DNA from: Pseudomonadota bacterium
GTDB taxonomy: Bacteria > Pseudomonadota > Gammaproteobacteria > Steroidobacterales > JBCBZW01
Length of the DNA: 64,000 nt
Direction of reading: 5' to 3'
Assembly: GCA_039193195.1 (NCBI GenBank)
Contig: JBCCWS010000005.1
Coordinates: 56,172 to 120,171, forward strand
This document shows positions 1 to 64,000 of this stretch, one piece after another; positions within the stretch are counted from its first letter, which is position 1; the number at the start of each line of letters is the position of its first letter. The position numbers and the translations under genes were made by a program. The notes under the pieces were generated by a model. The model was not told the origin of the DNA and did no database searches. It saw only the letters and a list, made by a program, of their open reading frames with translations.

Positions 1-1097
1 CCGTTGACGCCGCTGTCGCAGATGACCTCATTGCTCTCGACATCGCGGATCTGCACCTCCGTCAGCGGCAGTGCGCGCCCGGCGGACCCCACCTTGGCCA
101 ACGCCTTGCTCGCCGGCAGCACCGTGCCACTGCCTTCGGTCATACCGTAGCCCTGCGTAACCAACGCGCCACGACCGAGCCACTTGCGCAGCATCGGCAC
201 GGGCACAGGGCCGCCAGCGGCGATGATCGTGAGGCCCGTGAAGTCGTGGGTGGCAAAGAGAGGGTGTTGCTCGAGGGCGATCAACATCGTTGGCACGGCA
301 AAGACCGTCGTCACCTTCCACTCGGCGAGGCTGTGGTAGACCGCATCGACATCGAAGCTCGGTAGCATCACCACCCGGCCGCCAGCTGCGATGTCGGTCA
401 GCGCGTACGCGAGAGAGGCGATGTGGAACATAGGCGCCACGGCCAAGGTGGTTGACGAGGCGTTAGGCCGGTTGGCTAGAAGTAGGTTGCATACCGTGGC
501 CCACACGTTGCCATGGGTGTAGACCACGCCCTTCGGCGTACCCGTGGTGCCCGAGGTGTACAGCATGAAGGCCGTGTCACCAGCGTGCGTCGATACGATG
601 CCATGCCGGGACCGGCCGTCAGTGCCTACCACTTTATGGAGCGATAAGGTGGTCCAGTGCGCTGGCGCCGAATCGATGCCGATCAGCGTTCTGCCGGCGA
701 GTTGCGGGCGAACGGCCTCCACCTGATCCTGGAACGCTGACCCAACGACGATCGCCTTGATGTCCGCATCTTCGGCGATGAACAGCACTTCCTCGCCGGC
801 GCTGCGCGGATTCAGGGGGAGGTAGACCGCGCCGAGACGGGACAGGGCGTACAGCAGCACCAACATGCCCGGTTGGTTTTCACCGAGGAACGCCACCCGA
901 TCTCCTCGCCCGATCCCGAGGTTGAGCAGCAGGTCGATCGCCGCGTCTACCTTGGCGACGATGTCAGCGTTGCGGTATGAGGTGCCTTGGAATACCACGG
1001 CAACCTGCTCTGGATCCTGCTCCGCGTTGTTGAAGAACGGTGCGCAGAGGTTGTCGGTGTAGACATAGCCGGTCGTTGCTGGTGTCACCTTAGCCAC
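1..1097 (-). CDS. Acyl-CoA synthetase / AMP-binding enzyme (3' end beyond window)
   Basis: Manual minus-strand translation from GTG at 1097 (AAGGAGG upstream) gives FMLYTSGTTGTPKGVVYTHG (AMP-binding motif) and QGYGMTE. Not in the ORF track because it is truncated. Confidence 0.88.
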   Translation of the reverse strand, partial: MAKVTPATTGYVYTDNLCAPFFNNAEQDPEQVAVVFQGTSYRNADIVAKVDAAIDLLLNLGIGRGDRVAFLGENQPGMLVLLYALSRLGAVYLPLNPRSAGEEVLFIAEDADIKAIVVGSAFQDQVEAVRPQLAGRTLIGIDSAPAHWTTLSLHKVVGTDGRSRHGIVSTHAGDTAFMLYTSGTTGTPKGVVYTHGNVWATVCNLLLANRPNASSTTLAVAPMFHIASLAYALTDIAAGGRVVMLPSFDVDAVYHSLAEWKVTTVFAVPTMLIALEQHPLFATHDFTGLTIIAAGGPVPVPMLRKWLGRGALVTQGYGMTEGSGTVLPASKALAKVGSAGRALPLTEVQIRDVESNEVICDSGVN

Positions 1098-1113
1098 AGC
1101 CTAGCCTCCTTCA

Positions 1114-1878
1114 TCATCCCGAAGTTTGCCCTGATGGGCGTTGGCGATCTTCGAGGGAGCCGGCCGTGCCGGTGATGTCGATGCCCGCCCGTTCGAAGCC
1201 GGCGCGCAGGTTGGCGATGTGTCGCGCCATCCAGGTGGCGGCGAGATCGCCGTCGCGCGCGCAGATGGCAGCGGTGATGTGCTCCTGGGCCTTCACGATG
1301 TGCCCCTGCGCATCCGGCAGGCGTTCGATGACGCGGATCATCGTGGGATTGGCGAGCAGGCTAAGAGATCTCAGCATCACGTTGATGACGCTGTTGCGTG
1401 CGGCGCGACCGATCGCGAACTGATAGTCGACTCCCAGGGCGACCACGTCCGCCGCCCGCTCGGCCCCTTGCAGCGCCTCGGTGATCTCGGCGAGCTGGGC
1501 GATGTCCTCGGCGCTGGCCCGCTCGGCGGCCAACCTGGCGCTGGCCGGCTGCAGGGCGGCGGTGGCCTCCCATACCTCCTCGAAGGTGGCGCCATGGCGT
1601 TCGAGGCCGCGGCTGGCCTGCTCGGCCGCGTGCTCGGCCTGTACTCGCGCCACCACCAGGCGCTTGCGGTTGATCCGCTGGGCCAATCCGGACTGCTCCA
1701 GCAGTCGGATCCCCTCGCGCACCGTCGAGCGCTGGACGCCCAGCTGCTCGCAAAGTACCTGCTCGGTGGGCATGGGTGCGCCCGGGACAAGCTCGCCACT
1801 CAGGATCGCCGTCTCCACAGCCTCGAAGACGCGGACGTACGCTGGCTGATCCTGGGGCTTTTCATGCAACGCCGACAT
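1114..1878 (-). CDS. GntR/FadR-family transcriptional regulator
   Basis: N-terminal wHTH (PTEQVLCEQLGVQRSTVREGIRLLEQSGL) plus FCD-like helical C-terminus. Confidence 0.9.
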   Translation of the reverse strand: MSALHEKPQDQPAYVRVFEAVETAILSGELVPGAPMPTEQVLCEQLGVQRSTVREGIRLLEQSGLAQRINRKRLVVARVQAEHAAEQASRGLERHGATFEEVWEATAALQPASARLAAERASAEDIAQLAEITEALQGAERAADVVALGVDYQFAIGRAARNSVINVMLRSLSLLANPTMIRVIERLPDAQGHIVKAQEHITAAICARDGDLAATWMARHIANLRAGFERAGIDITGTAGSLEDRQRPSGQTSG

Positions 1879-1924
1879 AAACGTTCCCGATCAAAGAGAT
1901 AGGGGCTCAAGGTTGATTTCGAGT

Positions 1925-1964
1925 ATGTCTGACATTAATCTCCCGGTCAATATTAATGTCAGAC
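1925..1964. promoter_or_regulatory. Probable FadR/GntR-type operator pair between the divergent regulator and fadH
   Basis: Palindrome ATGTCTGACAT (1925-1935). A 13-bp inverted repeat GTCTGACATTAAT (1927-1939) / ATTAATGTCAGAC (1952-1964). Resembles TnGTnnnACnA GntR boxes. Confidence 0.65.
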
Positions 1965-1982
1965 TTTATTGAGGATGTCGCC

Positions 1983-4058
1983 ATGTCGACCGTCGCCTCG
2001 GACACGCTTCATCGCGACTACCCGCTGCTGTTCTCGCCCCTGCGTATCGGCGACACGACCATCAAGAACCGCGCCATCATGGGATCGATGCACACGGGCC
2101 TCGAGGAGCAGGCGGACGGCAACCAGCGCCTCGCCGCCTTCTACGCGGAGCGTGCCCGCGCGGGCGTCGGGATGATCATCACCGGCGGGATCTCGCCCAA
2201 TCGCGAGGGGATCTCCGGCTACGCCGAGTCCGGCGTCGAGGCCATGCTGGGCTCGCCGGAGGAGGCGCAGTGGCATCGCGTGATCACCGAGGAGGTGCAT
2301 CGGGCCGCGCCGGATCTGAAGTTCATGCTGCAGATCCTCCACTGCGGTCCCTTGACGCGAAACGCCGATTGCGTCGGGCCTTCGGCGATCCGCTCGCCGA
2401 TCAACCCGTTCACCCCGCGCGCGCTCGACGAGGCGGGCATCTGGCAGCAGATCGAAGACTTCGCCCGCTGCGCCGCCTACGCCGAGCAGGCGGGCTACGA
2501 CGGCGTCGAGATCATCGGCTCCGCCGGCTACCTGATCTCTGCGTTCCTGGTCGAGAAGACCAACCAACGCCAGGATCCTTGGGGCGGCACCTACGAGCAC
2601 CGTATGCGTTTCGCCATGGAGGTGGTTCGTGCCGTACGCCAGGCCGTCTCGGCCGACTTCCTCGTGGCCTTTCGCATCGCCGCGATGGACATGCTGCAGG
2701 GAGGCATGTCGTGGGAGGAGATCGTCGCCCTTGCGCAGGCCCTTGAGAGCCTTGGCGTCTCCATCATCTCCTCGCACTTCACCTGGCATGAGTCGGCGGT
2801 GCCGACGATCGCCACCATGGTGCCCCGGGCGGCCTTCACCCGCGTCACGCGGCGCTTGCGCGAGAACGTTCGCGTGCCCGTGATTACCTCCAATCGCATC
2901 AACATGCCCGAGGTGGCGGAAGCGGTACTCGCCAATGGGGATGCGGACCTGGTGTCGATGGCGCGACCGTTCCTGGCCGATCCCGAGCTGATCGCCAAGG
3001 CTCGTGAGGGCAGGCGAGATGAGATCAACACCTGCATCGCCTGCAATCAGGCGTGTCTGGACCACCAGCTGGACGGTCATGAGGAGGTGTCCTGCCTGGT
3101 CAATCCTCGCGCCTGCCACGAGACGTTGCTCGTGCTAGATCCGACCAACGCGCAGCGCAAGCTCGCGGTGGTCGGCGCCGGGCCGGCCGGTCTCGCCTTT
3201 GCCACGCTCGCCGCTGAGCGCGGCCATGAGGTGGACTTGTACGAAGGCAGCGATCGCATCGGCGGCCAGTTCAACCTGGCCAGTCGCATTCCCGGTAAGG
3301 AAGAGTTCAACGAAACGCTTAGGTACTTCCAGCGTCGCATCGAGCTGACTGGGGTCAAGCTGTTCCTACGCCGGCGCGTCGACGCTGAGTTTCTGGCCGC
3401 CCAGGGTTACGACGAGGTCGTGCTGGCGACCGGTATCGAGCCGCGCGTCCCGACCATCGACGGCATCGACCATCCCAAGGTCATGAGTTACGTGGAGGCC
3501 ATTCGCGGCGCACGCGCGATAGGACAGCGCGTCGCCATCATCGGTGCTGGCGGCATCGGCTTTGACGTCGCCGAGCTCATCTCCCACGAGGGCGTGTCCG
3601 CCGCGCTCGACATCGACAAGTTCGCCCGCGAGTGGGGCATCGATTTCGAGAACCATCCGCGCGGCGGGGTCACCGGCATCGCACCCCGTGTCGATCGTGC
3701 TGCGCGCGAGGTGTGGCTGCTGCAGCGTAAGAGCAGCTCGCCGGGCAAGAGCCTCGGCAAGTCGACGGGATGGACCAAGAAGATCCTGCTCAAGCGCCGC
3801 GGCGTGAAGATGCTGACCGGCGTGCGCTACGAGAGGATCGACGACGGCGGCCTGCACTGTACGATCGAGGGTGAGCGGGTCACCGTTCCGGCGGACACGG
3901 TAATCGTCTGCGCGGGGCAGTTGTCCGTGCGCGAGCTGATGGATCCGGTGACTGCCGCGGGGATCAAGGCGACGCTGATCGGCGGAGCGCACGAAGCGGC
4001 GGAGCTGGATGCGGAGCGTGCGATTCGCCAAGCGGCGTACCTGGCAGCCGAGATCTGA
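1983..4058 (+). CDS. fadH: NADPH-dependent 2,4-dienoyl-CoA reductase
   Basis: MGSMHTGLEE OYE barrel, 4Fe-4S motif CIACNQAC...CLVNP, two GxGxxG motifs, GKSLGKSTGW. Start chosen at 1983 after GAGGA. Confidence 0.93.
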   Translation: MSTVASDTLHRDYPLLFSPLRIGDTTIKNRAIMGSMHTGLEEQADGNQRLAAFYAERARAGVGMIITGGISPNREGISGYAESGVEAMLGSPEEAQWHRVITEEVHRAAPDLKFMLQILHCGPLTRNADCVGPSAIRSPINPFTPRALDEAGIWQQIEDFARCAAYAEQAGYDGVEIIGSAGYLISAFLVEKTNQRQDPWGGTYEHRMRFAMEVVRAVRQAVSADFLVAFRIAAMDMLQGGMSWEEIVALAQALESLGVSIISSHFTWHESAVPTIATMVPRAAFTRVTRRLRENVRVPVITSNRINMPEVAEAVLANGDADLVSMARPFLADPELIAKAREGRRDEINTCIACNQACLDHQLDGHEEVSCLVNPRACHETLLVLDPTNAQRKLAVVGAGPAGLAFATLAAERGHEVDLYEGSDRIGGQFNLASRIPGKEEFNETLRYFQRRIELTGVKLFLRRRVDAEFLAAQGYDEVVLATGIEPRVPTIDGIDHPKVMSYVEAIRGARAIGQRVAIIGAGGIGFDVAELISHEGVSAALDIDKFAREWGIDFENHPRGGVTGIAPRVDRAAREVWLLQRKSSSPGKSLGKSTGWTKKILLKRRGVKMLTGVRYERIDDGGLHCTIEGERVTVPADTVIVCAGQLSVRELMDPVTAAGIKATLIGGAHEAAELDAERAIRQAAYLAAEI

Positions 4059-4107
4059 AGTTGGGTGGAGTTTTGCATCCCTCACCTGGGATGCGAGAGG
4101 GGCAGCG

Positions 4108-4131
4108 CGGCCGGTCAGCATCGACCGGCCG
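4108..4131. terminator. Hairpin between convergent fadH and TonB receptor genes (possible terminator)
   Basis: CGGCCGGTC-AGCATC-GACCGGCCG 9-bp stem; no clear U-tract. Confidence 0.35.
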
Positions 4132-4144
4132 GGGTGATCGACCC

Positions 4145-6535
4145 CTAGTAGCGCAGGACCAGCTCGAGGGTTACCGTGCGCGGCGGATCGAGACGAACGA
4201 AGCGCGTGCCATTGAACAGAGGCACGTCGTTGCCGTAGTGGAAGGTCTGCTCGTCGGTCACGTTCTGGGCGATGAGCGATAGGGACCAGCGATTCTCTGC
4301 ACCGCTCAAGCCGGCGCGCAGGTTGAGTTTGGCGTAAGCCTCCTGACGTAATGCCTCGTCCAAGTCCCGCTCGACGAAGAAGTCGTCCTCGTAGATCAGC
4401 GTCGCGCCGAGGCGCGCTCGCAGGCCGAAGCCGATCTCTCGCGCCCAGTCCAGATTGAGGTTGAAGCTGAAATCCGGCGTGTTGACCCCGGTCTCGCCCT
4501 CGAAGTCCGTGACGCAACCGGCCTGACCTAAGGAGGCGGCGGTCAGCGTACGGTAGACGTCGCACGGCGCGTTGGGGAAGCTCTGGTACTCGAAGTTTAG
4601 GAACGACCCGCCGCCGCTCAGGAGCAGGCTGTCGGTGAGCTGCCAACGTCCTTCGAACTCGGCGCCGATCAGATTGACGTCCGCTGCGTTGTCGACGAGG
4701 AAGGACAGGCCGCCATTGAAGGCGGAGAACTGCAGGTCTTCGTATTGGGTGTAGAACACCGCTGCGTTGAGTTCCGCGGCGCCACCCAACAGGGATGACT
4801 TGAGCCCGAGCTCATAGGCCGTGGCCTGTTCCTCTTCGAATTGGAAGCGCTCGGCGTACTCCTCGTCGTTGACGATGCCATCGGCAGCGTCGTCGAGGGC
4901 GATGCGGGCATCAAAGCCCCCCGACTTGAAGCCGATGCTGCCGCTCAGATACACCATCAACGAGTCGGTGGCGTCCCACTGCAGGTTGATCGATGGCGTG
5001 AAGTTATCCTGGGTGAACGTCTGCGTCGGGATGGCATGTTCCTCGAGGTTGAATCCAGCGGCGAGACCGAAGGCCGCCGCTTCGGCATCCGCCCGCGGCA
5101 GTCCCACGACGTCGACGAAGTAATCGGCAAGGCGGATATCGCGTGCCGCATCGTTCAAGGCGTAGCGCTGGTTGGCACGCTTCTCCTCGCTGGAGAAGCG
5201 CATGCCGAAGGTCATGCGGAAGGTGTCCGACACGTTCCAGGTGCCCTGGCCGAAGATCGCGAAGATCTCGCCCGTCTGCTCGAAGTCCTGGTTGATGGCG
5301 ACGTTGGTGCCCACGGTGCCGCCGAGTAGGGAGGCGTCGTTGAGGTTGATTTGCTCGCCGAGGAAGAAGTCGTTGTCCTCGTAGTATAGGCCTGCCAGCC
5401 AATCAAAGGCCTGGTCGCCCGGCGAGGTCAGTCGAATCTCTTGGGTGAAGGCGTGGTAGTCCTCGAACTGGTTGGTGTTGGTTGTGGGAATGACCAGGCC
5501 AGCGCCGGGGTTGATCTCGAACAAGCGAGAGGTCGAATAGCCGGTGACCAGGTTCAGCGTGTAGTCGCCAATCCCATACTCGATGTTCAGCGCCGTCAAG
5601 GACGTCTCCACGTCCGAGAGTTCCTCCTGATCGAAGAAGGCAGAGCCGTCGACGTTCGTGCTGCCCGTGTTGTAGTCACCCTCGCAGTCCGTAAAGACCG
5701 GTTGGCAGCCGGACACTGCCGTGAACAAGGGGTCTTCGATGGTGCTGCCAGGCAAGATGGTGATCGCCTCGTCGATGCTGATCTCCCATCCCTTGCCATC
5801 GAGTTCGAGGTTGTACTGTTCATAGGAGAGGTTGACGCTGAGATTATCGACAGGCTCCCACAGGAGGGAGGCGCGTACGTTGTCGGACTCGCCCGAAGGT
5901 TCGTCGCGATCCAGCAGCACGTTGTCGACGAAACCCTCTTCCTCGGTGAGGCGGAAGGCGACGCGGGCGCTGAGCGTATCGGTGATGCCGCCGTTCAGGA
6001 AACCGGCGAGCGATTGACTCCCGAAGGCCGCCTCATGCCGGGCACGCAGCTCTGCGGCTAGCTCTTGCTCCGGAAGGCGTGGCGTGACGCTGACGGCGCC
6101 GGCGATCGTGTTGCGCCCGAACAGGGTGGCCTGCGGACCGCGCAGGATCTCAACCCGCTCCACATCCAGGAAGGCGGAACGGTACTGGGTGCCGCGCCCG
6201 AGGTAGACGCCGTTGGAGAACAGGCCAACAGACTGATCGAATCCCTGGTTACCGCCCGATGCGATGCCGCGAATGTTGATTCGATCGGAGATCTGCTCTT
6301 GCACGATCGTAACGTTCGGCAAGGTCAGGCTGAGTTGACTCAGATCCGTGATCGCGGCGGCTTCGAGGGCATCTCCGCCCACCGCTGCCACCGATATGGG
6401 TACGTCCTGCAAAGACTCCGCCCGCTTCTGTGCGGTAACGATGACTTCTTCAAGCGCCTGCCCGTACGCCGCAGTGCAAAGTACGATCGCTGAGGTGGCA
6501 ACTAACGCTGAGGTGTATGGCAATCCGTTTTGCAT
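4145..6535 (-). CDS. TonB-dependent outer-membrane receptor
   Basis: Signal peptide, TonB box LEEVIVTAQKR, plug ERVEILRGPQATLFGRN, beta-barrel with a C-terminal aromatic residue. Confidence 0.95.
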   Translation of the reverse strand: MQNGLPYTSALVATSAIVLCTAAYGQALEEVIVTAQKRAESLQDVPISVAAVGGDALEAAAITDLSQLSLTLPNVTIVQEQISDRINIRGIASGGNQGFDQSVGLFSNGVYLGRGTQYRSAFLDVERVEILRGPQATLFGRNTIAGAVSVTPRLPEQELAAELRARHEAAFGSQSLAGFLNGGITDTLSARVAFRLTEEEGFVDNVLLDRDEPSGESDNVRASLLWEPVDNLSVNLSYEQYNLELDGKGWEISIDEAITILPGSTIEDPLFTAVSGCQPVFTDCEGDYNTGSTNVDGSAFFDQEELSDVETSLTALNIEYGIGDYTLNLVTGYSTSRLFEINPGAGLVIPTTNTNQFEDYHAFTQEIRLTSPGDQAFDWLAGLYYEDNDFFLGEQINLNDASLLGGTVGTNVAINQDFEQTGEIFAIFGQGTWNVSDTFRMTFGMRFSSEEKRANQRYALNDAARDIRLADYFVDVVGLPRADAEAAAFGLAAGFNLEEHAIPTQTFTQDNFTPSINLQWDATDSLMVYLSGSIGFKSGGFDARIALDDAADGIVNDEEYAERFQFEEEQATAYELGLKSSLLGGAAELNAAVFYTQYEDLQFSAFNGGLSFLVDNAADVNLIGAEFEGRWQLTDSLLLSGGGSFLNFEYQSFPNAPCDVYRTLTAASLGQAGCVTDFEGETGVNTPDFSFNLNLDWAREIGFGLRARLGATLIYEDDFFVERDLDEALRQEAYAKLNLRAGLSGAENRWSLSLIAQNVTDEQTFHYGNDVPLFNGTRFVRLDPPRTVTLELVLRY

Positions 6536-6710
6536 GGTGTCCCCCCGACCCATGAGCTCGACTTTGATTCATCACAATCGAATGTAGTGCTTTCCATCGT
6601 TGCGAACCCCCCACCAAAGTGTGGGGTATTGGTGTTCGGTGTTGGTATGTATGCTCAGGCAAACCGCGGGGAGCGGTAGAGGCACCGAAGCGCAAAGTGA
6701 TGGACAGCCG

Positions 6711-9080
6711 ATGACGCCAACTGCCAACACGCCGATCATCGTCGGCGCTGGACAGATCACCGAGCGGGTGCCGGCGGATCTGTCCATGTGCTCATCACAT
6801 GCCGACCTTGCGGCTGCTGCCTCTGCGCGCGCCCTCGAAGATGCATTCGCCACGCCGTCCAGCGAGGCGGTTGACGCTATCGTGTGCGTGCGCACTTTTG
6901 CCGACTCGTCCGACGCCTTCCGCTGCCCCTTCGGCAGCCCTGATAATTTTCCGCGCGCAGTTGCACAACGTCTCGATGCGCAGGTGGCGTGCGCGGTATA
7001 CAGCACGGCCGGGGGCCATTCGCCCCAGTCCCTGGTCGGCGAGTTTGCCGAACGGTTGTTTCGCGGGGAGCACCGTGCAGTGCTGTTGGCGGGCGGCGAG
7101 GCGATCGCCAACACCCGTGCTGCGGTCCGTGCAGGCACGCCACTCGACTGGAGTGAGCAGATCGGCGGGCAACTCGAGGATCGTGGCCGATCCGATGGGC
7201 ACGCGCTCTTTTGCGCCGAGGAGATCCGCCACGGTGTGACTATTGCGGCCCACTACTACGGCCTCATCGAGCAAGCGCGACGCCACGCCCTCGGTGAGGA
7301 CCGGGCGACCTACGATCGCGCCATGGCCGAGTGCTTCGCCGCCATGTCCGCCGTCGCGGCGTCTAATCCTCACGCCATGTTCCCGCAACGCTACAGCGCT
7401 GAGGAGCTACTGAAGGTAAGCGATGACAATCGCATGATTTCGCTTCCATACCCTAGGCGTCTGGTAGCCAAGGACGGCGTCAACCAAGGGGCGGCTCTGC
7501 TGATGACCACCGTGGGTGTCGCCCGCGAACTGGGTATCGCCGAGGAGAAGTGGGTCTTCCTGCACGGCTATGCCCACACGGCCGACAAGGTGCTCACGCG
7601 AAGACCACGCCTAGGGGAATCGTTGGCGATGGGCGAGGCCCTGCGTGGCGCCGTGGGTGCGGCGGGCGCCTCGACCAGCGCACTCGCCTACCTGGATCTG
7701 TACAGCTGCTTCCCGGTGGTAGTCCTCGAGGCGCGCGACGCGCTTGGCATTGACGTCAGGGACCCGCGCCCGCTTACGCAGACCGGAGGCCTGGCCTTCT
7801 TCGGCGGCGCGGGCAACAACTACTCCATGCACGCCATCGCGCAAATGGTGCCGACCCTGCGCGCAGACCCGGGAGCGAGCGGGCTCGTCTACGCCAACGG
7901 TGGGTGGATGTCCAAGCACGCGGCCGGTGTCTACAGTGCGTCGCCACCTGCACAGCCGTGGTCGCCCTGCGACAGCAGCGCGCTGCAGGCCACCGTCGAC
8001 GCGCAGACCCGCGAAGTAGTAGACGAATTGCCGAAGGGCGAGGCCTGCGTGGAGAGCTACATCGTGACCTACGATCGCTCGGGAGACCCGTCGGGCAGCG
8101 TCGTGGTTGGACGACTGCACGAGAGCGGGCGGCGATTCCTCGCCGTCAACGCGCCAGGCGATGCGCGAACCCTTGCGCATACGGCAGAGCATGACGTGCT
8201 CGGACAAACCGTCTACGTCAAGGACGACCCCGCGGGCAATCGCTACGCATACAGTGAGTCAGACCTTGCGAGAGCGTCCCGCCTGCGCGCGCGAAAATTT
8301 CAAGATAGCTATGAATACTGCGAAGTGGATCGTAGCGATCACATCCTCACGGTCACAATCGCGCGCCCGCAGGTGCGTAACGCGTTGCACCCGGCGGCCA
8401 ATCAGGAGCTCGAAGACATCTTCGACTGCTACGAGAGCGATGATGAGCTGCGAGTCGCCATCCTCACCGGCACTGGAACCGAGTCCTTCTCCGCCGGCAA
8501 TGATCTCAAGTACATGGCCAGCGGCAAGTCCGTATGGGTGCCGCGATCGGGCTTCGCCGGCCTTACGCGTCGCGCGGCGCGCGTCAAGCCCGTCATCGCC
8601 GCCGTCAACGGCACCGCGCTCGGCGGTGGTCTCGAGATCGCCATGGCTTGCGACATCATCATCGCCGTCGAGCACGCCGTATTCGGTCTGCCCGAAGTCA
8701 AAGTGGGCCTGTTCGCGGGCATGGGCGGTGTGCAGCGCCTCACGCGACAGATCGGTATGAAAAGGGCCATGGAGATGCTGCTGACGGGCGCCTCCATCGA
8801 CGCTCGCGAGGCGCTCTCGTTCGGGTTGATCAACGCCGTGGTGCCGATGGACGAGCTGGCGAAAGCTGCCAGGAAGATGGCCGAGGCCGTCGCACGATGC
8901 TCACCCCTGTCGATTCGCTGCACGATGCAGCTGCTCAATGACACCGCATCCTTTGCAAGCGTCGACGAGGCCGTCACTCAGCCGAACGATTTGCTCGATC
9001 GCCTGCTCAATAGCGAGGACATGTATGAGGGCATGGCGGCGTTCGCCGAAAAGCGCTCGCCCCGCTGGCGCGGGCGTTGA
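6711..9080 (+). CDS. Thiolase-like (acetyl-CoA acetyltransferase family) fused to enoyl-CoA hydratase
   Basis: N-terminal part has DLYSCFP and TGGLAFFGGAGNNY. C-terminal crotonase has FSAGNDLK, AAVNGTALGGGLE and FGLPEVKVG. Confidence 0.85.
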   Translation: MTPTANTPIIVGAGQITERVPADLSMCSSHADLAAAASARALEDAFATPSSEAVDAIVCVRTFADSSDAFRCPFGSPDNFPRAVAQRLDAQVACAVYSTAGGHSPQSLVGEFAERLFRGEHRAVLLAGGEAIANTRAAVRAGTPLDWSEQIGGQLEDRGRSDGHALFCAEEIRHGVTIAAHYYGLIEQARRHALGEDRATYDRAMAECFAAMSAVAASNPHAMFPQRYSAEELLKVSDDNRMISLPYPRRLVAKDGVNQGAALLMTTVGVARELGIAEEKWVFLHGYAHTADKVLTRRPRLGESLAMGEALRGAVGAAGASTSALAYLDLYSCFPVVVLEARDALGIDVRDPRPLTQTGGLAFFGGAGNNYSMHAIAQMVPTLRADPGASGLVYANGGWMSKHAAGVYSASPPAQPWSPCDSSALQATVDAQTREVVDELPKGEACVESYIVTYDRSGDPSGSVVVGRLHESGRRFLAVNAPGDARTLAHTAEHDVLGQTVYVKDDPAGNRYAYSESDLARASRLRARKFQDSYEYCEVDRSDHILTVTIARPQVRNALHPAANQELEDIFDCYESDDELRVAILTGTGTESFSAGNDLKYMASGKSVWVPRSGFAGLTRRAARVKPVIAAVNGTALGGGLEIAMACDIIIAVEHAVFGLPEVKVGLFAGMGGVQRLTRQIGMKRAMEMLLTGASIDAREALSFGLINAVVPMDELAKAARKMAEAVARCSPLSIRCTMQLLNDTASFASVDEAVTQPNDLLDRLLNSEDMYEGMAAFAEKRSPRWRGR

Positions 9081-9142
9081 TGGCCCGAGCGTTGGAGTGT
9101 CGCCCGGTGCGCGCTATCCGGCGTCTGCTTACCAGCGGCCCA

Positions 9143-10306
9143 CTAGATCCGCTCGATGATGGTGCCGGTGCCAAGACCCCCGCCGCAGCACATCGCCACC
9201 AGCGCGTAGCGCTCCTCCCGGCGTTCCAGTTCGTGTAGGGCCGTGGTCAGTAGGCGTGCGCCCGTCGCGCCCGTGGGATGGCCGAGGGCGATGGCGCCGC
9301 CGTTTACGTTGACTTTCTCCGGATCCACGGCGAGGGCCTGCTGCCAGGCGAGTACGACCGAGGCGAACGCCTCGTTGACTTCGAACAGGTCGATCGCGTC
9401 GATCGACAGACCGGCCTGCGCCAACACCTTGCGCGTCGCCGGGATCGGCCCCTTCAGCATGGTCACCGGATCGCATCCGACCAGGGTCGTGGCCACGATC
9501 TTGGCGCGGGCGAGGAGGCCAAGGGCATCGACGGCTTTTCGACTGGCGAGGATCACCGCTGCGGCGCCGTCGCTGATCTGCGAGCTGGTGCCAGCCGTGT
9601 GATAGGACTGTCCCGCCACCGGCTCCAGGCTGGCCAACCCCTCGAGGCTGGTCTCGCGCAGGCCCTCGTCCCGGGCCACCGTGTTCGAAGCGCCTGTCGG
9701 CTTCAGTTCCTTGTCCACCTGCGGCGCCTCGAGGGGGATGATCTCGCGTTCGAAGCGTTGCGCTTGCCATGCTTGCGCGGCCTTGTGCTGGCTGGCGAGG
9801 CCAAAGGCGTCGAGATCGGCGCGGCTGAGGTGATACTCCTCGGCGATCATCGCCGCACCCTCGAACTGCGTGGTCGGCTGGAAGTGACTGGCGTAGCTCT
9901 CACCCGTCGGCACGCCGCCAGCCATGTTGGCGAAGAGCGGTATGCGGCTCATCATCTCCACCCCGCAACAGAGCACGATGTCTTCGGCGCCTGAGGCCAC
10001 TAGGGCGGCACCGAGGCTCGTCGCCTGCTGTGACGAGCCGCATTGGGAGTCAACGGTGGTGGCCGCGACATCCTCGGGGAATCCCATCGACAGCCAGGCG
10101 ATGCGCGCGATGTTGCACGACTGCTCATTGATCTGAGACACGCAACCGCCGATCACCTGCCCGACTAGGGACGGATCGACGCCCGCCCGAACCAAGGCAC
10201 CCGCCTGAACCCTGCCCAACAGATCTGCGGGCAACAGCCCGGCGAGCCCCTTACCGCGTTTGCCGATCGCACTGCGTGCGGCGCTGACGATGTAGACGTC
10301 TTGCAC
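9143..10306 (-). CDS. Acetyl-CoA C-acyltransferase (thiolase, FadA5-like)
   Basis: QCGSSQQA (catalytic Cys), NEAF, GGAIALGHPTGATG, MCCGGG. Confidence 0.93.
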   Translation of the reverse strand: MQDVYIVSAARSAIGKRGKGLAGLLPADLLGRVQAGALVRAGVDPSLVGQVIGGCVSQINEQSCNIARIAWLSMGFPEDVAATTVDSQCGSSQQATSLGAALVASGAEDIVLCCGVEMMSRIPLFANMAGGVPTGESYASHFQPTTQFEGAAMIAEEYHLSRADLDAFGLASQHKAAQAWQAQRFEREIIPLEAPQVDKELKPTGASNTVARDEGLRETSLEGLASLEPVAGQSYHTAGTSSQISDGAAAVILASRKAVDALGLLARAKIVATTLVGCDPVTMLKGPIPATRKVLAQAGLSIDAIDLFEVNEAFASVVLAWQQALAVDPEKVNVNGGAIALGHPTGATGARLLTTALHELERREERYALVAMCCGGGLGTGTIIERI

Positions 10307-10360
10307 GAGGAGTCTCCTGTTGATGTGATGGCACCGCGGTGCCATGAAGCGGTGGAGTCA

Positions 10361-11140
10361 TTAGATTAGATAGCCTCCGTCCACGGGTAGATCGGCGCCC
10401 GTGGTGAAGCCGGATTCGGCCGAAGCTAGGTAGACGATGGCGTGTGCGACTTCCTGTGGCTTGCCGAGGCGCTTCATCGGATACTGCGCCGCAAATTCCT
10501 CGAGCACCATTTCCCGCGTCGCCCCTGCGGCGACCCCCGCGTCGACGAAGCCCTCGACCATCTCCGTGTGAATCGCGCCCGGGAGCACGCAGTTCACGCG
10601 CACGTCGTAGCCTCGTTCGGCGCAATGAGCTGCCACCGATTTGGTGAGCATGCGCACGCCGCCCTTAGACGTGCAGTAGGCAGCGAACATGGCCGCGCCG
10701 CGCACGCCGAGCGTCGAGCAGATGTTGATGATCGATGCGCTGCGAGCATCCTTGATCATCGCCAAGCCGTGCTTGCAGCCAAGAAAAACGCCATCGAGGT
10801 TGATCGATAGGGTGCGCTTGAAAGCGTCGAAGGTGAGATCCTCAATCGAGGCAGGCACGCTCACGCCGGCACTGTTGACGATCGTGGTAAGGGGACCCAT
10901 CGACGTCTGGGCGGTCGTGAGCGCCGTCACCCAATCCTCCTCCCGAGTCACGTCCAGGCGTACGTAGATCGCGCTTTCCCCGAGAGACGTTGCCACCTCC
11001 CGGCCGCGCGCTTCGTCGATGTCCGCCACGGCAACCTGTGCACCTTCGGCAACGAACTGCGTCGCCGTCGCCGCGCCGATGCCACTAGCCGCGCCCGAGA
11101 TGAACGCTCGTTTGCCATCCAATCTTCCCGTTCCCATCAT
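10361..11140 (-). CDS. SDR family oxidoreductase
   Basis: SGAASGIG, NSAG, YCTSK. Confidence 0.93.
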   Translation of the reverse strand: MMGTGRLDGKRAFISGAASGIGAATATQFVAEGAQVAVADIDEARGREVATSLGESAIYVRLDVTREEDWVTALTTAQTSMGPLTTIVNSAGVSVPASIEDLTFDAFKRTLSINLDGVFLGCKHGLAMIKDARSASIINICSTLGVRGAAMFAAYCTSKGGVRMLTKSVAAHCAERGYDVRVNCVLPGAIHTEMVEGFVDAGVAAGATREMVLEEFAAQYPMKRLGKPQEVAHAIVYLASAESGFTTGADLPVDGGYLI

Positions 11141-11192
11141 CGCCTCCTCTCTCAGAACCCAGCACTCATCGGCGTTCGATGCCTGCCACGCC

Positions 11193-11357
11193 CTAGTGTG
11201 CTGTCCCAGAAGTTCGTTGAAAGACTACGCACGGGGCTTTTCGTTCCTGGGTGCGGCGCGACGACGAGCGTGGCAGGCCCCACGGGAGGAGGAGCAACGT
11301 ACTCAGGGGCAAAAGTACCCGCGTATTTTTCAACGAACTTCTGGGACAGCACACTAG
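11193..11357. mobile_element. 165-bp palindromic MITE-like repeat, copy 1
   Basis: CTAG at both ends. Perfect ~30-bp terminal inverted repeat CTAGTGTGCTGTCCCAGAAGTTCGTTGAAA. Core CCCACGGGAGGAGGAGCAACGT shared with copies at 24745 and 51380. Confidence 0.85.
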
Positions 11358-11502
11358 GAACGCGCACTCATCGCGTACGCAAGACGTGCGGCGCAGCGCA
11401 ACCTAGCGCATGTATCAATTGGAAGTGTCTCGGCAACCGACCACACTATGGGCAAGCACGCCGCTCAGGCGCCGATCGACATCCTGTGGAGACACGCGTC
11501 CC

Positions 11503-12294
11503 ATGCGCTACGACACAATCGAGTTCGATGCCACCGATCTCGTCGCCACGATCACGCTCCATCGCCCCACGGCCGCCAACGCCCTCGACGCCACCATGGG
11601 GCGGGAGCTTTCCGATGCGGCCCAGCGGTGTGCGAGCGATCCGAAGATTCGCGCCGTGATCCTCACGGGCGCCGGCAAGATGTTCTGTGCCGGTGGCGAC
11701 GTGAGCGCATTCCTCGAACATGAGGATGATCTTGGCAACTACATTCGTGCGCTGACCCAAGATCTCCACGCCGCCATCGCCTGCCTCGTGCGCATGGACC
11801 CTCCGCTGATCACCGCCGTCAATGGCACCGCCGCAGGCGCTGGCTTCAGCCTCTCGCTCATCGGCGATTTTGTGTTCGCTGCGCAAGACGCCAAGTTCAC
11901 CCAGGCGTACACCGGAATCGGCGTATCGCCCGACGGTGGGAGCACGTTCTTCTTGCCCCGACTGGTCGGACCACTGCTGGCAAAGCGCCTGGTACTGCGC
12001 AACGAGGTGTTGAGTGCTGAAGAAGCGAAATCCCTCGGGTTGGTCAGCAACGTCTTGCCGGGTGACGCGCTCCTGGCCCATGCCCGCGGCGTCGCCCTCG
12101 AGCTGGCGCACGGGCCCACGCTGGCCTTCGGCGAGGCCAGGCGCTTGATCGCAGACTCCTTTAGCCATTCCCTCGAAGCTCATCTTGAGTGTGAGTCCCT
12201 GGCAATCGCTGGGCTTGCCGGCAACACGCGTGACGCGCGCGAGGGGATGGCCGCCTTCCGCGATAAGCGCAAACCTGAGTATCGGGGCGAGTAG
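11503..12294 (+). CDS. Enoyl-CoA hydratase/isomerase (PaaG-like)
   Basis: FCAGGD, AVNGTAAGAG, GVSPDGG. Confidence 0.9.
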   Translation: MRYDTIEFDATDLVATITLHRPTAANALDATMGRELSDAAQRCASDPKIRAVILTGAGKMFCAGGDVSAFLEHEDDLGNYIRALTQDLHAAIACLVRMDPPLITAVNGTAAGAGFSLSLIGDFVFAAQDAKFTQAYTGIGVSPDGGSTFFLPRLVGPLLAKRLVLRNEVLSAEEAKSLGLVSNVLPGDALLAHARGVALELAHGPTLAFGEARRLIADSFSHSLEAHLECESLAIAGLAGNTRDAREGMAAFRDKRKPEYRGE

Positions 12295-12300
12295 GCCGGA

Positions 12301-13059
12301 TCACGAGGCGCTCCAGTAGGTGGCCAGATCCAGGTCGAACAGATGTTCCAGGCTGGTGCGTGGCGTGGCCTGCTTGATCGTGTCATAGCAGGTGAAGTTC
12401 ATCATCTTGACGTAGCGGCGCATCACGCAGAAGCGCCCGTCCGCAGGCGCGCGCTGGCCAACGAAGTCGATCACGTTGATGGCGCAAGGGTCTTGCTCTA
12501 ACTTTCCTGCAGCGGCGGGGCCGACACCCATCACGCCACCTAGGAGCAGGCGATTGATCACGTCGTGCGCGACCAGCACGGCCTGCTGCCAGTGGTGGCT
12601 GTCGAGGAGTAGGCGTAGCGCTGATTCCGCTCGCCTTTGGCCCTCGGCGAAGCTCTCCGGCCCGTTCATGACGCGCGCGCTACCGTGCTCGCCACCGGAT
12701 TCATAGAAGGCCTCCGACAGCGCGCCGACCGTCTCGTGGCGCTCTGCTTCCTCGGACAATGGCCCCCCCGCCAGCTCCCGAAACTGCTCGATGGCACGAA
12801 CAGGTGGCGCCTTGTCAGATAGCTGTGACAGCAACAAATCCACCGTCTGCGCGGTGCGCGTAACGTTCGAGTGAAAGATCACGTCGAGGGGAATGGCGGC
12901 CAGGGCGCGCCCGGTTTGCAACGCCTGCTCACGCCCTCGTGGGGTGAGCGCGGCGGCGGTCGGGTTGGCGATCCCGTGCCCGTAGTAGTCGACGTGTCCG
13001 TGGCGGATCACGAACAGGCGGCGTCGCTCGAGGCCATTGCGAAGATGCTGCTTTATCAC
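12301..13059 (-). CDS. Histidine phosphatase family protein
   Basis: FVIRHGH motif and LVAHD. Confidence 0.85.
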   Translation of the reverse strand: MIKQHLRNGLERRRLFVIRHGHVDYYGHGIANPTAAALTPRGREQALQTGRALAAIPLDVIFHSNVTRTAQTVDLLLSQLSDKAPPVRAIEQFRELAGGPLSEEAERHETVGALSEAFYESGGEHGSARVMNGPESFAEGQRRAESALRLLLDSHHWQQAVLVAHDVINRLLLGGVMGVGPAAAGKLEQDPCAINVIDFVGQRAPADGRFCVMRRYVKMMNFTCYDTIKQATPRTSLEHLFDLDLATYWSAS

Positions 13060-13065
13060 GTGCGC

Positions 13066-13839
13066 CTACAGGCCGTTCGCCGTCGCGAGCCACGCCCCAT
13101 CAACGACTATCTCCGTGCCGCTTACGGCCATCGAGGAATCGCTGGCGAGGTAGGCGATCGCCTGTGCCACTTCCTCGGGCTCAACCATTCTGCCGATCGG
13201 TTGCATATGGGCGAATGTATCGCGGACCGCGGCCGGATCATCAGCGGCCTCGAAGGTCGCCTGATTCATCGGCGTATCGATAACGCCGGGATGCACTGAG
13301 TTGCAGCGGATGGTTCGATACTCGCGTGCGCAGTGAACGGCGACCGCCTTGGTCAACAGGCGTACGGCACCCTTGGATGCACTGTAGGCGGCGCCGGCGG
13401 CGAAACCCACGATACCCGCGATGGACGACACGTTGACGATGGCGCCTTGCGGACCCTCTGGGTTGGCCTTCATCGCCCGCACCGCCTCGCGGCAACCGAG
13501 CGCGGTACCGACCAGATTGACGTCAAGTACCTCTTGGAGCGACTGCAACGTGAGCTCTTCAATCGTTCCCGGACGAAATATTCCCGCGTTGTTGATGAGG
13601 ACATCGAGCCGCCCATCAGTCCCGGTAACCTGCTCGAGGAGATCGCCCCAAGCACGCTCTGAGGTGACGTTGTGGGCGACGAAGTGCGCGCCGATCTGCT
13701 CGGCGAGCATCTCGCCGCGTTCGTACTGTACGTCTGTGATGTAGACGGTGGCGCCCTGGTCGCGCAGCAGGCGTGCCGTGGCTTCGCCGATGCCCGACGC
13801 GCCTCCCGTTACCACGGCCACCTTACCGGCGAAGTGCAT
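13066..13839 (-). CDS. SDR family oxidoreductase
   Basis: TGGASGIG, NNAG, YSASK. Confidence 0.93.
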   Translation of the reverse strand: MHFAGKVAVVTGGASGIGEATARLLRDQGATVYITDVQYERGEMLAEQIGAHFVAHNVTSERAWGDLLEQVTGTDGRLDVLINNAGIFRPGTIEELTLQSLQEVLDVNLVGTALGCREAVRAMKANPEGPQGAIVNVSSIAGIVGFAAGAAYSASKGAVRLLTKAVAVHCAREYRTIRCNSVHPGVIDTPMNQATFEAADDPAAVRDTFAHMQPIGRMVEPEEVAQAIAYLASDSSMAVSGTEIVVDGAWLATANGL

Positions 13840-15049
13840 CGGTCCCAGGCGCCCGATGCGTCCCGTGGTCGCCGTCGGCGACTTCAGGCGTCTCTTGCCT
13901 CGCTAGCGCGGCTCTCTTGATCTTCTTCGCCAGCGACCATTTATGCACTTCCGTAGGGCCGTCGTAGATGCGGAAGGCTCGGGTTTCACAGAAGAATTGG
14001 GCGACGATCGAATCGCCAGTCACACCGCTGCCTCCCATCACCTGCACGCAGCGGTCGGCGACGCGGAACAGCGCTTCTGACACGGCCACCTTGGCCATGG
14101 AGCTCTCCACGTTGCCGCGCTCATTGCGGTCGAGCACGCCCGCGCACCAGTCTGTCATGAGGATGGCCTGACGCAGATCGATCTGGTTCTCCGCCAGTTT
14201 GAAGCCGACGCCCTCGTGATCGATCAAGGTCTTGCCGAAGGCCTGGCGTCGGCACGCGTACTCGGTGGCAAGCTCTTGGGCGCGGATGCCGAGGCCAGTC
14301 CAGCGCATGCAGTGGGAGAGCCGGGCAGGGGCCAGGCGGATCTGCGCCAAGCGAAACCCGTCGCCCGGTTGACCAAGCAGCTGCTCGGGGGGCACGCGCA
14401 GACCGTCGATGTGCACCAATGCGTGCCCGCCCGGCATCGACGAGTCGATCGTGTCGAGCACCCGTTCGATTCGGATCTGCGGGTCGGGCAAACTCACCAA
14501 GAACATGCAGGCCCCTTCCTCAGCTTTGGCGAGGATGATCCCCACGCCCGCGCCGTCGGCGCCCGTTATGAAGGTCTTGGTGCCGTCGATGACCCAGCTG
14601 CCGTCGTTCGAGCGCCTAGCGTGCGTATTCATCATCGAGGGGTCCGAGCCGGCACCTCCCGACTCGGCGGGCTCGGTCATGAAGAAGGCCGAGCGTTGGC
14701 GACCGCTCTTCAGGGGATCGAGGAAACGCGCCTTCTGCGCCTCGTTGGCCGCTTTGCCGAGCAGAAACATATTGCCCTCGTCCGGCGCGGCCGTGTTGCA
14801 TGCGACGGACCCGAGGGGGGAAAGGCCCGTGATGCGCAGCAGCCGCGCCGTGTCGCGCTGGGATCGGTGCGAGCCATCGGCGAGGATGTGAGGCGTGAGG
14901 CACCCCTGCTCACGGGCCAACTCCCTCACTTCGTTCACGAGCGCTGCGTTGGGGCCGTGCGGTGTAAGACGAGGGTCCGTCTCGAAGGCGAAGATGGTGT
15001 CGCGGACGAAGGCCTCCAGACGGTCACACAGCGGCTCGATGGCTTCCAT
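13823..15049 (-). CDS. Acyl-CoA dehydrogenase (LvaC/ACAD10-11-like)
   Basis: APDEGNM, FFMTEP..GAGSDP, RLAPARLSHCMR, RIYDGPTEVH. Confidence 0.88.
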   Translation of the reverse strand: MEAIEPLCDRLEAFVRDTIFAFETDPRLTPHGPNAALVNEVRELAREQGCLTPHILADGSHRSQRDTARLLRITGLSPLGSVACNTAAPDEGNMFLLGKAANEAQKARFLDPLKSGRQRSAFFMTEPAESGGAGSDPSMMNTHARRSNDGSWVIDGTKTFITGADGAGVGIILAKAEEGACMFLVSLPDPQIRIERVLDTIDSSMPGGHALVHIDGLRVPPEQLLGQPGDGFRLAQIRLAPARLSHCMRWTGLGIRAQELATEYACRRQAFGKTLIDHEGVGFKLAENQIDLRQAILMTDWCAGVLDRNERGNVESSMAKVAVSEALFRVADRCVQVMGGSGVTGDSIVAQFFCETRAFRIYDGPTEVHKWSLAKKIKRAALARQETPEVADGDHGTHRAPGTDALRR

Positions 15050-16083
15050 CAGAATCCACTCAGCACGGCGACACGATCTGTGTGGCAGTCGCTATCGCCG
15101 AACATCTTCTCGGACACGGCAACACGCTTGATGAAGCGTCCCACCGCGTACTCCTCGGTCATGCCGATGCCGCCGTGGAGCTGGATCGCCTCGTTGGTTA
15201 CCAGGGCGGCCACTCGTCCTGCTTTCGCCTTGGCCATGGAGCAGAACTTCTCCGCGTCGTGCTCTTGTGCCTGCAGGATGACCGACGCCTTGATCACCAA
15301 GGCCTCGAGCATCGTCAGCTCCGTGTACAGGCTGGCTACGCGGTGTTGAAGAGCCTGAAAACTGCCGAGGTTGCGACCGAACTGCTTGCGTTCCTTGAGG
15401 TAGTCAACGGTCAATTCGAAGGCAGCTATCGCACTGCCGTACTGCTCGGCCGCAAAGATGAGCGCGCCAAGGTGGCGCGCCGTCGAGAGCGCTGGGGCGC
15501 CGAGCAGGCGCGTAGGGTTGATGGCCACGGTGCTCAGCGTCGCCTTGGCGAACTTGCGATCGTCCAGGGTGGTAAAGGGCGCCGTCGCCATGTCGACGGA
15601 CTGCGTCAGTACCATCGCCAGCGAGCCATCGCCGTGGGTGACCGGCAACAGGGCGGCCTCGGCCTGGTCGAGATCGGGGACGAAGGCCCACTCGCCGCTG
15701 AGCACGAGTTCACCGCCGACCTGCTCGACGCAGTTGTTAGCCCCATCATCGCCACTCGCGTCGAGGGTCACCAGCGTGTCGCCTGAGGCGATGCGTGGCA
15801 GCCACTCTGACTTGAGCGCCTCCGTCGCCTCGCGTTGCAAGACGTAGGAGGGGATCAGAGCCGCGCAGAGCACCGGCGAGCAGAGCAGGTGACGGCCGAT
15901 CTGCTCGGCCAGAACGCAGGCGGCGGTGACGTCCATGGCGGAGCCGCCGTAGCGCTCGTCGATGAGCAGGCCGCTCCAACCTTGTTCGACGATCGCCTCG
16001 CCCAACGTCGGATCTTTGGGATCGCAGTCGCGGAGGAAGCTTCCCACGGCGTCGCGCAGGATATGGTGATCTTCGCTGTACAC
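15049..16083 (-). CDS. Acyl-CoA dehydrogenase, short partner subunit (PimD-like)
   Basis: RKQFGRNLGSFQALQH, QLHGGIGMT; adjacent to a full-length ACAD. Confidence 0.88.
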   Translation of the reverse strand: MYSEDHHILRDAVGSFLRDCDPKDPTLGEAIVEQGWSGLLIDERYGGSAMDVTAACVLAEQIGRHLLCSPVLCAALIPSYVLQREATEALKSEWLPRIASGDTLVTLDASGDDGANNCVEQVGGELVLSGEWAFVPDLDQAEAALLPVTHGDGSLAMVLTQSVDMATAPFTTLDDRKFAKATLSTVAINPTRLLGAPALSTARHLGALIFAAEQYGSAIAAFELTVDYLKERKQFGRNLGSFQALQHRVASLYTELTMLEALVIKASVILQAQEHDAEKFCSMAKAKAGRVAALVTNEAIQLHGGIGMTEEYAVGRFIKRVAVSEKMFGDSDCHTDRVAVLSGF

Positions 16084-16088
16084 AGGCG

Positions 16089-17330
16089 CTACCGCGACGG
16101 TAAGTGCAACAGTCGCTTGGAGATGATGTTGAGCTGTATCTCCGAGGTGCCGCCGAGGATCGTATAGGCTCGGGAGTAGAGCCAGTTCCTCGCGGTCAGT
16201 GAGTACTCCTCATCTTCCTGCGGAGACTTCTTCAGCGTGTCGAGATCACCAAAGGCCATGCGGATCTCGTAGCCTTCCTTGATGATCTTGGTGGATGCGT
16301 ACTTGACCAGAGACGATCGCGCACCGAGTTCGTTGCCTTGGCCGGCCTCCGCGTTCAGCTTCTCGGACAGGGCCGTGCAGGCGGCATCGTCGATCAGCGC
16401 CGCTGCCAGACGAGCGCGCAGCACCGTGTTGGCGAGACGCCCACTACCATCCACACCCACCTTCTGTTTGGCGGCCTGGAGGATCGGTTGTTCTTCACTG
16501 CTGCCGTTCAAGGTGTAACCGCCGAGGCTGCTGCGCTCGTGGGTCAACAGATAGGTGCCCACTCGCCATCCCTGGCCAAGTTCACCGACCACCGAGGCGT
16601 TGTCCGGGCCGTAGTACTTCGGCACTTGCACGTTGTCGAAAAACACTTCGCAGAAGGGTGAGCGACCGGAGATCAGCTTGATCGGCCGCACGGTGATGCC
16701 GGGCGACGCCATGTCGATCAGGATGAAGGTGATGCCGTCCTGCTTCTTGTCGGCGTGGGAGGTGCGCACCATGGCGAAGATCCAGTCGCTCTCATCGGCC
16801 TTCGAGGTCCAGATCTTCTGCCCGTTCACCAGCCAGTGATCCCCGCGGTCTTCGCACTTGGTGGCGAGGGACGCCAAGTCGGAGCCAGCATTAGGCTCAG
16901 AATATCCTTGACACCAGCGAATCTCACCGCGGGCGATCTTCGGCAGGTGCGCCGCTTTTTGCCCAGGCGAGCCAAACTTCAGTAGCGCGGGGCCGAGCAT
17001 GGTGATGCCGTAGCTGTAGAGAGGCTCGCGCATGCCGAGTGATTGCATCTCCTCGGCGATCACACCGCGCTCGGCCCTCGACAGGCCGGCGCCGCCATAC
17101 TCGAGAGGCCAGTGCGGCACGGTCCATCCCTTCGCCGCGGCCCGTTCGAGCCAGAGCCGCTGGGCGGGTGACTCGAATACCCAGCGCTTCCCACCCCAGC
17201 ATCGGCCCTCGCTGGAGTGGTGTGGTCCGATCAGCTCGGCAGGGCAGTGTTGGAGGAGCCAGGCGCGGCACTCGGCCCGAAACTTACTCAGCTCGGTGCT
17301 TTCGGTGGGGGGATTGCTGACGGTGACCAT
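16089..17330 (-). CDS. Acyl-CoA dehydrogenase (PimC-like)
   Basis: WCQGYSEPNAGSDLASL, NGQKIWTS, TILGGTSEIQ. Confidence 0.92.
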   Translation of the reverse strand: MVTVSNPPTESTELSKFRAECRAWLLQHCPAELIGPHHSSEGRCWGGKRWVFESPAQRLWLERAAAKGWTVPHWPLEYGGAGLSRAERGVIAEEMQSLGMREPLYSYGITMLGPALLKFGSPGQKAAHLPKIARGEIRWCQGYSEPNAGSDLASLATKCEDRGDHWLVNGQKIWTSKADESDWIFAMVRTSHADKKQDGITFILIDMASPGITVRPIKLISGRSPFCEVFFDNVQVPKYYGPDNASVVGELGQGWRVGTYLLTHERSSLGGYTLNGSSEEQPILQAAKQKVGVDGSGRLANTVLRARLAAALIDDAACTALSEKLNAEAGQGNELGARSSLVKYASTKIIKEGYEIRMAFGDLDTLKKSPQEDEEYSLTARNWLYSRAYTILGGTSEIQLNIISKRLLHLPSR

Positions 17331-17468
17331 GGGCTCGACTATGGCGAAATCGCCGCGTCCCGGACACTGTCATTCAGGTTAGGCGTGCAGAGGGCTCCCC
17401 TGTCATTTCCATGGGTTGGAAGCATCCCCCGGGGCGGGCACCATCACCCAATGCGTCCAGGAGAGACC

Positions 17469-18449
17469 ATGGCTACAGACACTGTCGACTCGACCGTCCT
17501 GCTCGAGATCTACCGGCGAACGGCGAGGATCTATCACGCCGACTGCAAGTTCCGCCAGATGATCTCAACTGGAGAACTGGCGATCGTCTACTACCCGGTT
17601 CGCGGTCAGGAAGTCCTCGCCGCCGCCATGATGACCGCCCTTGAGCACGACGATTACCTCGTCACTATCTACCGCGGTCTACACGACCAGATCGCTAAGG
17701 GCGTCCCCCTGAAGCCCCTTTGGGCGGAGTTCGCCGGCAAGCGGACCGGCACCTGCTGTGGCAAAGGCGGCCCCATGCACATCACCCATCCCGAGAGCGG
17801 GCTGATGGTGACCACCGGCATCGTCGGTTCGGGCATCCCTATCGCCACGGGTCTAGGCCTCGCGAGCCAATTGGCAGGGGACGGCAAGGTCACGGTGTGC
17901 AGCTTCGGCGATGGTGCCACCAACATCGGCGCCTTCCACGAGGGCGTCAACCTTGCTTCCCTCTGGAACCTGCCGGTGATCTTTTTGTGCCAGAACAACC
18001 GCTACGGCGAGCACACGAAGTTCGAGTTTACCTCGACCACCGAGACGGTCGCCGAACGTGGCGTCGCCTACGGCATCCGTTCTGTGCGTGTTGACGGCAA
18101 CGACGCGGCGCAGATGTACGCCGCGGCCAGAGAAGCGGTAGAACACGCTCGCGCCGGTCACGGACCCACGCTCATCGAAGCGATGACCTTCCGCTTCAAC
18201 GGCCATGTCTTCGGCGACCCCGGCAAGTACATTCCGAAGGAAGAACTCGAGGCGGCCATGGCGGCGGATCCGGTACCACGCCTGCGCGAGCAACTGCTCG
18301 CTTTGGACATCTCACCCAGCACCCTAGATGACATCGATGCGCAAGCCGTACAGGAGGTGGAGGAGGCCGCAGCCTTCGCCCTAAACAGTGGTCAACCGGA
18401 GCTGCGCGAGAATCGATTGGACGTACTCAGTGAGGAGATCCTCGGGTGA
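17469..18449 (+). CDS. ThDP-dependent dehydrogenase E1 alpha subunit (AcoA/PdhA family)
   Basis: GKGGPMH and the GDGA...NN ThDP-binding motif. Confidence 0.9.
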   Translation: MATDTVDSTVLLEIYRRTARIYHADCKFRQMISTGELAIVYYPVRGQEVLAAAMMTALEHDDYLVTIYRGLHDQIAKGVPLKPLWAEFAGKRTGTCCGKGGPMHITHPESGLMVTTGIVGSGIPIATGLGLASQLAGDGKVTVCSFGDGATNIGAFHEGVNLASLWNLPVIFLCQNNRYGEHTKFEFTSTTETVAERGVAYGIRSVRVDGNDAAQMYAAAREAVEHARAGHGPTLIEAMTFRFNGHVFGDPGKYIPKEELEAAMAADPVPRLREQLLALDISPSTLDDIDAQAVQEVEEAAAFALNSGQPELRENRLDVLSEEILG

Positions 18450-19426
18450 GCGAGCTGATTACCTTTGGCCAGGCCTACAACCTTGCTCTCGCCGAGGCCA
18501 TGGAGAACGATGAGCAGGTCATCCTGCTGGGTGAGGACGTCGGCGACGAGCAGGGCGGCGGTGTGTTCAAGACCATGTACGGGTTGTCAGGCCGCTTCGG
18601 CACGGATCGCGTCCGCTCAACGCCTATCGCCGAGCAGGCCATCCTGGGAGCTGCCGTTGGCTCGGCCATCGCCGGCTACCGTCCCGTGGCCGACATCATG
18701 TTCATGAACTTCCTCACCGTGTGTATGGACCAGCTGGTCAACCACGCGGCCAAGCTTCGGTTCATGTCCGGGGGGCAGACGGCGGTGCCGCTGACGGTGA
18801 CCACCACCACGGGCACGGGCCGGCAGTTCGGCGGCCAGCACTCCGATTGGCTCGAAGCGTGGTTGGCGCACGTGCCGGGACTCAAGGTGGTCACGCCGTC
18901 TACGCCGGCCGACGCCAAGGCGCTGCTGCTCGCCAGTATCGAGGACGACGACCCGACCATCTTCATCCAGCACATCGCCCTGATGCGCGCCAAGGGCGCC
19001 GCTCCCGCCGCCGACCATCGCGTGCCCCTCGGTAAGGCGGCGGTGGTGCGCGAGGGCACCGACATCACAGTGATCAGCTACGGCGCCCGTGTGCGCGACT
19101 GCCTGCAGGTGGCTGAGCGCCTGGCCGATCAGGTGTCGATCGAGGTCGTGGACCTGCGCACGATCGCCCCCTTTGACGAGGAGACCGTGCTGCGCTCGGT
19201 GGTCAAGACGCAGCGCGCCGTGGTCATGCACGAGGCGGTGAAGGCCTTTGGCGTGGGGGCGGAGATCGCCTCGCGCATTCACGAGGAGCTCTTCGGCCAG
19301 TTGAAAGCCCCCGTGCATCGGGTTGGCTCCAAGTACTCCCCCGTTCCCTTCAACCCCGGGCTTGAGCAGGACTGGACGGCGAACGGCGGCGATCTAGAAG
19401 TAGCGATCCGTAAAGTGATGGGATGA
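18446..19426 (+). CDS. 2-oxoacid dehydrogenase E1 beta subunit
   Basis: LGEDV, TPIAEQAI, QHS, VDLRTIAP; overlaps the alpha stop codon. Confidence 0.92.
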   Translation: MSELITFGQAYNLALAEAMENDEQVILLGEDVGDEQGGGVFKTMYGLSGRFGTDRVRSTPIAEQAILGAAVGSAIAGYRPVADIMFMNFLTVCMDQLVNHAAKLRFMSGGQTAVPLTVTTTTGTGRQFGGQHSDWLEAWLAHVPGLKVVTPSTPADAKALLLASIEDDDPTIFIQHIALMRAKGAAPAADHRVPLGKAAVVREGTDITVISYGARVRDCLQVAERLADQVSIEVVDLRTIAPFDEETVLRSVVKTQRAVVMHEAVKAFGVGAEIASRIHEELFGQLKAPVHRVGSKYSPVPFNPGLEQDWTANGGDLEVAIRKVMG

Positions 19427-19429
19427 CCG

Positions 19430-19672
19430 ATGCCTAAGATTCGACTAAAGCTGCCGAAACTCGATATGTCCATGGAGGAGGCTGCCATCGCCGAGTGGCT
19501 GGTGAAGACCGGCGATCGGGTGACCAAGGGGCAAGCGATGTACCTGGTGGAGTCGGACAAGGCCGCGACGGAGGTGGAGTGCCCGATCGATGGCACGGTC
19601 ACGGTGATCGGCGAAGTGGGAGTGCCCTACAAGATCGGACACATCGTCGCGGAGATCGATACGGGAAGCTAG
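19430..19672 (+). CDS. Stand-alone lipoyl-domain protein
   Basis: 80 aa, LPKLDMSMEE...VESDKA lipoylation motif, no E2 catalytic domain. Confidence 0.88.
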   Translation: MPKIRLKLPKLDMSMEEAAIAEWLVKTGDRVTKGQAMYLVESDKAATEVECPIDGTVTVIGEVGVPYKIGHIVAEIDTGS

Positions 19673-19784
19673 TGCGCGTGATTGTCGCTGCGGGCCGGCA
19701 TACCTGGGCGCTTTGCACTTACCCCTCGCACTAAAGCTCCAACGTACCGTTGGGTAAGCCTGGCCGCCTTGTCCCAAGTGAAAA

Positions 19785-20225
19785 CTACCGCCCCGCCGCT
19801 TCGAAGCCCACACCGATCAGGCGTTCCTCGTTGGCCAGCCTTTGCTCCATGAGCCGGCGTACGGTGGCGTACGCGGCGCTGCCGAGATCCTCCCCGAGAT
19901 CGCCGAGCACGCAGAGCATTCGACTCGCCGCTTCATAGCGAACGAGTTCCTCAGCCGATTCGTCGTACGCTTCCAAGGCTTGCTTCAGGGCAGGCGATCC
20001 GGTTCCCGAGGCGAGTACTTCACCCACCGCGCTCAAGATGGCGGCGGTCTCCGTGGCGACGATCTGCGACTGCAGATCCACGCGCGTGGCTGCCGCCCCG
20101 AGTACGGCGATAATCGTATCGATCTGTGCCAGTTTGACCGGATCCTTGAGATCCTCCTTGAGAGACGTGCCCATCTCGTGCATTAGCCCGCGGAGAATCT
20201 CGGGTACGCTCGGTGAGACGATCAT
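19785..20225 (-). CDS. Small helical protein coupled to the phosphotransferase (LvaB-like)
   Basis: MIVSPSVPEILRGL...; ATGA overlap with the upstream APH gene. Confidence 0.6.
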   Translation of the reverse strand: MIVSPSVPEILRGLMHEMGTSLKEDLKDPVKLAQIDTIIAVLGAAATRVDLQSQIVATETAAILSAVGEVLASGTGSPALKQALEAYDESAEELVRYEAASRMLCVLGDLGEDLGSAAYATVRRLMEQRLANEERLIGVGFEAAGR

Positions 20226-21271
20226 TGCGCTTTCCTCATGTACTCCTCGACTCTGGCGATCGACTTCATCCAGTTGGTGTGCTGATAGGTGGTGATGCTG
20301 AGGTAGTACGCGGCCAGGGCGGATTGCGCCTGTTGCGCGGACTGCGCGAGGGCGTCGGACGATTTCATCATCCCGTAGTGCGTGCGCACGCAGGAGATGA
20401 TGAGGAAGTAGGCCACGGTCGCCGGGTTGACCACCGCTTCGGACAGACCCGTGCGCAGCCGGTACTCCGAGTAAAAGGCTTCGGGCGCCGTGGCCAGGAG
20501 GTCCGGTGGCACCACGCCGCACACGTGGGCAAACCATCCGAGGTCTTCGCGTGGGTCTCCAATATGCGCTAGCTCCCAGTCCACCAGCACGGGGTTTGCG
20601 GTCGCATCTTGTGGCGCGATGACGTTACCTGCTTGGAAGTCGCCGTGAACCAGAGACAAAGGTGCCTCGGGTGGACGATTGTCATCCAGCCAACGGGCGA
20701 GATAGCGTAGGAAAGGGCGCGAGGCGCCCGATTGCGCCTCCGCCTCGCGAAACGATTCGATCTGCCCATCGAGGTAACTCGTCCAATCGGCAGGACGCTC
20801 CAGCGCATCCGGCAGCGATGCCAGGTCGATCGACTGCACCTGGGCAGCGACCCCTGCGAGGACGTGGTTCAATGCTGGGTAGCTCGTCTGCTCCGCCTCT
20901 CGACAAAGCTCCACGAAGGGTCGCCCCGGAACGGCTCGAAACAGATAGGCCACGCTGTCGAAGAATTCGTTCCCCATGTCGGCGGCGATCAGCGTAGGTG
21001 CGTCGATGCCCTGGGCGTCGCTCAGGAAATCCAGCAAGGCCTTCTCGACCTGCCGATCGACGCGTACCAGCCCCGTCGACCCCGGCGGCAGATACTGCAG
21101 CACGACGGCCTCCTCACCCTGGCCCTGCGCCATCGCCAGCTCGAGACGCCGCGTGAGGCGACTGTAGCCGCCGGCAACGGGCACCGAAGCGCGGATGCGC
21201 GCACCCGCGTAGCGCCGGTCGTGCTTGACGAGGCAGGCCAAGGCTGCCTCCTCCAGAGCGTTGATGTCCAT
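20222..21271 (-). CDS. APH-family phosphotransferase (LvaA / ACAD10 kinase-like)
   Basis: LVHGDFQAGN and VDWELAHIGDPREDLGW. Confidence 0.88.
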   Translation of the reverse strand: MDINALEEAALACLVKHDRRYAGARIRASVPVAGGYSRLTRRLELAMAQGQGEEAVVLQYLPPGSTGLVRVDRQVEKALLDFLSDAQGIDAPTLIAADMGNEFFDSVAYLFRAVPGRPFVELCREAEQTSYPALNHVLAGVAAQVQSIDLASLPDALERPADWTSYLDGQIESFREAEAQSGASRPFLRYLARWLDDNRPPEAPLSLVHGDFQAGNVIAPQDATANPVLVDWELAHIGDPREDLGWFAHVCGVVPPDLLATAPEAFYSEYRLRTGLSEAVVNPATVAYFLIISCVRTHYGMMKSSDALAQSAQQAQSALAAYYLSITTYQHTNWMKSIARVEEYMRKAQ

Positions 21272-21294
21272 GCTTCGTTCCACCCTGCGCAGCC

Positions 21295-22071
21295 TTAGAT
21301 GCTCGTGAATCCGCCGTCGATGACAAGCTCCGATCCGGTGACGAAACTCGCCTGGTCGGAGCACAAGTAAACGACTCCGCCCGCGATCTCCGCTGGTTGC
21401 GCCAGACGACCCAGCACATGCCGACTCTCGATCGTGTCGATCGCCCGCTCGTAGGTCGGTGCGATCCCTAGCTCCACGTAGGCGCTGGCAATCGACTCCA
21501 ACATCGGGGTATCCACGCCCCCCGGGTGCACGCTGTTCACTCGAATGTTGTGCTGCAGTGCGCCGAACTCGTGCGCCGCCGACTTCGTGAGGCTGGTGAT
21601 CGCCGCCTTACTCGCGCAATAGGCGGCCATGAACGCGGCGCCGCGCAGCCCGCCTACGGAAGAGACGTTGACCACCGACGCGCCTGCCCCACTGCTGGCG
21701 CCCGCCACCTTGAGCGGCGGTAGCATAGTCTTGAGGCTGAGCAGTACCGACTCGACGTTGATCGCCTGCACGTCGCGCCACAGGGCCAGATCCGTCTGCT
21801 CGAGGGGGCCGATGGTGCAGGTCGCGGCGTTGTTCACCAGTCCGTCCAGCCGCCCGTAGTCGTTGGCGATACGATCGGCCGACGTTTCCCAGGCGACCTC
21901 GCTCGAGGCGTCTAGCGCCCAGCACGCGTGTGCCGAGAGCTCTCCGGGTGCTTCGCGATCGGTGGCGATGACGGTGGCGCCGTGGTCGCTCAGCGCGGAG
22001 CAGATGGCGGAGCCGATACCGCCTGCCGCGCCGGTCACCAATATGATCTTTCCGTTCAGACTACTTAGCAT
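21295..22071 (-). CDS. SDR family oxidoreductase
   Basis: TGAAGGIG, NNA, YCASK. Confidence 0.92.
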   Translation of the reverse strand: MLSSLNGKIILVTGAAGGIGSAICSALSDHGATVIATDREAPGELSAHACWALDASSEVAWETSADRIANDYGRLDGLVNNAATCTIGPLEQTDLALWRDVQAINVESVLLSLKTMLPPLKVAGASSGAGASVVNVSSVGGLRGAAFMAAYCASKAAITSLTKSAAHEFGALQHNIRVNSVHPGGVDTPMLESIASAYVELGIAPTYERAIDTIESRHVLGRLAQPAEIAGGVVYLCSDQASFVTGSELVIDGGFTSI

Positions 22072-22292
22072 CGAGGTCTCACGATCATGCTGTTCCACAA
22101 GCCACCCGGCGCGGCCGCATCCACGCAGATGAGCGCTGCGCCACTCATGAGGTCACTGTGTGGCAGTAGTCCCAAGGTGTATACTGCTAAAAGTGATAAG
22201 ACTTGGGTTCACGAGTCGACATCCACGCTGTGCTGGGCCGCCCGAACGGGTGACCAGGCAGCGATACTCCTCCTTAGCCAGCGTTACGCACC

Positions 22293-23075
22293 ATGTCCGT
22301 CATAGAGAACGCACGCAGTGTACGTATTGATACGGCGTCGGACATCCGTGCTTGCGCCGAGCGGTTTCGCGATATCGTCGAGGACCTGTGCCACATGCGC
22401 GTGGCGGCCTCGCACAATATCGCCAGATCAGGCACGCCGCGAGACCAGGACGGTAACTTGCTGGCGACCACCGTGTTCGGCTGGAAGGATGGTGACAGCG
22501 ACTGGTGGAAGACCGACGGACTCGGTCTGAACTCGCCGATTCCCATGGCCTGCCGCTATGAGAGCGAGCCCTTTTGGATCAGCCAGCGAGGTATCGTCTC
22601 GCGCCACGAGAACCGCTTTCTGAGCGAAATCGACCTCGCCAAGTTCGAGCAGCGCGCCAAGACCCACGCCGCCATCGTGGTGCCCGTGCACCTGCCTTTC
22701 GGCCAGGTTGGCGCGGTCAGCTACAACCCTCATTCGCCCGAGGAGACGGATCTCTCCGAGAAGTTCGCCGACTACTGTGAAGAGCTCGGCATTTACGCCC
22801 GCACCTTCATTCGCAGCTACATCAACGTTTCTGAGCGCACGCCTATCCTGCCCATCCAGTCGAAGCTGAGTCGGCGCGAGGTGGAATGTCTGCGCTGGGC
22901 GGCGCTGGGCAAGACGGATCAGGAGATCAGCATCATCATCGGCCGCAGCCGAGCGACGGTTCGCTTTCACATCCGCAACGCGACGGAGAAGCTGGATGCG
23001 GTCAACAAGAGCCAGGCCGTGTTCAAGGCCACGCAGCTGGGCTATCTCTCGGCTAAGACCAATACAGCGAAGTAG
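22293..23075 (+). CDS. LuxR-family regulator with autoinducer-binding-like N-domain (no luxI in window)
   Basis: C-terminal HTH LSRREVECLRWAALGKTDQEIS...TVRFH; N-domain PFW and IVVPVH motifs. Confidence 0.88.
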   Translation: MSVIENARSVRIDTASDIRACAERFRDIVEDLCHMRVAASHNIARSGTPRDQDGNLLATTVFGWKDGDSDWWKTDGLGLNSPIPMACRYESEPFWISQRGIVSRHENRFLSEIDLAKFEQRAKTHAAIVVPVHLPFGQVGAVSYNPHSPEETDLSEKFADYCEELGIYARTFIRSYINVSERTPILPIQSKLSRREVECLRWAALGKTDQEISIIIGRSRATVRFHIRNATEKLDAVNKSQAVFKATQLGYLSAKTNTAK

Positions 23076-23086
23076 GCGGACACGAT

Positions 23087-24232
23087 CTAAACCGACAGGA
23101 CGGTGACCGCGGACAGCCCTGGCGCTCCGTACACCTGCGTGAAGCCCGTTTTCGGTTCGCCGCCGACCTGGCGCCCCTCGGCGCGGCCGCGTAGTTGCAT
23201 GCAGATCTCATGAACCTGGCGCAGGCCTGAGGCACCGATCGGCTCGCCGTTAGCGAGGCATCCGCCGTCCGTGTTGACCGGCAGGCGGCCGTCGATTCGG
23301 GTCTCACCGTCGCGGATCAAGCGCTCCTGCTCCCCGTGCGCGCAGAAGCCGCACTCGGCCAGGTGCATGATCTCCGCCCCGGATTCCGTGTCTTGCACCT
23401 GCACTAGATCGATGTGCTCGGGGCCGATCCCTGCTGCCTCGAAGGCGGCGTGCGCAGCGTCCTCGGTTACCGGGGGCGTGATCGTCGCTGGCACGCAGCT
23501 GTCGTAGACCTCGAAAGTGCCGTAGCGACGCGTTCGTAGCACGCACGCCTCGAGCACGACGGCTTGCACGCCGAGGCGTCGCGCCTCCCGCTCGCTGGTT
23601 AGGATGATGGCGACGCCGCCTTCGCCAGGGCTGCAGAACATGTACTTGCGCAGGGGGTCGCAGATCATCTCGGAGCTGGCGATTTGCGCGTGGGAGACGG
23701 CCTCGCGACGCCAGGCCGTGGGCGTGCGAGCCCCGTTCTCATAGGCCTTCTGCGCTACATCAACCAGGCAGTGTTCGCTGATGCCGTACTCGTGCATGTA
23801 GCGCTGCAGCTTCAGCGCGAAGAACTGCGCCGTCACCATCAGGCCAGACTCGGCCAGCCACGGCGGGACGGCATTGCTCTCGGGGTTGGGCGCGAAGGCG
23901 CCGCGCTCGTGCTTGTCGAAGCCGATGGCCATCGCGTACTTGGCCACCCCGGCGCGGATCGCGTTGGACGCCGAAAACAGGGCACTTCCGCCGGTCGCGC
24001 AGCCCGTGTACACGTTGACGAAGGGCAGCCCCGTCAGGCCCAGCCGATCGCTGGCCGCCGCCGCGTGACCGGAGGACCGCGATCCGCCGTAGGCCACGCC
24101 GATGTCCGCCCAGCGAAGACCTGCGTCTGCCAGCGCCTCGCGGGCTGCGGCTACGCCCTGCTCCAAGCCCGAAACGCCTGGTGTCCTGCCGAAGGGGTGC
24201 AGGCCTATACCGACGATTGCGACCCGCTCCAT
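23087..24232 (-). CDS. SCP2-type thiolase / lipid-transfer-protein family
   Basis: GCATGGSA, QVQD, NTDGGCLANGEPIGASG. Confidence 0.88.
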   Translation of the reverse strand: MERVAIVGIGLHPFGRTPGVSGLEQGVAAAREALADAGLRWADIGVAYGGSRSSGHAAAASDRLGLTGLPFVNVYTGCATGGSALFSASNAIRAGVAKYAMAIGFDKHERGAFAPNPESNAVPPWLAESGLMVTAQFFALKLQRYMHEYGISEHCLVDVAQKAYENGARTPTAWRREAVSHAQIASSEMICDPLRKYMFCSPGEGGVAIILTSEREARRLGVQAVVLEACVLRTRRYGTFEVYDSCVPATITPPVTEDAAHAAFEAAGIGPEHIDLVQVQDTESGAEIMHLAECGFCAHGEQERLIRDGETRIDGRLPVNTDGGCLANGEPIGASGLRQVHEICMQLRGRAEGRQVGGEPKTGFTQVYGAPGLSAVTVLSV

Positions 24233-24642
24233 TATGCTATCTCCACCTGGCTAAACTCATAGGTGGAGATGCCGCTACCATCTGCTTGGTGGCGTAGCAA
24301 GACCGTCCCCAGCACGAGACGCTCTCCCACCCTCAACGTGTTCGATGAGAGGCGAACGCGGGCCTTTATTTTGACCCCCCCTGCCATCTCTACCAGGCCA
24401 ACCCCGAACGGTTTGAACTGCTCGCGGGGTAGGCCGTCGTCGTAAGGCGCCTTTGGCGGGAAGCGCTGCACTGTCCATGACCACAAGGTGCCCTCATACC
24501 CAAGGGCGTGGGTCACCACGTCCTGCGAGGCGCAATTGGCGCACGCCTTGACCTTGGGGAAGAACACCTCCCCACAGGCCTGGCAGCGCGAGCCCAGCAG
24601 TCCGCGCGTAGCGCAGTAGATATCCTCGGCAATGAACGGCAT
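24232..24642 (-). CDS. DUF35 Zn-ribbon/OB-fold protein (thiolase partner)
   Basis: CQACG..FFP...CANC, GTLWSWT; coupled to the thiolase. Confidence 0.88.
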   Translation of the reverse strand: MPFIAEDIYCATRGLLGSRCQACGEVFFPKVKACANCASQDVVTHALGYEGTLWSWTVQRFPPKAPYDDGLPREQFKPFGVGLVEMAGGVKIKARVRLSSNTLRVGERLVLGTVLLRHQADGSGISTYEFSQVEIA

Positions 24643-24744
24643 GAGGGGGTTCTATCATGCCGTCGAAGTGCTACCCACCCTCATAAATGACAGTCCCCAC
24701 CACCGTGGGGCTCGTCATCATGGTGCAGGCACCAGGGGAGCGCG

Positions 24745-24909
24745 CTAGTGTCCTGAGTTGGAAGTTCGTTGATGAATTCGCACGCGAGTTTTTGTGCCTG
24801 AGCGCGGCGCGAGGACGAGCGTAGCAGGTCCCACGGGAGGAGGAGCAACGTGTTCAGGGGCGAAAACGTGCCGCGAAGTCATCAACGAACTTCTAACTCA
24901 GGACACTAG
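24745..24909. mobile_element. 165-bp palindromic MITE-like repeat, copy 2
   Basis: CTAGTGTCCTGAGTTGGAAGTTCGTTGATGA ... TCATCAACGAACTTCTAACTCAGGACACTAG with the shared core. Confidence 0.85.
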
Positions 24910-25920
24910 ATGACCTGTAACCGCCAGTGGTTGATCGACGGCAACCCGCACGGCCGTGCGGTGCGTACGAGCGACTTTCGCCTGAGCAGCAGCTCCCTCG
25001 CCCCCCTGGCAGGCGAACAGCTACGAATCCGCGTCGACTACCTGGAGTTCACCCCATCCCTTAAGGGCCAGATGGAGAACCGTCTCGCCTACGCTCAGAA
25101 GACGCGGGCGGGCGAGGTGATGCGCGGTCGCGGTCTCGGCACGGTCGTCGAGAGCCGCTGCACGCAGGTACCCACTGGGGCGAGAGTACTGGGCTATCTC
25201 GGGTGGCAGGAGTACGCCACGCTGGAGCTCGGCGAGATCACCGTGCTGCCGGACGATCGCTTCACCCGCCACCACCTCGGGCCCCTCGGCTCCACGGGCA
25301 TGGCTGCCTATTTCGGGTTGTTCGATGCGGGTAGACCAAACCCGGGCGACGTGGTGTTGATCTCTGCGGCGGCCGGCGCGGTCGGCTCCATGGTGGGGCA
25401 GATGGCGAAGCTCAGTGAGTGTCGTGTGATCGGCGTGGCAGGCGGGCCCATGAAGTGCCGCCACCTCTGCGATATCTTAGGTTTGCACGAGGCGATCGAC
25501 TACCGGGAGGAGGATCTGCCGACGCGTTTGCGCGAGTGTGCACCCGAGGGCGTCAACGTCGTATTCGACAACGTGGGCGGTGACTTTCTCCAAGCCGCTC
25601 TGGGGCACCTGGCGGTGGGGGCGCGGGTGGTGATCTGCGGCGCCATCTCGCGCTACGAGGCGGCGCAGGCGCCACCCGGTCCGAGCAACTATTTCAACCT
25701 CGTGCACAAGCGAGCGACGATGCAGGGCATCCTGTCCGTCGACTATCGCGAGCGCTTCCCCGAAGCCGTGGCCAAGATCCGCGCCTGGCTGGAGAGCGGT
25801 GAGTTCACCTACGTCGAGGACATCCAGCAGGGTTTTGAGAACATTCCCGCCGCGTTCCTGCGCTTGTTTTCGGGGCAAAATCTCGGCAAGCAGCTGCTGC
25901 GTCTCCAACAGGTGTCCTAG
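24910..25920 (+). CDS. NADP-dependent oxidoreductase (MDR, PGR/CurA-like)
   Basis: AAAGAVGS, FDNVGG, CGAIS, GQNLGK. Confidence 0.9.
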   Translation: MTCNRQWLIDGNPHGRAVRTSDFRLSSSSLAPLAGEQLRIRVDYLEFTPSLKGQMENRLAYAQKTRAGEVMRGRGLGTVVESRCTQVPTGARVLGYLGWQEYATLELGEITVLPDDRFTRHHLGPLGSTGMAAYFGLFDAGRPNPGDVVLISAAAGAVGSMVGQMAKLSECRVIGVAGGPMKCRHLCDILGLHEAIDYREEDLPTRLRECAPEGVNVVFDNVGGDFLQAALGHLAVGARVVICGAISRYEAAQAPPGPSNYFNLVHKRATMQGILSVDYRERFPEAVAKIRAWLESGEFTYVEDIQQGFENIPAAFLRLFSGQNLGKQLLRLQQVS

Positions 25921-27320
25921 ACCGGCAACTCCACATCCGGCGTGGGGGCTCCCCGCTCGCCCGTGTCGATGAATCGATCGACGAGCCTCTGGTAGTAACG
26001 AAGGCGCGCCTCCGTGTAGTGCCCGAAGTGCACATGGCCGGACTTCGCGGACTTCATGCCCCGCTGCACCTCGGGGATGTTGGCGAAGTCCTGATCCAGG
26101 ATCAGCCTAAGTGATGAAGAACCGAAGGCCTGGCTCTGCATGTCCTCGTCGAAGTCCACCACCGTCTTTGGGCTCGGTGGCGGCTTGGGTTGGCCCTCCG
26201 GCACCGGCTCCATCCACATGATGTCCATGATCGACTGCTCTGGGTCGCCTGGCGTAGGTCGCCAGCGGTAGACGAGCTTGGGCCCGTAGCCCGCCCAGAT
26301 GGCCGTGTTCGGGAAGACCGTGTAAAGCAGGTAGTCGAGCACTTCGGCGTCGGACGCGTGGCTCATGTCCGTGTTGTGATCGCGCGCGTAGGTCTCGCGC
26401 ATGCGTTGGCCGAGGAAGGTACGGGCGCGGAAGCGCTCGGGCAGCGAGGCGAGGTCGAGTTCGTCCACGCGACGATCGCCGCGATCTCGCATGAGGCGCA
26501 GCTTCTGGTGCTCGTTCGGCGTTGGCTGGAGCGAAGGTGAGGATGTCGCGGCCGCGGAGATATGGCGCGAGACGTAGGCGTTGAGGAAGTCGTATTGGGA
26601 GTTAATGTCAGCGATCGAGGGCAATAGCTGCGGGTGGACCGTATTCGAGTGGTGGCTCTCCATGAAGGACTCTTGCACGGTCTTCCAGTTGCCACGCACG
26701 CGCTTCTCGTACCACCAGGCGCGATAGCGCTCGTTCCAGCCAAAGGGCGCCAGGTGCTCGATGAGCGGTGCCGCGACGGTCTCGAAGTCCGTGGCAGCAT
26801 CATCCATGTTGATGAACACGAAGCACGCCCACACGGCCACCCGGGCCTGGGGCAGGTTCGCGTTTGTCTCATCCCACTGGGGCAGATCCCAGGCGAGAGG
26901 GTTGTGGACCAGCTTGCCTTCGAGGGACCAGGCGATGGCGTGGAAAGGGCAGACGAATTTGGTCTTGGTGCAGCTTCCGGTGATCAGTCGCCGGCCGCGG
27001 TGCAGACAGCTGTTGTAGAACGCCCGAATGCCCTCGTGGGTGTTCGCGATGATCAGGGAGCGCTCGCCGATCTCGTAGAGAAAGCAATCGCCCGCCTCGG
27101 GGATGTCGTCCACAAGGCAAGCGAGCTGCCAGGTGCGGGTCCACAGGTGCTGACGTTCTTTCTCGCGGAAGCTGGGGCTCCAGTAGCGCTCGACGTCGAT
27201 CGGATCCGTGCCCACGTCGGGAGTCGCCGCGTGCGCCAGGAAATCGGGCACGCCTGTCTCATCCGGCCCCACGATCTGTTCGTAGGTCTGCTCCGGCCTG
27301 CCCTTGCGCTCGTCTTCCAT
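25917..27320 (-). CDS. Rieske non-heme iron oxygenase alpha subunit
   Basis: CLHRG...CPFH Rieske motif, ESHHSNTVH iron site, DQD. Confidence 0.92.
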   Translation of the reverse strand: MEDERKGRPEQTYEQIVGPDETGVPDFLAHAATPDVGTDPIDVERYWSPSFREKERQHLWTRTWQLACLVDDIPEAGDCFLYEIGERSLIIANTHEGIRAFYNSCLHRGRRLITGSCTKTKFVCPFHAIAWSLEGKLVHNPLAWDLPQWDETNANLPQARVAVWACFVFINMDDAATDFETVAAPLIEHLAPFGWNERYRAWWYEKRVRGNWKTVQESFMESHHSNTVHPQLLPSIADINSQYDFLNAYVSRHISAAATSSPSLQPTPNEHQKLRLMRDRGDRRVDELDLASLPERFRARTFLGQRMRETYARDHNTDMSHASDAEVLDYLLYTVFPNTAIWAGYGPKLVYRWRPTPGDPEQSIMDIMWMEPVPEGQPKPPPSPKTVVDFDEDMQSQAFGSSSLRLILDQDFANIPEVQRGMKSAKSGHVHFGHYTEARLRYYQRLVDRFIDTGERGAPTPDVELPV

Positions 27321-27527
27321 GTGCGTACCGACCTCGTGCGCCCGCCAATGAATCGTCCTGCATTTGACGGCGTAAATCGCCCGCTCAAAAGTATAGTTTC
27401 AGAATTTCCACGGCCCTATACATTCTACGGGTTGGTGGTGAGTAGCAATGCGGGTGGATCGCGCGATGCGAACGGCGGCAACAGCGATGCGCGATGAGTC
27501 GAGTGCTGACGTGGACACCGGCGCAGG

Positions 27528-29156
27528 GTGGACGCCTGGCGCCGAGCTTATGTCGCAATGCGGTGCGCGAGGGGCAGTCTGAGCGTGGCGGGCGCCGCGT
27601 CGAGTGCGCTTACGCTTGGGGACATCGTTCGCCTGCAAGCTGCGCAACACCCGTCAAAGGTGGCCTTGGAGTTCGAGGGACGAGGCGTTTCCTACGGCGC
27701 CCTCGAGGAGCGCACCAACCGCGTGGCGCGCGGTCTCGCAGCGCTCGGCATCGCGCCCGAGGACCGCGTCTGCTACCTCGGACACAACACGCTGTGCTAC
27801 TTCGAACTCCTGCTCGGCGCGTCGAAGCTCGGCGCCGTGACGGTACCCCTGAACTGGCGCCTCGCGACGCCGGAGTTGTGCGCGATCTTCGAGGACACAC
27901 AGGCGCACGTCATCTTCGTCAGCGATGGCCTCGCGGCTAGGGCGCAAGAGGTGCGAGCGCACCTCGGTGATTCGCGTGTCACCCTGATCGAGACGTCGCA
28001 CTACGAAGACTGGCTTGCCCTCCACGACGGTGGTGAGTTCACCAGCGATGCGCCTGGCGCTGACCACGCCGTACTCCAGCTCTACACCTCGGGCACCACC
28101 GGCAGGGCCAAGGGCGCGTGTCTCTCCAATCGGGCACTGCTTGCCGCGCGAGCGCGCGACGCGAGTGCGGACAGCCCGGATTGGAATCGTTGGTATGCAA
28201 GCGACGTCAGCCTGATCGCCATGCCGTGCTTCCACGTGGCCGGCACCAGCTTCGCCCTGAACACGCTATACGCTGGGGCGACTGGCGTCATCGTGCAGCA
28301 CTTCAGGGCGGAACAGCAGGTTGAGCTGATGCTCGCCCACGGCATCACCAAGCACTTCGTGGTGCCCTCGGCCCTGCGCATGGTGCTCGAGGAGGCGCGC
28401 GCTCGCCAGCTCACCTTCCCCGCCCTCAAGTTCATCGCCTACGGGGCCTCGCCCATCCCCTTCGATCTCATGCAAGAGTGCATCGATGTGTTCGGTTGCG
28501 GCTTTGTTCAGAAGTACGGCATGACCGAGACCAGCGGCACCTGCGTGGCCCTGGGCCCGGAGGATCACACCCTGCCAGCGAACCCGCGGATGAAGTCCGT
28601 CGGCAAACCGCTCGCCGGCGTAGAGGTGCGAATCGTGGACACCAATGGTGCGTGGCTGGCACCGAAGTGCAGCGGTGAGATCGTGGTCCGCAGTCCGAGC
28701 AACATGACCGGTTACTGGCGCGACGACAGGGCTACTCGCGATGCCTACCTCCTCGGTGGCTGGCTGCGTAGCGGTGACATCGGTTACTTGGACGAGGATG
28801 GCTATCTTTTCGTCCAGGATCGCCTAAAGGATATGATCGTCTCCGGCGGCGAGAACGTGTACTGCGCCGAAGTGGAAGCGGCGCTTCGGGAAAACCCCGC
28901 CGTCGCGGACGTCGCCGTCATCGGCGTGCCCGACGCCACGTGGGGCGAGGCGGTGAAGGCCTTTGTCGTGCTCAACGACGACCACACCGCTGACGTACGA
29001 GGCATTCTGGCTCACTGCCGCGAGCGCCTCGCGGGCTACAAGACTCCTAAGAGTGTCGATTTTCTCGACGTCCTGCCGCGCAATGCCGCCGGGAAGATCC
29101 TCAAGCACACCTTGCGTGCGCCGTACTGGGTCGGCCACGAGCGCGCCGTGAACTGA
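27528..29156 (+). CDS. Long-chain fatty acid-CoA ligase (start uncertain)
   Basis: YTSGTTGRAKG, YGMTE, SGDIG, DRLKDMIVSGGENVY, GKILK. Confidence 0.92.
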   Translation: MDAWRRAYVAMRCARGSLSVAGAASSALTLGDIVRLQAAQHPSKVALEFEGRGVSYGALEERTNRVARGLAALGIAPEDRVCYLGHNTLCYFELLLGASKLGAVTVPLNWRLATPELCAIFEDTQAHVIFVSDGLAARAQEVRAHLGDSRVTLIETSHYEDWLALHDGGEFTSDAPGADHAVLQLYTSGTTGRAKGACLSNRALLAARARDASADSPDWNRWYASDVSLIAMPCFHVAGTSFALNTLYAGATGVIVQHFRAEQQVELMLAHGITKHFVVPSALRMVLEEARARQLTFPALKFIAYGASPIPFDLMQECIDVFGCGFVQKYGMTETSGTCVALGPEDHTLPANPRMKSVGKPLAGVEVRIVDTNGAWLAPKCSGEIVVRSPSNMTGYWRDDRATRDAYLLGGWLRSGDIGYLDEDGYLFVQDRLKDMIVSGGENVYCAEVEAALRENPAVADVAVIGVPDATWGEAVKAFVVLNDDHTADVRGILAHCRERLAGYKTPKSVDFLDVLPRNAAGKILKHTLRAPYWVGHERAVN

Positions 29157-29163
29157 AGCGCCG

Positions 29164-30213
29164 ATGCACTACGATAACCAGACCTGGATCCTCCGTCGTC
29201 GCCCCGTCGGCCAGCTACGCAGCTCCGACCTCGAACTGGTGAACGGCACCATCGAGCACGTGCCGGCGGGCGAGTGCCTGATCAAGACCCGCTACCTCGC
29301 GATGGACCCCGCAACGCGCGGTTGGATGGGTGAGTCGGGCGGGTACATGGATCCCTTGCCGCTGGACGGCCCAGTATTTGGCGTCACTGTGGGGGAGGTG
29401 ATCGTCTCCAAGGACCCGCAGGTGACGCCGGGCACGGTGGTCATGGGCCTTGGTGCCTGGGGCAGGTATTCAGTGGGGCCAATCGTGCCCGGTACGCTGG
29501 GTGAGCTCGGCGTGTTCTCGCCAACGCAGGCAAGTGACGAGCAGCAGATTCACCAGTGCCTGCACGCTCTGGGCACCAGCGGTGCCACCGCGTGGTACGG
29601 CCTACTCGATGTGGCCAGGATGCAGCCTGGCGATAAGGTCTTCGTCAGCGCCGCCGGCGGCAGCGTGGGCTCCTTGGTGGTGCAGATCGCCAAGCTGCGT
29701 GGGGCCGCCAAGGTGGTGGGCTGTGCGAGCAGCGCGCATAGGTGCGAGCAGATCGTCGCGCAGTACGGTGCCGACGCCTGCATCGACTATCGCCATTCGC
29801 CGGATCTGCGTGGCGCGCTCGCCCGCGAGTTCCCCGACGGCATCGATGTCTACTTTGACAACGTCGGCGGTGAGGTGCTCGAGGCCGTGTTGGATACGCT
29901 TGCACCCGGCGCGCGCATCGCTGCCTGCGGCATGATATCCCAGTACAACGATGCGAAAGGACAGGGCGCGCCGATCCGAAACCTATGGAATTTATTGGTG
30001 CGCGAGGCGACGATGACGGGCTTTTTGGTCTCCTCCTACTTCGGCACGGACGCCTGTGGCCGGGCGTTCGCCCAGTTGGCCAAGTGGTTGCAAGAGGGTC
30101 AGCTGCGGGCGATCGTGGACGAACGCGACCTATTCCACGATATCACCCGTGCCTACAATCTGCTGTTCAGCGGTGAGAAGTTCGGCCGGCTGATCGTGCG
30201 CGTGCCCGACTGA
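29164..30213 (+). CDS. NADP-dependent oxidoreductase (MDR, PGR-like), second paralogue
   Basis: MDPATRGWM, AAGGSVGS, YFDNVGG, CGMISQYN. Confidence 0.9.
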   Translation: MHYDNQTWILRRRPVGQLRSSDLELVNGTIEHVPAGECLIKTRYLAMDPATRGWMGESGGYMDPLPLDGPVFGVTVGEVIVSKDPQVTPGTVVMGLGAWGRYSVGPIVPGTLGELGVFSPTQASDEQQIHQCLHALGTSGATAWYGLLDVARMQPGDKVFVSAAGGSVGSLVVQIAKLRGAAKVVGCASSAHRCEQIVAQYGADACIDYRHSPDLRGALAREFPDGIDVYFDNVGGEVLEAVLDTLAPGARIAACGMISQYNDAKGQGAPIRNLWNLLVREATMTGFLVSSYFGTDACGRAFAQLAKWLQEGQLRAIVDERDLFHDITRAYNLLFSGEKFGRLIVRVPD

Positions 30214-30245
30214 TGAGCGTGCGAATCGTCGTTTAGTGGCGGGAG

Positions 30246-30470
30246 TTAGCTCGCCTTCGGCGAGCGGCGGAAGATGAAGGTCGCGAGAAAGAACCAGAGG
30301 TTCTTCTTTCTTTTGATCAGCGCGTAGGCCGAGCGCACATCCTCCGGCGAGAGCACGCCCTTCACCGGCATCGCTCCCATCACCGTGCCGGTAAAGGTGA
30401 TCTTCCCTCCCTCGCGATCGAGGGACTTGACCTCCATTAGCACGCTGCCGTCTGCACCGTTGACCTTCAC
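30246..30470 (-). CDS. Small hypothetical protein
   Basis: GTG at 30470 with GGAG RBS directly after the oxidoreductase; 74 aa, protein-like. Confidence 0.6.
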   Translation of the reverse strand: MKVNGADGSVLMEVKSLDREGGKITFTGTVMGAMPVKGVLSPEDVRSAYALIKRKKNLWFFLATFIFRRSPKAS

Positions 30471-30483
30471 ACCCAGCTCCTGA

Positions 30484-32082
30484 TCAGATCGCCATGGTCT
30501 CGGCGATGTCGGCGCCAAGATCGTCGAGCACTTTCATGGCCGTCGCCCGCCCGCCGCCGGTCACCGCACCGCCTGGGTGCATGAAAGGCCCGGCCAAATA
30601 GAGTCCTTCGGCCCCAGGCACTGCGTACTGGGCCAGTGCCGGCGTCGGCCGGCGCCCCAGGTACTGGTGAACCCAGTTGCCAATACCGAAGATATCGCCC
30701 TTTTGGAAGGAGGGCGACCACTTCGCCATATCCGCTGGGGATTCCGCTGCGCTGGCGATGATGTTGTCTGCGGTCATGTTGGTACAGTACTGGGCGTACT
30801 GCTTCATCATCCACTCCTTGTACAGGTCCCGGACCTCAGCGTTCCAGCCGTCGATCGGTCGGTTGCCGATGGGGCCCGTGTGCTTGAGCTCCAGGGGGGC
30901 GAAGTTGTATAGGTACAGCGTGTGCTTCCCTGGGGGCGCGCGGTGCGGGTCGTGGTTCGTGTGGTGGGCGATCACCGCATTGAAGTTCGACGCCAGCTTG
31001 CCTGACTTGCAGTCCTTGAGCCCTTGGCGCAGCTCATCCAATGTCGACGGCACGCACTCTACGAGTAGGGACTTGTTGATCTCCGGGCACTTGTAGCTGG
31101 GTGCCTCGTGCAGGGCCCAGTGCGTGTTGAGTGCTCCAAAGGACGACAGTTCGCAGTTCTTGGCGTCGGCTACCAGCTGTGCGTCCAGACCCTCGATGTA
31201 GTCACCGAGCAGCCAGGGGTGAATGCACGCGATGACGCACTTGTCAGCCTTGATCATCTCGCCGCCATCGAGCTCGACACCCGAGGTCTTGCCGCCGCTG
31301 TTGTCGATCTTGCGCACCCAAGTGTTGGTGCGTACCTCGCCGCCATGGGACTCGATGCAGCGCACGAGGGAGTCGCTCAGCGCCTGCGTGCCGCCGCGCA
31401 CGGAGGTCTCCTCTTGCGTGTGTGCGACTGCCGTGAGGAAGTACAGGTACACGCCGGTGCCGCGCTCGTCCGGGTCGACCATGCCCTCGGCCACCCATTT
31501 GATGAAATGCAGGCGCACCTTCTCATGCTCGAACATGCGGCTGATCAGATCTGTAGCGCTGACCAGCATGGCACCGAGCAGCTCCTGGCCGATCGGGCTC
31601 TGGTCCAGCATCGCCATGAACGGGCCGAAGGGGAGGGGCGGCTTGAACATGCCGGCAGTGAACAACGGTCCCATCTGCATGACTTTCAGCGCGAACTGGC
31701 GATAGGTCTCCGCATCCTTCGGCGAGAACTTGGCGATGGTCTCGCAGGTCTTGTCCAAGTCGACGAAGGTGCCCATCCAGGTCTCGTCGGCGTAGAGGGA
31801 AACGTACGTACCCTCGGGGGAATCGAACTGGAGGCCGAATTTCGACTGTAGGTCGAGTTCGTCGTTCACGATCATCGGATTGGCCATGATGAGAATCATG
31901 CCCGTGGCGTGCGTATCGTGTTTGAAGCCCGGTGCGGTGACCTCGCGAGAGACTACACCCCCGCCTACGATGTCGTTCTTCTCCAGAACGCACACGCTCA
32001 TGCCCGACTTCGCCAGATAAGCCGCCGCGGTGAGCGAGTTGTGTCCGGCGCCGACGACGACGGCGTCATACGAGTGCGGCAC
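30484..32082 (-). CDS. Phytoene dehydrogenase-like NAD(P)/FAD oxidoreductase
   Basis: VVVGAGHNSL, LEKN..GG, GLYLAGPFMHPGGAVTG. Confidence 0.88.
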   Translation of the reverse strand: MPHSYDAVVVGAGHNSLTAAAYLAKSGMSVCVLEKNDIVGGGVVSREVTAPGFKHDTHATGMILIMANPMIVNDELDLQSKFGLQFDSPEGTYVSLYADETWMGTFVDLDKTCETIAKFSPKDAETYRQFALKVMQMGPLFTAGMFKPPLPFGPFMAMLDQSPIGQELLGAMLVSATDLISRMFEHEKVRLHFIKWVAEGMVDPDERGTGVYLYFLTAVAHTQEETSVRGGTQALSDSLVRCIESHGGEVRTNTWVRKIDNSGGKTSGVELDGGEMIKADKCVIACIHPWLLGDYIEGLDAQLVADAKNCELSSFGALNTHWALHEAPSYKCPEINKSLLVECVPSTLDELRQGLKDCKSGKLASNFNAVIAHHTNHDPHRAPPGKHTLYLYNFAPLELKHTGPIGNRPIDGWNAEVRDLYKEWMMKQYAQYCTNMTADNIIASAAESPADMAKWSPSFQKGDIFGIGNWVHQYLGRRPTPALAQYAVPGAEGLYLAGPFMHPGGAVTGGGRATAMKVLDDLGADIAETMAI

Positions 32083-32122
32083 GATGATCCTCCAAGGTGC
32101 TCGAGTAGTGGGGCGTGTGCCG

Positions 32123-32896
32123 CTACTCCATAATGCGAGCGCTGTGCGCCGCATCCACAGTCAGGGTAGTCCCGGAGACGTAACGCGAGGCATCGCTGGC
32201 TAGAAACAGCAGGGGGCCATCGAGTTCTTCCAGGGTGCCAAACCTGCCGATCGGCAGGCGTTCTTGCGCCGCTTGGCCCTCGGGTGTCTCCAGCCACCAA
32301 CGCGTTAGGTCCGTTTCGATGTAGCCCGGCGCCAAGCAGTTCACCCGGATTCCGTCTTTGATGAGATCCAGGGCAATGGACCGGGTCATGTGAATGACGG
32401 CGGCCTTCGAGGCGCAATAGTTAGCGGAGCCGGGTCGGGCGATAGCACCGAGGATGGACGCGATGTTGATGATCGATCCAGGCTTGCCCGCGCGAAGTAG
32501 GCGCTGCGCGCAAATTTGCGCAGCGCGGAATAGGCCGTTGACGTTGATATCAAGAACCGAGGTGAACTGCTCGTCGGTCATCTCCGTGACCGGTGCCATG
32601 GCCTGAATGCCGGCGGAATTCACCAGAATGTCGACCACACCGATCTGTTCCTCGATGCGGTCGAACGCTATCTCTACGGCCGCCCGGTCCGCAAGGTCGA
32701 CGCTCAGCGCAAGCGCGCGACCACCGCTCCCTTCGATGCCTTGTGCGACCTCCTGCAGGGGGTCGATTCGACGCCCGATGACCGCCACCTTGGCGCCGTT
32801 TTGGGCCAGGACCGCGGCGAAACGAGCGCCCAGGCCGGTGCCACCGCCAGTGACGAGCGCCACCCGTTCTGCTACAGAAAACGCGCTCGAGCTCAT
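32123..32896 (-). CDS. SDR family oxidoreductase
   Basis: TGGGTGLG, NSAG, YCASK. Confidence 0.92.
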   Translation of the reverse strand: MSSSAFSVAERVALVTGGGTGLGARFAAVLAQNGAKVAVIGRRIDPLQEVAQGIEGSGGRALALSVDLADRAAVEIAFDRIEEQIGVVDILVNSAGIQAMAPVTEMTDEQFTSVLDINVNGLFRAAQICAQRLLRAGKPGSIINIASILGAIARPGSANYCASKAAVIHMTRSIALDLIKDGIRVNCLAPGYIETDLTRWWLETPEGQAAQERLPIGRFGTLEELDGPLLFLASDASRYVSGTTLTVDAAHSARIME

Positions 32897-33462
32897 GGGA
32901 ATCCACTCCATCTTACGGTTGACCCTGGGCTCACGCCGTAATGGAGCGGTCGCCAGTCTTCACCATAGAGTCTTGCCTCCCCCCCAGCGGTGGGCAACTG
33001 TGGTTTGTGATAGTGGCTCGTGAATGTGCTTCGCCTCTCCAGCTGGGCCGTTGCGAACGGGGCTTCTGTCGGGCTGTAGTAAGACTGGTCGGCCGGATCG
33101 CCACGCCTATCGTCGCCTATACCGCCATCACTACCCATTGGGTTGATCTCGCGGTTCCTGGCAGCAAGATCGCAAGGACATAGCCCAACTGGAATCCCCC
33201 CCTTGGTCAAAGCTTGGGCCGCTCTGGCGTTTCCTTACGTTTCTTCACCCTTGTTGCCACTCCCTCCCGGTTCTAAGCCGTGCGTTAACTTGCAGTTGCT
33301 AGCCTGTTGACCATCGAAATCGCCATGGCCGGATAAGGCGTTGCGCCTAACGGCTTTGTGCTTCTGGTATGCGGGGAGACGGTGCGGTCCCAAGCGTCGT
33401 CGTGGACCCCACCTCACCGTAGCTCACTCACCTGCCGCACTAAGAAACCAAAGGAGTTCACT

Positions 33463-34008
33463 ATGTTTGCAAAGCAGTCCCTTCCCCTCGCGATGAGTCT
33501 ACTCATGTTTTCGCCTTTCGCCGCCCACGCGCAGGGCACGCTCGCCTCGACGATGGAAGTGTACGTCTTCCCCAAGTCGGGGCAGCCCGCGCAGGCGCAG
33601 AGCAAGGCCGAGGCCGAGTGCTACCAGTGGGCATCCACCAACACTGGCACGGATCCCTTCGAACTTGCCAAGGATTTGCAGCAGGCGGAGGCTGACGCGC
33701 GCCAGGCACAGGCCGCGGCACAGCAGGAGGCTAAGGGCTCGGCAGTGAAGGGGGCTGCTCGAGGCGCCGCGGCGGGGGCCATCGTAGGCGAGATCGCCGA
33801 TGATCGTGCGGGGAAGGGCGCCGCCGCAGGTGCAGCCGTGGGCGGCGTTCGGGGACGGCTTAAGTCCCGTCGTAACCAGCGTTCGACGGCCAAGGACACC
33901 GAGCAGGAGTTGCAGGCGACTAAGGTGGCTTCCGCTGCGGAGCTCGAGAAGTTCAAGAAGGCATTCAGCGTTTGTTTGGAGGCCAAGGACTACTTGGTCA
34001 AGTACTGA
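33463..34008 (+). CDS. Secreted glycine-zipper protein
   Basis: AAGGAG RBS, signal peptide, GAARGAAAGAIVG...GAAAGAAVGG, two Cys. Confidence 0.75.
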   Translation: MFAKQSLPLAMSLLMFSPFAAHAQGTLASTMEVYVFPKSGQPAQAQSKAEAECYQWASTNTGTDPFELAKDLQQAEADARQAQAAAQQEAKGSAVKGAARGAAAGAIVGEIADDRAGKGAAAGAAVGGVRGRLKSRRNQRSTAKDTEQELQATKVASAAELEKFKKAFSVCLEAKDYLVKY

Positions 34009-34074
34009 GAATGGACTCAGATCACCGGTCCGCGAGCGCTGGCCGGCCTTCCCGATGACACAGGAGAGATCGAC

Positions 34075-34746
34075 GTGAAGCGATTGGCATGGGCGAGCGG
34101 GTTACTTTGCTTGTTGGCGACCGGCTCACTCTTGGCGCAGGAACCCGATGTCGCCAGGATTCGCGCGTCCATGGTCGAGAACCAGCAAGCGCTGCGACAG
34201 TACGTCTGGCATTCGCGGGCAAGGGTGGAGGTGGACGGCGAACAGCAGAAGGTGGATCTATACCAGATGCGCTACAACTTCGCCGGAGAACTGGAGAGCA
34301 CCCGCCTCGGCGGCGAGGCGCCGGAGCAGAAGAAGGTGCGTGGGCCCGTGCGTAAGCGGCTTGCGAAGAACAAGAAGAAGGGAGCTGCGCAATTCACACA
34401 GGCGGTCAAGGATCAGCTGCAGGTCTACCTATCGATTGACAAACTCACCGAGGTGTTGGAGGGCGCCTTCCTGCGGCCAGGAGAGGACACGATCATGCTT
34501 CGCTCTCAAGACATGGTGATCGAGGGTGACATGGTGGAGTTCGAGCTGGTTCGAGCGACGCGCCAACCCATGACTATGCGCATTGAGTCTACCGTGGACG
34601 ATGAGCCAGTGGAGATGACCATCACCTTCCAGCGGCTTCCAGAGGGACCGAACTACCCGGCGCGCCAGGTGGTAGAGACGCAATTGGGCAAGAGAGCGCT
34701 GGTGATCACGACGGAGAACTACAACTACATGAAGCAGCCACGTTAG
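34075..34746 (+). CDS. Secreted hypothetical protein
   Basis: AGGAG RBS, signal peptide, beta-rich composition. Confidence 0.7.
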   Translation: MKRLAWASGLLCLLATGSLLAQEPDVARIRASMVENQQALRQYVWHSRARVEVDGEQQKVDLYQMRYNFAGELESTRLGGEAPEQKKVRGPVRKRLAKNKKKGAAQFTQAVKDQLQVYLSIDKLTEVLEGAFLRPGEDTIMLRSQDMVIEGDMVEFELVRATRQPMTMRIESTVDDEPVEMTITFQRLPEGPNYPARQVVETQLGKRALVITTENYNYMKQPR

Positions 34747-35026
34747 CTCACGGGTCTCTCGCGCAGCCGCAAGGCCCAGCCTTGGCAAGGCGCCCTTGGG
34801 CCTGCCGCTACTTGGTCAGAGCGAATCAATCCGCGCGCGATGCCTACGGTGAGCTAAGCACTTGCTAGCGAGTCTCCTGCTAGAGGTAGAGGGTCTTAAC
34901 GCACCCTGGCGATCGCAGGCTGCGATGCCATGATCTCGACCCTGCGATTATGTCGCGCAGCGGTCATCAGAAGGGACTGCTCTCCTATACTTCGTCGCCG
35001 CTATCCACCTTTCCAGGGAGCAGCCG

Positions 35027-37477
35027 ATGACCAAACCACCTCGTACTCACCCTAGCCAAATGAGCAATCTCTTGAGCGCTGCAGTCGCTTTGGCAGTGGG
35101 GGCGGCGCAGGCACAAGATCCATTCCCAGCGGAGCTAGAGGTCACCGAGTTGCTGCCCGAAAACGGCGGGGACGGATCGCGAGGAGTTGTCTTCGTCAGC
35201 GACAACGAGGGCGCCCGCCTAGGGTGGTCAGTGGGCGGGGGTGCTGACGTCAACGGCGATGGTGTAGACGACATTATTCTCGGGGCCCCCTGGTACTACA
35301 CAGAGGAACGCTTCGGCGGTCAAGCCTACCTGATCCTAGGAAGTACCACCGGCTTTGATCCGGTGTTCCCGATTGAGCGACTCCGTGCCCGAAATGGAGC
35401 AGACGGTAGTGAGGGCACCGTGCTGGAGACGCGCTTTGGCAATCAAACCCTGGGGGAGAGCGTCGACCTGGCAGACTTTAACGGCGATGGTTTTGGCGAC
35501 CTAATCGTTAGTGCCCCGGGGTCCGATGTGGTGCCCTTCGAGCGAGAGGGGAGAACCTTCATTGTCTACGGTGGACCGAACCTGCCCGCCGAGATATTCG
35601 TGCTCGATCTGCTGGCTGACGCTGGCGCCGATGGCTCTCTTGCCCTCGTGCTGAACGGCATCGGGAACTTCGATAGAACCGGTGAGGACGTAGCCCAACT
35701 CGGCGATGTCAACGGCGATGGAATGGACGATCTGGGCATTCAAGCGCGTGGTGTCTTTGTGGTTTTCGGAGGCCCTCGCACCGGGCCGGAGTTCGATCTT
35801 GTGGAACTGCGGGTAGGAGACGGAAGCGCGGGATACGAAATTCAGCCACCGGAGGGCGCCCGCTTATCCAACGTATCGAGCGGAGGGGATATCAATGGTG
35901 ATGGGCTAAACGAAATCCTCACAGGCTCCGGGACCATAGACATCGACGGCGTGGCCGATCGCGGCTACGGGTTCAGCGTGTTCGGTGCTCCGACTGGAGC
36001 CCTTCCGGCCGAGCTACCCGTGAGCGATCTGCTGGAGCGCAACGGCGGCGATGGCTCCCTAGGCTTCGCCGTGCCCGGCTTTGATCAGTCTGATTTTACA
36101 GGTGGGGCAGTGGGCCACGCAGACCTGAACGCTGACGGCTACGACGATGTGGCCATCGGTAGCTTCTTCGCGGACTTTCAATCACCGGGGTCAGCCGGCG
36201 CCGTCTATCTGATCTACGGCGGCGCGGGACCCTATCCCGCGGAGATCGATCCCAGCCAACTGTTCGCGGACAACGGCGGGGACGGCAGCACTGGTACCGT
36301 CTTCAAGGGGTTCGAGTCTCGCGGCGAAGTTGGATACTCGGTGAGCTCTGCTGGCGATCTCAACGGCGACAACATCGAAGATCTCATCATCGGCGCTACG
36401 GGTGCCGACAGCGACTCGGAGCGCGACGTGGGCGAGGCCTACGTGATCTTCGGACGACGGGATGGCTTTGCGGCAGAGTTCGAGCTCTCATCGTTGTTCG
36501 CAATAAACGGAGGTGATGGCGGTGATGGGTTCGTGATCCGCGGCATCGGCCAGGATGGCTTACTGGGCTATGACGTTAGCGCCGTAGGGGATGTGAACGG
36601 CGACGGGATCGACGACGTAGTGGTGGGTGCGATGGACCGCGATACCAGCGTCGGAGAGTCGGCAGGAGAGGGCTACTTGATATTCGGTCGGCGGACTAAA
36701 GTACTGCGCTCCACTATCGATGGAACTGATGGCCGCTCAGGCCTATGCGTGAATTCGGACACGGCTGAGAGTGTGACGGCGCTGTTTCCTGGCGCTTCTC
36801 CTTCCGAGACCCTCGATTGCTTGCCGCTTGGGCTTGTGGTCGGCGCTGGAGACGGCATCCGATTGCAGCTGGGCGGTTCTTTCGTAGATGGCTTAAGTGG
36901 TCAGACGAGTGGCTTGGAGGTGCCTGCGCAAGTCAGCTGCACAAACCGAGATACCGGCGAGCAGCTGGAGATGAGCACGGACCTCGATGGTCACTGGGAC
37001 TGTTCGCTCGCTGGCCTGACTGCGGCCGCTGGCGACAGTGTTTCCGTACGGATCCAAGGGACCGCTCCGGGAGGTGAACCTGCCGAATCTGGGAACACCC
37101 TCACCCTTGCGGGTATGGACACGCGGATCGGTGTGTGCCGAAACGTCAGCTCGGATACGCTCGCCAGTGGAACGCTCCCGGAACCTGGAGTTCGCGAGAC
37201 AGTCGATTGCGACATCCTTGGACTGGAGGTCGCGCCTGGCGACACGCTGTTGATACAGGGTAGGGGTGTCTATTTGGGGGCGGCGTTGATCGGCGAGTTT
37301 ACTGGCCTTGATGCACCGCTCTTTGCCCGCTGCAGCAACGATAGCACTGGCCAGACAGTGACGATTCCCCTTCCGGCCCGTGATGGCTCTTTCGATTGCT
37401 TGGCGGCGGGGCTGACGCCCATGGCAGGAGATCAGTTGACCGTCCTCGTTCGAGGTGCCGTTGCTACTAACCGCTGA
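35027..37477 (+). CDS. Secreted FG-GAP (integrin alpha-like) repeat protein with C-terminal Cys repeats
   Basis: About seven GDxNGDGxxDxxxGA repeats; signal peptide. Confidence 0.9.
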   Translation: MTKPPRTHPSQMSNLLSAAVALAVGAAQAQDPFPAELEVTELLPENGGDGSRGVVFVSDNEGARLGWSVGGGADVNGDGVDDIILGAPWYYTEERFGGQAYLILGSTTGFDPVFPIERLRARNGADGSEGTVLETRFGNQTLGESVDLADFNGDGFGDLIVSAPGSDVVPFEREGRTFIVYGGPNLPAEIFVLDLLADAGADGSLALVLNGIGNFDRTGEDVAQLGDVNGDGMDDLGIQARGVFVVFGGPRTGPEFDLVELRVGDGSAGYEIQPPEGARLSNVSSGGDINGDGLNEILTGSGTIDIDGVADRGYGFSVFGAPTGALPAELPVSDLLERNGGDGSLGFAVPGFDQSDFTGGAVGHADLNADGYDDVAIGSFFADFQSPGSAGAVYLIYGGAGPYPAEIDPSQLFADNGGDGSTGTVFKGFESRGEVGYSVSSAGDLNGDNIEDLIIGATGADSDSERDVGEAYVIFGRRDGFAAEFELSSLFAINGGDGGDGFVIRGIGQDGLLGYDVSAVGDVNGDGIDDVVVGAMDRDTSVGESAGEGYLIFGRRTKVLRSTIDGTDGRSGLCVNSDTAESVTALFPGASPSETLDCLPLGLVVGAGDGIRLQLGGSFVDGLSGQTSGLEVPAQVSCTNRDTGEQLEMSTDLDGHWDCSLAGLTAAAGDSVSVRIQGTAPGGEPAESGNTLTLAGMDTRIGVCRNVSSDTLASGTLPEPGVRETVDCDILGLEVAPGDTLLIQGRGVYLGAALIGEFTGLDAPLFARCSNDSTGQTVTIPLPARDGSFDCLAAGLTPMAGDQLTVLVRGAVATNR

Positions 37478-37807
37478 GTGCGCAAGTTGCTCGCTTGCCG
37501 TCCCGCGATAGGTTCTCGATGGCCCTCACCGACTGTCACTGGTGTCACCTGACCATCCAAGGTGTCTACCTTGCTGGCAGGTGATTACAAGAACCAGCGC
37601 TAGCTAATAGTAAAGTTCACTCATCAGGTAGCTCTGGTGTCCCTCGTTAGGGCTTGCTTAGGCAACGCCCTAGCGAACCGACTCCGGCTAGGGCGTCGGC
37701 GTGTCATGGGGATCAAGGGGCGCGGTACCTTGGAAGGAGCTTTGGGTTTCTGTGCAGTTGAGCTATCATCGCGGCCAGGTTTACTTATGTCGAAAGAGAG
37801 AGGCTGA

Positions 37808-38164
37808 ATGAAATACTTCGTTAAGGCTTCGATTATCATGGCACTGGTCATTGCTGCTACAACTCCCGCCCAGGCCACGAATCGGTGGTTCTACGGGCCG
37901 GTTACTCAGGTAATTACGCTCCACGATGATGGCAGTTTCTTTGTCTACATAGACAACGTTGACATCAAGAGTTCGTGCGACTACGACCGCGTTAGCTTCG
38001 AGGTGTCTGACATGGGGGCTGAGCGCACGAAGGCTGCGCTGTCGATGGCATTGAGTGCATTTGCCGCGGACCGGCAATTCGGTGTCGTGATTGACTTTCC
38101 GCCTAGCGGAACCGCTTGTAAAGCGTCATCCACTGCGACCCAGGGAGCGGGTATCAAGAACTAG
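37808..38164 (+). CDS. Small secreted hypothetical protein
   Basis: Signal peptide ending AQA, two Cys, lower GC. Confidence 0.7.
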   Translation: MKYFVKASIIMALVIAATTPAQATNRWFYGPVTQVITLHDDGSFFVYIDNVDIKSSCDYDRVSFEVSDMGAERTKAALSMALSAFAADRQFGVVIDFPPSGTACKASSTATQGAGIKN

Positions 38165-38552
38165 TCCCTGGCGAAAATTTTAGGCTATATGAACGGGTCA
38201 AAGTGCAGCATGTGTCGACGAACCGAGTCGTCCAGGCGCGGCGCAAGCGAGTGTGGCTCCGAAGCGCAGTGAAGCGATCTGTGCGACGGCGTCTCGCCGT
38301 ATCGAGACGCCATGCGGCCGCGTTGCATGTTCAACCTTGTCGCGCAAGAAGCAGGGTAAGGTGAGGCCTTTGAACTGCGAGTCTAGTTGCCGATCACGAA
38401 GTCGACATCGAAACGAGTGCCGAGACATTGGATGTCGCGTACACCCGTTGCACAGCTAAGGTCGGGATTGTCCTCGTGGCACTTAGTCAAACTCGGTGGA
38501 GGCCTGAGCGATGCTGTTGCGGCAGCTAGCGCTAACTCCCGTGACCATACTC

Positions 38553-39545
38553 TCAACTCGTGACGACGACGATCTTGCCGATCTGTGCGTTCGACTCCAT
38601 GAAGCGGTGCGCCTCGACGATGTCGTCCAGCTTGAACTCCCGGCTCACGAGCGGTTTGTATGCGCCCGACTCGATGCGCGTGCTGATGTAGTTCACCGCA
38701 GATGCGGCTAGATCAGGCTGACGAGTCACTTCGAACAAGGTGTATCCGCGGACTGTCAGGCCACGACCTAGCGCTTCCATCAGAGGGAATGGAGTAGGCG
38801 CGGTCGCCAGGGCGCCGTAAACGAAAACAACCCCGCCCGGCTTAGTGGCCTTGCCTAACTCGGTGAGCGTTGGTCCGGCGACTGGGTCGAAGACAATGTC
38901 GGCGCCTTGGTCATCAGTGATGGCTAGGACACGCTCGGCGAGGTCTTCCTCGTCTGTCACGACCACGTGGTCCGCGCCAGCCTCGACTAACGCATTGGCC
39001 TTGTTTCGCCCGCGGGTGGTGGCGATGGCTGTTGCGCCCGCCTCCTTCACCATCTGGATGCTGGCGATGCCAACGCTGCTGCTAGCAGCCGTGATCAGGA
39101 CAGCCTGACCAGCACTCAGGGACCCGTAGTGCACCAGAGCACCCCAGGCGGTCATGTAGGGCATCCACACTGAGGCGCCTTGGGAGGGTGTAAGCGACGG
39201 CGGGTACGCGGCGACCGCGTGGGCAGGAACGATCGCGCTTTCGCCGTAAACTCCGTACGCGTTCATCGAAAAGGCGGGGATAGTCGCGACCTGTTCACCG
39301 ACCTGGATGTGGTCCACGCCGTCTCCGACAGCGTCCACGGTCCCTGCCGCGTCGTAGCCAATGCGGGCTGGAAGCTCAGGCTGCTCCAGATAGGCGCCCA
39401 TGCGAAACATGACTTCGGCACGATTGAGACCGATGGCTGCCACCTTGATGCGAACTTCGCTTGCGAGCGGGTCCCGGAGCGGCTGCTCCTCCACTTGCAA
39501 TACCTCGGCACCACCGAGCTGATAAAAAACAACCTGCTTTGGCAT
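38553..39545 (-). CDS. Zn-independent MDR / quinone oxidoreductase family
   Basis: GLNRAEVM, TAASSSVG, FDPVAG, MESNAQIGKIV. Confidence 0.9.
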   Translation of the reverse strand: MPKQVVFYQLGGAEVLQVEEQPLRDPLASEVRIKVAAIGLNRAEVMFRMGAYLEQPELPARIGYDAAGTVDAVGDGVDHIQVGEQVATIPAFSMNAYGVYGESAIVPAHAVAAYPPSLTPSQGASVWMPYMTAWGALVHYGSLSAGQAVLITAASSSVGIASIQMVKEAGATAIATTRGRNKANALVEAGADHVVVTDEEDLAERVLAITDDQGADIVFDPVAGPTLTELGKATKPGGVVFVYGALATAPTPFPLMEALGRGLTVRGYTLFEVTRQPDLAASAVNYISTRIESGAYKPLVSREFKLDDIVEAHRFMESNAQIGKIVVVTS

Positions 39546-39956
39546 CCCGCACCAATCCTGTCGAGTTGAGGTGCTCTTAGTGTACCGCGTCGATCGGTTA
39601 GCGAAAGAGCGCAACTCGGTGCGATGCCAGCGATCCGCTGGACCCCGCTAGGCAGCGCTAACGCTGTGCGAGCGGTAAAGGCTGCTTGGCTCCAGGACGG
39701 AGTCTTTGCACGGTGGCGCGCTGGAGATCGGTCTGAGGCATCGAGCCAATCTCCGTCATTGGGTACTCGCGAGGGCCAGGTGCCTGCAGCAAATGGTCGA
39801 AGCATCCGCACATTGCCCTTTTGCCTTCGATGTCACCCAGTCCGCCGGCGGTCTCGCTGATCGCCGTATCGAGGTGTCATGATCGCTAAGAAGAAGCAAC
39901 CTCTGGGGGTGATCGTCGACCATAGCTCTCGTCTCGGGAGCGAGTGTGGCGCGACG

Positions 39957-41738
39957 CTAGGGCGGTCTCGGGCGCATTGGAGTCCCGCTTTTATCCCCCG
40001 TGATACCCCAGACAAGGCGGTCGATCGCGCCGACCTCTCGGAAGTCCACCCAGGTCAGGTCCCGTAGGAAGATCGGAAGCGTCGGGGTGGTCTGTGCTGT
40101 GGGCAAGAGCACGGGAATGACCGGCAGCTCCCGATCGAGATACTCGGAAATGAATGCGCGCATTTCCTTGGTATGCCATTGGCCAAAACCTGAGTCGCCA
40201 ACGATTATGGCAGCCGCTCTGCCGGCTTCGATCTGTGCTTCGATGGCCTCCTGCCAAGTGTATCCAGGCCGCAAGTCCCACTTATCTAGCCATGGGAGGA
40301 TCCCCCGTTCGATGAGTGCTCGGCCGATCCTCTCCACTTCCTCTTTATCTTCCGAGTTGTGGCAAAGAAACACGTCGTAGTCCGCAGAACTTCGCTTACC
40401 GACTATCGTTTGCGTAGCATTTCCTCTCTCATGTGTTTTACGCCTAGTGTGCTTGGCTTCTTCGACTTGACCGCGTCGCTGCTTGGCGTCCACCGGACAC
40501 GAACAACACACGCGGAAACCCACGTGGGAGTGGCGCTCGCCCGAGAAGTACCAGAATCGGTAGGAATTGGTTGCGCTGAAGGGCAAGTCTTGCCAAGACC
40601 CGCCCCGAAGTGAACGGGCTGCATCGCCACTTATCTGCGTGCGCTGCGGACTTCCATATTCATTAGCACACCATTCCCAGACGTTCCCACTCATATCTTC
40701 AACGCCATAAGGAGAGGCCCCATGGGGGAATAGCCCAACGGCGATTGTCTCCTCTGGCTTCGCGCCACTGATACCGGCGCCACTCTCGTCTACGTGTGCG
40801 TAACCGGCCTCGTACTGATCGCCCCACGGGTAGATGCGAGCGTCTTGTCCCCGAGCAGCTTTCTCCCATTCGTGTTCGGTTGGAAGCCTCACCCGATACC
40901 CGAGGCGTTTGCTTAGCCATCGGCAATAGGCCACCGCCTCGCACCAAAGCACCCTTTCCCGTGGTCGATTGGGCACGTTCCAGCGACCGTGGCTCGCGGG
41001 CGCTCTATCATCGAGATCCTCCCACCAGGCGTCCTGATCATAGCCGCCATCTTCAATGAAGGTTTGAAATTGGGCGTTAGTCACCGGAAAGCGCGCCATG
41101 TAGTACTCGTCGATCTCAATAGGCTCCAAGGCATCGCCAAAGGAGAACGTCCCGCTGGGCACCTTGCACCAGCCGATATCCGGCAGGCCGCCAGCCGATA
41201 GGCCTACACCAGGTCCAAGGTCACCTAACCGTGCAAGCCTGTCGCCTATAGCTGCACGCTCCTTTGGCTCTGTGTGAGGGTCATTGAGGAGGGATGGTAT
41301 CTCCAAGGGTGTATGCCTACCGTGTGGGGACAAGCTAGCCTTGTCGGCCTCAAGCCGCGCTTCAATGTGCGCAAGTAGGCGAGCTTCTGCCTCTTGATCC
41401 TGAGTGAACAGATCAACGAAAAGGTGCTGTCTAAGGCCGAGCGGTGGCATCACGTCCTCAAGTCGTACGGGCACGAGCTTGCTTGCCCGTTGCGCTTCCT
41501 CCGCTTCGTCTAGCACCCAGTTCGATTCGAGAGCGCTAGACGACCAGAACACGACCACGCAGCTGGCGTCCTCGATGGCTTGGAGGATCGTATCGCTCGG
41601 TCGCTCCCCGATCAGCAGCTGCTCTTGGTCCCACCAGATCGGCCACCCGCGGTTTCTGAGCAGACTGACGACTCTCTGTACTGGCAGAGTGTCTGCAGCT
41701 GCGTAGCTGAGAAAGACGTGTCTCGCGCTCTCTTCCAT
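39957..41738 (-). CDS. TIR - FGE/SUMF1-like - TIR multidomain protein
   Basis: N-TIR VFLSYA...SNWVLDE; FGE-like RLPTEHEWEKAARG, GNVWEW, RGGSW, GFR; C-TIR DVFLCHNSEDK...WHTKE. Confidence 0.88.
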   Translation of the reverse strand: MEESARHVFLSYAAADTLPVQRVVSLLRNRGWPIWWDQEQLLIGERPSDTILQAIEDASCVVVFWSSSALESNWVLDEAEEAQRASKLVPVRLEDVMPPLGLRQHLFVDLFTQDQEAEARLLAHIEARLEADKASLSPHGRHTPLEIPSLLNDPHTEPKERAAIGDRLARLGDLGPGVGLSAGGLPDIGWCKVPSGTFSFGDALEPIEIDEYYMARFPVTNAQFQTFIEDGGYDQDAWWEDLDDRAPASHGRWNVPNRPRERVLWCEAVAYCRWLSKRLGYRVRLPTEHEWEKAARGQDARIYPWGDQYEAGYAHVDESGAGISGAKPEETIAVGLFPHGASPYGVEDMSGNVWEWCANEYGSPQRTQISGDAARSLRGGSWQDLPFSATNSYRFWYFSGERHSHVGFRVCCSCPVDAKQRRGQVEEAKHTRRKTHERGNATQTIVGKRSSADYDVFLCHNSEDKEEVERIGRALIERGILPWLDKWDLRPGYTWQEAIEAQIEAGRAAAIIVGDSGFGQWHTKEMRAFISEYLDRELPVIPVLLPTAQTTPTLPIFLRDLTWVDFREVGAIDRLVWGITGDKSGTPMRPRPP

Positions 41739-41905
41739 GTATCGAAGCTCCTAAGTATCAGTCCGTCTGTCAGCGTACGGTCAACGTTGGCGTCGGGTAG
41801 GCATATTCCCAATTCCAGCCCCCAACTTGCACTCCAAGGTGCTTCACTCTTCGTCTATCGGTCCGCACCATAGAACTGTTCTAACACCTAACCCAGGAGG
41901 GATTC

Positions 41906-42862
41906 ATGTCCATGCACGGGACCTGCGATGATTTTCTTGCCTACTGTGCCCAGACGCGAAAGCTGTCCGGTCACACTGTAAAGGCCTACGAGATCGATAT
42001 AAGGGCCTTCCTAAAGAGTCTCGGTGGCGAGGTTTGCGCGACGGAGGTCGACAAGGGTGACCTAAGGGAGTTCGTCGACAGCTGCTTTTCGAGCGGTCTG
42101 TCGCACGCAACGGTCAAGCGCCGGATCGCTTGTTTGCAGTCACTCTTTCGGTGGCTTGAGGGTGAGGGGTTGATTGAGAGCTCGCCATTCCACCGTCTAA
42201 ATCTGAAGCTCCATCTCCCCAAGCGCTTGCCTAGGAATCTGAGCAGAAGCGAGCTTCGCCAGTTGCTTCGAGTCGCGCAACGGCGCATCGGCCTGGGCCC
42301 AAAGTCGTCGTACTTGACTGAGGAGTTTCCGGTGATAACTGTAGGCAACATCAACGCAGTGACGACCCTCCTCGCTGTAGAGCTGCTGCTGACCACGGGT
42401 CTTCGAGCTAGTGAGCTCACCAACGTATCTCTCGATGATCTCTTCCTTGCGGATCGCTACATCCACATCAGGGGGAAAGGGCAAAGAGAGCGTCGCGTGT
42501 TCGTGACGGACGAGTGCATTCAAAATCTGTTGAGGTTGTATGTGCAGATTCGAACCGTGGTGTCGCCAGATCACACAAGACTTTTGGTGAACAGTCGCGG
42601 GCGACCCGCTACGCCCCAGTGCGTCCGTCTATGGATCAGGGACCTTAGTTCCAGGGCAAATCTCGGCCGTCGCGCTACCCCCCATATGTTCCGTCACTCG
42701 GCTGCGACGGAGCTGATCGGCTCAGGAGTAGACATTGCGCATGTCCAAAAACTGCTGGGGCACCAGAGCATTAGCACCACTCAGCTCTACACCCATATCA
42801 CCAATGAGGAGGTCAAACGGAGGGTGGTGAAGGCGCAGGTTCGCCGTCGAAACTATGGATAA
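41906..42862 (+). CDS. Xer-like tyrosine recombinase/integrase
   Basis: Complete catalytic set: TGLRASE (R), RGKG (K), TPHMFRHS (HxxR), LLGH, TQLYTH (Y). N-terminal core-binding domain and AGGAGG RBS. Confidence 0.93.
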   Translation: MSMHGTCDDFLAYCAQTRKLSGHTVKAYEIDIRAFLKSLGGEVCATEVDKGDLREFVDSCFSSGLSHATVKRRIACLQSLFRWLEGEGLIESSPFHRLNLKLHLPKRLPRNLSRSELRQLLRVAQRRIGLGPKSSYLTEEFPVITVGNINAVTTLLAVELLLTTGLRASELTNVSLDDLFLADRYIHIRGKGQRERRVFVTDECIQNLLRLYVQIRTVVSPDHTRLLVNSRGRPATPQCVRLWIRDLSSRANLGRRATPHMFRHSAATELIGSGVDIAHVQKLLGHQSISTTQLYTHITNEEVKRRVVKAQVRRRNYG

Positions 42863-42875
42863 CTGTTAGTTATGC
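42857..42875 (+). repeat. Left dif-like recombination site GGATAA-CTGTTAG-TTATGC
   Basis: Exact reverse complement of 46415-46433; contains the recombinase stop (TAA 42860-62) and the next ATG (42872). Confidence 0.85.
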
Positions 42876-43783
42876 ATAAGTCGACGATCAGTTCTGTTGC
42901 TGACCTATCCCGCCACGAGATGGCTGGGATACTCGAGCTCGCGGCGATGGAGAAACAGTTGTTCTCGGAATTCAGCGACGCTGCAAAGGGTATGATTCTC
43001 GGCTTACTGTTCTTTCAGCCAAGCACACGTAATCGCTTGTCCTTTGGGTCTTCATTTCTGCGGCTCGGTGGCAATACTGTTGGATTCTCCAGTCTCGAAG
43101 AGTCCCGATCAGGTGAGACTGCCCGCGAGGGTATGGAGGATCTCGCGAGGGTCGTTTCTTCCTTTTGTGACTTTGCTGCAATGAGGACGCCAGACGAAGC
43201 CCAGTTCTTAGACTTCGCCAACGCGGCGGAAGTCCCCGTAGTCTCAGCTGGGCACGGGCGTCTTGAGCATCCGACAGCGGGAATGACACACCTTTACATG
43301 CTTACACGTTTGCTAGGATCACTCGATGGGCTCAGGATCTTGGCGTTCGACCATAGCCCGACTCGAACGACCAATTCCATAATCCTCGCGCTGGCCACCT
43401 GGACAAGAGTGCATGTCGATGTCGTGTCGTCAACTGCTCCTTCCAAGTGGCTCGTGCAGAGGTGTGAGCACCTTGGAACCGTATTGCGGCACTACCCCCG
43501 CTTTGAAGAAGTCGAGGACAGCCAAACTCTAAAGGAATATCACGCGATTCTCTTTGACTTCGTAGGCGCCGCCAAGGGCATCTTGGATGGGGAGTTTCGA
43601 TTGACTAAGGAGACCATCAAGCGGTTTGACCCGGAGGTTGCCGTGCTGCATCCGCTCCCTAGGGACGAGCGACTCGCAGCGGAAATCGATGATCTTCCAA
43701 ATGCAAGGTATTTTGAGGTAGTTAAACACGCAAACTATGTCCGCGCTGCGATTTTCATAAAGCGATTGGTTCAGATCAGCTAA
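42872..43783 (+). CDS. Divergent aspartate/ornithine carbamoyltransferase-family protein
   Basis: FFQPSTRNRLSF, AMRT, EHPT, LHPLPR; several ATCase-specific residues changed. Confidence 0.8.
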   Translation: MHKSTISSVADLSRHEMAGILELAAMEKQLFSEFSDAAKGMILGLLFFQPSTRNRLSFGSSFLRLGGNTVGFSSLEESRSGETAREGMEDLARVVSSFCDFAAMRTPDEAQFLDFANAAEVPVVSAGHGRLEHPTAGMTHLYMLTRLLGSLDGLRILAFDHSPTRTTNSIILALATWTRVHVDVVSSTAPSKWLVQRCEHLGTVLRHYPRFEEVEDSQTLKEYHAILFDFVGAAKGILDGEFRLTKETIKRFDPEVAVLHPLPRDERLAAEIDDLPNARYFEVVKHANYVRAAIFIKRLVQIS

Positions 43784-46418
43784 CACGTGTAGCAATAAGT
43801 GGTAGTGCGTACGGACGCGTCAGCGCGTTTGGAAGAGATTCTGCGAGATCGACCTTTTTGTTGAAGTCGTCGATGTGGCCGCCACTGATGCCTCCGGATC
43901 TGAAAAGGCAGTAGTCTCTCAGAGTGCGGGCCACTTCTCGTTGTTGCTCTTCGCGAAAGCGGAATCTTGTCCTCAGAGAGATACCATACAGTCTCGCGGC
44001 CTCCGCGTAGTCCTTGAGCTCCATCTTGAAGTACGCGAGCGTCTTCGCGGCCCAGGCATGCACCGCTGCGTCGATGGCGAGCGTATGCTGAGTCAGTTGG
44101 TCCACTACGGACTCAGCGAGCTTACAAGCTTCTTCCTCGCGACCAGTTTTCCAGTAAAGAAGTGATGTGTTGAGACTGATCACCAGATGGGAGCGATTGG
44201 ACGCATACTGAACGGTTGCGGCCCGTGCGAACAGGTCTGCTGCGCGGTCCAAGTCGTCTCGCAGCAGCGCAGCTACTCCCCAGTTGTTGAAGGGGGCTAC
44301 ATTGTCGAACGAGCACTTTGACAGCGTGTCGATCGCCTGCTCGAAGTACTTGTCAGCCATCATCAACTGTCCAGCGTAGACTGCTCCCAATCCTGCCATG
44401 TTCAGGCAAGTGCCTAGCAGTCGTAGGTACTTTGCGCCGTAGCGATTTACCAACGAGCGAGCCTGCTCTACACCCAGAGCGTACTTGTCCACAATCTCGC
44501 CGTGAAATCTTGTGATGCCGAGCGATCGGTAGTATTGAGCCATGAGATCCTGGCGCCGCTCGATACTAGGCACTGCTTGAGCCAGCTTGGGCAGCTCATC
44601 GTAGACGAAGTCGAGATCTTCGAACTTCCCTGCGTGCTCCAGAATGGAGCCGTATAGAAGGTAGCTATCTGCTGTTTCCGAAGGCGTAAGATCGGGGAGA
44701 GACATGAGTCTCTGTCCGACTGTGATGCCGGAGGGAAGTGATCGGCGTTCGGGTGTCTCGCATTCCTTGAGCGCTTTGCAGTAGCCCAGCAACACGTGGA
44801 ACAGCTGGTCGCGTTCTACCAGACGACTCCGCAAGTACAGAAAATCGCCGAAGTCACGAGCCGAAGAGAACAGGCCGAGCTCCACTGATCTTAGAAGGGC
44901 TTTCGTGGCGATCGATACCAACTGATGATGTTTCGAAGGAGAGCTTGCTCGCGCAAAGGCGGGGCTGAGAACCGTCAGTACGCGTGGTGTCTGCAGCGTT
45001 GCCTCGACCGCATCGAGCGTCGAGGAGGTCAAATAGGTGAACGCATGCGAGTCTCCCGCTAGAAGTTTGAGCTTGAGTGTGGCCTCGGTTGCCGATTGGT
45101 GACGGATGAAACCCTGTTTGGCTGCATCCTGAAGCAGCGATGAGCACGTAATGTCGATCAGGCTCCTAAGCAACGGGGAGTCGTTCTTGATTCGCTCCAA
45201 AGACTCCAGTTTTCGGTCGTGTGCGAACACGCGATTGCCAATCACGGAAACGATGGAGGTTCGTTCTAGTTCGAGGAGTTGTTCCACGGGCTGTTGGCCA
45301 TAGGAGACGACCGCATGTTGTGTATGCAATTGGCTAAGCAGGTACTCAAGGAAGGGCTTGGAGACGTTTTGATCAAAGGCATACAGGATAAGTAGGCAGA
45401 AGGCTCCAGCTGCTCCGGCTTCTGAGTTTACGAGAAGATCCAGACGACGAATCGAGAGCGTACCGTTGCGTGGTGTAGGCGATGCACTCGCCAGGTAAGG
45501 GCGGCGTGAGTCTTCAGCAACAGAACCTAAGATCTCGCGTTCGAGTTCGGCGAGTGGGAGCTTGCTTGCCTGCGTAAGATCTTCGAAGTTGCCTCGAGTG
45601 TACGAGTGGATACCCTCGGCCAGCCCTAAGAGATCGCCTCGATTGACGTGCTCCAGGTATTGCACCGTGACTTCGTTGGAAATAGCGCCAACTGGGAGCA
45701 CCTCGAAGGGGGTGAAGCTCCCTTTCACACCGCGCTCTACTTCGTTGTACCGATTTTGATCGCGTGCGCTTCGCTTCGGTCGCGTGTCGACGACGAGCGA
45801 GAGTCGAAAGTCGGAGCTACGCAGCTTAGTGGCAAGGCTTACCAATACGTTCAGTGAGGATCGGTCTAGGCGACTGACATCTTGAATGGCGATTACCGAA
45901 TACGCCTGCTCAAAGCGCTTGACAAAACACTTGTGAAGCACGTTGGTCAGCATTGTCTGCAAGCGCCTACCAACGATTTGATGCGTGGTGATTTCATGCG
46001 CGCTGCCGAGTGCATTCGACGGGTCATTTAGCACGTGGGCGGTCCAATCGACTAAGGCAATCTCTGGCACTAGCGTTTTTATGGCCGTCAGCATCGCAGT
46101 GCCCTTTAGCGCATCGAACTCCCTGGTAACCGAACGGCGTAGCGTCTTTGGGATGGTCCGATGAAAACTGTCCAGCAACCGGAGGACGAGCGCGAACTCG
46201 CTGTTGGTATCGTCTTCCCCACACTTGTGAAACTTCACATTACCGTCGAACTCCAGCACATTGCTTAGCAGGTTGACGGTGTACTCAAGCAGTTGGCTCT
46301 TCCCAACTCCCGATTCACCTTCTATCCACAGGGCGGCCCCAGAAGAGAAGCAGCCGCGCTTAACCAGCTGATTTACACGAGTTCTTTCTGATTCTCTATC
46401 GAATAGCTGTTGTCGCAT
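43776..46418 (-). CDS. STAND-like P-loop ATPase with C-terminal TPR-like repeats
   Basis: Walker A GESGVGKS, Walker B-like IAIQD, TRGN (GxP-like), helical TPR-like C-half. Confidence 0.72.
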   Translation of the reverse strand: MRQQLFDRESERTRVNQLVKRGCFSSGAALWIEGESGVGKSQLLEYTVNLLSNVLEFDGNVKFHKCGEDDTNSEFALVLRLLDSFHRTIPKTLRRSVTREFDALKGTAMLTAIKTLVPEIALVDWTAHVLNDPSNALGSAHEITTHQIVGRRLQTMLTNVLHKCFVKRFEQAYSVIAIQDVSRLDRSSLNVLVSLATKLRSSDFRLSLVVDTRPKRSARDQNRYNEVERGVKGSFTPFEVLPVGAISNEVTVQYLEHVNRGDLLGLAEGIHSYTRGNFEDLTQASKLPLAELEREILGSVAEDSRRPYLASASPTPRNGTLSIRRLDLLVNSEAGAAGAFCLLILYAFDQNVSKPFLEYLLSQLHTQHAVVSYGQQPVEQLLELERTSIVSVIGNRVFAHDRKLESLERIKNDSPLLRSLIDITCSSLLQDAAKQGFIRHQSATEATLKLKLLAGDSHAFTYLTSSTLDAVEATLQTPRVLTVLSPAFARASSPSKHHQLVSIATKALLRSVELGLFSSARDFGDFLYLRSRLVERDQLFHVLLGYCKALKECETPERRSLPSGITVGQRLMSLPDLTPSETADSYLLYGSILEHAGKFEDLDFVYDELPKLAQAVPSIERRQDLMAQYYRSLGITRFHGEIVDKYALGVEQARSLVNRYGAKYLRLLGTCLNMAGLGAVYAGQLMMADKYFEQAIDTLSKCSFDNVAPFNNWGVAALLRDDLDRAADLFARAATVQYASNRSHLVISLNTSLLYWKTGREEEACKLAESVVDQLTQHTLAIDAAVHAWAAKTLAYFKMELKDYAEAARLYGISLRTRFRFREEQQREVARTLRDYCLFRSGGISGGHIDDFNKKVDLAESLPNALTRPYALPLIATRVS

Positions 46419-46433
46419 AACTAACAGTTATCC
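46415..46433 (-). repeat. Right dif-like recombination site (inverted copy)
   Basis: GCATAACTAACAGTTATCC; contains the ATG (46418) of the ATPase-TPR gene. Confidence 0.85.
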
Positions 46434-46752
46434 TTTGTTGGAGCGGTTTTAAGCAGAAGCGCAATCGCGCCGCGCTGCAGCAATCCCGTAAGGGGTTGAG
46501 GGTGGCTTGTTCAGCGGCATGGCAATTGCGAGTCAGGTTGAAGCTTGCCAGAGTCGAGCGGTCGCCAAGCACTAACCTAAGCGTACCTGGCGTGGTGCAT
46601 CGACACAGCGCGCGCTGATCACGACTTCGTCGTATACCACTCGGTGCAGGGAGGTCTCGCGGCCACCGGGCCGGGTCTCCTCCTGTGGCGAGTCCCCCCA
46701 GTAAGCATGATCGAGCGCCACTCTGGCGCCAACGGTACTCTGCACGGAAGGT

Positions 46753-48063
46753 ATGTCCAGCTTGAGTCAATCACCGATTCCCCTGCGCCTGTGGTTCATT
46801 AGATTCGCGCGGCAGCCATTCAAGATCCTTGGGCATCTCCTCGAGCCCATGCCCTTCTCCGCCCACCTTGAGGCGACGCACGCGGCACTGAAAAACCGCG
46901 GTCTGCAGCAAACGGTGGGCAGAATACTCGGACGGGACCCTGCAGAGTTTGAAGCCCTGGCAAAGCTAAGCATATTGAATGCCGATAGTAGGAGAAAGCT
47001 CCAGTACGTATCAGAAGTGATCAACAGCGCTTTGTACGGACATCACACGGGCAAGAAGGGCGCGATCCAGCTTGGGGCATGGAGTCGCGAAGTGGGGGAC
47101 ACAGCAAGCGTTGTCGGCCCTGCCCTCGATGCGGTCGATTTCAAGTTCGCGTTTGACGGTGTGCGCGTGCTAGGTCTTCCCCAAGCATCGCGCGCCGCGT
47201 CGGAATGGTCAGATCGTCGTTATGAGATCGCGATCGCCAAATCACTGGCTACAGGGGTAGATGCGGGTGTTCACGCGGCGCATGCGAGGGCAGCAGAAGC
47301 CGTTGCGGCTTTCGTTAGGAGCGAGTGGCCTGGGGGCAACGCGCTTCTACTGCTGGCTCTTGATTCGATGACGGTGCACGGCAAGCCATACTTCTTCGAG
47401 GTCCACATTCCGGGCCGGTCTTTAGGCATACATCTCCTGCCGTTTCTTCTGAAAGGAGAGCAACAGCTACGCCAGTACGCGAGGTCGCAGGTGAGCCGGC
47501 TGGTCCTGGATTTGCGAGACGCTGTGCCGGCTGCGATGCTGGTCCCCCAGGGCCAGACAAGCGATGGTGAATTCGGGCGTTTGGAAACGGCGATGGTCCA
47601 GGCGCTGTGCCACTCGGTACGCGATGAGCCGTCATCTGATCGAGTACCGCTCGTTCACGAGTTGAGCGGAGAGCCTTCAAGGCTGGATGTGGGGAGTGAC
47701 CGCTGGCTCGATAGGGCTCATTGGCTTGAGCGGCTAAACGATGACGCCCACACTTTTGACGGGGTGTCCCAGTGGAGGCTGATTCTTAGAAGTGAAGGGG
47801 TGTTACTGGACAAGGAGGTGCCTGAGGAGTGGGGCGATTGGTTCGTACTCAAGCCAAGGGTGAATCTCCCATGGTGGAGCAAACACAACGCCCGTGTATC
47901 GATCTTGAACCGAACGTCGCCTCGGCATGTGCAGGCGTTTAAGCGGGCCGTCGCCCTTGAAGACGTCATTGTTGAACGCTTGTTCGTCAGCGACTTCAAT
48001 GCAAACGGCGGGACTCAGGAGTACCGCTCATTCTGGGTCCTGCCTTTGCTTGCGAAAGGTTGA
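46753..48063 (+). CDS. Hypothetical protein, possibly a circularly permuted ATP-grasp-like ligase
   Basis: Long ORF; LDSMTVHGKPYFFEVH, FVLKP, VIVER and EYR resemble ATP-grasp motifs. Confidence 0.55.
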   Translation: MSSLSQSPIPLRLWFIRFARQPFKILGHLLEPMPFSAHLEATHAALKNRGLQQTVGRILGRDPAEFEALAKLSILNADSRRKLQYVSEVINSALYGHHTGKKGAIQLGAWSREVGDTASVVGPALDAVDFKFAFDGVRVLGLPQASRAASEWSDRRYEIAIAKSLATGVDAGVHAAHARAAEAVAAFVRSEWPGGNALLLLALDSMTVHGKPYFFEVHIPGRSLGIHLLPFLLKGEQQLRQYARSQVSRLVLDLRDAVPAAMLVPQGQTSDGEFGRLETAMVQALCHSVRDEPSSDRVPLVHELSGEPSRLDVGSDRWLDRAHWLERLNDDAHTFDGVSQWRLILRSEGVLLDKEVPEEWGDWFVLKPRVNLPWWSKHNARVSILNRTSPRHVQAFKRAVALEDVIVERLFVSDFNANGGTQEYRSFWVLPLLAKG

Positions 48064-48456
48064 TCAGCTTGCGAGGCGGTTGTGGGTAGGTGAACTGGGT
48101 CCAGTCAGTCCAGGCGGGCCGTCAGACCCTTGGCGGGAGCTCCGGTTAGGCGTGATCTAGATGTCGCTCAGTACGAGACTAGAAGGTAACTGCCTGAGCA
48201 CACGACTTCACCGCGTGTCCAAGGCGCTTCGAGTGTTCCGAGGTTCGTTTAAGTTGCCACGCAACGAGTGCGATGTTCGGCTCCTCGGTGACACCCTGTT
48301 GATGGCGAGTACCTTTCTCGGTCGTAACCCACGTCGACGCGGGGTGTAAGTCTTGAGAAGACACGGCGGGCCACGCCGCATGCAGATCCGTGTGCAACGA
48401 TGAGGTGCACAGGATCTTCGAGTCGCTGTATTTGATAGCTCAACCCACTCAAAGCC

Positions 48457-50256
48457 ATGAAAGATCAAAACGTCTTCATCTCCTACAGCCACAAGGATTT
48501 GGCGTGGGCGAAGCTCCTAGCGGAGGAGCCGATCTCCACCACCAGTGGACGCGCGGTCACGGCCATCGACTTCCGGGTGCTCCTCCCAGGGGACCATTTC
48601 GACGAGAAGTTGGAGGCGCAGGTCAAGGCGGCCGACCTCGTGGTTTGCTTGGTAAGCAGCGACTTCCTTAAGTCCGAGTACATCAAGGCCAAGGAAATCA
48701 ACTGGATGTTGCAAAGTCCACAGGGTGGGAAGCAGATCGTCTGGGTGCCGCTGGGTGCCCCTGGGCGGGCGCGACTTTCGCCCGAGGAGCAGGCGATTTG
48801 GGCCGATCTGCAAACGCGGCACTACGACATCAAGTTGCCGCGGCATCCGCCTGTGGGCAACGACAGGGCGGCCGCTGAGCTGATTCAGCGCCTGAGCGGG
48901 ACGATACTGCGCCGCCTCGATCCCATTGGCACAGAGCTGCAGAAGCGGCTGAAGGACTTCAGGGATCTGACCTTCGTCGCGCAGAGTGAGTTCGCAAAGG
49001 TGTACTCGGCGGTCGGCTGCGCGACGGGCATCAAGGTGGCGATAAAGACGCCCGCCACCAGCGACATGCGCACGGGATTCAGGCGCTCCCTACAGCGTGC
49101 TTCGGCGCTTTCCTCGATACCTAACATCGTCTCCGTGTATCAGGCAGTGGACGACAAAGACCCCCCGTTCTGCATGATGGGGTTCATCGAAGGGCCGACC
49201 CTGGCGCAGTGCATTGAGGATCATCACAGGGAGCGCAAGCGAATCGACTTCGCCAGCATCCGGCACGTCCTGCTCAAGCTGGCCCTGGCTCTTCGCGCCG
49301 CGCACCTTCGCGAGTTGCCGCACCTGAACTTGACGGCTTCGAACGTGATGCTCGGCGAGCATTGGGAGCCTCACCTAACGCCCATGCCCAGGTTGCCGTC
49401 AGAGGACCTTCAAGGCGACGAGGAGTACGAGCGCTATACGGCGCCCGAGCGGCGTAAGGGGCAGGGCTGGGAGCCGGAGAGTGCGGATATCTTCGCGCTC
49501 GGCCGCCTCGGTCTGGAGATGCTTGCTGCAGGTGCCTCTGAAGTGGCGCCGCAGGAGCTGGGTCAGGCAGGGGACGGCTGTTCTATTCGCGCCCTGCGGC
49601 CTGAGTGTCCGGTGAGTCTCGAGCGCGCCGTCGAGCAAATGCGTGCTGAAGACCCGGAGCAGCGAGCGAGGTCGCTGGACGTGGCGCTCTCTGCCCTCAT
49701 GTGGTTCCCCGATGCGAAGCTCGGTAAGGTGGAGCTCAGCTGGGCGCGATGCCGCGCTCGCTCCCAGTCCGGTGCTGCGGACGCGCCGCGATTCTTCGAG
49801 AAGTTCTACGACGAGTTTTTTGAAAGCCAGCCCGAGGCTAAGGAACTCTTTGCCAACAGGAAAGACCCGCGCCAGTCTCGGCGCATGGATTTGCTCGTGA
49901 GCGATGCGGTGCGGCACCTGTTCATCTACTACGACATCAACGCTCGTCTGGGAGGCGTACCGGATGAGCTCAATCCGCTCGCCGGACAAGCTCGCAGCCA
50001 CGTGAGAATGGGCGCCAAGCCAAGCTTTTTCGATGCTTTTTCCCGCGCCCTCATCGACACGGTTCGGTTGTTCGACCCGGAAATCGCCGAAGGTGACACC
50101 AATTCGCCGATCCTGGAGGCGTGGGAAGACGTGCTCAAACCCGGGACCAACTACATGTATCGAACGGCCCGTCCCAACCAGCAGTGCACGCCTCTGCCCG
50201 ATACGCCAGCGCCAGGCGAAAAGGCTGAGTTGCCGAGAGAGTCAACGCGCCACTAG
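48457..50256 (+). CDS. TIR - protein-kinase-like (pseudokinase) - globin fusion
   Basis: TIR VFISYSHKD; kinase VAIK, HLNLTASN, YTAPE, ADIFALG; globin FYDEFFESQPEAKELF...RSHVRMG...EAW. Confidence 0.8.
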   Translation: MKDQNVFISYSHKDLAWAKLLAEEPISTTSGRAVTAIDFRVLLPGDHFDEKLEAQVKAADLVVCLVSSDFLKSEYIKAKEINWMLQSPQGGKQIVWVPLGAPGRARLSPEEQAIWADLQTRHYDIKLPRHPPVGNDRAAAELIQRLSGTILRRLDPIGTELQKRLKDFRDLTFVAQSEFAKVYSAVGCATGIKVAIKTPATSDMRTGFRRSLQRASALSSIPNIVSVYQAVDDKDPPFCMMGFIEGPTLAQCIEDHHRERKRIDFASIRHVLLKLALALRAAHLRELPHLNLTASNVMLGEHWEPHLTPMPRLPSEDLQGDEEYERYTAPERRKGQGWEPESADIFALGRLGLEMLAAGASEVAPQELGQAGDGCSIRALRPECPVSLERAVEQMRAEDPEQRARSLDVALSALMWFPDAKLGKVELSWARCRARSQSGAADAPRFFEKFYDEFFESQPEAKELFANRKDPRQSRRMDLLVSDAVRHLFIYYDINARLGGVPDELNPLAGQARSHVRMGAKPSFFDAFSRALIDTVRLFDPEIAEGDTNSPILEAWEDVLKPGTNYMYRTARPNQQCTPLPDTPAPGEKAELPRESTRH

Positions 50257-50422
50257 CCTGCGTACTCTCTACATCAGCCGCTTACACCGCGGTCGCAGTG
50301 GCCGAGATCTAAGGCGCAGTGAACTGCCTGTTCTCCTGGGAACAGCGCCGTGCTGGCGGTACCGCCTCAAGGCCATTGCGGAGGAACCGAGGCTCGCTTT
50401 CCCGATCCCAGATGACATTCGG

Positions 50423-51202
50423 TTAACCGCGAAGAAAGCCTGGTACCCCACCGGCCGTTCGGATTCAAATCACCTTCGATTCACGCTCCTGTAGCCTCTC
50501 AATGGAGTTCAGCCTCTCGAGGAAGGGCAGACCGCTCCTTGGTAACTGCAATATCTTGAATCCCCGTGCCCCGGTCGGGGTACCGGCCGAATCGACATGG
50601 AGATTTACGCATCCTCCCATCACAAAGCGCAGTGACACGCGAGTATGCTTGTCCGTGCGCACGACATCACCTACGTAAACAGGGGCGCCCACGCCGACAC
50701 ACTGAAATCCAAGACCTTCGCCTCTGTCGATTTGTACTCGAGTGCTCTGCCCCTGAACAAGGCCTCTGATCTCCTGTATGTAGGCGACAGGCTTCCGTGG
50801 AAAGATAGTCTGTGCGCCTTCAGGGTCAACGAAATTGACGGGATCGGACGCAGCACAGCTGTACAGGTTGTTGGTGCTTCCTTGAAAACCGATCGGGTCC
50901 TTGCGCGTCCACTGCCCCGAGATGGCGTCGTATTCCCTAAAGCCGAATTGCGTGAGCGCTGTGTGCTGGTCGTAGAGGCTGCCGGCAAAGCCGAAGGGTT
51001 GGAAACCAGGGTTGGTGTCGGCGATGACACGCCCCCACGTGTCGTTGTCGATGCGCTGAATTATCTCTCCGCTGGCGATATCGACGATTAGGCGAATGCT
51101 GCCCAGGTGATCGACGATCACTCTGTACCTGGCGCTGCCGGCATCCAGCGCCGCCGCGTCGGAAAGCGAGTCAACGGCATCGAAACCGTTGCGTGGCTGT
51201 AC
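50423..51202 (-). pseudogene. Decayed Rhs (RHS-associated core) gene with FecR-like C-terminal extension
   Basis: DHLGSIRL...FQPFGFAG.LYD...DPIG...DPVNFVDPEG core; no upstream YD repeats; in-frame TGA at 50465. Confidence 0.75.
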
Positions 51203-51379
51203 GCCGCCGTGAAGGTCGATGACTTCAAGCAAGCGGGCGAGGCGCAGTACACCGAGCTTCAGCATGAGATGATGGACTTCTGGCCGCAGGCCGCCTCCTC
51301 GATAGAGCCTCTGCGGCAGAGCGATTTCATTGCGGCGACTTACCGCGACGTCTGGACGCCGAGACCCTTCGAAGGGCGT

Positions 51380-51544
51380 CTAGTGTCCTGAGTTAGAAGT
51401 TCGTTGATGAATTCGCGGCACCCTTTCGCCCCTGAACACGTTGCTCCTCCTCCCGTGGGACCTGCCACGCTCGTCCTCGCGCCGCGCTCAGGGACAAAAA
51501 CTCGCGTGCGAATTCATCAACGAACCTCCAACTCAGGACACTAG
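51380..51544. mobile_element. 165-bp palindromic MITE-like repeat, copy 3 (opposite orientation to copies 1 and 2)
   Basis: Near-identical reverse complement of 24745-24909; CTAG at both ends. Confidence 0.85.
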
Positions 51545-52178
51545 TCGCTGTCGGTGATATCTGTCATGCGACAGGCCCGCAGTTGGGTCAGGGATGCACG
51601 ATGGCGTTGCTGGACGCGCAACTACTGGCGTGCTGCCTGCAATAAGGTGGGTGCGAACTGGGTCGTAAGCTCCAGCGATGGTGGCATCTCAGATCTCGGC
51701 AACTGCAATACGTGCGGCAGCTAAGCCGCTTGCTGACACCGCTTTACCAGTCCGATCACCGATGGCTTGGCGTGCTCCGCAATGCGGTGGTGGCGCCGAT
51801 AGGTCGCCTGCCCGGTTTCTACACGCTGCAACTGAAGACGTTGGCATCGGAAGTGTTCCTGGCAGGTGTCGATTAGCGGGCAGTTCGCGTCAGGATGATC
51901 CACGTGGAGATGTTTAGGATGTAATGCGCGTAGTCGGCCCTGATGCGGCTTTCCGTCACCAGTTGCGCTAGCTTGACATGCTGGAAGATCTTCCCTTTGC
52001 GCCCGTCGCGCGTACTCCATCGGCGGCGACGGCTTGTTCGCCGAACACTAAGCTGCTCGATGGCGATCGCCGCCTCACGCTCTGCGCGCAGACATGTTCG
52101 CGAACTCGCGGGCGAGCATCGAGCCTTAATGCCGCAGTGGCCGATCGGGTGGGATCGGCGTACCTGACGCCCGGGCAC

Positions 52179-52601
52179 TTAGCCTCGACCACGAGCTACT
52201 CCTCTCTGCTTGCGCTTCGCCTTTTCTCGCAGTGCCGCGATCACCTGCGCTATCTCGTGTACTTTAGGGTCGTCGGGCAAGTACATCAGCTCGATTGGGT
52301 CGCCCTCTGAGTAGCCAGGGCCGCCAACTTCTCCGATATGCCGCTGGCCGTGTTGATCGGTGTATTCGAAGCTGGAGTACGTGCGCATGTAACCCCCGGA
52401 TCGATCGCGCCTAACGCGAGTGATCGTGCCGGTAATGGGCACGCCGTCAGGGAGTAGGAGCTTGATGTAGTCCACCTTCTGCTTCATGCCGAAGAAGAAG
52501 CGTTTCACCACCCAAAACAGCACTGCGAAGGGCAGGCAGAACACTATGAGCATGCCGAGGATGGCAAACAGCGCGGGAACACCTTCGAGGCTCAAAGACA
52601 C
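52179..52601 (-). CDS. Membrane-anchored hypothetical protein (DUF3592-like)
   Basis: N-terminal TM helix; GTITRV...FEYTD..G...GDPIELMYLPDDP. Confidence 0.65.
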   Translation of the reverse strand: MSLSLEGVPALFAILGMLIVFCLPFAVLFWVVKRFFFGMKQKVDYIKLLLPDGVPITGTITRVRRDRSGGYMRTYSSFEYTDQHGQRHIGEVGGPGYSEGDPIELMYLPDDPKVHEIAQVIAALREKAKRKQRGVARGRG

Positions 52602-52861
52602 AATCCCTGCAAGTCTTCGGTAGGCAATACCATCTGCGCAGGCCGGGGCGAGGAGATGGCGCGACGATACTCCAACAGTACCAGTTGTTCGCCGGTCCGT
52701 CTGGTACGATCTAGGCGAGGCTGCTTTGGGGGGAGGGCTGCGGCTCGGCTGCGGTCAAACCGGGTACGGCGAGAGGCTTGCGACCCACCTATCCCCCTCG
52801 CTCACGTGTCTGGGATACCGGGTTCTAGCACCGACATGCACCGGTTGTCATGAGAGCAGCC

Positions 52862-53848
<987 letters not shown>

Positions 53849-54018
53849 GGAGGATCTCCTCTTGTTCGATGGGTGCATCCTACGCAGGCGGTCGCTGGCG
53901 CCTCTAGTCCGAAAGTGCCGAGTGTTTGCCTAATCCTGCCGAACCGGGTGGCAAACACCGTGTCGGTCTGAGAGCGTGCGATACTGACGCAGCGAGTGGG
54001 CGCAGGCGGAGTGATACG

Positions 54019-54942
54019 ATGGCGAGCACTATCGACATGGGCGTGGCAGCGGCTGCGCTGGTTGCTGAGCTCGGCGGCTTTGCTAAGCAAACTGGCCGCA
54101 ACCCAACACCCCTACAAGCACTTTCGGTGTTCCACGCGGACCGGCCGGCAGCACGCATTCCCGTGCTCTATGAGCCATGCGTGTGCTTCGTCGGCGCTGG
54201 CCGCAAGCGCGTGTTTCTCGATCGCACCGAGTACACCTACGATCCGTTGAACTACTTGGTCGTCGGTGTGCCCTTGCCAGTGGAGGCGGAGATCACCGAA
54301 GCCACTGCGCAGGAACCCTTTCTTTCCCTGCGCTTGGCCATCGACCTTGCGATGCTCGCCGAGCTAGTTGCCGAACTTGGCGAGACACCTGGCGACACGC
54401 ACCTTACGCCGCGCGGCATCTACGCCTCTCCCCTAACGGCGGACATCTCCACTGGCGTGTTACGCCTGATGCGAGCCCTTCGAACGCCGGTGGACCAGCG
54501 CGTGTTGGCGCCTATGGCGGAGCGCGAGCTGCTCTATCACTTGCTGCAAGGCGAGCAGGGACACGCTCTGCGCGCGATCGCCGCTCGCGACGGTCGGGCC
54601 CATCGTATCGGTGCCACCTTGAGGTTCATGGAGCAGCACTACGCAACGCCACTCGCGGTGGACGAGCTTGCCGAGCGCGCATTCATGAGCGCCTCCACCT
54701 ACCACCACAACTTCAAGGCCCTGACGGGTATGTCGCCGCTGCAGTACCTGAAGATGATTCGTCTGCATAGAGCGCGCTTGCTGCTCCTGCACGAGGGCGC
54801 GACGGCGGGGGGTGCGGCGCATGCGGTGGGCTACAACAGCCAGTCGCAGTTCACCCGTGAGTTCCGGCGCCGCTTTGGTAACTCACCGATCGGGGAGCGA
54901 AAGCGCTTGCGGGGCGCCTACCCGACCAATGCGACGGGCTAG
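54019..54942 (+). CDS. AraC-family regulator (YqhC-like), divergent from the AKR
   Basis: AraC N-domain LYEPCVC; C-terminal SPLQYLK...VGYNSQSQFTREFRRRFG. Confidence 0.92.
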   Translation: MASTIDMGVAAAALVAELGGFAKQTGRNPTPLQALSVFHADRPAARIPVLYEPCVCFVGAGRKRVFLDRTEYTYDPLNYLVVGVPLPVEAEITEATAQEPFLSLRLAIDLAMLAELVAELGETPGDTHLTPRGIYASPLTADISTGVLRLMRALRTPVDQRVLAPMAERELLYHLLQGEQGHALRAIAARDGRAHRIGATLRFMEQHYATPLAVDELAERAFMSASTYHHNFKALTGMSPLQYLKMIRLHRARLLLLHEGATAGGAAHAVGYNSQSQFTREFRRRFGNSPIGERKRLRGAYPTNATG

Positions 54943-55211
54943 TGGGCCGCTTGGTAAGTAAGGTAGCGCTCAGTCTGCGTAGGGGCAGCGTCAGCAAGGC
55001 GTGTGGCGCAGCCAATGGCATCGCCATTGGCAAGCGACCGCCTTGCCCTGGCGCCCATGCTACTCGCTGAGCGTCACCTTGTTTACCAAGCGGCCCACTA
55101 GGCGGTAGTCCGAATCCGCGACTGACGTCAGGCACCCGTCGGACGGTGTGTCGGCGGGGTAAGTTGCTGGTAGAGTGCGGGGGTCGTCCATCGCAGCGAA
55201 AGGAAACCCGC

Positions 55212-56138
55212 ATGTGCCGCCTCCCGGTCAAGCTGTCTGCCCTGGTCCTCCTCACGGCCCTCGCAAACCCGCTTCTTGCGGATGACGACGAGCCGTCCCT
55301 GCTCTGGGAAGCCGCAGGGTTTGAGGCCCCGGAATCGGTTCGCTACGACGCTGAGCGTGAGCGCCTGTACGTGTCGAACATCAACGGCAACCCGACCGAC
55401 AAGGACGGCAACGGTTACCTGTCCTTGCTCTCGCCCAGCGGTGAGGTGCTGATGGCTCGATGGTTGGCCGGTTTCGACGCGCCCAAGGGCATGGCGCTCG
55501 TTGGGAAGAAGCTCTATGTGAGCGACATCGATCGCCTGGTGGTGGTAGACGTAGAGGCGGCGGAGATCGTCGCTACCTACGATGCGCCTGAGGCAAAGTT
55601 CCTAAACGACGTTACGGCGGATGCGAGCGGCCGCGTCTACGTCTCTGACATGGGTGATAACACGATCTACCGGCTGAACGGCACAGCGTTTGACGTCTGG
55701 TTGCGCGATTCGGCCCTCGATAGTCCCAACGGTCTGCTGGCCGAGGAAGATCGGTTGCTGGTGGCGAGTTGGGGCGTGGTCGGGCAGGGCGCGGATGTGC
55801 AGTTGGGCGTGATGCGGGCGGTGAGTTGGGAGGATCGCTCGGTGTCAGCGCTAGATGGGGCCGGCATTGGTCACCTGGACGGCCTCGAGAAGCTGCCTAG
55901 CGCGGAAGATGCCGAGGGCGAGGGGGACGGTCAGTACCTCATCACCGATTGGGTAAATGGCGTGCTGTTTACCTGGGCGGAGGGGGACGACGGGGATAGC
56001 AAGTTGACGCTTGCCCTCGATCTGCCGGCCGGCAGTGCCGATATCGGTACCCTCCCGGGTGAGGGTGTGGTCATCGTGCCGCTCATGAAGGATGGCATCG
56101 TGCAGGCTTACAGCTTGCCGGACGATGAGGATGAATGA
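55212..56138 (+). CDS. Secreted SMP-30/gluconolactonase-like beta-propeller protein
   Basis: Signal peptide; PES, APKGM, FLND, PNGL, LDGL blades. Confidence 0.8.
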   Translation: MCRLPVKLSALVLLTALANPLLADDDEPSLLWEAAGFEAPESVRYDAERERLYVSNINGNPTDKDGNGYLSLLSPSGEVLMARWLAGFDAPKGMALVGKKLYVSDIDRLVVVDVEAAEIVATYDAPEAKFLNDVTADASGRVYVSDMGDNTIYRLNGTAFDVWLRDSALDSPNGLLAEEDRLLVASWGVVGQGADVQLGVMRAVSWEDRSVSALDGAGIGHLDGLEKLPSAEDAEGEGDGQYLITDWVNGVLFTWAEGDDGDSKLTLALDLPAGSADIGTLPGEGVVIVPLMKDGIVQAYSLPDDEDE

Positions 56139-56177
56139 GTGGGGGGTGACTCTCGCCGTGGGCGCCGATCAGACCGC

Positions 56178-56453
56178 CTACGCTTGGTGTCCAAAGCGTC
56201 TCGCGGCTCGGGCGCGCGCTTTTTCGGCCTCCAACTCTCGATTGCGCGGGGGTTGTGAGGTTACGAGAGAGTCGAGCAGCTGCTCTGCGGCCGCTGCCAC
56301 CGCGTCCACTGCATCCTCGAAGGCCTGCGCGTTCGCTCGGGAGGGGCGCGCACTGCCGCTGAGCTTGCGTACGAACTGCAGTGCCGCCGCGCGGATCTCT
56401 TCCTTCGTGGCCGGCGGGTCGAAGTTGAAAAGGGTCTTGATGTTTCGGCACAT
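56178..56453 (-). CDS. DUF2277 family protein
   Basis: MCRNIKTLFNFDPPAT..EIRAAALQFVRKLSG signature. Confidence 0.88.
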   Translation of the reverse strand: MCRNIKTLFNFDPPATKEEIRAAALQFVRKLSGSARPSRANAQAFEDAVDAVAAAAEQLLDSLVTSQPPRNRELEAEKARARAARRFGHQA

Positions 56454-56615
56454 TCCCTAGCCTCCTTGTTTGTGGTCCTGTCCGAACGCGCAAGCAGGGT
56501 GGCGGCGTGCTTGCCCGCGGCGGCTTCGACTGAACAGACAGGCTGCGCCTAAGCCGCTTGCCGCGTAAAGTGCGGCGAGATAGCGTGATGCGAAGTTATC
56601 TTCAACAGCAGTCGA

Positions 56616-57425
56616 ATGAGCGACCTCCTGCAACATCTTCGCCCGAGTCGCACCACCCTGTGGCTGCTCGCCAGCTGGTTGGTCCTCAGTCTCACGCAGA
56701 CCCTGCACTTCTATACCTACTTCGAGCAGTCCCTGTGGGATTCGGTGCGCTGGAGCTTCCGCGACTGGTTCGTGTGGTACCTGATCTTCTGGGGCGTGTT
56801 CGAGCTGTGTAAGGGTCGCCAGGCCTTCGCCAGATTCTCGGTGTTCTCGACCCTGCTGGTCGGCGCCATCGCCGTGGCCAGCGGTGTGCTGCAGACTGCG
56901 ATCATCACCAGCCTCGACTTCATCGCCGGCACGGCGAGCCGACCGTTTTGGGAGGACTTCAGCCACTTCTATGCCAAGCGTTGGTTGCAGTACCTGTTTA
57001 TCTTCGCCCTGTTCTGGATGCTGCTGCTGAATCGGATCGTGGCGGGGACGCCGGCGCCGGTCCCATCCGCCGCCGCGGCGCCGAAACCGCAACGGATCAG
57101 AATTGATGATGGCAAGCAGCACCACTGGGTTGCCTACGGCGAGGTCTTGTCCGTGGAGGCGGCCGGCAACTACGTGTGCTTTCACACCACCAGCGGACAG
57201 CTGATCGCGCGCGGCACCTTGAAGGCGCTCCAAGCGCAGGAGCAAGTGCTGCACCGGGTCAGCCGCTCGCGGATGGTTAATCCTGGACTGGTAGCCGCAA
57301 CGCGTAGATCGTCGAATGGCGGGATGGACCTCGTCCTTACCGACGGCAGCGTCGTGCCCGTCGGCCCCAGCTATCGGCGCCAGGTGAAGGCGCTGCTCGG
57401 GCTCCCGGGCGGCGCTACCTCCTAG
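56616..57425 (+). CDS. Membrane-bound LytTR-domain regulator
   Basis: Four TM segments then VEAAGNYV...RVSRS...VPVGPSYR. Confidence 0.85.
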   Translation: MSDLLQHLRPSRTTLWLLASWLVLSLTQTLHFYTYFEQSLWDSVRWSFRDWFVWYLIFWGVFELCKGRQAFARFSVFSTLLVGAIAVASGVLQTAIITSLDFIAGTASRPFWEDFSHFYAKRWLQYLFIFALFWMLLLNRIVAGTPAPVPSAAAAPKPQRIRIDDGKQHHWVAYGEVLSVEAAGNYVCFHTTSGQLIARGTLKALQAQEQVLHRVSRSRMVNPGLVAATRRSSNGGMDLVLTDGSVVPVGPSYRRQVKALLGLPGGATS

Positions 57426-57428
57426 GCG

Positions 57429-57463
57429 CTTCGCCCCGAATCTTCCGTTCTTCGTCCCAAATC
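57429..57463 (+). promoter_or_regulatory. Probable LytTR binding site (direct repeat, 21-bp period)
   Basis: CTTCGCCCCGAATC (57429-57442) and CTTCGTCCCAAATC (57450-57463). Confidence 0.6.
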
Positions 57464-57527
57464 GCTCGGCACACGCGAGGATTCACCGTAGCGTCGACCC
57501 ATCACCGGCAGCAGCAGTGAGAGCGAC

Positions 57528-58610
57528 GTGAAAAGGCGTGCATTTCTAGCGGCGAGTAGTGCCCTCGGGCTTACCACCGGGCTTGCGGCCCTCGGCGGCA
57601 TCCAGGGCACCAGGGTGCTGGTCCTCGGCGGCACGGGGTTCTTCGGTCCAGTGCTGGTCAGGGAGCTGCTGCGCAACGGCGCCAATGTCACCCTGTTCAA
57701 CCGCGGTCAGACCAACCCCCACCTGTTTCCCCAAATCGAGAAGATTCGCGGCGATCGCGAGCTGCCCGATGCCCGTGGCCTTGTCGCTCTCGCCGAGTCG
57801 CGAGCGCGCTGGGACTGGGTGGTCGATACCTGGCAGGGGTCCTCGGCATGTGTCGCCGACACGGCTCGCCTGCTGCACGGGCGCGTCGAGCAGTATCAGT
57901 ACGTCTCTACTGTGTCCGTCTACGACAAATGGGATCGCATCGGCATCCAGGAGAGCGAACCGCTCAACCCCGTGCCGCCGGGTCCGGAACCGCTGGTCAG
58001 TCCCCATCGGTATGCCCTGCGCAAGACCCTCTCCGAGCAGCTGCTAGGAGAGCTGCTACCTGAGCGTAGCGTCTTCTTCCGCTCTCACGGCATGCGTGGT
58101 TACCCGAACTCAGCGCCAAAGCATGAGCCTTATTGGCAGGTGAAGATCATGCGCGGGGGCGATCTAGTGCTACCCGCTGATATCGAGTACTACCAGGTCA
58201 CCGACATGGTGAGCCTGGCGCGTTTCATGATCCACTGCGGCCGCACGCAGCAAACGGGGCCTTTCAACGTGTGTTACCCACCTATACGTCTTCGGAGGTT
58301 TATCGAGGGTATCGTGCGAGATACGCGCAGCGGCGTTCGCCTGCATTGGATTCCGCAGGAGTTTCTGCTCGCTCACCAGGTGCGTCTGTTGCGTGGGACG
58401 CCTGCCGGGCGCTACCGCTTCGACGTGTCCAAGGCACTGGCGGCGGGACTTGAGAACCGATCACTCAGCGAGCTGCTGGCCGATCAGCTCCAAGGCTATC
58501 GGGACCGTCACCCTGGCGATGATTTCCGCTTTGGTGGCGAAGGGACATCGACGATTTCCAGCCAACGGGAGCAAGAGATCATTCGCCTGTGGCGCGAGCG
58601 TCGCGGTTGA
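57528..58610 (+). CDS. Tat-signal NAD-dependent epimerase/dehydratase family protein
   Basis: KRRAFL twin-arginine motif; LVLGGTGFFG, FNRG, YALRK. Confidence 0.85.
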   Translation: MKRRAFLAASSALGLTTGLAALGGIQGTRVLVLGGTGFFGPVLVRELLRNGANVTLFNRGQTNPHLFPQIEKIRGDRELPDARGLVALAESRARWDWVVDTWQGSSACVADTARLLHGRVEQYQYVSTVSVYDKWDRIGIQESEPLNPVPPGPEPLVSPHRYALRKTLSEQLLGELLPERSVFFRSHGMRGYPNSAPKHEPYWQVKIMRGGDLVLPADIEYYQVTDMVSLARFMIHCGRTQQTGPFNVCYPPIRLRRFIEGIVRDTRSGVRLHWIPQEFLLAHQVRLLRGTPAGRYRFDVSKALAAGLENRSLSELLADQLQGYRDRHPGDDFRFGGEGTSTISSQREQEIIRLWRERRG

Positions 58611-58621
58611 GTGTCGCTGCC

Positions 58622-59797
58622 TCAGAGGATCGGCTCAACTTCCCACGTAATGGCGCTCACGTCGGCCAGCCGGCAAAACCGGCCAAGCTCCGCGTGCAGC
58701 TTTTCAACGCGTGTCGGTGTCCACTTCACGCGCGGCTCCTGCCAGAAGTTGAGTACGCGCAGCTCGCCCGCTTTGCGATCGGCCTTAGCTTCAATACGAC
58801 CGACGAAGCGATCACCTTCGAGCAGGGGAAACACGTAGTAGCCCCAAACCCGTTTGCTGGCCGGGACGAAGATCTCGATGCGGTAGTCGAATCCGAACAA
58901 GCGCTCCAGGCGCGCGCGATCGCGAATGACCGGATCGAAGGGGCTTAGCACGCGAAGGCGGGAGGTGGGTGCAGGCGCGTCTGCAAGGCGCTGCTCGATA
59001 TCGGGCAGGGCCAGAGCGCCGTACGCCGATCGGTCGGCGCAGCCTACGGTGACTTCGACCAGTTCTGCCCGGTGTGCATCGACCCAGGCCTTCACTTCGG
59101 CCGAAGAGACCGCATCCCAGAAGCGTTGTATGTCACCCGGCGTGGCAAAGCCGAGTCGTGTGAGGGCCTCCCGGCAGAGCCAATCGATCTGTTTGTCGTC
59201 GGACCAGCTGTCGCGGCGGTGCTGAGCTGGGATGACCCGTTCCGTCAGATCGTAGTACTTCCGAAAGTTCACTCGGTGCGATGTCGAGAGCTCGCCTGCG
59301 AACCACATGTAGTCGAGGGCAAGCTTGTGCGGTGGTCGAGACCACATCTCCTGCTTGCCAGTGGCTTTGGTATCGAAGGCGTCCGTCGATAGAGGGCCCT
59401 CTTGCGCGATGCGATCCTTGAGGGCGCGACGGCCTTTGGCATCGAGCATGGCCCGATGCCATTCCCAACTGCGCACCCTAGCTTCCAGGCGACGAAACTG
59501 CCTGCCCCAGGCGGGATAGAACGCGATCGGCAGGACCGAGGCATCGTGGGTGAAGTGTTCGAAGATCAACCGATCGCGGGCCAGGGCGCGGTTCAGCATG
59601 GGTTCGCGGTAGTGCTGGTTGCGGCTCCAGAGGATGTGATGGTGGGCCCGCGATACGGCCCGGATGGAGTCGAGCTGAACGAATCCGAGCGCGGTGATCA
59701 GGACGTCGAGATCAAGCTTTCCCGTGGGCGCGTGCGAGAGCCCCTGGGCATCAAGCCATACCCTTCGGGCGTCGCGGTTAGAGATCTTCAGCGCCAT
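58622..59797 (-). CDS. YcaQ/AlkZ-like winged-helix DNA glycosylase
   Basis: FVQLDSI (QxD), LSPFDP, FDYRIEIFVP..KRVWGYY. Confidence 0.88.
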   Translation of the reverse strand: MALKISNRDARRVWLDAQGLSHAPTGKLDLDVLITALGFVQLDSIRAVSRAHHHILWSRNQHYREPMLNRALARDRLIFEHFTHDASVLPIAFYPAWGRQFRRLEARVRSWEWHRAMLDAKGRRALKDRIAQEGPLSTDAFDTKATGKQEMWSRPPHKLALDYMWFAGELSTSHRVNFRKYYDLTERVIPAQHRRDSWSDDKQIDWLCREALTRLGFATPGDIQRFWDAVSSAEVKAWVDAHRAELVEVTVGCADRSAYGALALPDIEQRLADAPAPTSRLRVLSPFDPVIRDRARLERLFGFDYRIEIFVPASKRVWGYYVFPLLEGDRFVGRIEAKADRKAGELRVLNFWQEPRVKWTPTRVEKLHAELGRFCRLADVSAITWEVEPIL

Positions 59798-59984
59798 GCG
59801 CGCATGCTAATCCGCAATCGCTTGTCTGTGTGTCAATCGTTGCGCCGCGCGCCGTGGCAGGGTTGGGCGCGTTCCGGACCGGGGATGGCGCCAAGGGGCT
59901 CTCACGAAGATGCCTCCCGGCCCGGAGCGACCGAGTGGGAAGGAAGGCTGACGGGATCGCCGCGAGCCTCCCGCAGGCGCTGCG

Positions 59985-60671
59985 CTATTGCGCTGCGATA
60001 TCGTCGATCAGGAGGATGCTCACGGATCCGGCGACGACCAGAATGTCTATCGGGCCGCTCAGGGTAACGGCCTGCCAGTCTGCGTTAAGCACCACCTGCT
60101 GCAGATCTTGCACGGCGCCGTCGCCGATACCGGCCAAGATGATCTGCGCGTTGGCCTCTGCGAATCCACCCTCACTCACCTGTAGGGTGACGGTGTTGGC
60201 ACCACCGGGGAAGAACACCAACTGCGGCAAGCGGGACACGCCACCGTCATTGAACGGAGAGCCAGCATTGAAGGCGAGAAAATTGGGTAAGGAGAAGGCG
60301 TCGATAGCGAAGTTGCTGCATTGATCCAGCACGCCACCGCCGTTGTTACCAGGCGCTGTAAAGGCCGCACCCTGGCGCACGCCGCGTAGGGCTGAGGTCT
60401 CAATGAAGCTGCAAGGCTCGACACGGTCATCGAAGGTGACGACGCCTCCTTCTTGTACAAGTATGCCCCCGACGTTGCGATCCATCATGTCGTAGTAGCC
60501 ATGCACAGCGTCACGCCCGAGCAGCTTCGCCAAGTCTTCCGCACCAAACGGCCTCGTCGGCGCAGCGGCACTGGGTGCAGGGCCGTAGTGCCCCGCAACG
60601 ATGTCGGCGTCGGCGTAAGCCACAGAGATGAGCATCCAAACCACGCCTAAGGCGACGAGTTGTTTCTTCAT
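59985..60671 (-). CDS. Secreted hypothetical protein
   Basis: MKKQLV signal peptide, GGAG RBS. Confidence 0.7.
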   Translation of the reverse strand: MKKQLVALGVVWMLISVAYADADIVAGHYGPAPSAAAPTRPFGAEDLAKLLGRDAVHGYYDMMDRNVGGILVQEGGVVTFDDRVEPCSFIETSALRGVRQGAAFTAPGNNGGGVLDQCSNFAIDAFSLPNFLAFNAGSPFNDGGVSRLPQLVFFPGGANTVTLQVSEGGFAEANAQIILAGIGDGAVQDLQQVVLNADWQAVTLSGPIDILVVAGSVSILLIDDIAAQ

Positions 60672-61061
60672 GGGGTTCTCCCTAAGGGGCTGGTCCGTAG
60701 TGTTCACCCGCGCGAATCTCCCTCAGCGCGGTTCGCTTAGCGTACATGAATGCTGAAGGGGCGGTCTTAGGGCAGTTGGTATCGTCGGCGGTTGGGATTC
60801 ATGGCCACCACCGCCTCGCTAGCCTCGTCAGTGAACCGATGGCCACTTAGCGATCATCGGTGTGACTTCGTGCGTGCAGATAGCCCAAGGCGCATCATCT
60901 GACCAGAAGGCCAACCTGGCGGGCGTGGGGGCGAGCGACGATCGAACGCCCGACGTACGCCAGACGCGCCGCTGCATCCAGTAGCGCGCTGGGTGAGCAG
61001 ACTCGACCTTTCGGTGGCAAAATCACTCCAATTTCCTAGCCGACCTGCAACACGCCAAAAA

Positions 61062-62381
61062 ATGGACAAGTCCTCCCTCGACGGCCTCATCGACGCCTAT
61101 GCGGCGGCCCCATCCCCCTCCCTAGCGCGCGTGATCGTGCTGGAGTTGTTACAAGGCGACCGAGCTCAGGATGCGCTCGCCTATCTCGATGCAGCCGTCA
61201 CCGCGTTCCAACCGGAAGACGCCGACGCCGTTGGTAGCGCCCTGCTGAGCGCGGGAAGCTACGCCGCCATCACCGAGCACTTCGACGCCGACGTCCCCAC
61301 ACAGGCCGTAGTGCTGGCGAGAGCGCTGCTTGAGCTCGGCGAAGATAGTCGCGCGCGCGAGGTGTACCAGGCGGCCATTGAGGCGGCGCCTGGCGTGCAG
61401 GATGAGACCATGAACGAGCGCCTCGGCGTCGCCGCAGATTCGCCGGCCAGCGTGACGCGCTTGCGTCTGGTCGAGAAGGTTGACCCAATGGAGGTGGTCA
61501 ATATAGATCGCTATCGCGCCAGCGCCACCACTTTCGATGATGTTGTGGGCCTCGAGAAGGTCAAGCGCCAGGTCAATAAGCGCATCATCATGCCCTTTCA
61601 AAAGCCATCCCTGTTCTCTCGTTTCCGCAAGAAGATCGGCGGCGGCGTGCTGCTCTACGGCCCTCCAGGCTGTGGCAAGACCTTGCTCGCCCGTGCCACC
61701 GCCGGCGAGTGCAACGCCTCGTTCTTCAACGTCGAGATCGCCGACGTCCTCGACATGTACATTGGTGAGTCGGAGCGCAAGCTCCACGCGATCTTCGAGA
61801 AAGCCCGCGCGGAGGCCCCGAGCGTGCTTTTCTTCGACGAGATCGAAGCCCTCGCTGGCAAGCGCGAACACACGCACAATGCGACAGCGAGTAAGGTCGT
61901 TAGTCTCATGCTGACGGAGCTCGATGGCTACGCGCAAAACAACGCGGGCGTGCTCGTGCTCGCCTCCACCAACGTGCCGTGGGCCCTCGATCCCGCCTTC
62001 CTGCGCCCGGGGCGCTTCGATCGAATGTTCTTTGTGCCGCCGCCTGATCGCGAGGCGCGTGGCGCCATTCTTCAGCATCACATGAGGGAGCGCCCGGCCA
62101 CGGGCGATATCGATTACTTGCTGCTCGCGAAGAAGACGAACGGCTACTCCGGCGCCGATCTCGCCAATCTGGTGGAGATGGCGGCCGACGAGGCGATCGA
62201 CGCCTCCATCGAAGCTGGCGAGGATCAGCCGATCTCCTTCGAGCACTTCAAGGATGCCCTCGGAGAGTCCCGCTCGAGCACCGTCGAGTGGCTCACCACC
62301 GCGCGCAACTACGCGCGCTACGCCAACGACGGTGGACGCTACAACGATGTGGTCGAGTTCCTAGAGAAGCACGGGCAATGA
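61062..62381 (+). CDS. AAA+ ATPase (Cdc48/Vps4-like clade) with N-terminal TPR-like region
   Basis: GPPGCGKT, YIGESE pore loop, LFFDE, ASTN, RPGRFD. Confidence 0.92.
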   Translation: MDKSSLDGLIDAYAAAPSPSLARVIVLELLQGDRAQDALAYLDAAVTAFQPEDADAVGSALLSAGSYAAITEHFDADVPTQAVVLARALLELGEDSRAREVYQAAIEAAPGVQDETMNERLGVAADSPASVTRLRLVEKVDPMEVVNIDRYRASATTFDDVVGLEKVKRQVNKRIIMPFQKPSLFSRFRKKIGGGVLLYGPPGCGKTLLARATAGECNASFFNVEIADVLDMYIGESERKLHAIFEKARAEAPSVLFFDEIEALAGKREHTHNATASKVVSLMLTELDGYAQNNAGVLVLASTNVPWALDPAFLRPGRFDRMFFVPPPDREARGAILQHHMRERPATGDIDYLLLAKKTNGYSGADLANLVEMAADEAIDASIEAGEDQPISFEHFKDALGESRSSTVEWLTTARNYARYANDGGRYNDVVEFLEKHGQ

Positions 62382-62797
62382 CCACCTACAAGATCATCGA
62401 TGAGCCCAAGGCCCGCAGGGGTATGGAAAGCCTGATCGTGGATCCGACGGTCATTCTGCTCGCCTCCATGATCATTCCCCTGTTTTGGCTGCCCCCGGCG
62501 GGCGGGCGCTACTGGCTGCCAATGCTGTGGCTTGCACTTAACGGCTATGCGCTCGGCAGCCCGACGCTCGGCAAGGAGATTCTAACCATGTTGCTGGGTG
62601 CGCTCGGCGTCGTTGGCTTGCTGTTTATCGTGCTTGCCCTGATCCAGGCCGGTGTGTTGCCCTTCACCGAGGAAGGTGCCTACCCTTACCTGCGCATACT
62701 GACCTTTGGCCTGTTCTTTCTAGCGGTCTATATGGTCGTGTTTCGCCAAGCCACCAGCTACGCGCTGTTCCAGTACATTCAGGGCGATCGCCGGTGA
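62378..62797 (+). CDS. Small four-TM membrane protein
   Basis: ATGA overlap with the AAA gene; hydrophobic helices. Confidence 0.75.
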   Translation: MTTYKIIDEPKARRGMESLIVDPTVILLASMIIPLFWLPPAGGRYWLPMLWLALNGYALGSPTLGKEILTMLLGALGVVGLLFIVLALIQAGVLPFTEEGAYPYLRILTFGLFFLAVYMVVFRQATSYALFQYIQGDRR

Positions 62798-63720
62798 GCG
62801 GCGAGGACTACCGTTTCGCCCTGGCGGTGCGCCACCAGCAAAACGGCGCGACGCAGGCAGCGATCGATCAGCTGGTCGAGTTACTGTCGGAGAGCCCGAA
62901 CGTCGCTCAGTATCACGGCATGCTGGCCGTGTGTCTGATGGGCAATAGGCGCATGGCGGCTGCCGCCTATGAGATCGATGTGGCACTTTCCCTCGATCCC
63001 GCCTCCCCGTTCCTCTTCTATGTGCATGCGAAACTTCTAGTACTGCAGCGCAAGTTGAGGCAAGCCCTAGCCGCTTGCCACAAAGCTCTAGAGCTGAATC
63101 CGCAAGACGCGCAGACGCATCTGCTAGTCGCCGATATCTACGAGTTGCTAGAGCAGCCGCGCGACTCGAAGGCCAGCATCGACAAGGCGGCCTCGCTGGC
63201 GCCGGACAGCCCTAGCATCCCCCAGGCCTACGCCGAGTACTACCTGCTGCGCGGCGACACCAAGATGGCGTTGGAGTACGCGACCACCGCCATACGCGCC
63301 AACCCCTCGAACCCCCAGACCAACGTGCTGCTGGGCAAGATCCAGTTGAATCTCGGCAACGCTGAGCGAGCCGAGGATCACGCCAAGTTCGCCATCATGC
63401 AGAATCCCAGCGATCGGCAGGCACTCATCCTGTTCGCTAATATCCGCATGCGGCGCAACCTGGTACTGGGGCTTTGGTGGCGCTTCAACAGTTGGCTTTC
63501 GGGCTTGGGCAGCGCGAAGTCTGCACTCGTGCTGATTTTCGGCTACCTGTTTTTTAACCTACTGTCGGTGGCGGCGAAGGACCTCGGCCAGCCAGGCGTG
63601 GGGGCGCTCCTTTCCTTCGGTTGGCTTGGGCTGGTGGCGTACTCCTGGTTTGGGATTCCGATGTACCACAGGGCGCTGCGAAAGGAGCTCGAGTCGTTCC
63701 GCTTCAATCCGCACTTCTAG
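62794..63720 (+). CDS. TPR-repeat protein with C-terminal TM helices
   Basis: Repeated A...LxLxP TPR motifs; GTGA overlap with the upstream gene. Confidence 0.85.
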   Translation: MSGEDYRFALAVRHQQNGATQAAIDQLVELLSESPNVAQYHGMLAVCLMGNRRMAAAAYEIDVALSLDPASPFLFYVHAKLLVLQRKLRQALAACHKALELNPQDAQTHLLVADIYELLEQPRDSKASIDKAASLAPDSPSIPQAYAEYYLLRGDTKMALEYATTAIRANPSNPQTNVLLGKIQLNLGNAERAEDHAKFAIMQNPSDRQALILFANIRMRRNLVLGLWWRFNSWLSGLGSAKSALVLIFGYLFFNLLSVAAKDLGQPGVGALLSFGWLGLVAYSWFGIPMYHRALRKELESFRFNPHF

Positions 63721-63819
63721 GCGCAGTCTCGGTCAGTCGCAGGCTTCACCGCGACGCTGTAAGCGATGACGGAAACTCGCGGCGGTGCGGTGCGCTAGGT
63801 GGATCGACCGCCGCTCGCC

Positions 63820-64000
63820 CTAGAACATCATCGTGCGCAGGGAGTCGAGCTGCGATCGCAGGAAGCGGCCCAGGCCAACGACGTCGGGGAAGATCGTACT
63901 GGCAGTGATGTTCTTGGACTCTGCCAGAAACTGTAGGACCTTGCCTTTGCAGGATGCGTCGATGACCTTGCGTCGTAGGCCTCGCACTCCGTGGAGTTCA
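63820..64000 (-). CDS. 3' end of a gene, FRG-domain-protein-like C-terminus (partial)
   Basis: Manual translation ...KVIDASCKGKVLQFLAESKNITASTIFPDVVGLGRFLRSQLDSLRTMMF* resembles the I.....FPD..GL tail of FRG proteins. Confidence 0.5.
   Translation of the reverse strand, partial: ELHGVRGLRRKVIDASCKGKVLQFLAESKNITASTIFPDVVGLGRFLRSQLDSLRTMMF

Follow-up and report, generated by a model that had tools for sequence, protein, structure and literature searches.

The window analysed here, meaning the whole 64,000-nucleotide stretch of DNA, carries a gene for a Xer-like tyrosine recombinase followed by two convergent cargo genes, one for a carbamoyltransferase-like enzyme and one for a STAND NTPase, which are enclosed between a pair of short inverted sites (Table 1). 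The coordinates given in the earlier note all check out, as do its exact inverted 19-bp copy, its convergent gene pair and the 23 of 25 positions shared by the longer arms: the window sequence confirms that the two sites are identical, inverted and built around an asymmetric spacer, and the 25-bp arms (42851-42875 and 46415-46439) are 92% complementary. Both cargo ATGs occupy an identical position within their site, 9 nt after the recombinase stop, and the recombinase stop itself falls within the site, ahead of both ATGs, such that inversion produces no gene fusion.

Table 1. Coordinates of the recombinase, sites and cargo genes, numbered from the first letter of the window.
Feature	Position	Strand	Remarks
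Intergenic gap 5' of the recombinase	41739..41905	+	Presumed location of a fixed promoter (inferred)
Xer-like tyrosine recombinase, 318 aa	41906..42862	+	Own subfamily; stop codon within site A
Invertible cassette including both sites	42857..46433		Separate 3588-nt contig in run X1
Site A, 19 bp	42857..42875	+	Contains the recombinase TAA, 42860-42862
Divergent aspartate-carbamoyltransferase-like enzyme, 303 aa	42872..43783	+	Additional to the housekeeping pyrB
Stop-codon overlap of the two cargo genes, 8 bp	43776..43783	both	
STAND NTPase with C-terminal TPRs, 880 aa	43776..46418	-	Start codon within site B
Site B, exact inverted copy of site A	46415..46433	-	Contains the STAND gene start codon

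Searches of the 6.71-Mb genome identified 2 copies of the 19-mer at up to 3 mismatches, along with a third, unrelated match at 4, and 100 shuffles of the window yielded 0 matches at up to 3 mismatches. The repeat is therefore neither a chance occurrence nor a genome-wide regulator box, and the transcription-factor box that the earlier note had raised as a concern is ruled out by the presence of just 2 genomic copies. Transcribed as RNA, site A is predicted to form a hairpin that covers the start codon (z -2.5), and a possible ribosome-binding stretch is found in both flanks. No sigma-70-like promoter was found by a scan of positions 41500-47000, no terminator-like site was found between the two cargo genes, and neither a tRNA nor an Rfam family was detected in the window. 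TIR proteins adjoin the cassette. The G+C content of the region is 54-57%, against 64% for the genome, and a genome of the same genus showed neither a recombinase match at E 1e-40 nor a DNA match to the island; together, these findings indicate that the region is acquired DNA.

The recombinase scored below the NCBIfam cut-offs for the XerC and XerD equivalogs (211 versus 335 and 195 versus 330 bits, respectively) and for the IntI family (99.8 bits, cut-off 265). Six of its positions were assigned on the basis of RKHRHY, which we take to be the catalytic set of tyrosine recombinases, and all six residues (R167, K191, H260, R263, H286 and Y295) are present. Relatives at E 1e-55 or better number 440, and a plasmid search at E 1e-45 returned no match.

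Compared with the PyrB profile, the enzyme scored 126 bits (cut-off 263), and a true housekeeping pyrB is located elsewhere in the genome, on contig C29. Residues S51, T52, R53, R105, H133 and R165 are kept in the window enzyme, its HPTQ motif reads HPTA, and its TRIQKER motif, a region in which the lost residues are presumably aspartate-binding, is replaced by AILFDF. The enzyme falls in a divergent subfamily that comprises roughly a dozen clusters; across these, the carbamoyl-phosphate residues S51, T52, R53, R105 and H133 are kept together with an arginine matching R167, and acidic residues take the place of the TRIQKER sequence seen in the archaeal structure 1ml4. Judged by these residues, the cargo enzyme may be a carbamoyltransferase for another, perhaps basic, acceptor. 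The STAND protein possesses a Walker A motif at residue 34 and an atypical Walker B motif at residue 175, with no effector domain found at either its N- or C-terminus and no DNA-binding domain. A protein search with this sequence returned itself only, revealing no close relative, and it aligned with the Vibrio partner protein described below at 22-26%; the Atlas groups it with MalT/LuxR-type architectures. PADLOC models matched neither of the two window cargo proteins.

Evidence for both orientations of the cassette was obtained from run X1, a marine metagenome that is perhaps the source of the assembly and that represents one sample, surveyed as contigs rather than raw reads. Among public runs, this DNA was found in X1 and in no RNA data set, and contigs of runs X2 and X3 gave no alignment to it. 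Contigs of X1 break at both sites, with depths of 25.2 for the left flank, 22.5 for the cassette and 23.3 for the right flank, and show no further letter differences from the locus over 5.7 kb. A 41-nt contig of depth 7.4 corresponds to the flipped left junction, comprising positions 42846-42856, the site, and positions 46414-46404 of the minus strand, and so joins the recombinase end to the STAND start. Taken at face value, and with contig depth being a rough guide, this would place the STAND gene first in a quarter to a third of molecules. The reciprocal junction, linking the distal flank and site to the enzyme start, was not seen among X1 contigs; our guess is that graph cleaning could have removed it. 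The cassette is thus present in both orientations in one population.

Assemblies of relatives provide further examples. Vibrio penaeicida 6E01 carries the same three genes with inverted 22-bp sites; contig C11 connects the start of its enzyme gene to the recombinase, and contig C25 connects that start to another flank. The assembly of Pseudodesulfovibrio karagichevae 9FUS contains junctions of the recombinase end with each of the two cargo genes, as well as one between the distal flank and gene 1. These two assemblies, titled as strains (G428 and G430), thus contain junctions of both orientations, and in three others the cassette forms its own contig (G509), one flank is assembled on both ends (G444), or two flanks terminate in the same site and gene start (G002). 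The inversion between sites that the earlier note had anticipated is thus borne out by the flipped left junction in X1 and by both orientations in the assemblies of relatives. A 30-bp "extended repeat" at one locus (L002) was considered as a longer form of the site and rejected, being an assembly overlap with the recombinase end.

To survey the family more broadly, we defined a strict site as ATAAY-N5-RTTAT located within -15 to +80 of the recombinase stop, and searched for it beside 132 recombinase matches above 190 bits, a set from which lower-scoring matches and duplicate loci of the same place were left out. The strict site was found at the stop in 55 of the 132, among them 7 of the 8 matches in the highest score band, and an inverted copy was present in 16 of the 19 site-bearing loci with at least 5.5 kb of downstream DNA; the conservation of the site beside homologous recombinases, which the earlier note had proposed to check, holds. 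In 15 of the 55 site-bearing loci, the contig breaks off no more than 20 bp from the site. Five further matches carry a site 177-399 bp after the stop, together with an inverted copy. No strict site was found nearby in the remaining 77 of 132, many of which are truncated or fall in a distinct branch of the tree, one that groups the host's own Xer-like proteins with 22 other rows and from which the site is missing; a few close relatives with long downstream DNA also lack it, among them L088, L116, L141 and L145.

Complete cassettes of the first set display a highly uniform organization, with all 21 comprising two head-on genes between exact inverted cores spaced over 1.6-5.2 kb. Stop codons overlap in 19 of these 21, and the enzyme adjoins the recombinase in 18. 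Both ATGs lie within the site in 11 of the 21, and mostly a few bases beyond it in the rest. A start codon built into the site, as the earlier note described, is true of both genes here and common elsewhere, but occurs in 26 of 50 sites and does not define the family. Named carriers belong to the Pseudomonadota, Thermodesulfobacteriota and Bacillota, and include marine, soil, gut and sulfate-reducing bacteria. Random samples yielded the design in 3 of 400 genomes of Gammaproteobacteria (the window included) and 5 of 401 of the Vibrio order, and it was commoner in Desulfovibrionaceae (19 of 301). On viral contigs, the recombinase profile was detected at 47 loci, three of which possess a strict site, and 2 site-pattern matches were found; none has a strict inverted copy, and one (L183) has a relaxed site pair. 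This scarcity of sites and inverted pairs indicates that the element is not mainly phage-borne.

Comparison of related loci revealed a second mode of variation. Among Desulfovibrionaceae, 15 of 18 regions possess a site pair, corresponding to 11 simple two-gene cassettes, two three-gene cassettes and two irregular arrangements. Eight locus pairs from this family, picked for their shared neighbours, were examined for exchange. In four (L260/L261, L267/L269, L003/L254 and L007/L255), flank homology of 80-94% extends as far as site A and picks up again from site B, with unrelated cargo in between; of the other four, one lacks a right flank and three share essentially the recombinase side only. 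Where spacers differ between relatives, both site copies change together, and L003 and L254 each carry two tandem cassettes behind one recombinase, each cassette with its own spacer. Cargo has thus been replaced exactly between the sites in Desulfovibrionaceae relatives. The alternative advanced in the earlier note, that the sites serve an integron-like system of cassette capture, is upheld as far as site-bounded replacement in relatives is concerned, and not in its integron features, none of which was found. In summary, the two-gene cassette is real and apparently active as an invertible and exchangeable unit.

The nature of the cargo was investigated through a scan of 41 proteins, comprising 37 of the 39 listed and 4 from other loci. 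Cassettes nearly always carry one group-transfer or ligase-type enzyme with a matched partner, often a STAND NTPase. Enzymes include carbamoyltransferases of two folds, ATP-grasp and SHMT-like proteins, glycosyl-, methyl-, prenyl- and phosphatidyl-transferases, and spermidine synthase-like proteins. STAND-TPR partners of about 800 aa go with ATP-grasp, SHMT and ATCase-like enzymes; GT9, GT2 and NodU-type enzymes are paired with longer STAND proteins, some possessing SIR2 or Mrr-type nuclease domains; and lipid-modifying enzymes are paired with multi-pass membrane proteins. Among 13 ATP-grasp/STAND cassettes, which occur in both orientations with the STAND gene first in 5, the distances among enzymes correlate with those among STAND proteins (Mantel rho 0.56, p 0.00015), and neither set follows the recombinase (rho 0.07 and 0.13, respectively). 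At the level of these sequence distances, the enzyme-STAND correlation points to joint inheritance, and carries no implication of binding. From the flanks of Desulfovibrionaceae cassettes, 82 of 126 ORFs were scanned, the 44 left out being more distant or duplicated; PADLOC matches were obtained for 7 of the 82, two of them on generic domains and with no matched control, indicating that these are not typical defence islands.

Based on these findings, we consider it quite probable that the cassette, present in both orientations, is flipped by the adjacent recombinase, and that the proximal gene, either enzyme or STAND, would be the one expressed. Strand exchange within the 7-bp spacer by this recombinase would leave its stop codon intact, and each orientation would put either the enzyme or the STAND gene directly behind it. 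The proximal gene would be read from the recombinase transcript through coupling to the stop 9 nt upstream, where a terminating ribosome could open the site A hairpin over the start codon. Conversely, the distal gene would be promoterless and overrun by antisense read-through, as no terminator separates the overlapping stops. That expression works in this way, with coupling of the proximal gene to the recombinase transcript and silencing of the distal gene by antisense read-through, appears reasonably likely. A crude strand comparison of promoter-like signals in the distal flank across 40 cassettes gave 19 inward versus 21 outward, and the positive control upstream of the recombinase was likewise without signal. 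Over evolutionary time, the same sites would let one cassette replace another.

Four other explanations were weighed against this switch. The locus may be mainly a platform for cassette exchange, in which both genes are co-expressed, a promoter in the far flank serving the distal gene, and inversion either follows from the mere presence of two identical inverted sites or tunes the ratio of the proteins. Site-exact exchange in four locus pairs, the tandem cassettes of L003 and L254, which share a recombinase but not a spacer, the travel of enzyme and partner as a fixed pair in the manner of co-acting proteins, and the possible ribosome-binding stretch in both window flanks are all consistent with such a platform. 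Co-expression, however, does not need head-on genes with starts at the sites, an arrangement found in 21 of 21 cassettes of the first set. Orientation is biased, with the enzyme first in 18 of 21; Shine-Dalgarno-like words beside the site also occur in 4 of 40 distal versus 8 of 40 proximal flanks, a weak difference. We therefore regard this explanation as unlikely.

Less probable still is a scheme with either/or transcription in which the STAND protein is restrained through binding or modification by the enzyme, a flip then starting a timer, akin to a toxin-antitoxin system, that releases the STAND protein as the enzyme decays. Inhibition of a STAND protein by a bound enzyme is known for MalY/MalT (available text of PMC10427625), the Atlas placement of the window STAND with MalT/LuxR-type architectures is in line with this, enzyme-first is the majority state, and the enzyme lacks the aspartate-binding motif. 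Against such restraint, the STAND-first state is common, making up a quarter to a third by X1 contig depth and being assembled in 5 of 13 ATP-grasp cassettes, which suggests that it is not lethal by itself, and carbamoyl-phosphate residues are kept across the enzyme subfamily, as catalysis would predict.

It is very improbable that the sites are pdif-like targets of the host XerC/XerD with the neighbouring recombinase a bystander. This genome does encode two other Xer-like genes, the dif site of Escherichia coli has the same inner arms, ATAA and TTAT(G) (available part of PMC3025954), and pdif sites with matching spacers are described as inverting and deleting modules (available part of PMC13141974). 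Yet the arms here are separated by 7 nt rather than 6 and lack a conserved XerD outer arm, such that the likeness to dif proposed in the earlier note holds for the inner arms and fails for spacer and XerD arm. Moreover, the site tracks the recombinase subfamily across phyla and is missing from the host-Xer branch. It is the neighbouring recombinase, rather than host XerCD, that very likely cuts the sites. Finally, the absence of any active switch, with the junction contig being a library chimera or coming from another strain locked the opposite way round, is hardly credible: only one of the two flipped junctions was seen, among contigs of a metagenome, but its depth of 7.4, compared with 23-25 for the flanks, is more than a chimera would usually reach, no further letters differ over 5.7 kb, and both orientations are found in two strain-titled assemblies.

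Returning to the either/or switch, its biological role can be considered from the cargo. We favour, on modest evidence, the reading that the cargo pair is a conflict module split between cells, given that some partners carry SIR2 or nuclease domains and that TIR proteins adjoin the cassette here. For the window itself, it is possible, at somewhat less than an even chance, that the pair is kept in different cells, with the enzyme carbamoylating a non-aspartate acceptor and the STAND protein sensing either the product or the enzyme. More tentatively, we speculate that the platform both exchanges cassettes and splits a clone into "maker" and "reader" cells, with a mark and its matched sensor or killer never sharing a cell; such marks might be carbamoyl, methyl, glycosyl, aminoacyl or lipid groups. 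If so, phage from maker cells, or released molecules, would trigger readers, representing immunity by division of labour, and dozens of divergent copies of housekeeping enzymes would be makers of new signals.

The family described here is a widespread one of invertible cassettes, a variation on known inversion switches that was not found in print in the open-access literature, where searches of texts without supplements, including one on the site sequence, returned no description, and where large inversion catalogues may list single members. One candidate for a prior description, Kaur et al. 2021, was ruled out, with "recombinase" and "integrase" each occurring 0 times in the available part of PMC8195603. 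A screen for gene-altering inversions by Milman et al. considered repeats of at least 22 bp, one of them inside a CDS, according to the available part of PMC9881135, a length that the 19-bp pair here does not reach. Short sites that break assemblies and fall below the size limit of a published screen may explain how the system could be missed. What distinguishes it is an apparently active whole-gene switch that would alternate two genes, unrelated yet matched, carried by a cassette that genomes also exchange. The recombinase and its 15-bp site provide an easy marker for numerous enzyme-partner pairs not yet characterised, in many of which the STAND protein lacks an effector, and cultured carriers exist in Vibrio penaeicida and the Desulfovibrionaceae. 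In addition, a compact recombinase with exchangeable spacers could be employed as a genetic tool.

Several known systems share features with the cassette. The R64 shufflon (Rci) and the G segment of phage Mu (Gin) are invertible segments beside a recombinase with alternative coding sequences on opposite strands; in these, inversion fuses one of several homologous variable 3' ends to an invariant 5' portion of the gene, whereas no fusion forms here. Integrons pair a tyrosine recombinase with exchangeable promoterless cassettes whose expression is position-dependent, and are resembled in the tyrosine recombinase, the promoterless-looking cassettes and the exchange at sites (4 of 8 Desulfovibrionaceae pairs). 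Unlike integrons, the family has no attC hairpins and no IntI membership, its sites are inverted, identical palindromes of the double-stranded type, and its recombinase points toward the cassette. Avs proteins are anti-phage sensors of STAND NTPase-TPR type, and, as in these and the MalT family, an NTPase core is here followed by TPR repeats, with SIR2 or Mrr effectors in some partners of the cassette family; the window STAND differs from Avs in having neither an effector nor a DNA-binding domain and no PADLOC match.

Sites of the pdif type are XerC/XerD-type sites used by host enzymes. In the present family, by contrast, the recombinase is dedicated, the loci are chromosomal and spread over several phyla, and the genes form a strict head-on pair. 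The pdif modules of Acinetobacter plasmids nevertheless offer a close parallel in their dif-like bounds, spacer-matched inversion, differences in modules from one related backbone to the next and tandem arrangement with distinct spacers (available part of PMC13141974). In dif of E. coli, 6 bp separate the XerC and XerD arms (PMC3025954, in its available part), whereas the sites here have 7 nt between ATAA and TTAT, differing in this from dif and pdif alike, and, unlike dif, no conserved 11-bp XerD arm, the two copies diverging 2 nt after TTAT. The nearest likeness is to vpma of Mycoplasma agalactiae and its recombinase Xer1, and to vsp of M. bovis, in which an adjacent Xer-type recombinase inverts DNA at sites shortly ahead of start codons and whole genes move; in vpma, a silent gene is linked to one fixed promoter by inversion, through a conserved 21-bp site 51-72 bp before the start (all as described in the available part of PMC2268961). 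Genes of vpma and vsp are paralogous surface lipoproteins, while here an unrelated enzyme and STAND NTPase share overlapping stops, the site contains the recombinase stop as well as an ATG, and the cassette is replaceable. Taken together, and with integrons and shufflons considered from general knowledge, the cassette belongs to none of vpma, pdif, integrons or shufflons, but would work like the vpma/Xer1 switch and shares spacer-matched modules with pdif.

Comparison of the recombination-site spacer in the window (42857-42875) with that of the Vibrio locus L001 (10936-10950) revealed that the two are reverse complements of one another relative to the recombinase, despite a cargo pair identical in kind at both loci. 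The spacer itself was thus turned around at some stage. Protein searches also identified a close relative of the window's recombinase (entry P0016; 54%) and the closest relative of its enzyme (P0122; 59%). Each entry traces to two ENA contigs, the longest of length 19569, and they thus probably represent a third copy of the window's cargo.

Among relatives, an array of variant and multiple cassette layouts was identified. The Desulfovibrionaceae loci L003 (10936-18069) and L254 each carry two tandem cassettes behind one recombinase, separated by ~90-100 bp and each possessing its own spacer; four Desulfovibrionaceae genomes (G840, G985, G1039 and G1054) harbor two recombinase-cassette loci apiece. 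In a further variant (loci L103, L183, L133, L139 and L011), 177-399 bp lie between the recombinase stop and site A, the recombinase-proximal site, leaving room for a separate promoter. In locus L262, the end of the recombinase gene is briefly duplicated in inverted orientation after site B, the distal site, and a broken second recombinase copy with another site also lies beyond the cassette; this arrangement is perhaps the relic of an exchange event.

Neighbouring the window's cassette are two conflict-type, TIR-domain proteins with weak PADLOC domain matches. Searches of Pfam, NCBIfam and PADLOC returned no match for the 436-aa ORF. The RHS/YD-shell fragment is likely an orphan polymorphic-toxin tip. 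Genome copies of at least 120 bp numbered 94 for the first and 69 for the second of the 173-bp elements, the first also occurring many times in G001, a genome of the same genus as the window's host; both elements are MITE- or REP-like.

Features neighbouring the cassette in the window
Feature	Coordinates	Strand	Evidence	Position
TIR / FGE-sulfatase-like / TIR protein	39957-41738	-	domain search	divergent from recombinase
436-aa ORF	46753-48063	+		directly after site B
TIR / kinase / globin-like protein	48457-50256	+	domain search	cassette two genes away
RHS/YD-shell core fragment with variable tail	50465-51265	-	domain search	
173-bp element, 40-41-bp terminal inverted repeats	51376-51548		repeat search	
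173-bp element, 40-41-bp terminal inverted repeats	54934-55106		repeat search
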